A stretch of DNA of 36,968 bases from IMG/VR virus record IMGVR_UViG_3300007734_000644, positions 1 to 36,968 of that record, one strand, 5' to 3'. The translations under genes were made by a program, and so were the position numbers. Positions 1-36,968 of this stretch are shown here, piece after piece; the first letter of the stretch is position 1; every line of letters begins with the position of its first letter. Source of the DNA: a virus (taxonomy: Duplodnaviria; Caudoviricetes). The notes below the pieces were generated by a model. It saw only the letters and a program-made list of their open reading frames with translations, did no database searches and was not told the origin of the DNA.

Positions 1-2
1 CG

Positions 3-1424
3 CTTGTGCCGGTTCCTGACTTTATCCTGTACCAAGATCAAGCCAATGAACTGGATATCCTCTCGGATCGAATCGACGGGCTTGTGAAGGCTTTACGGGT
101 CAGAGGTGTCTATGACGCAAGCCAGCCAAGCCTTCAACGGCTGCTGACTGAAGGAGAAAACAACGCGCTGATCCCCGTCGATAAGTGGATGGCCTTCTCG
201 GAGAAGGGCGGACTGAAAGGCAGCATCGACCTATTGCCGCTAGATGTGCTGTCGAACGCTTTGCTGCAATGCTATCGGGCGCGGGAAGATATCAAGGCGC
301 AAATCTACGAAATCACCGGCATCAGCGACATCATTCGGGGCGCGTCCCGTGCGTCTGAAACCGCGACCGCACAGCAGATCAAGGGCCAGTACGCCGGACT
401 GCGGCTGCGCTCAATGCAAGAAGAAGTCGCCCTGTTTGCTAGTGGTTTGATCCGTCTGAAAGCGCAGATCATTTGCACGAAGTTTCAGCCTAAGACGATT
501 CTGGAGTACTCAGCCGCTGAGCAGATGAGCGAAGAAGACCAAGCCCTAGTCCCGCAAGCACTCATGCTGCTGCAAGAAAGCCCGCTGCGAAACTTCAGGA
601 TCGAGGTGGATTCGGACAGTCTTGTTCAACTTGACGAACAACAGAACAAGAAAGATCGCGTGGAATTCCTGACCGCGTTCGGCGGTTTCATGCGCGAAGC
701 GTTGCCTGTGGGTCAGCAATCGCCCGAATTGGTTCCGATGCTGGTCGAACTGATGAAATTCGGGGTTGGAGCATTCAAGCAAGCCGCGCCAATCGAAGGG
801 GCAATAGATCAAGCTCTGGAGAAGATGAAGCAAGCGCAAAAGCAAGCGGCGATGAACCCGAAACCCGCTCCGCAAGACCCAGAAATGATAAAGATTCAAG
901 CCGCGCAGCAACTCGAGCAGGCAAAGATGCAAGCCTCGGCGCAAGGCGAACAGATGCGGATGCAAGCAGACTCGCAAGCCGCTCAGATAAAGGCGCAGAT
1001 CGACACCCAAATGCATCAAGCGAAGATCCAAGCAGATATGCAACTTGCTCAGATGCAAGCGCAGATCGAAGAACAGAAGATGCAGCACGAAATGGCGATG
1101 AAAGCGCAGCAAGCCGCGCAAGAGGACGAATTCAATCGCTGGAAGGCAGAACTAGAGGCAGCAACCAAGGTCACGGTGGCGAGGATTGGCGCGAACCCAG
1201 GCGGCGACCCGCCCTTGGTGGACGCAATCACAGCCAGCACGACTTGGATGGCTCAAGAACTGGGAACGGGACTCTCGCAAGTAAGTCAAATGCAGAAAGA
1301 ACTTGCACAAACGCAAAGTGATTCAAATGACAGGATGGGAAATATTATGACGGCGCTTACGGCGAAAAAACGAATCATTCGCGGCCCGGACGGTAGAGCA
1401 ATCGGGGTCGAAGTCGTTCAATAA
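3..1424 (+). CDS. Portal protein, 5'-truncated allelic copy
   Basis: Near-identical to the C-terminal 472 aa of 33205..35502; frame is open from the window edge. Confidence 0.9.
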   Translation, partial: LVPVPDFILYQDQANELDILSDRIDGLVKALRVRGVYDASQPSLQRLLTEGENNALIPVDKWMAFSEKGGLKGSIDLLPLDVLSNALLQCYRAREDIKAQIYEITGISDIIRGASRASETATAQQIKGQYAGLRLRSMQEEVALFASGLIRLKAQIICTKFQPKTILEYSAAEQMSEEDQALVPQALMLLQESPLRNFRIEVDSDSLVQLDEQQNKKDRVEFLTAFGGFMREALPVGQQSPELVPMLVELMKFGVGAFKQAAPIEGAIDQALEKMKQAQKQAAMNPKPAPQDPEMIKIQAAQQLEQAKMQASAQGEQMRMQADSQAAQIKAQIDTQMHQAKIQADMQLAQMQAQIEEQKMQHEMAMKAQQAAQEDEFNRWKAELEAATKVTVARIGANPGGDPPLVDAITASTTWMAQELGTGLSQVSQMQKELAQTQSDSNDRMGNIMTALTAKKRIIRGPDGRAIGVEVVQ

Positions 1425-1768
1425 TGAATGGCGAATGGGATGTCGGCACTTGGGACAGCGCAACTTGGGACTACGTTACCCCGATTGTTGTGCTGGATAC
1501 CCACGATGGCGATTACCTCAAAAAGAAGTTCGCAAAAGAAATACAAGACAAAAAACGGCGAAAAGACGAGATTATTTATGCGTTTGAGCGAATCGTTGAA
1601 GGCAGACCAGACGTTGCGACAGAGATCGCAGCGCCGTATACAGAGAAACGCGCATCGACTTTGCCTGCGATTGATTACGACAAGATGCTCGACGACTTGG
1701 ACCGGGTTGAGCGGATCTGGAACCTACACATCGAACTGGACGACGAAGAAGTGATGATGCTGCTATGA
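1424..1768 (+). CDS. Hypothetical protein (N-terminal W-x4-W-x4-W motif)
   Basis: Coupled to the portal stop (TAATG); frame conserved in both repeat copies. Confidence 0.85.
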   Translation: MNGEWDVGTWDSATWDYVTPIVVLDTHDGDYLKKKFAKEIQDKKRRKDEIIYAFERIVEGRPDVATEIAAPYTEKRASTLPAIDYDKMLDDLDRVERIWNLHIELDDEEVMMLL

Positions 1769-2085
1769 GATACGTTTCGATTAACGGTGAGTGGGTCCCG
1801 ATAGATCAGCGAACCCCGGCTGAAGGCGTGATGATCCAGCCAGATATCCAGCCCTATCAGTCGATGGCTGACGGCTCAATGATTACGAGCCGCTCCCAGC
1901 ACCGGGAACACCTGAAAAAGCACAACTGCTTTGAAGTCGGCAACGAAAAGATGGAATCCAAGCCTGTAATCGTAAAAGACACCCGGCGCGAGGTTTTGCG
2001 CTCTCAGCTTGCCAATATGACCCATTCCCAAGCCAATAAAGTGCTTTCACGGCTCAGGGATGATATTCGTTTCACCCGCAAATGA
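1765..2085 (+). CDS. Hypothetical head-module protein
   Basis: ATGA overlap with upstream gene; conserved in second copy with an in-frame 6-nt indel. Confidence 0.85.
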   Translation: MRYVSINGEWVPIDQRTPAEGVMIQPDIQPYQSMADGSMITSRSQHREHLKKHNCFEVGNEKMESKPVIVKDTRREVLRSQLANMTHSQANKVLSRLRDDIRFTRK

Positions 2086-2103
2086 CCCCCACAGGGAGCA
2101 AAA

Positions 2104-3081
2104 ATGTCTGACCTTAACGAGATTGTCCCAGTCGAGAACGGCGATGCCCGCCGCGAAATGCTTGCCCAGCAATTTGACGAAATCGAAACCAGCCCCGCTG
2201 AACCAGCGCGGGACGATGCTGGCAAATACGCCAAAGCCGAAACGCCCGTTAAAACGACTCCAGAAGCAGAGGTGCAGGAAGATCCCGTCTGGAAGCGCCC
2301 CCCGGCAAGCTGGAAAAAGGACTACCACGAGGTTTGGCAAACCGCCGACGATAGGCTGAAAGAATACGCCCATCAGCGCGAAGAACAGATGAAGGCGGGA
2401 ATTGAGCCGTTGCGCTCTAAAGCTCAGTTCGCGGATCAGATGCAAGAGGTCATTGCCCCGTATATGCAGACAATCACGGGTCTGGGGATTGATGCTCCGA
2501 AGGCTGTAAAAGCCTTGATGGAAGCAGACCACATCCTGAGAAACTCGCAACCCGCTGAGAAACACCAATATTTTGCTAGACTTGCACAAAGTTACGGAGT
2601 AAATTTATCTGATGTCGGTGGTTTGCAACAACAGACTGCCGTAGATCCACAGTTTTATGCCTTGCAAAACGAGCTAAATTCGGTTCGCGGCGAGGTGATG
2701 GGCTGGAAACAGCAGCAAGAACAGCTACAAAACCAAGCCCTTCTTGGAGAAATAAACAATTTCTCGCAGAAGGCAGAGCATTTTGAAGAAGCACGGCCTG
2801 TGATGATCCAGCTCCTACAGAGCGGCGTTGCGACCGATTTGCAAGATGCTTACGACAAAGCGGTGCGCCTAGATCCGGGACTTTTTGAGACTGTTCACGC
2901 TGGCAAACAAGCCCAAGTTGAGCAGACAAAGAGGGCCGGAGCCGATAGGGTTGCGAAAGCAGCAAGGGCGGCAGCGGTGAGCGTCAGAGGCTCCACACCC
3001 GGAGCGGCTACTCAATCCAAAGCGCAAGATCGTCGTGCGTTGCTGGCAGAGCAGTTTGAAAACCTCAGCGAACGACTCTAA
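2104..3081 (+). CDS. Capsid scaffolding protein (putative)
   Basis: Acidic/helical protein directly upstream of the capsid gene; RDDAGKYA and PPASWKK motifs typical of such scaffolds; SD GGGAG. Confidence 0.75.
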   Translation: MSDLNEIVPVENGDARREMLAQQFDEIETSPAEPARDDAGKYAKAETPVKTTPEAEVQEDPVWKRPPASWKKDYHEVWQTADDRLKEYAHQREEQMKAGIEPLRSKAQFADQMQEVIAPYMQTITGLGIDAPKAVKALMEADHILRNSQPAEKHQYFARLAQSYGVNLSDVGGLQQQTAVDPQFYALQNELNSVRGEVMGWKQQQEQLQNQALLGEINNFSQKAEHFEEARPVMIQLLQSGVATDLQDAYDKAVRLDPGLFETVHAGKQAQVEQTKRAGADRVAKAARAAAVSVRGSTPGAATQSKAQDRRALLAEQFENLSERL

Positions 3082-3102
3082 CCACTTTCAAGGAGCTAAA
3101 AC

Positions 3103-4029
3103 ATGGCATTCGCCAACAGTTCCGTTAGTGACATCATTGCGACCAACATTCAAAGTCGCTCGGGTGAGCTTGCGGACAACGTAACAAACAACAACGCACT
3201 CTTGCGTAGGCTGAAAGAACGCGGAAACGTGAAAACGTTTTCCGGCGGTAACGTCATCCTCCAAGAGATCATGTACAACGACAGCACGACCAATAACACG
3301 AACTCTTACTCGGGTTACGAAGTGCTGAACGTGTCGCAAAACAGCCCGATCTCGGCTGCTCAGTTCGGCATCACCCAGTACGCTGCGGCAGTCTCGATCA
3401 GCGGCCTGGAGATGATCCAGAACAGCGGCAAGGAAGCGATCATCGACCTGCTCGACGGTCGCATGAACGTGGCTGAAGCTCAACTGGCTAACCGTATCGG
3501 TGGGGATATCTATCTGGACGGAACCGGCAACAGCGGCAAGAACATCACGGGCCTCGGCGCGGCTGTGCCGGATGCTCCGACCTCTGGGACGTATGGCGGC
3601 ATCAACCGCGCCACTTATACGTTCTGGCAGTCGGTTGCTTATTCGGGCGTGACGAACGGCGGCTCAGCAACTTCAGCCTCCAACATCCAGCAGTACATGG
3701 ACTCGTTGGCTGTGCAACTGATTCGCGGAACCGACAAACCCGATCTGATCGTGGCGGATAACATTTACTACCGTCTGTATCTGCAATCGCTTCAGTCGAT
3801 TCAGCGTATCTCTGACTCGGGCAACTCGTCTGCTGGTGCTGGTTTCGCTTCGCTGAAATACTACGGCGCTGGCATGGCCTCGGATGTGGTGCTCGACGGC
3901 GGTATCGGTTCTGCCGCGACTGCCTCGCATATGTGGTTCCTGAACACGAAGTACATGATGTTCCGGCCCCACGTTGACAGGAATTTCGTACCGATTGGCG
4001 GCGAACGGCAAGCCGTTAACCAAGACGCT
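3103..4029 (+). CDS. Major capsid protein, exon 1
   Basis: SD AAGGAG; position after scaffold; capsid-like sequence ending ...QAVNQDA at the predicted 5' splice site. Confidence 0.88.
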
Positions 4030-4268
4030 AAACCAACGTTTCATTAAAATGGTGTCTATAAACCTTCTCTGATTGACTTGGAAGCCCGGAAGCGGGCGAC
4101 AGGGCGGAAGCGAAAGCACCGTGAACGACTAAGTGAGAGGGCCGCGAAAGCGGAAGCGATAGTCTGAACATCGGTATAACTTTATTGAAGCCGGTGAGGG
4201 AGATCCGAAGTGGTTTCCCCGCCATCGAAAGATGGTCAGTAAGCCGAAAGGCTGAAAGTAACAGAATG
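4030..4268 (+). ncRNA. Group I self-splicing intron, ORF-less, 239 nt
   Basis: Exon ends in U and intron ends in G. P1: exon AGACGCU pairs with GGUGUCU (4051-4057) with a U-G pair at the junction. P7: GACUA (4127-4131)/UAGUC (4160-4164) in R/S-like contexts. P3: CCUUCUC/GAGAGGG. P8: CCGC-GAAA-GCGG. Removal restores the frame. Confidence 0.93.
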
Positions 4269-4343
4269 ATTGTGAAATTGATCGGTTGGGCGGGCAATCT
4301 TACGTCCTCCGGCCCGCAATTTTGCGGCGTTTTGATCGCTTAA
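4269..4343 (+). CDS. Major capsid protein, exon 2 (IVKLIGWAGNLTSSGPQFCGVLIA*)
   Basis: In frame with exon 1 after splicing (333-aa product); stop overlaps the SD of the next gene. Confidence 0.9.
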   Translation: MVKLIGWAGNLTSSGPQFCGVLIA

Positions 4344-4355
4344 AGGAGAAGCAAA

Positions 4356-4907
4356 ATGGCTTTTACTATCATTGAAAACCAAGCCGGTCTGCTTCAGATC
4401 GCCGTCATCGATACGGGTGTGACCTCTCCGGGCGGCGTTTCGTCTGGAACGGCTACCGTTATCCCGACTCCGCCCAACGTCCTCGGAAAGATCGTGCGTG
4501 CTGACGATCCGACTTACGGCGAAGGCGAATTCATCCTGCTCGTCGGGGTGGCTTCAACGGTTGTCGGTTCGCTGGTGTCGTACAACGCAACGACCTATCA
4601 GACGGTTCTGGTTCCGAACACGGGAAACCAAGCCTGTCCGGTTGCTGTTGCAATGTCTGCTAACCTTGCTGGCACGTTCGGCTGGTATCAGATCGAAGGA
4701 AACGCGGTAGTCAAGAAAACGGCAGTTGCGGTTACCCCGCAGGTGACGCTGTTCCTGTCTGCCACCGCTGGTCGCGTTAAGGTTCTTGCCTCTGCGGGTC
4801 TCCAGGTTCTCGGAGCGCGTTCGGCAAACCTTGCAACGATTGCTGCGACCGTTTCGACGGTCACGGTGACGCTGAACCGTCCTCACCTGCAAGGCCAGAT
4901 TACTTAA
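4356..4907 (+). CDS. Capsid decoration/cement protein (putative)
   Basis: Small A/V/T/G-rich beta-type protein directly after the capsid gene; SD AAGGAG. Confidence 0.6.
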   Translation: MAFTIIENQAGLLQIAVIDTGVTSPGGVSSGTATVIPTPPNVLGKIVRADDPTYGEGEFILLVGVASTVVGSLVSYNATTYQTVLVPNTGNQACPVAVAMSANLAGTFGWYQIEGNAVVKKTAVAVTPQVTLFLSATAGRVKVLASAGLQVLGARSANLATIAATVSTVTVTLNRPHLQGQIT

Positions 4908-5702
4908 ATGGTCGAAGCAGTTTTAGACGTTGTAGGAAATACGGCCCCCAGCGTAATGCTGGGGAACGTAAAGCTGTCTTGTAAAAGGCAGCTTTCTTGG
5001 TTCGATTTTGATGAAAAGTCAAACGAGGAAAGCATTTGCATCGTCGGAGGTGGGCCGAGCCTCAACAAATCATTCCCACAACTGGCGGCGCGGTTCCAGA
5101 ACGGCGCTCAAGTCTGGAGCGTCAACGGCTCATACGATTGGCTGACTAAGCGGGGAATCGTTCCTGACGGTCATGTGATGCTGGATGCGCGACCTGAAAA
5201 CGTGCGGTTCGTGAAGAATCCGAAGCCGCAGACGCAGTTCTATATCGCCAGCCAATGTGATCCCTGCATATTCGACGCTCTGGAGGGCTTTAACGTCGAT
5301 CTGGTACACGTTCAGACTGAAGGAGTCTACGAGTACCTCGAGGACGAGAAAGAGCGTCCTGTGCATCTTATGGGCGGTTTAACGACTGTCGGGATGCTGG
5401 CGATGGTTCTTGCAAAGCTGAAAGGTTATAAACGCATCTACCTGTTCGGCATGGACTCTAGCTACTCGGAAGACCAGCACCATGTTTACAAGCAAGAGTC
5501 GAACGATGGCGAAACAATCATCACGGCTTCGATCCACGAACAGAAGTACAAGGCTGCTCCGTGGATGTGCCAGCAAGTGAAGGACTTCCAGAACATTGCG
5601 CGAGAGTTCGCGCAGGAAGATGTGGTAATCGAGGTCTGCGGTTCAGGTTTGCTCTTCGCAATGGCGAAAGCCATGTCTATTCCCATAACACAAAGGATCT
5701 AA
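4908..5702 (+). CDS. MAF/DUF115 (MptE-like) family protein, putative glycosyltransferase-like
   Basis: Motifs ICIVGGGPSL, PDGHVMLD and GYKRIYLFGMDS match this family. Confidence 0.7.
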   Translation: MVEAVLDVVGNTAPSVMLGNVKLSCKRQLSWFDFDEKSNEESICIVGGGPSLNKSFPQLAARFQNGAQVWSVNGSYDWLTKRGIVPDGHVMLDARPENVRFVKNPKPQTQFYIASQCDPCIFDALEGFNVDLVHVQTEGVYEYLEDEKERPVHLMGGLTTVGMLAMVLAKLKGYKRIYLFGMDSSYSEDQHHVYKQESNDGETIITASIHEQKYKAAPWMCQQVKDFQNIAREFAQEDVVIEVCGSGLLFAMAKAMSIPITQRI

Positions 5703-5705
5703 AAA

Positions 5706-6065
5706 ATGGCTATCCCTTCGCGTGTTCTCTCGTCCGGCAACTCCCCGCTGTCAACCACCAGCATCTGCGGTGATGGCGCAACGGGCCTCACGGCAACCGG
5801 CTCGGCTGCAAGCGATGCGCTGCAACTGTCGGCCTGCTACAACTCAATCGGTACTGCTGCTGCATCGACTGGCGTGAAACTTCCTCCGACTGAAGCTGGC
5901 GCGATGGTTGTGGTTTACAACGGCGGCGCGTCTACCTTGACCGTTTACCCGGCAACCGGTTCAACGATTAACGCTGCTGCCGCCAGCCTTTCGGTTACAA
6001 CAACAACGCGCGTTCTGTTTGTCGCCACTTCCGCAACCACTTGGGTTTCGATTGCTGGTGCTTAA
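5706..6065 (+). CDS. Small Ala/Thr/Ser-rich virion protein (putative)
   Basis: SD AAGGA; composition and VYPATGSTIN-type motif of phage structural beta proteins. Confidence 0.6.
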   Translation: MAIPSRVLSSGNSPLSTTSICGDGATGLTATGSAASDALQLSACYNSIGTAAASTGVKLPPTEAGAMVVVYNGGASTLTVYPATGSTINAAAASLSVTTTTRVLFVATSATTWVSIAGA

Positions 6066-6086
6066 ATTTCCCCACAGGAGATAAAA

Positions 6087-6611
6087 ATGCTTGATAGTGA
6101 TATCGGTAATGGAGATCAGCACTTGCACGTTGAGTTTTACACCTACGACAAAGAGCCTTACAAAGACCGTCCTTTTGTGCGGATCATCGTCCCCGGTGAC
6201 AAAACGAACGTTGTAGACCAGCCTGTCCGGGATGACCACAAAGCACGGTTTCCCCGGCAATGGCTGCATTTCCAGATGCAGGGTGAGCCGCAAGCGATTG
6301 GCACTCCTTTGCAGGAATGGTGCAAGGATCAGCCGGTAGAGTTCACCGATTACCAGATGGCAGAACTGCAAATCCTGAAATTTCAGACTGTTGAGCAAGT
6401 TGCCACGGCCTCGGACGCGCAGCTTCAGCGTGTTGGCATGGGCGCTACTGGTCTGCGGGATAAAGCGCGGGCGTATTTGCTAAACAAGAACCAGAGCGAG
6501 AGTTCTACAGAACTGGCGAAAACGCGCACAGAACTAGAAGAACTCAAAGAACAAATGGCAGAACTGCTGGCAGAAAAACGCAAGCCGGGACGACCTAAAA
6601 AAGAGGTTTAG
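6087..6611 (+). CDS. Hypothetical protein with HhH-like segment, coiled coil and PGRPKK tail
   Basis: SD AGGAG; TVEQVATASDAQLQRVGMG segment; basic AT-hook-like C-terminus. Confidence 0.75.
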   Translation: MLDSDIGNGDQHLHVEFYTYDKEPYKDRPFVRIIVPGDKTNVVDQPVRDDHKARFPRQWLHFQMQGEPQAIGTPLQEWCKDQPVEFTDYQMAELQILKFQTVEQVATASDAQLQRVGMGATGLRDKARAYLLNKNQSESSTELAKTRTELEELKEQMAELLAEKRKPGRPKKEV

Positions 6612-6613
6612 CT

Positions 6614-7522
6614 ATGTCGAGCACGATGCTCCAGTTGGTGCAGCAGGTAACGAACGAACTCGGGGTATCGACTCCCGCCTCTGTCGCCGGTAATACCAAC
6701 CAGGACGTTGTGCAGATCCTCGCGCTTATGAACGCTTGCGGCTATGAACTGCTCCGCAAAGCTGATTGGCGCGAGCTTACAAAGCAGAAAATTTTTTACA
6801 CCGAGTATCTGACCACAACAGGAACGTGGACGACCGCAGCCCGCACGATTACCGGAATCCCGAGCACCGTAGGGCTGGACACGACTTATCAAGTCATCGG
6901 GACTGGGATCAATCAGAACACGTTCATCGCTTCGGTTGATTCTTCAACGCAGGTAACGGTCAATCAAGACTTCGCTGCCGCTGGAACTGCTGCTACGGCG
7001 TACTTCCAGAAAATGAAGTACGACCTGCCCAGCGATTACGAAAGCCTTGTTCCGCGCACGATGTGGGACAAATCCAAGCATTGGGAGATGCTCGGCCCTG
7101 AAAGCGCCCAGCAATGGGAATGGCTGCTCTCTGGCTACATCTCGACCGGCCCGAGGATTCGCTGGCGCTTGCTTGGATCGTACTTCCAAATCTGGCCCGG
7201 TTTCTCTAATGCCGAATGTCTGGGCTTTGAATACAGATCGAACGGCTGGGCGTTGAGCGCAGCGGGTGCTGTGAAAACGAGTTTCACGGTGGACACGGAT
7301 ACCTGTATTTATCCCTCGCGGCTCATGGTTTTGATGACGAAGCTAAAGTATTTTGAGGCGAAAGGCTTTGACACGACTGCGATGTTTCGGAACTTCGCCT
7401 ACGAACTTGAAGCAGCGATGGCGCTGGATATGTCCTCTGCGAACCTAAGCTTCGCGCCGCGTCCGGGTAGTGTGTTAATCGGATATGACAACATCCCGGA
7501 TTCCGGCTACGGAGCGAACTGA
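6614..7522 (+). CDS. Head-tail adaptor / tail tubular protein A-like
   Basis: Position before the nozzle gene; N-terminal MLQLVQQV..ELG helix; YDLPSDY motif. Confidence 0.65.
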   Translation: MSSTMLQLVQQVTNELGVSTPASVAGNTNQDVVQILALMNACGYELLRKADWRELTKQKIFYTEYLTTTGTWTTAARTITGIPSTVGLDTTYQVIGTGINQNTFIASVDSSTQVTVNQDFAAAGTAATAYFQKMKYDLPSDYESLVPRTMWDKSKHWEMLGPESAQQWEWLLSGYISTGPRIRWRLLGSYFQIWPGFSNAECLGFEYRSNGWALSAAGAVKTSFTVDTDTCIYPSRLMVLMTKLKYFEAKGFDTTAMFRNFAYELEAAMALDMSSANLSFAPRPGSVLIGYDNIPDSGYGAN

Positions 7523-9072
7523 TGGCCCGTAATCTGGTTCAGGGAACCGCCGCCAGGGTTGCGTCTGTTCCCGCTCCTGTGGGCGGCTGGAATGCTCGGG
7601 ATTCGATTGCGAACATGGATCCTCTGGACGCGGTTCAACTGACGAATTTCTTTCCCAGCGTGAGCAACGTTGTCCTGCGCGGTGGGTACGTTCAATGGGT
7701 GACGGGGATCACGGGACAAGTCGAATCGCTTGTCAATTATTCGACCGGAACAGCGGATAAATTGTTCGCCTGGGCTGGAGGAAAAATCTATGACGTTACG
7801 TCCACAGGGGTGGTGGGCGCTGCGGTAAAGTCAGGACTGACTAACTCACGCTGGGAACATATAAACGTCACCACCGCCGGGGGAAGCTATCTCTACTGCG
7901 TGAACGGGGTCGATGCGCCGCTGCTTTACGATAATTCGACGTGGGAAAGCATCACCGCAATATCGACAATTGCGATCACGGGCGTTACGACAACAACCCT
8001 CTCTAATATTGCGTTGCACAAGAGCCGCGTCTGGTTCATCCAAAAAGACACTCTGAAGGCTTGGTATCTGCCCGTAAACGCGGTTGGTGGGGCTGCACAG
8101 GTGCTGGATCTGAGCGCCATTGCCAAGTACGGCGGGACGCTTACAGACCTCGACACATGGACGCTCGACGCTGGATATGGCGTGGACGATAACCTTGTGT
8201 TCATCACCAGCAACGGCGAAGCCATCGTCTACAGCGGCACAGACCCTTCTAGCGCAAACACTTGGGCGTTGATCGGTGTCTGGAAGCTGGGTTCTCCCGT
8301 GGGGAATCGCTGCATGATGAAATACGGCGGCGATCTGCTGATTATTACTTTGGACGGCCTAGTTCCCCTGGCGGGATCATTGCAGTCCTCTCGCCTAGAT
8401 CCTCGGATCGCACTATCGAACAAAATCCAAGGTGCGATTACGACTGCGGTGACAACTTACGGAAGCAATTTCGGGTGGGAAATTCTCTATTCATCCAAGA
8501 ATAATGCTCTTTGGATTAACGTCCCCGTCCAAGAAGGCGCGAGCCAAGAGCAATATGTGATGAACAACATCACAAAAAACTGGTGCAACTTTACCGGCTG
8601 GAACGCAAACGTCTGGGAAACGTTTAACGACAATCCTTATTTCGGCGGCAATGGCTTTGTTGGCAAGGCTTGGGATGATGACTACATCGACAACACAAAC
8701 AACATCACGACCGTTGCGCTGCAAGCGTTTAATTACTTTGAGTCTCGCGGCGTAAAGAAATACTTCACCCGAGCGCGGCCTAGTCTGTTCACGGACGGTC
8801 TTCCCTCGGTAGCGGTGGGGATGAACGTTGATTTCGACCTTGCAGACACAACCGCAACGCTGTCGTTTTCTCCAAGCCCTGTAGCGATCTGGGACACATC
8901 TTTGTGGAATTCGTCCATCTGGGGTACGGGGCTGCAAATCACGAATAACTGGCAAGGGATTACAGGTCTTGGCTATTGCGGCGGGATTCAGCTAAAGAGC
9001 AGTTCTCAAGGTCTGCATATTGAGTGGGCCTCAACGGACATTGTGTATCAGAGCGGATGGGCTGGAATATAA
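7522..9072 (+). CDS. Tail nozzle / tubular protein B-like (beta-propeller)
   Basis: 516-aa W/G/T-rich beta protein following the adaptor; APVGGWNARD N-terminus. Confidence 0.7.
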   Translation: MARNLVQGTAARVASVPAPVGGWNARDSIANMDPLDAVQLTNFFPSVSNVVLRGGYVQWVTGITGQVESLVNYSTGTADKLFAWAGGKIYDVTSTGVVGAAVKSGLTNSRWEHINVTTAGGSYLYCVNGVDAPLLYDNSTWESITAISTIAITGVTTTTLSNIALHKSRVWFIQKDTLKAWYLPVNAVGGAAQVLDLSAIAKYGGTLTDLDTWTLDAGYGVDDNLVFITSNGEAIVYSGTDPSSANTWALIGVWKLGSPVGNRCMMKYGGDLLIITLDGLVPLAGSLQSSRLDPRIALSNKIQGAITTAVTTYGSNFGWEILYSSKNNALWINVPVQEGASQEQYVMNNITKNWCNFTGWNANVWETFNDNPYFGGNGFVGKAWDDDYIDNTNNITTVALQAFNYFESRGVKKYFTRARPSLFTDGLPSVAVGMNVDFDLADTTATLSFSPSPVAIWDTSLWNSSIWGTGLQITNNWQGITGLGYCGGIQLKSSSQGLHIEWASTDIVYQSGWAGI

Positions 9073-9500
9073 CCACTCGGGCAGGCGTGGGCCATTGGGT
9101 CGCAAAGCGGGTGCGTGGCGGGTATTTTGAGGGCCGATCTACCGCAATTGGCCTTGAGCGTGATGAAGAGCTTGTTGCTGGTGTGATCTACGAGAACTGG
9201 AACCACAAGAGCATCTGGTGTCACATTGCGGTTGAAGGAAGGCTTACGCCAAAGTACCTGGCGGCAATATTTGATTACCCGTTTAACGTGTGCCAAGTGG
9301 ACAAGATTATCGTGCCGGTTGGAAGCGAGAACGACGAGAGCTTAAGGCTGGTGAAAAAAATGGGTTTTGTCGAAGAAGGCAGAATCAAAGACGGTCGCCC
9401 GGACGGTGACATTGTATTTTTGACGCTGGCGCGGGATTCGTGCCGGTACACAGGAGAACGATATGGGAAAAGACTCACCCAGCCCGCCCGCTGCGCCTGA
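9057..9500 (+). CDS. GNAT-fold acetyltransferase-like protein
   Basis: N..SLRLVKKMGFVEEG motif; typical podovirus position after the nozzle gene. Confidence 0.7.
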   Translation: MGWNITTRAGVGHWVAKRVRGGYFEGRSTAIGLERDEELVAGVIYENWNHKSIWCHIAVEGRLTPKYLAAIFDYPFNVCQVDKIIVPVGSENDESLRLVKKMGFVEEGRIKDGRPDGDIVFLTLARDSCRYTGERYGKRLTQPARCA

Positions 9501-11448
9501 CTACGCTGGAGCGGCAACGGCCCAAGGTGCGGCGAACGTTGAAACTGCCCGTCTTCAGGGGCGGATGAACAATCCCAACATATCCGGCCCTCTTGGAAGC
9601 CAGACTGTAACTTTTGGGACGCCGAGTTTTGACCAGGCGAACTACGACAAAGCAATGTCGGCGTATCAAGCTAGCCCGCGTGGGGCGGTTCCGATGCAGA
9701 GCCAATTTTATACTCCAACCGGATACGACGATCAAAGCGTGTTCGATACCGCTGGCTACCAGAATGCAATGAACAAATGGGCGGCAGGAACGAACGCGCC
9801 CACAAGGGAGCAATACACAACTACCACGGGCGGCGACCAGCCAACGATTACGCAGACGTTGACCCCGCAAGCACAGCAGACGCTAGACGCTCAACAGCGC
9901 GTTCAGACCGCTCTGGCAGGGCTAGGCGAGCAAGGGCTAGGGACTGCCAGCCGAGTGCTCGGAACTGGGTTTAATCCAAACCTCGCGGGGCTTCAGACGA
10001 ACCTTGGCAACGCTGGGCAGATTTCTCAAGCGCCGGATCTGAGCAGATACGGTCAAGCAAGCGGAAACGTAAACGCGGGGCAGATTTCGCAAGCGCCTGA
10101 GCTTTCGCGGTACGGTATGGCTGGAGCGAACGTCAACGCGCAAGGCGTAAACGCAGGACCGCAAGCGGGACAGTACGGAATGTCGAGCGGCGGCCCGAGT
10201 GCTGGGCAATATGGATTTGCAGGTGGCCCGAGTGCTGGGCAATATGGATTTGCAAGCGGCGGTCTAAACACAAGCAACGTTGCCGCGATGCCGGTCAGCG
10301 CAGGAATGACGGGCCAAAACGCAATTATGAGCCGTCTGGCTCCGCAGCTAGAGAAGTCTGATGCAGCAATGCGACAGCGGCTTGCGAACCAAGGTCTGGT
10401 CGCTGGCGGCGAAGCGTATGAAAACGCCATGCTTTCGCAAAATCAGCAAAAGAACGACTTGCTAAGCCAGGCCGCTTTACAAGGGATCGGTCTGGATACT
10501 GCCGCAAACGCGCAAGGGTTTAACCAAGCATTGGCAGCGGGGCAATTTGGCAACCAAGCGGTTGGGCAAAACTTTGGGCAAGGTGTGACTGCCCAGCAAT
10601 TGCAAAACGCTGGCATTGCCCAGAATTTCGGGCAAGGACAAGCCGCAAACGCTGCACAAAATGCCGCCATTGGGCAGAATTTCAATCAAGGCTTGTCGGC
10701 TCAGCAAGCGCAAAACGCTGCGGCCCAACAGCTTTACAACCAAAATATGGGTGTGCAAGGCTTGCAGAATCAAGCAGTCGGTCAGAACCAGCAAGCCGCA
10801 TTGTCTCAGCAGCAAGCCCAGCTTGCCGCCCAGCAACAAGGGTTCGGGCAAAATGTTACGCAGCAGCAACTGGGCAACCAAGCTATTACCCAGAATCAGC
10901 AGGCTGCATTGCAGCAGCAGCAAGCCGCACTTGCCGCGCAGAATCAGCAATTCAACCAGTTGCTGCAAGGTGGTCAGTTTGGCAATACTGCTCAGCAACA
11001 AAGTTTGCAACAGCAGCTTGCGTTGCGTAATCAGCCGCTCAATGAGATCACCGGTCTCATGGGTGGATCGCAGATCCAGATGCCACAGTTTCAAGGCTAC
11101 CAAGGCAGCAACATCGCTGCGGCTCCGGTCATGGCAGGCGCACAGGCTGCTGGACAAGCGGCAATGGATCAGTACGGGATTCAATCCTCTAACGTAAACG
11201 CTCAAAATGCAGGGCTGTACAACCTCGCTGGTGCGGGGTTGATGGCGGCTAGGTTTAGCGACCGTCGATTGAAATCAAACATTGAACACGTTGGTACACA
11301 TCCGCTCGGAATCGGCATCTACGAATACGACATTTTCGGAAATCGTGAACGTGGCGTAATGGCTGACGAAGTTCTGAACGTGATGCCGAATGCCGTGTCG
11401 GTTCACCCGTCTGGATTTATGCAGGTTGACTACGGGATGCTGCAATGA
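9463..11448 (+). CDS. Gln/Gly-rich internal virion (ejection) protein with C-terminal peptidase S74-like domain
   Basis: MGK..P.PPAAPDY N-terminus; long Q/A/G/N repeats; C-terminal SDRRLKSNI motif. Confidence 0.7.
   Translation: MGKDSPSPPAAPDYAGAATAQGAANVETARLQGRMNNPNISGPLGSQTVTFGTPSFDQANYDKAMSAYQASPRGAVPMQSQFYTPTGYDDQSVFDTAGYQNAMNKWAAGTNAPTREQYTTTTGGDQPTITQTLTPQAQQTLDAQQRVQTALAGLGEQGLGTASRVLGTGFNPNLAGLQTNLGNAGQISQAPDLSRYGQASGNVNAGQISQAPELSRYGMAGANVNAQGVNAGPQAGQYGMSSGGPSAGQYGFAGGPSAGQYGFASGGLNTSNVAAMPVSAGMTGQNAIMSRLAPQLEKSDAAMRQRLANQGLVAGGEAYENAMLSQNQQKNDLLSQAALQGIGLDTAANAQGFNQALAAGQFGNQAVGQNFGQGVTAQQLQNAGIAQNFGQGQAANAAQNAAIGQNFNQGLSAQQAQNAAAQQLYNQNMGVQGLQNQAVGQNQQAALSQQQAQLAAQQQGFGQNVTQQQLGNQAITQNQQAALQQQQAALAAQNQQFNQLLQGGQFGNTAQQQSLQQQLALRNQPLNEITGLMGGSQIQMPQFQGYQGSNIAAAPVMAGAQAAGQAAMDQYGIQSSNVNAQNAGLYNLAGAGLMAARFSDRRLKSNIEHVGTHPLGIGIYEYDIFGNRERGVMADEVLNVMPNAVSVHPSGFMQVDYGMLQ
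10192..10254 (+). repeat. Perfect 30-nt tandem duplication (33-nt period)
   Basis: GGCCCGAGTGCTGGGCAATATGGATTTGCA at 10192-10221 and 10225-10254. Confidence 0.95.
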
Positions 11449-11690
11449 ACGAACTCTACAACTTCAATCCAGACGAGAAGCGCATGGCCCTGGCTGCGCT
11501 GTTGCAGAACTCAGCCAGCCCGTATCAGCGATACAAAGGGCCGATGGGTTCACCGTCATCTGCTGGCATGATGGGCGGATTGAGTGAAATGATGAAATAC
11601 ATGAAACGCTCACCGTATGAGCAAGCCCCTGTTGATGATAGGTCAACGATGTACGACCCCGCTTCGCAATACATGAATTACGAGGCTTGA
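11445..11690 (+). CDS. Small hypothetical protein, ejection cluster
   Basis: ATGA overlap; fills the gap between two large genes. Confidence 0.75.
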   Translation: MNELYNFNPDEKRMALAALLQNSASPYQRYKGPMGSPSSAGMMGGLSEMMKYMKRSPYEQAPVDDRSTMYDPASQYMNYEA

Positions 11691-11692
11691 AA

Positions 11693-13354
11693 ATGGCTGA
11701 TTACGGTATTCAAAACGCAACGCACTCCTTTAACTTGCCGAGTCCGTATCAAGCGGATCTGAACAAGCTCGCCCAGCAGCAGAAGATGGCTGAACTGCTT
11801 CAAGCGCAATCGCTTCAGCCGACTGAGCGATATAGCTACAAGGGCATCGAAGCGCGGAGTCCTGTGACTGCGGGCCTCGCAAAGATGCTGCAAGGCTTTA
11901 CTGCAATGCAGATGCAGGAAAAGGGGCTAGAGGAGCAGAAGGCGCTGGGCGAAAGGTATCAGTCCGAAGGGCAAGACGCTATTCGCCGCAGCCTTGAGGC
12001 GATGCAAGATACTCCTGCTCGTGCTGCTGTTCTTGACCCGCAAGAACGGGAACAAATGGCGGATCAAGGAACCCAAGCACCGGCACAAATTCCCGCTCAA
12101 AAAGCAGATCCGTATCGCGCTTTAGCCATTTCAATGAAACATCCTCTGGCCCAGCAAATCGTAGGGCCGATGGCTACTCAACGAATTGGAAGCCAGTTCG
12201 ATATGGATGCATTGACTCGCGCTCTACGCGACTACGGAAAACCGCAAGTAACAGCGCCAAGCACTCCTGACGCAACGCCAGGTGCTGCTGTTGGTTCTGG
12301 GACGGTGCTCGCTACCGATCAACCTCAAGCTGCCTCGCAAAGCCCGATTCCTTCGTGGATGCCGCCAACATCTTTGCTTGGTGCTGGCAAGTTTGGCCCT
12401 GAACTGTTTAAGGCATTGTCGGCTGCGAATAAACCATCTGACCTACAGCAACAACTTACTGCGGCTAAGATTCCGATAGATTCGCCTGAAGGAGTGCGGC
12501 GCGTCTTAGACCCCAGCGGTCGTTTGGCGGCTCAAGAAGCCACGTTGGTTGAATTTACCATTCCCGGTACAGATCAGAAGGTTCGCTTGCCGAATAACAT
12601 AGCCAGCGCCCTTGCTACGCAAACCGCGCCGGATGCGAAAACCGCAGAGCTTGCATCCAGCGTTGCGAATCGCATCGGGATGAAGGTAAATATCGGCGTT
12701 GGAACGCCGGGCGGCATTAACATGCAATCTCCCAAACCTCTCGGCGCGGCTGAACTCAAGGGCATGGAAAAAGGTGCGGAATCCACAATGGCAATGATTC
12801 CGAAAGAGCTTAGCGAATCGCTGGAAATAGCAAAAAATGCAGAAAAAAGGCATCAAACAATTCAGCAAATACATGGGGCGATTGAAACCAACAAAGCAAT
12901 CCTTGGTCCCGGAGCAACTGCGGCAACATGGCTGCAACGAGTAGGCGAATCTGCGTTTGGCCCCGGAAACAAAAAAAGCATGGTCGAAACTCAGCAAGTT
13001 ATCCAAGGGCTTTCTGATCTTGCTTTGTCTGGCGCTTCAACAATGCGAGGGCAAGGCGCAATCACAGAAGGCGAACGCGAGCTTTTGATGAAAGCAAAAT
13101 CTGGCGTACAAAATTTGCTTCCTTCTGAATTAAATGCGTTGTTAACCATATTTGATAAACAAGCGCGAAATGATGTTTCACAACATAACGAAAAAATGAA
13201 ACGCGCTGAAAAAGCTAAATTTCAAAACCTTGAATACTGGGGCAACGTTCCAGATTTACCGCCTCTGGGACAGCCAAAAGTCGGAACAAATTTTTCTCCT
13301 GCGGCAATTGAATTTATGCAGAAAAACAACATTCCTATACCGAGGGCGCAATGA
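11693..13354 (+). CDS. Internal virion / DNA ejection protein (putative)
   Basis: Helical Q/A-rich protein with GAITEGERELL motif; position in the ejection cluster. Confidence 0.6.
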   Translation: MADYGIQNATHSFNLPSPYQADLNKLAQQQKMAELLQAQSLQPTERYSYKGIEARSPVTAGLAKMLQGFTAMQMQEKGLEEQKALGERYQSEGQDAIRRSLEAMQDTPARAAVLDPQEREQMADQGTQAPAQIPAQKADPYRALAISMKHPLAQQIVGPMATQRIGSQFDMDALTRALRDYGKPQVTAPSTPDATPGAAVGSGTVLATDQPQAASQSPIPSWMPPTSLLGAGKFGPELFKALSAANKPSDLQQQLTAAKIPIDSPEGVRRVLDPSGRLAAQEATLVEFTIPGTDQKVRLPNNIASALATQTAPDAKTAELASSVANRIGMKVNIGVGTPGGINMQSPKPLGAAELKGMEKGAESTMAMIPKELSESLEIAKNAEKRHQTIQQIHGAIETNKAILGPGATAATWLQRVGESAFGPGNKKSMVETQQVIQGLSDLALSGASTMRGQGAITEGERELLMKAKSGVQNLLPSELNALLTIFDKQARNDVSQHNEKMKRAEKAKFQNLEYWGNVPDLPPLGQPKVGTNFSPAAIEFMQKNNIPIPRAQ

Positions 13355-15249
13355 AAGATCCGATCCTAGATCAGCTTAGACCCCTTGAGGCAGCAATTGA
13401 GGCGGCAGTTAATGCCAATAATCCTGCTCTTGTAAAAGAATACACACTTGCGATGCAACGGATTCTTGGCTCTAACAATCCTGAAATTACGAACACAGCA
13501 TTTCAGTCCAGCCAAGCGCGATTACCCGGTGATATTAGGGGCGAAATGAGGATTGAAACCCCTGTACAACAAGGTTATGCAGGGGCCGGTGCTGGTGCAA
13601 TGCGACTTGTGCAAGGGATAAAACAATTCTTTGGTGGAGATGTTTCCCCTCAAGAAATAGAGGAAAACAAAGCATTGCAAGAATCAACCATCCCCGCGCA
13701 AATTGGCGGCGGCATTGGTACTGCAATTCCTTTTTCAATATTGCCGGGACGAGTGGGCGCACAGGTTATTGCTCCAAGCATTCGCGCTGTTGGTGGGAAA
13801 GTCCCGTCTGCGTTGCAGTTGGGCAGAACTGGCACGGTTGCAGACGCTACCCTTACTGGTGGCGCATTGAGCGCAATTACAGAGCCGGGGAACTGGGAAG
13901 ACCGTTCTCGCGCTGCTGCTTTTGGTGCAGCAGGATCTGCTGTCCCAACCGGCATAACTGCATCTATGCAAGGCGCAAGAAGGCAAATAACAGGAACAGG
14001 TAGAGAAATTGGCATAGCAGAAAAAATAATCGAAGATGTTGGAACAGAAAAATCTAGAAAACTTGCAGAACTATTGTCAAACGATAATTATCCAGCGAGG
14101 GGATACGGGGTCAATCCAACCTCTGCAATGGTTTCAGGAAATCCCGAGCTAAAAGTATGGGAGCTTGGCTCTAGGACTAGAGAAGGCGGTTTGTGGTCGC
14201 CGGTTGATGTAGCAAACGCCCAAGCACGTTGGGAAGAATTAGCAAGAAGGGCAGACCCATCTGCAAATGCTGCTCTAAGAGCAGAAAGGGAAATAAAAAC
14301 AACAGCGTTGCGCGACGAAGCATTGAACGCTGGGGATATAACGTCTGCTATGGCAAATAGTGAAGGCGTTCCTTCTGGCGTTCTGCTGCCAATAAAACAA
14401 AAAATCAATGAACTGCGTACCGGAAGCACAAAGCCGAACCAAGATGTGCAACGCATGGCAAATTGGCTTGATGAAAATCTTGATAAAGTTACGCCAGGGC
14501 AATTGTACGAAGTTAGAAAATTGATGACAGAAAACATCCCCAAGGGGATGAACGACCAATTGGGCGCGTCTTTGAAAGGCGCGCGAGTTCAGCGCATGGA
14601 ATTGGTAAGGCTGATTGACGATGCGCTGGATACTGTAAGCGGCGGAAGCTATGGCGAGTACATGGCGAAATACAAGGCTTTGTCGCCAGAAATTGCGTCC
14701 GGTTCTGCATTGCAAAAGATTCAATCTAGCCTTAGAGGTGGCCTCGGAGAGGGTGTGGTTCCCCAGAGTATGGGCGCATCCCCTGCGCCAGCTACTGTAG
14801 GCAGGTTGGCAAAAAAAGAAGGGGAGAAAATGTTCGGAAGTAAAACTTTTGATCAATTGACTCCAACGGACAGGGCGTGGATAAACATCCTCCAGCAAGA
14901 CCTTGCAGATCAGGCTTCAAGCATGAAGGCGCAAGGCATGATTGGAAGCGCGACCGCAGGAAATGCTGCTGCGGCCCAAAGAGGGTCGAGTGCATTGGGA
15001 CGGGTAGCTAGGAGCGGGATTGCTTCATTGACACCGGCAGGAGCTATTGGTGGGGCTGCGGCAGAAACAATACTCGCAAAAATTTCTAAAATGAACGAGC
15101 AAGAGCTTGCAAGATTGTTGCAAAATCCAAAAGCATTAGCAGAGGCGTTAAAAAAAGCAGGACAAGGAGAAGAAATTATTCGCGCCGCAGGACAAACAGG
15201 TGGGGCAGGTCTTGCCCGCGTTCTTTCTGAAACTATGGATAGGAATTAA
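13351..15249 (+). CDS. Internal virion / DNA ejection protein (putative)
   Basis: Gly/Ala-rich GxxxG segments; position before the tail fibre. Confidence 0.6.
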   Translation: MKDPILDQLRPLEAAIEAAVNANNPALVKEYTLAMQRILGSNNPEITNTAFQSSQARLPGDIRGEMRIETPVQQGYAGAGAGAMRLVQGIKQFFGGDVSPQEIEENKALQESTIPAQIGGGIGTAIPFSILPGRVGAQVIAPSIRAVGGKVPSALQLGRTGTVADATLTGGALSAITEPGNWEDRSRAAAFGAAGSAVPTGITASMQGARRQITGTGREIGIAEKIIEDVGTEKSRKLAELLSNDNYPARGYGVNPTSAMVSGNPELKVWELGSRTREGGLWSPVDVANAQARWEELARRADPSANAALRAEREIKTTALRDEALNAGDITSAMANSEGVPSGVLLPIKQKINELRTGSTKPNQDVQRMANWLDENLDKVTPGQLYEVRKLMTENIPKGMNDQLGASLKGARVQRMELVRLIDDALDTVSGGSYGEYMAKYKALSPEIASGSALQKIQSSLRGGLGEGVVPQSMGASPAPATVGRLAKKEGEKMFGSKTFDQLTPTDRAWINILQQDLADQASSMKAQGMIGSATAGNAAAAQRGSSALGRVARSGIASLTPAGAIGGAAAETILAKISKMNEQELARLLQNPKALAEALKKAGQGEEIIRAAGQTGGAGLARVLSETMDRN

Positions 15250-15251
15250 TC

Positions 15252-16871
15252 ATGAGCTATAACGGCAGCGGTACGTTTCTCATCAACAGCGCGGGTCAGC
15301 CTGTTGTCCCCGGTACGACGATCACCACGACCGCGTTCAACGCGCTCACAGCGGATCTGGCCTCTGGACTAACCACAGCGATGACGAAGGACGGGCAGAC
15401 CGTCCCGACAGCCAATATCCCGATGGGCGGCTTTAAGCTCACCGGCCTGGGCGCTGGAACCTCGGCTACGGACGCGGCGCAATTCGGGCAGCTTCAGAAC
15501 GCTCCTGTCGCAACGCTAATAACGGTTGCAGGTGCTGACACGATTACCGGCACTCTAGTGCAGACGCTGACGGCTTATGCGACCGGGCAACAGTTTTCGT
15601 TCGTTGCTGCGGGTACTAACACGACTGCGGTTACGCTGAACATTGACGGCCTTGGTGCAAAAGCTGTCACCCGAACAGGTGCGGTTGCTCTGGCTGCTGG
15701 CGCTCTGGTTTCTGGTCAGATGGCAATCGTTGAATATGACGGGACGCGGTTTCAGCTAATCAACGCAAACGCTTTTACTAATTTGACGGTTTCGGGTGCG
15801 CTGACTGTTGGGACAACTTTAGCCGTCACCGGAGTCGCCACCCTAACCGCCCAGCCGATCCTGTCCTCGCTAACCGCATCGCAGGCTGTGTTCTCTGACG
15901 GCAGCAAGGGTCTTGTGTCGAACGCGATCACGGGCACCGGCTCGGTGATGATGAGCGCCTCCCCGACGACCACCGGCACTCTGACCGCTGCGGCGATCAA
16001 CGCCTCCGGTCTCGTAGCAATGGCAGGATCGGCTACGGTGGGGACTACCCTCGGCGTGACCGGCACCAGCACGATGGCGGCGATCAATGCTTCAGACGTA
16101 ATGACGATTAGCAAGACTAACTCGCTTGCTAATTTAACGTTACAGACGCTAGCCCTCGCAGATGGGTACGCTTCTCTGGCGCTAAAAAATCTTGGCGGCA
16201 GCGGCATTATTGCGATTTCTCGTTCGGCTGGTGGTGACATATTTACTGGGTCAACTCAGTACGCGCTAAACGTTGGCACATTGAATGCGTTTCCCTTAAT
16301 GCTTGGGACGAACGGGGTAACACGGCTGACCATTGATTCCGCAGGTGCCGTAACCATCCCCGGCACCCTCGGCGTGACGGGTTACGCAACAACGGACGCA
16401 TATTTTTGGTCTAAAGGGGTTGGAACCGCTGGAGGATTGTTTCTCGGTGCAGCAGGAGCACAAGCGGGGCAAATATCGCAAGCATCTAGTGGCGCGTCTT
16501 CAACCACCACTTATATCGGCAACCAGTCGATAACGACAATTTCTGATGCACGGTTAAAAGACAACATTGTTCCGACAACTCGCAATGCCCTTGACCTTCT
16601 AAATCAATGGGAAATTGTCGATCACACTTGGAACGACCCTAGCGATCAATGCGAAAACAACCGCAATATGCGCGGAGTGTGGACAGGGGCGATTGCTCAA
16701 CAGGTTCAGCCAATTACGCCGTGGCTGGTTAACAAACCGCTAACCGATGTTGATGAAAATGGCGAAATAAACACTTGGAGCGTGGACTATGGCTATGCCG
16801 TTCCGCTGCTTGTCAAAGCCATTCAAGAACTCGCCGCCGACTTCCAATCCTACAAAAACTCCCACCCGTAA
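15252..16871 (+). CDS. Tail fibre with C-terminal peptidase S74 chaperone domain
   Basis: MSYNGSGTF..N-terminus; T/G/A-rich repeats; SDARLKDNI and VPLLVKAIQEL motifs. Confidence 0.85.
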   Translation: MSYNGSGTFLINSAGQPVVPGTTITTTAFNALTADLASGLTTAMTKDGQTVPTANIPMGGFKLTGLGAGTSATDAAQFGQLQNAPVATLITVAGADTITGTLVQTLTAYATGQQFSFVAAGTNTTAVTLNIDGLGAKAVTRTGAVALAAGALVSGQMAIVEYDGTRFQLINANAFTNLTVSGALTVGTTLAVTGVATLTAQPILSSLTASQAVFSDGSKGLVSNAITGTGSVMMSASPTTTGTLTAAAINASGLVAMAGSATVGTTLGVTGTSTMAAINASDVMTISKTNSLANLTLQTLALADGYASLALKNLGGSGIIAISRSAGGDIFTGSTQYALNVGTLNAFPLMLGTNGVTRLTIDSAGAVTIPGTLGVTGYATTDAYFWSKGVGTAGGLFLGAAGAQAGQISQASSGASSTTTYIGNQSITTISDARLKDNIVPTTRNALDLLNQWEIVDHTWNDPSDQCENNRNMRGVWTGAIAQQVQPITPWLVNKPLTDVDENGEINTWSVDYGYAVPLLVKAIQELAADFQSYKNSHP

Positions 16872-16880
16872 GGACACACC

Positions 16881-17039
16881 GTGAGCGAAGAACTGAAAAC
16901 CGAACCGCAGGACATTGTGCAAGCCGTACAGATGCAGCGGGACACAGCTTTGAATGAGGTCGTGCATCTCCGTGCGCTGCTGGCTGCGGCTGGGCGTAGG
17001 ATTGATGAGTTGTCCAAACCCGTAGTCAAAGAAGAATGA
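16881..17039 (+). CDS. Small coiled-coil protein (52 aa)
   Basis: Read manually: SD AAGGA, GTG start, SEELKTEPQDIVQAVQMQRDTALNE...; stop overlaps next ATG. Confidence 0.65.
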   Translation: MSEELKTEPQDIVQAVQMQRDTALNEVVHLRALLAAAGRRIDELSKPVVKEE

Positions 17040-17206
17040 TGGCTACAACCAACGAACTCGACGTTCGCCTGACCTCGCATGAGGCTGTATGCGAACTGCG
17101 CTACGACACCATCAACGCCCGTCTGAAACGGATTGAACATATCGGCATCAGCGTTGCGGGTGCAATCATCCTCATGCTGCTGCACCTGACGATCAAAGGA
17201 CTATGA
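17039..17206 (+). CDS. Small membrane protein (coiled coil plus C-terminal TM), lysis-cassette type
   Basis: Read manually: MATTNELDVRLTSHEAVCELRY...IGISVAGAIILMLLHL. Confidence 0.75.
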   Translation: MATTNELDVRLTSHEAVCELRYDTINARLKRIEHIGISVAGAIILMLLHLTIKGL

Positions 17207-17748
17207 TGAAAAAGCTGCTCCTTCTCTTGCTGCTGCCGGTCAACGTGTTTGCCACAGAACTGATGATCTGCAACGGCGAGTTCGCCTTGTGCGCGGCCTC
17301 TGCCAGCGTCCCGACCGGCAAGACAATCCGCGTCGAGGGAAAGGAATTCCAAGAGGGCATGGCGGTCTGTCCGGTGCTGACCGGCAAAGCCGTAGCCAAC
17401 GGCAAACTAATGCAGGGTAGCTGCAAGGCCCCGGCTGGCAAAGTTTGGTCGCTGTTCTCAACCGTCACCGAGTACCCGCAAGCGCCCAGTTGGGCGGTTG
17501 TGCCGATGACCCCGCGATCGTTTGTGACCTCTACTGAACCCGGTGGCGGCATGAGCAACCAATGGTCGTTCCTGTGCGACAAGCAAGCAAAGAAAGTAAA
17601 CAACGTGCAGCTTGCCAACTGCTACGGCCCGATCAACGAATCACCGTGGAATAACGGTCATGTAGCACCAGGCACAACCGCGTTCACCGCCGCGCCGGTT
17701 GGAGCCGCAAACCCCGTTGGCGGCGACATTGCATTCAAAGGAAAATAA
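17203..17748 (+). CDS. Exported Cys-rich protein
   Basis: Signal peptide MKKLLLLLLLPVNVFA; six Cys in the mature part. Confidence 0.8.
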   Translation: MMKKLLLLLLLPVNVFATELMICNGEFALCAASASVPTGKTIRVEGKEFQEGMAVCPVLTGKAVANGKLMQGSCKAPAGKVWSLFSTVTEYPQAPSWAVVPMTPRSFVTSTEPGGGMSNQWSFLCDKQAKKVNNVQLANCYGPINESPWNNGHVAPGTTAFTAAPVGAANPVGGDIAFKGK

Positions 17749-17750
17749 TC

Positions 17751-17921
17751 ATGGGCTGGCTCAGAAAACGGTTTGGCGAGGCAAGCACGATGGCGGGTCT
17801 GGGAGTGGTTGCGATGGTCGTGATCCCGATGGTGCCGGTACAGTACCAAATGCTGGCGCAAGGGCTGGCGGTGGCGCTGGGTCTTGGCGGCGCGGTTAAG
17901 GCCGATCCCGGCAACAAGTGA
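17751..17921 (+). CDS. Putative holin (56 aa, two hydrophobic segments)
   Basis: Read manually: MGWLRKRFGEASTMAGLGVVAMVVIP...LAVALGLGGAV; GTGA overlap with the endolysin. Confidence 0.7.
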   Translation: MGWLRKRFGEASTMAGLGVVAMVVIPMVPVQYQMLAQGLAVALGLGGAVKADPGNK

Positions 17922-18349
17922 CCCCGCACTTCAGCTTAGCTGAACTAACCCGCACCGACCATCGGACACTCGACAACACTCCAGATCCCGCCGCCCTAGC
18001 CAATCTGCACCGGCTGGCGGCGTTCCTCGAGCAAGTTCGGGAGGTGCTAGGCGGCAGGGTGGTGGTAATCAACTCTGCCTTCCGCAGCAAAGCGGTCAAT
18101 GATGCCGTAGGAAGCTCTGACAGGAGCCAGCACAGGCTTGGTTGCGCCGCCGATATCAGAGTGCCGGGGATGAGTCCTGACGCTGTGGTGAGGGCTGTAC
18201 GGGCCTCTGGGCTGTCTTATGACCAATTGATCAAAGAGTTTGACAGCTGGACGCATATCAGCATCCCCGCTCTGCCGGCAGAACCCCGGCACATGGCGCT
18301 GATTATCGACAAAACCGGGACGCGTTTATTCCCCGCTGATCTGGCGTAA
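17918..18349 (+). CDS. Endolysin, peptidase M15 family
   Basis: HFSLAEL, NSAFRS..VN.AVG, SQH..G.AAD and WTHIS zinc-peptidase motifs. Confidence 0.92.
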   Translation: MTPHFSLAELTRTDHRTLDNTPDPAALANLHRLAAFLEQVREVLGGRVVVINSAFRSKAVNDAVGSSDRSQHRLGCAADIRVPGMSPDAVVRAVRASGLSYDQLIKEFDSWTHISIPALPAEPRHMALIIDKTGTRLFPADLA

Positions 18350-18386
18350 AAAAATGGCGGCTGACCTGTGCAAGAGCCAGCCGCCA
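18348..18386 (-). terminator. Intrinsic terminator of the leftward operon
   Basis: TGGCGGCTG/CAGCCGCCA stem followed on the minus strand by T7, at the convergence of the two arms. Confidence 0.75.
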
Positions 18387-18421
18387 AAACGCAGCGGGTG
18401 ATAGGAGCAGATCCCGCAACG

Positions 18422-18736
18422 TCAAATCAAAGCAATGCCAATGCTGGCGACCAGGCACAGGACAAACATCATCCAAAGCATCCAATCGGGCCACGGTTTC
18501 ACGCGGCGCTCCCACTTTGCAATAGTAGCCACATCCTCGCGCAGTCCGTCGATCAATTCATTGGGAACTAGCAGGCCGTTTTCCTTAAGCGCCTCCAAAC
18601 GAGCAAGGAACGAAGGTAAGTCTGGATCGTTGTATGCCCACGGTGGCCCTTTGTCCGAAACCATTGTCGTGTATCCGCCAGAAACATCTGCATAGCAATA
18701 CACATCGCAGTCCTCCGTCCAACGTGCGTAACTCAT
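18422..18736 (-). CDS. Hypothetical protein with C-terminal TM
   Basis: ATGA overlap; MSYARW..DCDVYCY N-terminus. Confidence 0.75.
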   Translation of the reverse strand: MSYARWTEDCDVYCYADVSGGYTTMVSDKGPPWAYNDPDLPSFLARLEALKENGLLVPNELIDGLREDVATIAKWERRVKPWPDWMLWMMFVLCLVASIGIALI

Positions 18737-19182
18737 TTGTTGTTCCCATCGCGTAGGGGAGCGCTCGTACAGGCTCCGCAGGTGCAGACGTACCGCCCTT
18801 CGGCGAGGGACGCGGTGCGGTCATAGCCGTGATCGACCGGCGCTCTTTCTTCCACGGGGGCCGCTTGCGCGTAGAGCGGCACCAACGCGAGGTTGTTGCG
18901 TTCCGCCAACGCCTCTGCTTGCGGCAAATTCATCGTCGCGTCAGAATGAATACGCCCTGCGCGGGGATCGTCGTACCCAACGCACCACGCTACTGGCTCT
19001 CCCGTTGCGGATGGGGCGCATGGGGCGCATGGCATCGTTGTCGCCGCCCGAAGTTTCTCCAGCAGGTCGGCGTTCTCGCGCTCAAGGGTACGGGCAAAAT
19101 CGGCAGACACAACCTCGTCAATATCGCCGTCGAGCCGCTCCATCCTGACCGTTGCGGCATCCGTTCTCGGCGTGTTGCTCAT
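18733..19182 (-). CDS. Hypothetical phage protein
   Basis: MSNTPRTDA...FARTLERE and EPVAW...PLY motifs common in phage early ORFs. Confidence 0.8.
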   Translation of the reverse strand: MSNTPRTDAATVRMERLDGDIDEVVSADFARTLERENADLLEKLRAATTMPCAPCAPSATGEPVAWCVGYDDPRAGRIHSDATMNLPQAEALAERNNLALVPLYAQAAPVEERAPVDHGYDRTASLAEGRYVCTCGACTSAPLRDGNNK

Positions 19183-19616
19183 GTGGACACCTTGAGGTTG
19201 CGGATTGCCTTCCCGACATTCGATCCACCAGACACATCCCGTGTCATTTCGTCGGCTACTCGGGCCGCGACTTCTAGCGCACGGTTTATTGCCTCGATCA
19301 GCTTTTTGTGCATCTCGTCCCGCTCATGCTCAGCCCGTTCAGCCCGTCCCGCGAACTGCGGGAGGAGGCGCTGCTTGAGGTCGGAAAGCTCTTCCACGGC
19401 TGAGCAAGCCCCCGGTGTCGGGCATCCGCGAGGCTCCACCATCTGCGCGGCGAACCGCTTCGCTTGAGTCTTGGACTGCGGGATCGGCCCCGTCTCCGAT
19501 GGCAGCGCGTCGATCTGGCGGATGAATCCGCTTATCAGACCGTCATCGCCGCGAGTTTCCTCGCTGCCGTCTATCTGCAACAGCAGCCACTCGCGCAAGT
19601 CTTCTAGTTTAGCCAC
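19179..19616 (-). CDS. Hypothetical protein
   Basis: GTG start with SD GAGGAG; N-terminus similar to that of 19880..20236. Confidence 0.75.
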   Translation of the reverse strand: MAKLEDLREWLLLQIDGSEETRGDDGLISGFIRQIDALPSETGPIPQSKTQAKRFAAQMVEPRGCPTPGACSAVEELSDLKQRLLPQFAGRAERAEHERDEMHKKLIEAINRALEVAARVADEMTRDVSGGSNVGKAIRNLKVST

Positions 19617-19833
19617 CGTTCTCCTCCTCACCAATCTTCACAGACTCAAGAAACTCCGCCAGCAGATAAACGCAAGGCAGGATCAGGTCACGACAGATCG
19701 CATCGTGTAAATCAGATTCAGTCTTACCAATGTTCTGCGCGTAGATTTTCAACGCACCGAGTAGTTCGCTCATCAGCATATCAAGGCGGTCAAAGTCCAA
19801 CTGTTTCACTTTTTCAATGTTGTCGTATTTCAT
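19609..19833 (-). CDS. Hypothetical protein
   Basis: SD GAGGT; tiles the operon. Confidence 0.7.
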   Translation of the reverse strand: MKYDNIEKVKQLDFDRLDMLMSELLGALKIYAQNIGKTESDLHDAICRDLILPCVYLLAEFLESVKIGEEENGG

Positions 19834-19879
19834 CTCACACCTCTAGGTAGGCGTTCCAGTGGGGCAGGGGACGTATGGC

Positions 19880-20236
19880 TCATGCGGCTACCCTCAAAGG
19901 TGGGCAGGGCAAATGCTGCCAATGCGTAACTTTCGCTTCCATTGGGTCGCCGCTCACATAGAGCCATTCGTCGCCGTCTACATACCCGGTCCAGACCTCG
20001 CCATCGTCTAGCGCGATCAAGACCGTGGTTTCGTCGTCGGGTAGCTGCGCCGCCGCATCAAACCAGATCGTTTTCGACAGATCGTCGAGTTCGATGAACG
20101 TGCTGGCAGCGTCAACCGCCGAAATGTGCGCCGTTACCGATTGGTCGCGGGAACGGGTTTCGGGCGATCCGTCAATCTGCCGCACAAGGAATCTGCGAAG
20201 ATCGGCCAGCCTTTCGATAATTGGATTCGGGTTCAT
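19880..20236 (-). CDS. DUF551-like protein
   Basis: W..AAAQLPDDETTVL...KVTHWQHLPCPP C-terminal domain. Confidence 0.8.
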   Translation of the reverse strand: MNPNPIIERLADLRRFLVRQIDGSPETRSRDQSVTAHISAVDAASTFIELDDLSKTIWFDAAAQLPDDETTVLIALDDGEVWTGYVDGDEWLYVSGDPMEAKVTHWQHLPCPPLRVAA

Positions 20237-21168
20237 GCTGCCTCCTTAAGCGCCAGGATCACTTCCCGCGCCATCTTTGGCGGCACGGCGTTACCCAGCA
20301 TATGTACTGCCGCCCGGTGCTGTTCCGGCAGCTTGTAGCCCGCCGGAAATCCCATTGCGGCGCGGTTCTCGTCTTTGGTGAGCATTCGCATACGGTCGCC
20401 GTCAATCACGGCCCAGCGGTCGCGGGTGGTAATGGTTCCGATGGGGCGGTCAATAGAGCGACCTCCATGCTCGTTCCCGTAGTAGGCAATCAGAAATCGG
20501 TCGCCGTGGGCCAGCCTGCCAGCCCTCACGCGGGCAAGGGTCGCCTCCGCCCGGTTTTCTCGGTCAACCTTGGACCATGCCCCGGCGTTGAGGTCGATCA
20601 CGTTGCTAGCCGGGATATGCGGTTGCTTGTCTAGGCGCAGTTCGATGGGATGCTTGGAGCGCGTTCCGACAATAAACAGGCGGCGGCGGTTCTGCGGGGT
20701 TCCGTGGTCTGCCGCGTCGAGGATCTGCGGGGCCAAGGCATAGCCCAACGCACCCATTGCCGAACACCACGCCTCGTACAACGTCCACTTGGCGAACTCG
20801 GGAACGTTCTCCACAACCACGGCGGCGGGGCGGTGATACTCGCAGGCACTCACTACGGCCCACGCCGTAGACCTCTGAGCGTCATAGTGCGCCCGCTCCT
20901 TTCCTCGCGCCCTAGAGTGACCCTGACAGGCCGGGGAAGCCAGCAAGAGGTCATGCGCGGGTACGGTCGTCCAGTCGGTCTGGTGCAAGTCTTGGCAGGC
21001 GTGGACGGTGCCTGGATGGTTTCTGGCGTGTACGTCCACGGCCTCGCGCCAATGGTTTGCCGCCCATACAACCTGACAGCCAGCCATTTCTGCGCCGGTC
21101 GTAAACCCGCCAGCCCCGGCAAACAGGTCTATTGCGCGGATGTTCGTCCCCTCGAAGGTCGCAGCCAC
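20233..21168 (-). CDS. DNA (cytosine-5)-methyltransferase
   Basis: DLFAGAGG, SPACQGHS, ENV, PQNRRR and LGNAVPP motifs; GTG start with SD GGAGG. Confidence 0.93.
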   Translation of the reverse strand: MAATFEGTNIRAIDLFAGAGGFTTGAEMAGCQVVWAANHWREAVDVHARNHPGTVHACQDLHQTDWTTVPAHDLLLASPACQGHSRARGKERAHYDAQRSTAWAVVSACEYHRPAAVVVENVPEFAKWTLYEAWCSAMGALGYALAPQILDAADHGTPQNRRRLFIVGTRSKHPIELRLDKQPHIPASNVIDLNAGAWSKVDRENRAEATLARVRAGRLAHGDRFLIAYYGNEHGGRSIDRPIGTITTRDRWAVIDGDRMRMLTKDENRAAMGFPAGYKLPEQHRAAVHMLGNAVPPKMAREVILALKEAA

Positions 21169-21458
21169 TAGAATTCCTCCACGCCAGCGGCTTTTGACCA
21201 CTTGAGCGGATCTACGCGGTACTCGTCGATCGCCTCGTCTGGATCATCCCCAGGCATCACCATGCCGATCGTCCAGCCGACATTCGGGCCGCTACTTTCG
21301 TGGGTCATCAAACCCCTGACCTTTACCCATCGCTCTTGATCCACGAACGCCGGATCTGCATCGTTGACGAACTTGCGGAGTCGGTCTGCGTTGGCTGCGC
21401 TGACCGCGACATCAATGGCTCCGCGCCCGTCGAGAACATCTATCTTGATTACGATCAT
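21168..21458 (-). CDS. Hypothetical protein
   Basis: SD-like AAGGGG before ATG (MIVIKIDV); tiles the operon. Confidence 0.7.
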   Translation of the reverse strand: MIVIKIDVLDGRGAIDVAVSAANADRLRKFVNDADPAFVDQERWVKVRGLMTHESSGPNVGWTIGMVMPGDDPDEAIDEYRVDPLKWSKAAGVEEF

Positions 21459-21471
21459 GTTGTTCCCCTTC

Positions 21472-21645
21472 CTAATCGCGGCCCTGTGCCGCGTCTGATT
21501 GCTGGCTGTCCTTGGCAATCGCTTCCGCAATCGCGGCCTTGACTGCATCTGCGTAAACTGCTCTGGTTGTCGCTAGCCATTGGCTTCCAAGGCTTATCAC
21601 GGCCCATTGATCGTCTTTCGGGCCGAACAGTTTGACTTCGATCAT
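21472..21645 (-). CDS. Small hypothetical protein
   Basis: ATGA overlap; MIEVKLFGPKDDQW... Confidence 0.6.
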   Translation of the reverse strand: MIEVKLFGPKDDQWAVISLGSQWLATTRAVYADAVKAAIAEAIAKDSQQSDAAQGRD

Positions 21646-21794
21646 TTCTTCGCTCCTTTTTTCAGTACTTTCGGAGTCCAAGTAAAAACCTCCGGTAGCG
21701 GCTCTTTGAGTTTTGGCACTCGGTTCTCAGGATGCAAAACCCAGCGGTTGTCGAGCCATTCGATGGCGGCTTGCAGCTTCTCTGCTTGGGTCAT
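21642..21794 (-). CDS. Small hypothetical protein (50 aa)
   Basis: Read manually: MTQAEKLQAAIEWLDNRWVLHPENRV...; SD GGAGG; ATGA overlaps. Confidence 0.7.
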   Translation of the reverse strand: MTQAEKLQAAIEWLDNRWVLHPENRVPKLKEPLPEVFTWTPKVLKKGAKK

Positions 21795-21928
21795 TTCGCC
21801 TCCAATGCTTTCGCGTCTAGTGCTTCAAGAAGTCCAGCCATGATCTCTCTTGCCTCGGCGGTAGAGAACGTCTGGTAGTCCTTCAGGACTATGCTCTCGG
21901 CCCTGCGGATTGCTTCGGCGGCAGTCAT
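21791..21928 (-). CDS. Small hypothetical protein (45 aa)
   Basis: Read manually: MTAAEAIRRAESIVLKDY...; starts just after the nuclease stop. Confidence 0.6.
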   Translation of the reverse strand: MTAAEAIRRAESIVLKDYQTFSTAEAREIMAGLLEALDAKALEAK

Positions 21929-21929
21929 A

Positions 21930-23051
21930 TTACTTTTTCCATTGTTTGCTTCCTGTGATAATCATTTCGCCATTTACCCACGGGATATCGTCCGTCATCC
22001 CCTCAAACGCCGAATTCGGAACAATCGTTGCATCCATCTCAATCTTGATTGAAGTCGTAAACTCGTCGCCCAGCATCCGCTTATCTTGGCAATCTGTAAT
22101 CTCCTGGCTCCCGTAAACCGGCTGCTGAAACTCGGTTCCGGTCAGCTTGTTTTTGTAGGTCAGCAGGTTATTTTCGTTTGCGTCCACCAGTTCGGCAAAC
22201 CGGCCCAGCAGGACAGGGATGTGCCGGTGGTCACGGCATCCTGCCCGTTGCTCGTCTACCGTCAGATCCTTTTTGTGCTCCGCACAACTCCACCGGGCAT
22301 CGTCGCCCAGTTCTGGGGTTGCGTGGGCGCAGGTACGGCAGTTAACCTGCGGGGCTTCCGTCTCGTGGCATTGCCCCTTGAACCGGCAAAACTTGCACAC
22401 AAACGCCGCCGCAGTCTCGCCCAGCGGGATCGCTGGTTCCGGCGCACTAATAATCCGCTCGGCCTTTGCCAACGCCGCCTTGAACGCCGCCGGATCAGCT
22501 TCAATCCGCTCAGCATAAATATCGTCTGTGTCTTTGTTCACCACGATATACATCGCCCGGTCAAGACCGGCCCAACCCATATACAATTGCATCTGAACCC
22601 AATGCTGGTTCTTGGAGTCCTTTACCCCTTTTTTTTGCATTGCCGCAAAACTCTTGGCGTTTGCGGTCTTAAACTCCAGAACGTGCCAAGTCTTGGGTGC
22701 TTCCGGCAACCCTAGCGCAGCGCCGTCCATGCTCCCGCCAAAATGCCCACCGATGGCCTTGAACCGCCATTGGTTGCCTTCCTCGTCCCTGTCTGATACC
22801 TCGACCCCAATGTCCCGCAGATTTTGGATTAGACGCGGTTCTGCCATTTGCCCGGTTTCAAACAGCCTACGCATCCGCCCATCGAAATCGGGCTGCTTGG
22901 CCCAGCGGAACGACAGCCACAAGGCCCGTTCGCACTCCTGCCCGATCTCGGACGCGCCCAAGTGCGGGCGCTGCCCCGCCTCCGCAACCTTCTCGTAGTG
23001 CTTGAAGATCGCGGTGACGGTCGAGTTCTGACGCTCCGGCAGCATGGTCAT
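21930..23051 (-). CDS. PD-(D/E)xK exonuclease, Cas4-like (phage recombination type)
   Basis: HLGASEIGQEC, GSMDG, LEFKT, QMQLYM and CKFC...C motifs; extra CRTC..C..C segment. Confidence 0.85.
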   Translation of the reverse strand: MTMLPERQNSTVTAIFKHYEKVAEAGQRPHLGASEIGQECERALWLSFRWAKQPDFDGRMRRLFETGQMAEPRLIQNLRDIGVEVSDRDEEGNQWRFKAIGGHFGGSMDGAALGLPEAPKTWHVLEFKTANAKSFAAMQKKGVKDSKNQHWVQMQLYMGWAGLDRAMYIVVNKDTDDIYAERIEADPAAFKAALAKAERIISAPEPAIPLGETAAAFVCKFCRFKGQCHETEAPQVNCRTCAHATPELGDDARWSCAEHKKDLTVDEQRAGCRDHRHIPVLLGRFAELVDANENNLLTYKNKLTGTEFQQPVYGSQEITDCQDKRMLGDEFTTSIKIEMDATIVPNSAFEGMTDDIPWVNGEMIITGSKQWKK

Positions 23052-23053
23052 GA

Positions 23054-23530
23054 TTACTTCTTCGCCCACGGGCGGGCGGGTGCAGCCGGAGCCGCTTTGG
23101 GCGGCGCTTTGGCGGCGGGTTCAAACAATTCCGCCGGGGCGTAGCCTTTGATGCGGTTGGTCATGCTGTCGTTCACCGGGTTCTTCTCCTGCACCACATC
23201 TACAAACAACACGATGTTGTGGAGGTTCTCCGAGTCTTCCGGCGGGTATTCGATCTTCGTCGCCTGACAGATCGCAGCCAGTTCCCTGTGCGCGATCTCC
23301 TCTGCGGTCTTGTTCGGGTTTGCCAGATTGAGCCGCGACCAGAGTTTGCGTCCGGTGCTCTTCTCGCCCACTACCTCAAACGTAAACTGAAGGTACTGGC
23401 CTGTGCCGGCCTTAGTGTCCTTCAGTTCGCTGTCCGTAATGATGACCTCATACCGTCCCGCCGCAAGCGGGGAAAACGACTGCGTTGGCTCAACGTCTGT
23501 GGGAAGTTGGAGCGTTTTAAGGTTTGCCAT
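23054..23530 (-). CDS. DUF669-like putative ssDNA-binding protein
   Basis: PLAAGRYEVII, GQYLQFTFEV, NRIKGY, and a low-complexity tail ending PW. Confidence 0.8.
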   Translation of the reverse strand: MANLKTLQLPTDVEPTQSFSPLAAGRYEVIITDSELKDTKAGTGQYLQFTFEVVGEKSTGRKLWSRLNLANPNKTAEEIAHRELAAICQATKIEYPPEDSENLHNIVLFVDVVQEKNPVNDSMTNRIKGYAPAELFEPAAKAPPKAAPAAPARPWAKK

Positions 23531-23556
23531 TTTGCTTTTTCCTTGGTTGGTTGGTT

Positions 23557-24297
23557 TTATTTCTTTACTGCTGCTGCCGATATCGCTGTCATAAATGCCT
23601 GAAAATCCAGCGGCAAGGCATCCGGCAGCGAATAGCGGTTCTTTGCAAGGTACGCAGGGCGCTCGGACGTATACATAAGCCGCTCACCCGTTGTGATCCC
23701 GCGTGTAACTTTCTGGTTGAATCCGACTTCAGACGATTTGACCACCGTCTTGTAGTTGGCGAAGAACACGCAATCCGCCCACTCCTGCACCAAAGCCGAC
23801 GACCTGGCTTGCAGCTTTGGCTGATAACGCTCATACGGTTCAACCTCTGGCGAGTCAAACCGCTTGATCTCGCAATGGGCCAGCATGACGGTCGCCATGC
23901 CTTTAGCCCGCAGCCCATTCAGCGCGTCCAGTACTTTGCGCCAGTAATCGGCAGCAATGACCGCGCCTTTGCCGTAAGCCAGATCCTTCGCGTCATACTT
24001 CGTATTGATCTGCTCCCAGATCAGATTGTCCAGCCAATCAAGGCTGTCGATTACCACCGTCTGGAATTCGTGCTTGCCTTGGAGCGCGGCAAGGGCTTCC
24101 TGCACCTGCTCAAAACTGGTCGCAAGCGGAAAGTGGTCGACTTCCAATTGACCAAGACCGTCTTCCGTCAAGATAAAGATCGGGGCCGGGGCGCTGGCTC
24201 CAAACGTTGTCTTACCCAAACCGTGCGGGCCGTACAGCATGATCCTCGGCGGCATAAAGTCGCTGTTCTTGCGGATTGCTTTAAGGTCGATTGCCAT
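23557..24297 (-). CDS. AAA ATPase (Sak4-like recombination protein)
   Basis: Walker A GPHGLGKT, Walker B VVIDS, AKNRY motif. Confidence 0.88.
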   Translation of the reverse strand: MAIDLKAIRKNSDFMPPRIMLYGPHGLGKTTFGASAPAPIFILTEDGLGQLEVDHFPLATSFEQVQEALAALQGKHEFQTVVIDSLDWLDNLIWEQINTKYDAKDLAYGKGAVIAADYWRKVLDALNGLRAKGMATVMLAHCEIKRFDSPEVEPYERYQPKLQARSSALVQEWADCVFFANYKTVVKSSEVGFNQKVTRGITTGERLMYTSERPAYLAKNRYSLPDALPLDFQAFMTAISAAAVKK

Positions 24298-24378
24298 TTA
24301 ATTTCCCCAGATCAAGATTAAGAAACAAATTACCGCGCCGATCGCGCAAGCGTAAGACACGATTTCCGAGATGCTCAT
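24298..24378 (-). CDS. 26-aa hydrophobic peptide
   Basis: Read manually: MSISEIVSYACAIGAVICFLILIWGN; ATGA overlap upstream, stop abuts next ATG. Confidence 0.55.
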   Translation of the reverse strand: MSISEIVSYACAIGAVICFLILIWGN

Positions 24379-24719
24379 TCGTCTTCCGATGCGCGTTGAT
24401 TGGCAAGGTCAGACACCAGGTCGGAGCCCGTCAAATGATTAATGAGCATCGCCTCGACTGAGGCGCGTTCACGCTCGATGCGATTCTCGAGCGCACGAGT
24501 GTTGCTGCTCATCGAAGCAACGTACATTTCCCATGCGTAGCTGGGATCGCGGTTTTCAATTAAGTATTCGTACAAATCAAACTGGCGGCGACCGTTTGCC
24601 GGGTAGCCACCGTGGTCGAGGACGCATTCGACAATCTCCTCAAGCGCCAACTCCAACTCCCTTTCCGTCAACTCGCGGCGCGTGTCTTCGTCCCCGTGTG
24701 CTTCGTTCTGTGTGCTCAT
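24375..24719 (-). CDS. Hypothetical protein
   Basis: ATGA overlaps on both sides; SD GGAG. Confidence 0.8.
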   Translation of the reverse strand: MSTQNEAHGDEDTRRELTERELELALEEIVECVLDHGGYPANGRRQFDLYEYLIENRDPSYAWEMYVASMSSNTRALENRIERERASVEAMLINHLTGSDLVSDLANQRASEDE

Positions 24720-24886
24720 GCTGCGCTCCGCGTGAAATTAAAATACATCCGCTCGGTCGCAGCGTCATGGTCGCCGGTTTCCATTTCCGCAAATACTTCG
24801 TCGTTCGCTTGATTCTGCGTCAGGTGCTCGTTCTGAACCGCCTTCGCCAACTCGCGTATCCAATCCTCGGCTCTGATATGTGTCAT
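24716..24886 (-). CDS. Small hypothetical protein (56 aa)
   Basis: SD GGAG before MTHIRAEDW. Confidence 0.7.
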   Translation of the reverse strand: MTHIRAEDWIRELAKAVQNEHLTQNQANDEVFAEMETGDHDAATERMYFNFTRSAA

Positions 24887-24960
24887 GATTTTTCTCCGTT
24901 CGGTGCCAGACTCGCTCTGGCTGCGTATTCCTAAGCCCCCGCAAAGCAGGGGCAGAGGAA

Positions 24961-25122
24961 TCAAGTATTGCCAAGTGCTTGGTTCATCTTGTCGTGCCAG
25001 TACTGGCTTTTTTCGTAGAGCTTTTCGGCTTGTTCTTTTTTGCCGCTTTCAGAGGCGAGGTTTGCTTCGTGCAACCACCGTGCTGCTTTTACTTCAAACT
25101 TTATTGCTTTTTCGTTGGTCAT
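24961..25122 (-). CDS. First leftward early gene, 53 aa
   Basis: Read manually: MTNEKAIKFEVKAARWLHEANLASE...; SD-like AGGGG. Confidence 0.7.
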   Translation of the reverse strand: MTNEKAIKFEVKAARWLHEANLASESGKKEQAEKLYEKSQYWHDKMNQALGNT

Positions 25123-25154
25123 TTTGTCGCCCCTGTTGTTTGCTTCGATGACTC

Positions 25155-25184
25155 ATAGTAATTCAAGTAATCTTGTCATGTCAA
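25155..25184 (-). promoter_or_regulatory. Leftward sigma70-type promoter
   Basis: TTGACA-N18-TACTAT on the minus strand. Confidence 0.75.
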
Positions 25185-25190
25185 CTCTTT

Positions 25191-25219
25191 TTGACAAATA
25201 AATTTATCGGGTATATTGT
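25191..25219 (+). promoter_or_regulatory. Rightward sigma70-type promoter (probably leaderless cro mRNA)
   Basis: TTGACA-N17-TATTGT, with ATG 6 nt after the -10 box and no SD. Confidence 0.75.
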
Positions 25220-25225
25220 GCTGAC

Positions 25226-25417
25226 ATGAAAACACTTGACGCGGTGCAACATTTTGGGAGTCGGCGAGCAATCGCTGACGTTCTGGGGATCAGCAGGCAG
25301 GCGGTCTACGCTTGGGGACAGTACGTTGCTCGAGGTGCAGCGTACCGGCTCCAGGTGATGACCGCGGGGAAGCTCGTCGTGGACGAGGCCAAGTACAAGA
25401 AAAAGAAATCCAAATAG
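25226..25417 (+). CDS. cro: Cro-like HTH regulator
   Basis: AVQHFGSRRAIADVLGISRQAVYAWG...LQVMTAGKL, P22/N15 Cro pattern. Confidence 0.88.
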   Translation: MKTLDAVQHFGSRRAIADVLGISRQAVYAWGQYVARGAAYRLQVMTAGKLVVDEAKYKKKKSK

Positions 25418-25429
25418 TTTGGGGTATCT

Positions 25430-25861
25430 ATGAGCAACTGTAGGTGCTTAACAATCAATCGCGTTCTTACCCAGCAAGAGAATAGTCGAGGGTCTTGGAT
25501 GTACATTGTTCGATGCCTCGATTGTGGTTTTGATGTTGGTTCATGGATTCCTTATAGGAATGTGCGGTACGAAGATTGCATCGACTATGACTACGTTTTC
25601 TTCGATCAAATACGTTCTAACCATTATCAAAAAATAAAAGCAGAGCGAAAAGACGAATACGCCAATTATTTGCAATCGGCTGAGTGGGCTAAAAAAAGGA
25701 TGGGGGCAATGGACAGAGACAACTGGAAATGCGTTTCTTGCGGGGACGATGCGGTTCATGTTCATCACATTACCTATGAGCGAATATTCAACGAGGCATT
25801 AGAGGATTTGGTTTCCCTCTGCGAACGATGTCATCAGCGGGAGCATTCATATGGCAGATGA
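25430..25861 (+). CDS. HNH endonuclease
   Basis: RDNWKCVSCG, VHHITY and LVSLCERCH motifs. Confidence 0.88.
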   Translation: MSNCRCLTINRVLTQQENSRGSWMYIVRCLDCGFDVGSWIPYRNVRYEDCIDYDYVFFDQIRSNHYQKIKAERKDEYANYLQSAEWAKKRMGAMDRDNWKCVSCGDDAVHVHHITYERIFNEALEDLVSLCERCHQREHSYGR

Positions 25862-27836
25862 AACAAATACAGTCTTGGAGATCCATCCAAAAGTGCTGAT
25901 GGATGCGGCCCTCAAGTACGCCGAGCGCGGCTTTCGCGTCCTGCCCCTGCACACCATCAAGTCCGGCATCTGCTCTTGCGGCGATAAAGAATGCAGAACG
26001 CCCGCAAAACATCCACTTACCCTGCACGGCGCACAAGAAGCCAGCAACGACGAAATGACCATCCGGGGATGGTGGAGCAAATGGCCTCAAGCAAACATCG
26101 GCCTCGCAATGGGCGATGCCGGGTGCGTTGCGATCGACATAGACACCCGAAATCTCGGTCACCTGACCTGGGAGCAGATTCTCGCCCAGAACGGCGAACT
26201 CCCCGAAACCCCAACCCAGCGCACCGGAAACGGACAGCACTATCTGGTCAGGATTGACCCCGCCATGATCTCCCGCGTCCGTGGCAAGCTCGGGCCGGGG
26301 ATTGATATTAAGGCCAACGGATATATCGTTGCAGAACCCTCCATACACCACTCAGGGCGGCGCTATGCTTGGGACGATGGTCTAGACCCACTCCAAGGGT
26401 TCATGCCCGCACAAGCCCCCGTTTGGCTGGAAAGGATGCTGCTCGAGCCTCTGGGCGGAAACATTTCGCCCAATTCGCCCAACCTCGGAATCGTGACCCT
26501 CCCCGTCCAGCTTCAAGAAGCCGCCGATGCCCTCTCCCACCTCGACGCAGACGAATATCATCAATGGATCGAGGCGGGCATGGCCCTCCATGCCACGGGC
26601 CTCGGAAATGCCGCCTATCAGACTTGGGTGAACTGGTCGCAGGATTCCAGCAAGTTCGACCACAAACTGCAACGGGCCAAGTGGGTGTCTTTTGGGCGCA
26701 ACCGACAGGCGGGCGTAACCATCAAAACCCTGTTCTCCCGCGCCCAGGCCGTGGGTTGGGTTAATCCGTTGACCATAAAACGCACAGGCTCATCTAGTGA
26801 GCCACTCAACCCTGACGGACTCATCCTCAACCTCGACCAACTCCGCGACCGCGCCTCCGGCCTGAAATGGCTCGTCAAGCACGTTATCCCGGACAATTCC
26901 ATAGGAATGTTCTTTGGAGCCTCCGGCACATACAAATCCTTCATTGCCCTAGATTTCGGCCTCCACATGGCTCACGGCCTCCCGTGGCTTGACCGCAAGA
27001 CTCGGGGCGGGGCGGTGGTCTACATTGCAGCCGAAGGCGGCGCAGGACTCTGGAACCGAATCCGCGCTTGGCATCTCGACCGCAAGCTGGCGATTGGCTC
27101 CATCCCCTTCTACGTCTGCCCCGTTGCCGTCAATCTGGGCGAGGAATCAAGCGTCCTCGCCGTCCAGAAGGCTATCCTAGACCTCGGCATCGAACCCAGA
27201 ATGGTGGTCGTTGATACCCTTTCCCAGACCTTTGCCGGGGACGAGAACAAGCGCGAAGAAGCCGCCGCCTACCTGCGTTCCCTCGGCGCTCAGATCCGCG
27301 CCCGCTTTGCTTGCACCGTCTTACTCATCCATCACACAGGCCACAGCACCAACGAGCGGCCCAGAGGCTCCAGCGCCTTTATTGCCGACCTCGACTTCCT
27401 GTTCGGCGTGTTCAAGGAAAAGGAAGATCCAATCGCCACAATGGAATGCCTCAAGCAAAAAGACGGCGACAAGATAGAAAACCTGAATTTCCAATGCATC
27501 CGCCACGTTCTAGACCACGACGAGGACGGCGACGAAATCACCTCCCTTGCCGCCATTTACACGAACCAAGTCTCCGCCCTTGTTGCCGCAGTCGCCGCCC
27601 GCCAGGACTCAAATTACGGGAAATTCCTCAAAGCAGCCCAAATGGGAACCCCTGTCGGGGACGCTAAGAAGGTCTTTTTTGCCGACCTCGGTTCAGGAAA
27701 AGCCGCCGATACTAAAGCAAAAGCATGGTCGCGCAGCCTCAATTGGGCGCAAAAAGCGAACCTAATTCGGGTTGAAAATGGCGTGTTTTTTGTCATCTCT
27801 GGGCCGGACACAGAAACCTCCAAAAAGGACACATGA
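25851..27836 (+). CDS. Bifunctional primase-polymerase / PriCT / RepA-like AAA helicase
   Basis: KHP, NIG, DID, GQHY and PSIHHSGRRYAW primase motifs; WIEAGMALH; GASGTYKS, VVVDT, HHTG and RGSSA helicase motifs. Confidence 0.92.
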   Translation: MADETNTVLEIHPKVLMDAALKYAERGFRVLPLHTIKSGICSCGDKECRTPAKHPLTLHGAQEASNDEMTIRGWWSKWPQANIGLAMGDAGCVAIDIDTRNLGHLTWEQILAQNGELPETPTQRTGNGQHYLVRIDPAMISRVRGKLGPGIDIKANGYIVAEPSIHHSGRRYAWDDGLDPLQGFMPAQAPVWLERMLLEPLGGNISPNSPNLGIVTLPVQLQEAADALSHLDADEYHQWIEAGMALHATGLGNAAYQTWVNWSQDSSKFDHKLQRAKWVSFGRNRQAGVTIKTLFSRAQAVGWVNPLTIKRTGSSSEPLNPDGLILNLDQLRDRASGLKWLVKHVIPDNSIGMFFGASGTYKSFIALDFGLHMAHGLPWLDRKTRGGAVVYIAAEGGAGLWNRIRAWHLDRKLAIGSIPFYVCPVAVNLGEESSVLAVQKAILDLGIEPRMVVVDTLSQTFAGDENKREEAAAYLRSLGAQIRARFACTVLLIHHTGHSTNERPRGSSAFIADLDFLFGVFKEKEDPIATMECLKQKDGDKIENLNFQCIRHVLDHDEDGDEITSLAAIYTNQVSALVAAVAARQDSNYGKFLKAAQMGTPVGDAKKVFFADLGSGKAADTKAKAWSRSLNWAQKANLIRVENGVFFVISGPDTETSKKDT

Positions 27837-27952
27837 CCCCTGTTTTCGGACATGGACAGACAGGACAACCCCTTAGGAAAAAAGACCCTGTCTGTCCCGG
27901 ACAACTGTCCGGGGACAGGTGTCCTGTTTTCTTTTCCCGGACACTTGTCCGG
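27806..27952. repeat. GGACA/TGTCC repeat and palindrome cluster, candidate replication origin
   Basis: 8 GGACA plus 4 TGTCC in ~147 nt, including three GGACA-N2-TGTCC palindromes. Confidence 0.75.
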
Positions 27953-27983
27953 TGGATAAAAAGATAAAGAAGGTTTAACGAAT

Positions 27984-28265
27984 ATGCGACGAGCCGCCCG
28001 AACCGATACCAACCACACAGAAATGGTCGAAGCCTTCCGATCCCTTGGTTGCTCCGTCCTTTCCCTCGCCCCCCTCGGACAAGGCGTTCCAGATCTCCTA
28101 GTTGCCATCAAAGGCGTAACCTGGCTGGTCGAAGTCAAAATGCCAAAAGGCAAGGAAACCGCAGACCAGATCGAATTCGCCGCTACTTGGAAGGGTTGTC
28201 GCTCAATTGTCCGGGATTTGGCTGGAGTTGAATCCACCGTGAAAACCATGAAATTCCTCGCTTGA
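27984..28265 (+). CDS. VRR-NUC / PD-(D/E)xK nuclease (resolvase-like)
   Basis: GVPDLLV, LVEVK..KGK.T.DQ motifs. Confidence 0.85.
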   Translation: MRRAARTDTNHTEMVEAFRSLGCSVLSLAPLGQGVPDLLVAIKGVTWLVEVKMPKGKETADQIEFAATWKGCRSIVRDLAGVESTVKTMKFLA

Positions 28266-28290
28266 CATCTATTTTTTGAGGGAATACCCT
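28262..28290 (+). promoter_or_regulatory. Candidate late promoter
   Basis: TTGACA-N17-TACCCT; the -10 box lies in a TGAGGG/CCCTCA inverted repeat. Confidence 0.6.
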
Positions 28291-28296
28291 CACAAA

Positions 28297-28428
28297 ATGA
28301 CCGCAACCCTTATTTGCGCGACTCCCCTCGCGCCTGCCCACCGCGCTGGAGACCTCCCCCCCCAGACGCGTTGTGTCCGGGGACTGCTGCCCGTGGGCGC
28401 AGCATTAGTCCTCGGATTCTTTGTATGA
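28297..28428 (+). other. Structured leader / possible leaderless 43-aa uORF
   Basis: Three hairpins; ATG 6 nt after the -10 box; TGA overlaps the next ATG. Confidence 0.45.
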
Positions 28429-28790
28429 CCAGAACGCAAAACGCAGCTACGTTTGTCGCTGTCTTGTTTCACTCGGGAACAAACGCGCATTTCATGCACC
28501 TGCAAACAAAAAGTTACAGCGAGCACGTTGCGCTCGGCGTTTACTACGACACCATAATCGACCTTGTGGATAAGTGGGCTGAAGCGTACCAAGGCCGATA
28601 TGAAGTGATTGCTGACTACCCATCGGACTATCACATTGCAAGGCGCCCACTTGCGTACATAGAACAGATAAAAGACTTTGTGGACAAGATCCGCAAGGTT
28701 CTGCCAGATGACACCGAGCTTCAGAATATCGTTGATGAAATTGCTGAATTGCTTGATTCAACCTGTTACAAGCTGAAGAACCTTAAGTAA
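28425..28790 (+). CDS. Ferritin/Dps-like four-helix protein (DUF5856-like)
   Basis: HFMHLQTKSYSEHVALG..Y...DLVDKWAEAYQG and LQNIVDEI...YKL pattern. Confidence 0.8.
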   Translation: MTRTQNAATFVAVLFHSGTNAHFMHLQTKSYSEHVALGVYYDTIIDLVDKWAEAYQGRYEVIADYPSDYHIARRPLAYIEQIKDFVDKIRKVLPDDTELQNIVDEIAELLDSTCYKLKNLK

Positions 28791-29095
28791 TGGATGACTC
28801 CGAACGCCTTGCAGAAGCCCTGAAATACTACGGGAGCAACTCGCTCAATTTTGGCGATAGGCCAGAAGAAACCGAGATCGAGAAGATCCTGCGAAACCTT
28901 CAATTTTCTGGCGGCGGGGGCGGAGGACAGGGCAGCGGCGGGATGTTTGGCGGCGGTCGATTGACCTACAACGTCCCGCTAGACAGCACCTCGTCCCTGA
29001 CTCCGTATGTGGAAGGACACCTTGGCAAGCCCAAGAGCCAGCCAATTACGGGCGGGGTGACTGGTCTGGGCGTGAACTATAGAAAGAACTTTTAG
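28790..29095 (+). CDS. Gly-rich protein with amphipathic beta-strand C-terminus
   Basis: TAATG-coupled; ends GLGVNYRKNF. Confidence 0.8.
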   Translation: MDDSERLAEALKYYGSNSLNFGDRPEETEIEKILRNLQFSGGGGGGQGSGGMFGGGRLTYNVPLDSTSSLTPYVEGHLGKPKSQPITGGVTGLGVNYRKNF

Positions 29096-29386
29096 ATGGG
29101 CGGCGGTTTCAAAAACCTAGGAAAAGCGGGGCCAGGACGGCCCAAAGGACTAGCAAACAAAACGACTGTTGCGGCCCGTGAAGCGATTGCCCGGTTCGTG
29201 GACGGCAACGCAGACCGCTTGCAAGGCTGGCTGGATGAGATCGCCAGAGAGCAAGGGCCAGCCGCAGCGTTTAAGTGTTTTTCGGACTTGCTTGAGTATC
29301 ACGTTCCGAAACTCGCCAGAACTGAATTGACCGGCGCTGACGGTGGCCCGCAAGAACTCAAGATCACATGGCAGCAAGAGAAATAA
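29096..29386 (+). CDS. terS: Terminase small subunit (putative)
   Basis: GRPKG..NKTT and TELTGADGGP motifs; overlaps terL. Confidence 0.75.
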   Translation: MGGGFKNLGKAGPGRPKGLANKTTVAAREAIARFVDGNADRLQGWLDEIAREQGPAAAFKCFSDLLEYHVPKLARTELTGADGGPQELKITWQQEK

Positions 29387-30708
29387 TCCTTCCTTATGCG
29401 CCCAGAAAAGCGTTCATGCCGTTTCACAACCGCACACACCGCTGGGCGTGTTTGGTCGCGCACAGACGCGCAGGGAAGACCGTGGCAGCAATCAACGACA
29501 TCATCCGCGCTGGTGTCATGTGCAAAGACCCGATGCCGCTGTTCGGCTTCGTTGCCCCGTTCCGCAGCCAAGCTAAATCAGTCGTTTGGGACTATCTTAA
29601 GCACTACGCGCAGCCGATCTCAGCCGACAGCAACGAGGCAGAGCTTACCGTGACGCTTATAAACGGAGCCAAGATCCGGCTGTTCGGCGCTGATAACGCT
29701 GATGCAATCCGTGGCCTCGGGTTCTCGGGCATCTACATGGACGAGTTTGGGGACTTCAAGCCTAGCGTCTGGGGCAACGTAATCCGTCCCGCGCTTTCGG
29801 ACCGTCAAGGCTGGGCGGTCTTTGGTGGGACTCCGAAGGGCAAGAACCAGTTCTGGGACATTCGCAAGACCGCCGAGAAACTCAAGGACGAATGGTTCCT
29901 GCTTGAGCTTCCTGCCAGCAAGTCGGGACTGCTGCCTGTTGGTGAGCTTGCCGCAGCCAAGGCGCAGCTTTCCAAGGACCAGTACGATCAAGAATACGAA
30001 TGCAGCTTTGAGGCCGCAATCCTCGGCGCGTTCTACGGTACAGAGATGCGCGAGGCCGCAGAAGAAGGCCGCATCACCCGCGTGGACTACCAGCCTGAAG
30101 TGCTTGTGCATACCGCCTGGGATCTGGGATACAGGGACGATACCGCGATTTGGTTCTATCAAGTAATCCGGGGAGAAATCCACGTTATTGATTATTACGC
30201 TGTCAGCGGGGCGAATATCAACGAACTCGCCGCAGTCATCAAAGCGAAGCCCTACAGGTACGGCAAGCATTACCTCCCGCACGATGCCAGAGCCAAGACC
30301 CTAGCCTCGGGCGGCAAGTCGATCATCGAGCAGATGGCTGAACACTTGGGCATCAACAACCTCGCCATTGTCCCGGATCTGAGCGTTCAGGACGGCATCC
30401 AAGCCGTGCGCCAGATGTTGCCGATGACATGGTTCGACGCTGAGCGATGCGATGAGGGCATGGAAGCCCTGCGCCAGTATCAACGCGAGTACGACGAAGA
30501 CAAGAAAGCGTTCAGGCAGACCCCTAGACACGATTGGACGAGCCATCCCGCAGATGCGCTGCGGATGCTCTCAATCGTCTGGCGCAAAGAGCCTGCAACG
30601 AAAGCACCCGACAGGATCAAGCCCCTAATCGTCGGCCCTGAAAACGAAGTGACCCTGAACGATATGTGGGCGACCCACCAGCAATCTAATCAAAGGAAGC
30701 GACTATGA
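29368..30708 (+). CDS. terL: Terminase large subunit
   Basis: HRRAGKT, YMDE, GTPKG, AWDLG, PHDA and HPADALR motifs. Confidence 0.96.
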   Translation: MAAREIILPYAPRKAFMPFHNRTHRWACLVAHRRAGKTVAAINDIIRAGVMCKDPMPLFGFVAPFRSQAKSVVWDYLKHYAQPISADSNEAELTVTLINGAKIRLFGADNADAIRGLGFSGIYMDEFGDFKPSVWGNVIRPALSDRQGWAVFGGTPKGKNQFWDIRKTAEKLKDEWFLLELPASKSGLLPVGELAAAKAQLSKDQYDQEYECSFEAAILGAFYGTEMREAAEEGRITRVDYQPEVLVHTAWDLGYRDDTAIWFYQVIRGEIHVIDYYAVSGANINELAAVIKAKPYRYGKHYLPHDARAKTLASGGKSIIEQMAEHLGINNLAIVPDLSVQDGIQAVRQMLPMTWFDAERCDEGMEALRQYQREYDEDKKAFRQTPRHDWTSHPADALRMLSIVWRKEPATKAPDRIKPLIVGPENEVTLNDMWATHQQSNQRKRL

Positions 30709-31028
30709 GCGGCGTTTCGTATCCGTACCGATATCAATATGAGCACGTTGCAGCCTCGCAGACCGCGCAAGTGCTCGGCACAACGGGCGCAAAGGGCGAT
30801 TACATCCACAGGCTGATCTGCACGGTCACCACAGCCGCCACGGGCAACGTTGTTCTCGTTGACGGCTCAGGCACGGGCATCCTGACGCATACCGTTTGCC
30901 CCGCAAGCCCCGGCAGCGGAATCGGCGTGTACAACGTCGAAGTCAATGCTGTATCGGCTGACGGCGCGTGGAAAGTGACCACGGGCGCGGGTGTCGAGGT
31001 GATGGCGGTCGGGATCTTCAGCGTGTGA
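30705..31028 (+). CDS. Small beta-sandwich protein, possibly virion
   Basis: ATGA overlap; T/G/V-rich. Confidence 0.7.
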   Translation: MSGVSYPYRYQYEHVAASQTAQVLGTTGAKGDYIHRLICTVTTAATGNVVLVDGSGTGILTHTVCPASPGSGIGVYNVEVNAVSADGAWKVTTGAGVEVMAVGIFSV

Positions 31029-31621
31029 TTGCCTGCGTCCTAAAGTCTGGTGGCGACTACGAGCCGAAGCACGTTTACGCGCTCCAGGCTCAATGTGCCA
31101 AGTTCCTACCCGGCGAGGATTTCGTCTGCCTCACCGACATGGATTTGGATTGCGCGACGATCCCGCTGGTCAACGATTGGGCTGGCTGGTGGTCGAAAGT
31201 CGAGCTATTTCGCTTGCCCAGCGCCCTGTACATGGATCTGGACACGATTCTGGTGGGTGACTGCCTTGAGATCCTAGACGCAGCCAAGGGCCACGATTTC
31301 GTCATCCTGCGCGATTTCTATCGGGGCAAGACGAACCCGAACGCGATGCAAAGCAGCCTCATGTACTGGTCGAAGCCGCACACAGAGCTTTACGACCAGT
31401 TCCTCGACGGGGATCGCTACTGTGACGGCGGCGATCAGATATACATCGAATGGGCGCTGCGGGATAAGAAAGTGACCTATTGGCAAGACATCACCAAAGG
31501 CATCGTGTCCTTCAAGGCTGATGTGCTGACTGTCGGCCTAAAGCCCAACGACAAGATCGTGGCGTTTCACGGTAAACCGCGCCCGTGGGAACAGAATCGG
31601 GTGGCCTATGCAATATCGTAG
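31025..31621 (+). CDS. Glycosyltransferase (GT-A, GT8-like)
   Basis: GTGA overlap; WWSKVELF, LYMDLD (DxD), GDQ and FHGKPRPW motifs. Confidence 0.85.
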   Translation: MIACVLKSGGDYEPKHVYALQAQCAKFLPGEDFVCLTDMDLDCATIPLVNDWAGWWSKVELFRLPSALYMDLDTILVGDCLEILDAAKGHDFVILRDFYRGKTNPNAMQSSLMYWSKPHTELYDQFLDGDRYCDGGDQIYIEWALRDKKVTYWQDITKGIVSFKADVLTVGLKPNDKIVAFHGKPRPWEQNRVAYAIS

Positions 31622-32216
31622 CGGCTGGGCTGTCCCAGAAAAAGACAGGCATTGCTTTTTCGCTGTGCTCGCAGAAGCACCAGACCTTGGTTCGTCGTTG
31701 GATCTGTGCAAAGGCTTCAGGACTGCTATTCAAGCTGGCGGCAACATCGGCATTTACCCCGCAGCATTGGCTCAACGATTTGCGCTCGTCTTCACGGTCG
31801 AGCCTGACGCGGCTAACTTTGCTGCATTGCAGATAAACACATCGAATCAATTAAAGGTCATTGCTCGGCGGGCTGCGTTCGGAAAAGAACCCGGACGGGC
31901 AGCGATTGACCAGATCCAGCCCGACAACATCGGAGCGCACCAGATCCAGCAAGGCGACGAGTTTGAGGTCATCACGATTGACAGCTTGGGCGTGACGGAT
32001 TGCGATCTGCTGCAACTTGATGTTGAAGGCTCAGAACACGAAGCGTTGCTCGGAGCGATTGCGACAATAGAGGCAAGCTGGCCCGTGATTACGCTTGAGC
32101 TTAAAAGCCTTGGTGAGCGATACGGGTATACAGACGCTGACACGATCAACCTACTGGCTGGCATGGGCTACAAGATCGCCGACCGGGTCAACCGGGATGT
32201 GATATTCACAAAATGA
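31608..32216 (+). CDS. FkbM-family SAM methyltransferase
   Basis: AIQAGGNIG, VEPD and LLQLDVEGSE motifs. Confidence 0.88.
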   Translation: MQYRSGWAVPEKDRHCFFAVLAEAPDLGSSLDLCKGFRTAIQAGGNIGIYPAALAQRFALVFTVEPDAANFAALQINTSNQLKVIARRAAFGKEPGRAAIDQIQPDNIGAHQIQQGDEFEVITIDSLGVTDCDLLQLDVEGSEHEALLGAIATIEASWPVITLELKSLGERYGYTDADTINLLAGMGYKIADRVNRDVIFTK

Positions 32217-32503
32217 GCGCAGCCTGGACACGAAAAGAAGGCAAGAACCCTGCGGGCGGTCTGAACGCCAAGGGCCGAGCGTCTTACAAAGCCGAGACCG
32301 GCGGTACGCTCAAAGCGCCTGTAAAGGCTGGCGATAACCCGCGCCGAGCTTCGTTTCTGGCAAGGATGGGCAATATGCCGGGGCCGATGCAGAAGCCGAA
32401 TGGCGATCCGACTCGTCTAGCGTTGGCGCTCAGAGCATGGGGCGCGTCAAGCAAAGAGGACGCAAAAAGCAAAGCCGCAGCCATCTCTAGCAGGAATAAA
32501 TAA
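32213..32503 (+). CDS. Small basic phage protein (DUF6321-like)
   Basis: AWTRKEGKNPAGGLNAKGRASY...RRASFLARM pattern. Confidence 0.75.
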   Translation: MSAAWTRKEGKNPAGGLNAKGRASYKAETGGTLKAPVKAGDNPRRASFLARMGNMPGPMQKPNGDPTRLALALRAWGASSKEDAKSKAAAISSRNK

Positions 32504-33198
32504 TGGCTGATGCTGACCGCCTCGTTGCAGCGTTGCGTTACCAGCAAGAACTGGAGGACGCAAGCCGTCCTGCGACCGTTAATCCGTTGATGGCGCGAAA
32601 GGCTGAAGCAATCAAACAAAACGCACCAGCAGAAAATATGCTGACGCAATACGCCGAAACAATGCCGCAAAACTGGCAACAGTTCGGGCAGAACATGGCG
32701 CAGTCGTATCCGACCCCGGCAACTGGCGCAAATCGGGATCAGATCATGGGTGCTGTTACGCAAGCGGCGGTGAACGCTGGCCCGCTGATGATTGGGTATC
32801 ACGGCACAAATCTCCCGGACATAGAAACCTTTGATCGTTTAATTGGCCCTGCTCGTCGTCAAGGCATGAAAAGCCTTAACGAAATTGGGCATTGGTTTTC
32901 CGCAACCCCTGAAACCGCTAAAAAGTTTGGCCCGAATGTATTAAAGAGAGATTTACAGTTAGAGAACCCAATGCCCGTTACTAACATGGAAGAACTCCGA
33001 ACTCTTTGGCAGGAATCGCAGGGACGAGAAAAAACAAAAGCATACAAAGATGCGTGGTCTGGAAAGGGCGACCCAGAGAAGTTTCGCGCAGAACTTGCAA
33101 GGCAGGGGTATGACGGGGTGCATATCAAGGGCGGTGAGTTTGGTGATGACTACTATGTAGCCATCAACCCAGAGCAAATAAAAAAGATTTTGGAGTAA
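32503..33198 (+). CDS. Protein with C-terminal ADP-ribosyltransferase-like (polyvalent-protein ART) domain
   Basis: YHGT...FD, GHWFS...A..FG, L.LENP, GYDGV and YVAINPEQIK motifs. Confidence 0.65.
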   Translation: MADADRLVAALRYQQELEDASRPATVNPLMARKAEAIKQNAPAENMLTQYAETMPQNWQQFGQNMAQSYPTPATGANRDQIMGAVTQAAVNAGPLMIGYHGTNLPDIETFDRLIGPARRQGMKSLNEIGHWFSATPETAKKFGPNVLKRDLQLENPMPVTNMEELRTLWQESQGREKTKAYKDAWSGKGDPEKFRAELARQGYDGVHIKGGEFGDDYYVAINPEQIKKILE

Positions 33199-33204
33199 AT
33201 GTAA

Positions 33205-35502
33205 ATGGAACCAACCAGCACAGGCGTACAGAAATGGCTCAATGTCGTATCGACATACGATAACGAGTTCAAGAAGTGGGAAGCGCGAACGACTAAGATC
33301 GTGAAGCGTTACCGCGACGATAACCGTAGCCAGCACACGAACGAAACCGCCAAGTTCAACATCCTCTGGTCGAACGTCCAGACGTTGATTCCTGCTGTGT
33401 ACGCAAAGCTGCCGAAAGCGGTAGCCCAGCGTCGATTTGGGGACAATGACCAAGTGGGCCGCGTGGCTGGTCAGCTTCTTGAACGCGCTCTGGACTTTGA
33501 GATTGAGCATTATCCCGACTTTCGCGCAACGATGAAACACGCGGTCGAGGACAGGTTCCTCGGTGGGCGCGGCGTGGCATGGGTGCGTTATGAGCCGCAC
33601 GTTCGACAGCAGGACGTCCCTGAAGACGGTCTGCAAGTCACAGAGGACGTTGACGAGAGTGAAGGCCAGGACTACACCGCAGGAGAAGAGCCGCAAGAGG
33701 AAATAGAGTACGAATGCGCCCCGACTGATTACGTTCATTGGAAGGACTTCGGTCATTCAACAGCCCGCACATGGGAGGAGGTCACCTGTGTCTGGCGCTG
33801 GGTGTACATGAGCCGGGAAGCCCTTATTGAGCGGTTCGGAGAAAAGGCGGGAAAGAAGATCGCGCTCGACTCTGGCCCCGAAACGCTGACTAATTACGGG
33901 CAATCGACCAAAGAACGCACCCGAGCGAAAATATGTGAGCTTTGGTGCAAGGATAGCGGCAAGGTCTACTGGTTCAGCAAGAACAACCCCGAAATGATCG
34001 ACGAGCGGGACGATCCTCTAGAACTGGAGGGATTCTTTCCCTGCTGCGAACCGTTGTACGCCACAACGACCTCAGACACGCTTGTGCCGGTTCCTGATTT
34101 CATCCTGTATCAAGACCAAGCGAACGAGCTAGATATCCTCTCAGATCGCATTGACGGGCTTGTGAAGGCTCTACGGGTTCGGGGTGTCTATGACGCAAGC
34201 CAGCCCAGCCTCCAGCGACTGCTGACTGAGGGTGAAAACAACGCGCTGATTCCGGTCGATAAGTGGATGGCGTTTTCAGAGAAGGGCGGATTGAAAGGCA
34301 GCATCGACCTCTTGCCGTTGGATGTTCTGTCAAACGCGTTGCTCCAATGCTATCAAGCGCGGGAAAACATTAAGGCGCAAATCTACGAAATTACCGGCAT
34401 CAGCGATATTATCCGGGGCGCGTCCCATGCGTCTGAGACAGCGACCGCACAGCAAATCAAGGGCCAATATGCCGGATTGCGGCTGCGTTCGATGCAAGAA
34501 GAAGTCGCCCTGTTCGCTAGTGGTTTGATCCGTTTGAAAGCGCAGATTATTTGCACAAAGTTTCAGCCTAAGACGATCCTTGAATACGCCGCTGCTGAGC
34601 AGATGAGCGAAGAAGACCAAGCCCTCGTCCCGCAAGCACTCATGCTGCTGCAAGAAAGCCCGTTGCGAAACTTCAGGATCGAGGTGGATTCGGACAGCCT
34701 GGTGCAACTTGACGAGCAACAGAACAAGAAGGATCGCGTTGAATTCCTGACCGCGTTCGGCGGTTTCATGCGCGAAGCGTTGCCCGTGGGCCAGCAATCG
34801 CCCGAGTTGGTTCCGATGTTGGTCGAACTGATGAAGTTCGGGGTCGGCGCATTTAAGCAAGCCGCGCCAATCGAAGGCGCAATAGATCAAGCTCTGGAGA
34901 AGATGAAGCAAGCGCAAAAGCAAGCGGCGATGAACCCGAAACCCGCGCCGCAAGACCCAGAGATGATAAAGATCCAAGCCGCGCAGCAGCTTGAGCAAGC
35001 AAAAATGCAAGCCTCGGCCCAAGGCGAGCAGATGCGAATGCAAGCAGACTCGCAAGCCGCTCAAATAAAGGCCCAGATCGACACCCAAATGCACCAAGCG
35101 AAGATACAAGCAGATATGCAACTCGCGCAGATGCAAGCGCAGATCGAAGAACAGAAGATGCAGCACGAAATGGAGATGAAAGCGCAGCAAGCCGCGCAAG
35201 AGGACGAGTTCAATCGCTGGAAGGCTGAACTTGAGGCAGCAACCAAGGTCACGGTGGCGAGGATCGGCGCGAACCCTGGCGGCGACCCCCCTCTGGTGGA
35301 CGCAATCACAGCCAGCGCCGCTCGTATGGCTCAAGAACTAGGCACGGGACTCTCGCAAGTGAGCGCGATGCAGGAAGCGCTCGCACAGACGCAGAACGAC
35401 TCAAATGACAGGATGGGAAACATTATGACGGCTCTAACTGCAAAGAAACGAATCATTCGCGGCCCGGACGGTAGAGCAATCGGGGTCGAAGTCGTCCAAT
35501 AA
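33205..35502 (+). CDS. Portal protein with long Gln-rich coiled-coil C-terminus
   Basis: 765 aa downstream of terL; ITGISDIIRG...ETATAQQIK motif of P22-like portals. Confidence 0.9.
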   Translation: MEPTSTGVQKWLNVVSTYDNEFKKWEARTTKIVKRYRDDNRSQHTNETAKFNILWSNVQTLIPAVYAKLPKAVAQRRFGDNDQVGRVAGQLLERALDFEIEHYPDFRATMKHAVEDRFLGGRGVAWVRYEPHVRQQDVPEDGLQVTEDVDESEGQDYTAGEEPQEEIEYECAPTDYVHWKDFGHSTARTWEEVTCVWRWVYMSREALIERFGEKAGKKIALDSGPETLTNYGQSTKERTRAKICELWCKDSGKVYWFSKNNPEMIDERDDPLELEGFFPCCEPLYATTTSDTLVPVPDFILYQDQANELDILSDRIDGLVKALRVRGVYDASQPSLQRLLTEGENNALIPVDKWMAFSEKGGLKGSIDLLPLDVLSNALLQCYQARENIKAQIYEITGISDIIRGASHASETATAQQIKGQYAGLRLRSMQEEVALFASGLIRLKAQIICTKFQPKTILEYAAAEQMSEEDQALVPQALMLLQESPLRNFRIEVDSDSLVQLDEQQNKKDRVEFLTAFGGFMREALPVGQQSPELVPMLVELMKFGVGAFKQAAPIEGAIDQALEKMKQAQKQAAMNPKPAPQDPEMIKIQAAQQLEQAKMQASAQGEQMRMQADSQAAQIKAQIDTQMHQAKIQADMQLAQMQAQIEEQKMQHEMEMKAQQAAQEDEFNRWKAELEAATKVTVARIGANPGGDPPLVDAITASAARMAQELGTGLSQVSAMQEALAQTQNDSNDRMGNIMTALTAKKRIIRGPDGRAIGVEVVQ

Positions 35503-35846
35503 TGAATGGCGAATGGGATGTCGGCACATGGGACAGCGCAACGTGGGACTACGTCACCCCGATTGTTGTGCTGGATACGCATGATGGCGATTACCTTCAA
35601 AAGAAGTTTGCAAAAGAAATACAAGACAAAAAGCGGCGAAAAGACGAGATTATTTATGCGTTTGAGCGAATTGTTGAGGGCAGACCAGACGTTGCGACAG
35701 AGATTGCAGCGCCGTATACAGAGAAACGCGCATCGACTTTGCTTGCGATTGATTACGACAAGATGCTCGACGACTTGGACCGGGTCGAGCGGATCTGGAA
35801 CCTACACATCGAACTGGACGACGAAGAAGTGATGATGCTCTTATGA
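35502..35846 (+). CDS. Allele of 1424..1768
   Basis: Two amino-acid differences. Confidence 0.85.
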   Translation: MNGEWDVGTWDSATWDYVTPIVVLDTHDGDYLQKKFAKEIQDKKRRKDEIIYAFERIVEGRPDVATEIAAPYTEKRASTLLAIDYDKMLDDLDRVERIWNLHIELDDEEVMMLL

Positions 35847-36169
35847 GATACGTTTCAATTAACGGTGAGTGGGTCCCGATAGATCAAGTCGAGCGAACCC
35901 CGGCTGAAGGCGTGATGATCCAGCCAGATATCCAGCCCTATCAGTCGATGGCTGACGGCTCAATGATTACGAGCCGCTCCCAGCACCGGGAGCACCTGAA
36001 AAGGCACAACTGTTTTGAAGTCGGCAACGAAAGCATGGAATCCAAGCCCGTGATCGTAAAAGACACCCGGCGCGAGGTTTTGCAGTCTCAGCTTGCCAAT
36101 ATGACCCATTCCCAAGCCAACAAGGTGTTGTCCAGGCTCAGGGATAATATTCGTTTCACCCGCAAATGA
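35843..36169 (+). CDS. Allele of 1765..2085
   Basis: 2-aa insertion (VE) and a few substitutions. Confidence 0.85.
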   Translation: MRYVSINGEWVPIDQVERTPAEGVMIQPDIQPYQSMADGSMITSRSQHREHLKRHNCFEVGNESMESKPVIVKDTRREVLQSQLANMTHSQANKVLSRLRDNIRFTRK

Positions 36170-36187
36170 CCCCCACAGGGAGCAAAA

Positions 36188-36968
36188 ATGTCTGACCTCA
36201 ATGAGATTGTCCCAGTCGAGAACGGTGATGCCCGCCGCGAGATGCTTGCCCAGCAATTTGACGAAATCGAAGCAAATCCCGAAACGGCAGTACCTGCGCG
36301 GGACGATGCTGGCAAGTACGCCAAAGCCGAAACGCCCGTTAAAACGACTCCAGAAGCAGAGGTGCAGGAAGATCCCGTCTGGAAGCGACCCCCGGCAAGC
36401 TGGAAAAAGGATTATCACGAGGTTTGGCAAACCGCCGATGATAGGCTGAAAGAGTACGCCTACCAGCGCGAAGAACAGATGAAGGCGGGGATTGAGCCGC
36501 TGCGGTCCAAGGCTCAGTTCGCGGATCAGATGCAAGAGGTAATCGCCCCGTATATGCCGACAATTACGGGCTTGGGGATTGATGCTCCGAAGGCTGTAAA
36601 AGCCTTGATGGAAGCAGACCACATCCTGAGAAACTCGCAACCTGCTGAAAAGCACCAATATTTTGCTAGACTTGCACAAAGTTACGGAGTAAATTTATCT
36701 GATGTCGGTGGTTTGCAACAACAGACTGCCGTAGATCCAAATTTTTACGCCTTGCAAAACGAGCTAAATTCGGTTCGCGGCGAGGTGATGGGCTGGAAAC
36801 AGCAGCAAGAACAGCTACAAAACCAAGCCCTTCTTGGAGAAATAAACAATTTCTCGCAGAAGGCAGAGCATTTTGAAGAAGCACGGCCTGTGATGATCCA
36901 GCTCCTACAGAGCGGCGTTGCGACCGATTTGCAAGATGCTTACGACAAAGCGGTGCGCCTAGATCCGG
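36188..36968 (+). CDS. Scaffolding protein allele, 3'-truncated by the window end
   Basis: Matches 2104..2878 with a 6-nt insertion. Confidence 0.85.
   Translation, partial: MSDLNEIVPVENGDARREMLAQQFDEIEANPETAVPARDDAGKYAKAETPVKTTPEAEVQEDPVWKRPPASWKKDYHEVWQTADDRLKEYAYQREEQMKAGIEPLRSKAQFADQMQEVIAPYMPTITGLGIDAPKAVKALMEADHILRNSQPAEKHQYFARLAQSYGVNLSDVGGLQQQTAVDPNFYALQNELNSVRGEVMGWKQQQEQLQNQALLGEINNFSQKAEHFEEARPVMIQLLQSGVATDLQDAYDKAVRLDP

Follow-up and report, generated by a model that had tools for sequence, protein, structure and literature searches.

Phage group I introns of subgroup IA2 (T4 td, nrdB and nrdD; Twort orf142) follow the core order P1-P3-P4-P5-P6-P7-P3-P8-P7-P9, carry an early in-frame stop, and have P9.0 lying just a few bases upstream of the terminal G; the subgroup is defined by P7.1/P7.2 between P7 and P3. 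The published explanation of early in-frame stops is that they bar ribosomes from the intron (PMC3073962). Phage capsid genes are already known to carry introns: the LittleE capsid intron was shown to splice, with Tuc2009 cited alongside (Pope et al. 2013, PMC3706429), and in crAss-like phages (Delta and Zeta) group I introns occur in the major capsid gene (Yutin et al. 2021, PMC7886860). An earlier note on this DNA set the capsid intron against classic phage introns, mostly in DNA-metabolism genes of larger phages; given these precedents, a capsid location is not unprecedented, and the intron alone is ordinary.

The DNA analyzed here (the window, 36,968 bases) is an entire virus record, encoding portal, capsid, terminase, and primase genes. 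Its capsid gene contains an ORF-less group I intron (4030–4268, + strand, 239 nt), which shares the core order, early stop, and P9.0 position of the IA2 introns and differs from them by having no P2 and no P7.1/P7.2. In td, the stop occupies intron bases 1–3 and no tail is added (PMC8565351), whereas the window intron adds KPTFH. Like the LittleE capsid intron and the 265-nt tail-gene introns of BAKA and Optimus, for which splicing was demonstrated by RT-PCR, it resides in a virion gene, follows an exon-final U, and ends in G (PMC3706429). The BAKA intron is likewise short and ORF-less, while that of LittleE measures 819 nt and carries an endonuclease (PMC3706429). The portion of that paper drawn on here makes no mention of a read-through tail for the mycobacteriophage introns, and a blastn search of the window intron against 50,697 phage records gave no mycobacteriophage match. 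In the crAss-like Delta and Zeta phages the capsid gene is similarly split, with several introns per gene, but those introns were found via endonuclease domains in large gut phages, whereas the present intron has no ORF and sits in a genome of roughly 34 kb (PMC7886860).

Two types of C-terminal degradation signal are relevant to the added peptide. Lon prefers x-L/I-L/I/V-H ends, with His being decisive, and Lon-trapped substrates end in VTLH and FTVH (Cragan et al. 2025, PMC11986505). A terminal Ala-Ala drives ClpXP recognition, and when short C-terminal tags were screened in E. coli, none acted strongly without ClpXP (PMC10862746). The intron tails described below have the same terminal hydrophobic-His and Ala-Ala endings as these Lon His degrons and ssrA-ClpXP tags. 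Unlike the degrons of PMC11986505, however, the window ending is encoded in cis by the intron, is present only when the RNA is unspliced, and has a Phe-His that departs from the Lon consensus. The engineered td switch SIBR-Cas also links the splicing state to a degradation tag, but as a proposed design in which the tag follows splicing, whereas the window arrangement tags the unspliced product (PMC8565351). A literature search, with most subscription papers outside its range, returned no description of natural intron-encoded degrons. Similarly, no published description of the compact intron family was found, supplements aside; the supplementary intron tables of PMC11878797 could include members. 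What is new here is a His tail conserved at the peptide level, together with the family's two-class degron pattern.

The interrupted capsid gene

The ORF at 3103–4047 (+ strand) matches the major head protein family phrog_9953 (E = 1e-93) and ends in NQDA-KPTFH-stop, and the next long gene begins at 4356. The early stop and downstream gap reported in the earlier note are thus present. Based on the phrog_9953 match and the homologues, exon 1 spans 3103–4029 (+; 309 codons), its last base U marking the 5' splice site, and exon 2 spans 4269–4343 (+; 24 codons plus the stop), matching the C-terminus of intact homologues. Excision of 4030–4268 restores the capsid frame as proposed, giving the 333-aa length (309 + 24) found in 118 of the 120 best homologues; the remaining two, of 313 and 314 aa, end in KPTLH and KHTLH. 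The alignment with intronless capsids, which the note had called for, runs through this site without a break. Across these best 120, the 24 residues of exon 2 show a mean of 22.9 identities, and 52 of the 120 share the identical tail region. Removal of the insert is accordingly required for an intact capsid protein.

The AlphaFold model of an intact homologue, P0001 (93% identical to the window's product), had a pLDDT of 86.6. Residues 309–322 form a long strand after the strand 285–303, and a second strand covers 329–332; the pLDDT of both exon-2 strands is ~94–96. In this model, exon 2 thus contributes to the core of the fold. The top Foldseek matches of the model were HK97-fold phage capsids, HK97 among them, and, judged on this homologue, the major capsid protein is HK97-fold. 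The nearest cultured capsids, from Stenotrophomonas, Bradyrhizobium, and Myxococcus phages, are 48–53% identical.

The site is uninterrupted in 76 of 80 related viral loci, whereas four carry 231–239 nt of inserted sequence there; it is missing from two relatives whose amino-acid identity is 99%. A sigma-70 promoter search of 1900–5000 and a tRNA/tmRNA search both gave none. The ends of the window (1–2878 and 34079–36968) overlap over 2.9 kb at only 92.7% identity, so that the 3' part of the portal gene and the genes following it are repeated. The record probably represents a circularly permuted genome of roughly 34 kb in which the assembly combined two strains. Additionally, a 33-bp tandem duplication (10189–10254) lies within a virion structural gene, and a gene with an MptE-like domain (4908–5702) is located in the head module.

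Fold, covariation, and transcripts of the intron

The insert is preceded by U4029 and ends at G4268, and the terminal G is retained in 42/42 distinct same-site introns. The internal guide described earlier is present: within 4023–4057 (+), guide bases 4051–4057 pair with exon bases 4023–4029, including a U4029-G4051 wobble at the splice site. The suggested P10 has a proximal and a distal part. In the proximal part, 4048–4050 (AAU) pair with 4269–4271 (AUU), and among the same-site introns this pairing shows a compensatory change once (L451, L454) and a wobble once (L434 group). The distal pairing (4038–4044 with 4272–4278, −5.1 kcal/mol) is absent from some relatives. P3, P7, and P8 were found as claimed. 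P3 (4063–4141; 4063–4069 with 4135–4141) encloses P4 (4077–4080/4100–4103), P5 (4084–4088/4093–4097), P6 (4105–4107/4119–4121), and P6a (4110–4111/4116–4117). In the guanosine-binding helix P7 (4125–4165), 4125 and 4127–4131 pair with 4160–4165 around a bulged C4126, and P8 comprises 4142–4145/4150–4153. The 3' domain (4166–4268) contains P9.0 (G4166-C4262) and hairpins at 4169–4196, 4198–4219, 4221–4236, and 4242–4253; all of these elements are on the + strand. Thus, the P3-P7 pseudoknot with its bulged base, the G-C guanosine site, P4-P6, P8, and P9.0 are all present. The folding z-score of the intron was −3.85, and 0/200 shuffles folded equally well. Subgroup IA2 was considered and rejected: P2 is absent at the capsid codon-309 site, and the joiner from P7 to P3 is 3 nt in 104/104 cores, leaving no room for P7.1/P7.2. 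An AAACC motif at the intron start (4030–4037) repeats a stretch before and at the beginning of P3 (4060–4069). No second core motif was found elsewhere in the 36,968-base record.

A covariance-model match, which the earlier note had looked to, was not obtained: the Rfam group I model RF00028 gave zero matches in the window, in the 341-nt region 3980–4320, and in 10 related loci. The archaeal introns of PMC6125680 all escaped this model, which also lacks entire group I subgroups (PMC11878797). Because RF00028 is known to miss sets of group I introns, we tested the structure directly. Motif scans gave 72 loci, then 122 listed of ~440 matches, then 126 listed of an estimated ~1,100 IMG/VR stretches, and a scan of GTDB genomes gave 64 loci. 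Pairing was examined in 104 non-redundant cores, for which 189/192 matches could be parsed. In P3, pair 4 is formed in 88/104 cores and the other six positions in 104/104, as are both P6 pairs that were tested, the final pair of P7, and the first three of P8. The last P7 pair is A-U in 86 cores, G-C in 17, and U-A in one, while most of P7 (five pairs) and P4 are uninformative, their bases having been fixed by the search pattern. The P9.0 pair is G-C in 263, A-U in 11, G-U in three, and A-C in one of 278 cases. In a plain alignment of 58 cores, 97.4% of cells are paired, compared with 39–47% in slid controls; 16 of 28 pairs show double-sided changes, and the covariation score was reached by 0/500 shuffles. 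The double-sided changes affect 6/7 P3 pairs and 2/3 P6 pairs, and the third P6 pair swaps in a separate comparison. Boundaries placed by protein score only, covering four sites of this capsid family, permit U...G in 37 of 38 unique cases; in the remaining case, L230, the boundary seems to have been placed a few bases off. The guide sequence differs from site to site among the family introns. Covariation, seen in P3, P6, P7, P8, and P9.0 among more than 100 relatives, outweighs the missing Rfam match; RF00028 is not diagnostic and its blind spots are documented (PMC6125680, PMC11878797).

The spliced joint was also sought in metatranscriptomes, as the note had proposed. The analysis covered seven of 24 listed RNA runs, all as assembled contigs from relatives of the window phage. 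In run X2, a 195-nt contig (depth 2.6) agrees at every base with the L001 intron. A second X2 contig (depth 17.3) leaves out precisely the 239 nt and carries T where the exons meet, with 0 differences in the 33 bases upstream and six in the 356 downstream. In run X7, from a different study, loose ends match both an L008-type intron and exon 1 joined straight to an L008-type exon 2. In the close intronless alleles, codon 309 ends in A rather than T. A more distant one, L013, 85% identical, has T there and agrees with the joined form over the six bases flanking the junction on either side. Joints with A ending codon 309, as in the intronless alleles, occur in X1, X3, X4, X6, and one X7 record; derived from such alleles, they are uninformative on splicing. 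In X2 and X7, RNA contigs from close relatives thus include both intron sequence and precisely ligated exons, which is suggestive of splicing in those relatives. The reading frame, the U...G boundaries, and the conserved core agree with the earlier identification of an ORF-less group I intron in the major capsid gene, and by this sequence evidence 4030–4268 is almost certainly a splicing group I intron.

Host genes and spread of the family

A search with the junction pattern, which fixed the first five intron bases, gave 106 matches, comprising 82 in this capsid family (79 complete, three cut off) and 24 in unrelated genes. The 79 complete same-site introns, from IMG/VR contigs, measure 231–248 nt and represent 42 distinct sequences. 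An endonuclease-bearing form at this site was sought among these copies and none was found; at their size they are too small for an endonuclease ORF. Some relatives at other sites adjoin endonuclease ORFs. A free-standing HNH endonuclease gene in the window (25430–25861) overlaps the start of the primase gene, far from the intron. Long coding-like insertions occur in P8 or P6 in L107 and L146, and also in L083 and L095.

The ~440-match scan, through the 122 matches listed, gave 101 family clusters: 63 in capsid genes, 14 in tape measure genes, two in portal genes, three in reductase genes, and 19 without assignment. Virion genes thus account for 79 of 82 assigned clusters in a sample biased towards introns like the window's. 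The intron is patchily present among near-identical phages and reaches capsids ~62–74% identical to P0001, and this distribution suggests past mobility of the family. Within the same capsid family, related introns lie at codons ~49, 53, 61, 66, 71, 83, and 283, with up to three per gene (L140, L094, L127, L128, L154, L158, L166, L318). A family intron is also found in the capsid gene of a Microviridae ssDNA phage (L269:1-661; Pfam Phage_F), where the tail ends in VIAA. In the cultured Roseobacter phage CRP-118 (L401, OR420741.1, 35056–35455), an unannotated related core lies between two annotated ribonucleotide reductase fragments, and Desulfovibrio phage 7757 also matches a related core.

Read-through tails and their predicted role

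At the capsid site, the read-through tail K-P-T-F-H-stop (4030–4047, +) is in frame in the P1 loop and is predicted to be a Lon-type C-terminal degron. The earlier note treated KPTFH-stop as a mere early stop. It proves to be a conserved peptide tail whose changes are mostly synonymous: K-P-T-[L/I/F]-H-stop begins 79/79 complete same-site introns, in eight distinct 18-nt versions that differ at four third positions and at one first position (L/I/F only), the first five bases being set by the search pattern. One variant uses a TGA stop, and in L434 and L451 insertions fall between the stop and the guide, leaving the tail untouched. The terminal His is present in the window and in all complete same-site copies. 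The window's T-F-H lies outside the Lon L/I-L/I/V-H consensus, with Phe in the penultimate and Thr in the antepenultimate place; most same-site copies have T-L-H or T-I-H, whose penultimate residue fits, and one Lon-trapped substrate ends in VTLH. Base pairing to the P10 guide may in part constrain the hydrophobic codon.

For the family, the host frame was taken as the longest upstream open frame. Among 163 clusters, 130 had a clear frame, and removal of seven endonuclease ORFs left 123. Degron-like tails occur in 72/123 clusters, compared with 4/243 other-frame ends and 38/582 natural C-termini, the clusters being mutually related, so that P values overstate independence. Fifty-three of the 123 end in [AVIL]-Ala (38 of them in Ala-Ala) and 19 in [LIVF]-His. 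The two classes match the two best-known types of C-terminal degron, and these endings are probably degrons. The tail stops in the P1 loop, in P2, or in lengthened P5/P6 loops; in many relatives the frame crosses P3-P6 and terminates in a lengthened P5 or P6 loop directly after Ala-Ala. The His-stop occurs in nine insertion contexts, in P1 or P2 loops, and only as CAY followed by TAA, TGA, or TAG. Virion genes have degron-like tails in 84/119 cases (capsid 68/97, tape measure 16/21, portal 0/1), compared with 1/8 in ribonucleotide reductase; the figure for unassigned genes is 21/76. Some tails mimic a longer stretch of the tmRNA tag, such as ANDSSFALVA or AEDYALAA (L153, L195, L211, L371, L113). 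At what is apparently one P22-like coat-gene site (L402, L180, L276), some introns have a His ending and another has LLAA, suggesting a switch between degron types.

The most serious alternative is an ordinary self-splicing intron in which the stop only bars ribosomes from the ribozyme, and in which shared ancestry or RNA structure, such as an extension of P1 or contacts of the loop, accounts for the constant tail. In-frame stops near the 5' splice site are the norm for group I introns (PMC3073962; td in PMC8565351), yet such a keep-out role does not predict translation through P3-P6 to Ala-Ala stops in the P5/P6 loops. Tail codon 4 is able to pair with bases immediately before the guide and the same-site introns share ancestry; even so, the variation of the tail follows codon degeneracy, and the His-stop recurs in different loops. 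Since the tail classes had been set after the tails were first inspected, the count was repeated on new loci, with 61 matches like the earlier ones removed. Although 51/123 of the original tails are not degron-like, the enrichment persists in this held-out set (34/73 compared with 3/144 other-frame ends; His endings alone, 2/73 compared with 0/144). On balance, we regard this alternative as unlikely, though deserving of serious attention.

Alternatively, the tail could be selected as a peptide for another job, such as ribosome pausing or termination that aids P1 folding, or exclusion of the truncated subunit from capsids. Translation of the upstream exon aids the splicing of bacterial group I introns (PMC3073962), and the invariant K-P-T is unexplained by the Lon consensus. 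Stop positions that differ by more than 100 nt between relatives, together with the match of the two ending classes to the best-known degron types, make this explanation improbable.

If there were no splicing, the 314-residue protein would serve as the capsid alone, or be complemented by a 25-residue peptide from the AUG at 4266–4268, or be extended by ribosome bypass. This AUG is in frame with exon 2, but many same-site introns lack it and end in AAAG, and no matching landing codon precedes exon 2. Given that selection maintains pairing in the ribozyme core and that a core strand of the capsid fold comes from exon 2, separate initiation and bypass were rejected, and an intron that does not splice is very doubtful. 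An assembly artefact, to which the two joined strains at the record ends might point, is ruled out for practical purposes by the 79 same-site copies with their diverse sequences.

We thus favor, as the probable reading, a self-splicing capsid intron whose first five codons add a Lon-type tail to the read-through product; the degron function of the tail is likewise a prediction that we hold to be probable. By standard group I chemistry, P7-bound guanosine would attack after U4029, and the exons would be ligated at G4268 under the guidance of P1/P10, yielding the 333-residue HK97-fold capsid protein. With translation coupled to transcription, a fraction of ribosomes would reach 4045–4047 before splicing and stop there, releasing a 314-residue product without the core beta-strand, which may be misfolded or poisonous to capsid assembly. 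The hydrophobic-His tail would target this product of unspliced RNA to Lon protease for removal, and in related introns ssrA-like Ala-Ala tails would recruit ClpXP to the same end.

For the family, we lean, with somewhat less assurance, towards the view that compact phage introns have repeatedly evolved their own quality control, in which degrons encoded in 5' loops, for Lon (His) and for ClpXP (Ala-Ala), would destroy truncated virion subunits and enable the colonization of highly expressed, assembly-sensitive genes. An estimated ~1,100 IMG/VR stretches carry the core and are missed by Rfam, with capsid genes annotated as fragments (one example), and the tails would constitute a natural degron library from uncultured hosts. 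If this view is correct, a selfish intron lowers the cost to its host by tagging its by-product for proteolysis, beyond splicing cleanly and stopping ribosomes, and two degron types are used convergently to do so. It would also provide a testable reason for the residence of these introns in capsid and tape measure genes, where truncated subunits would be harmful, and for the scarcity of tags in ribonucleotide reductase.
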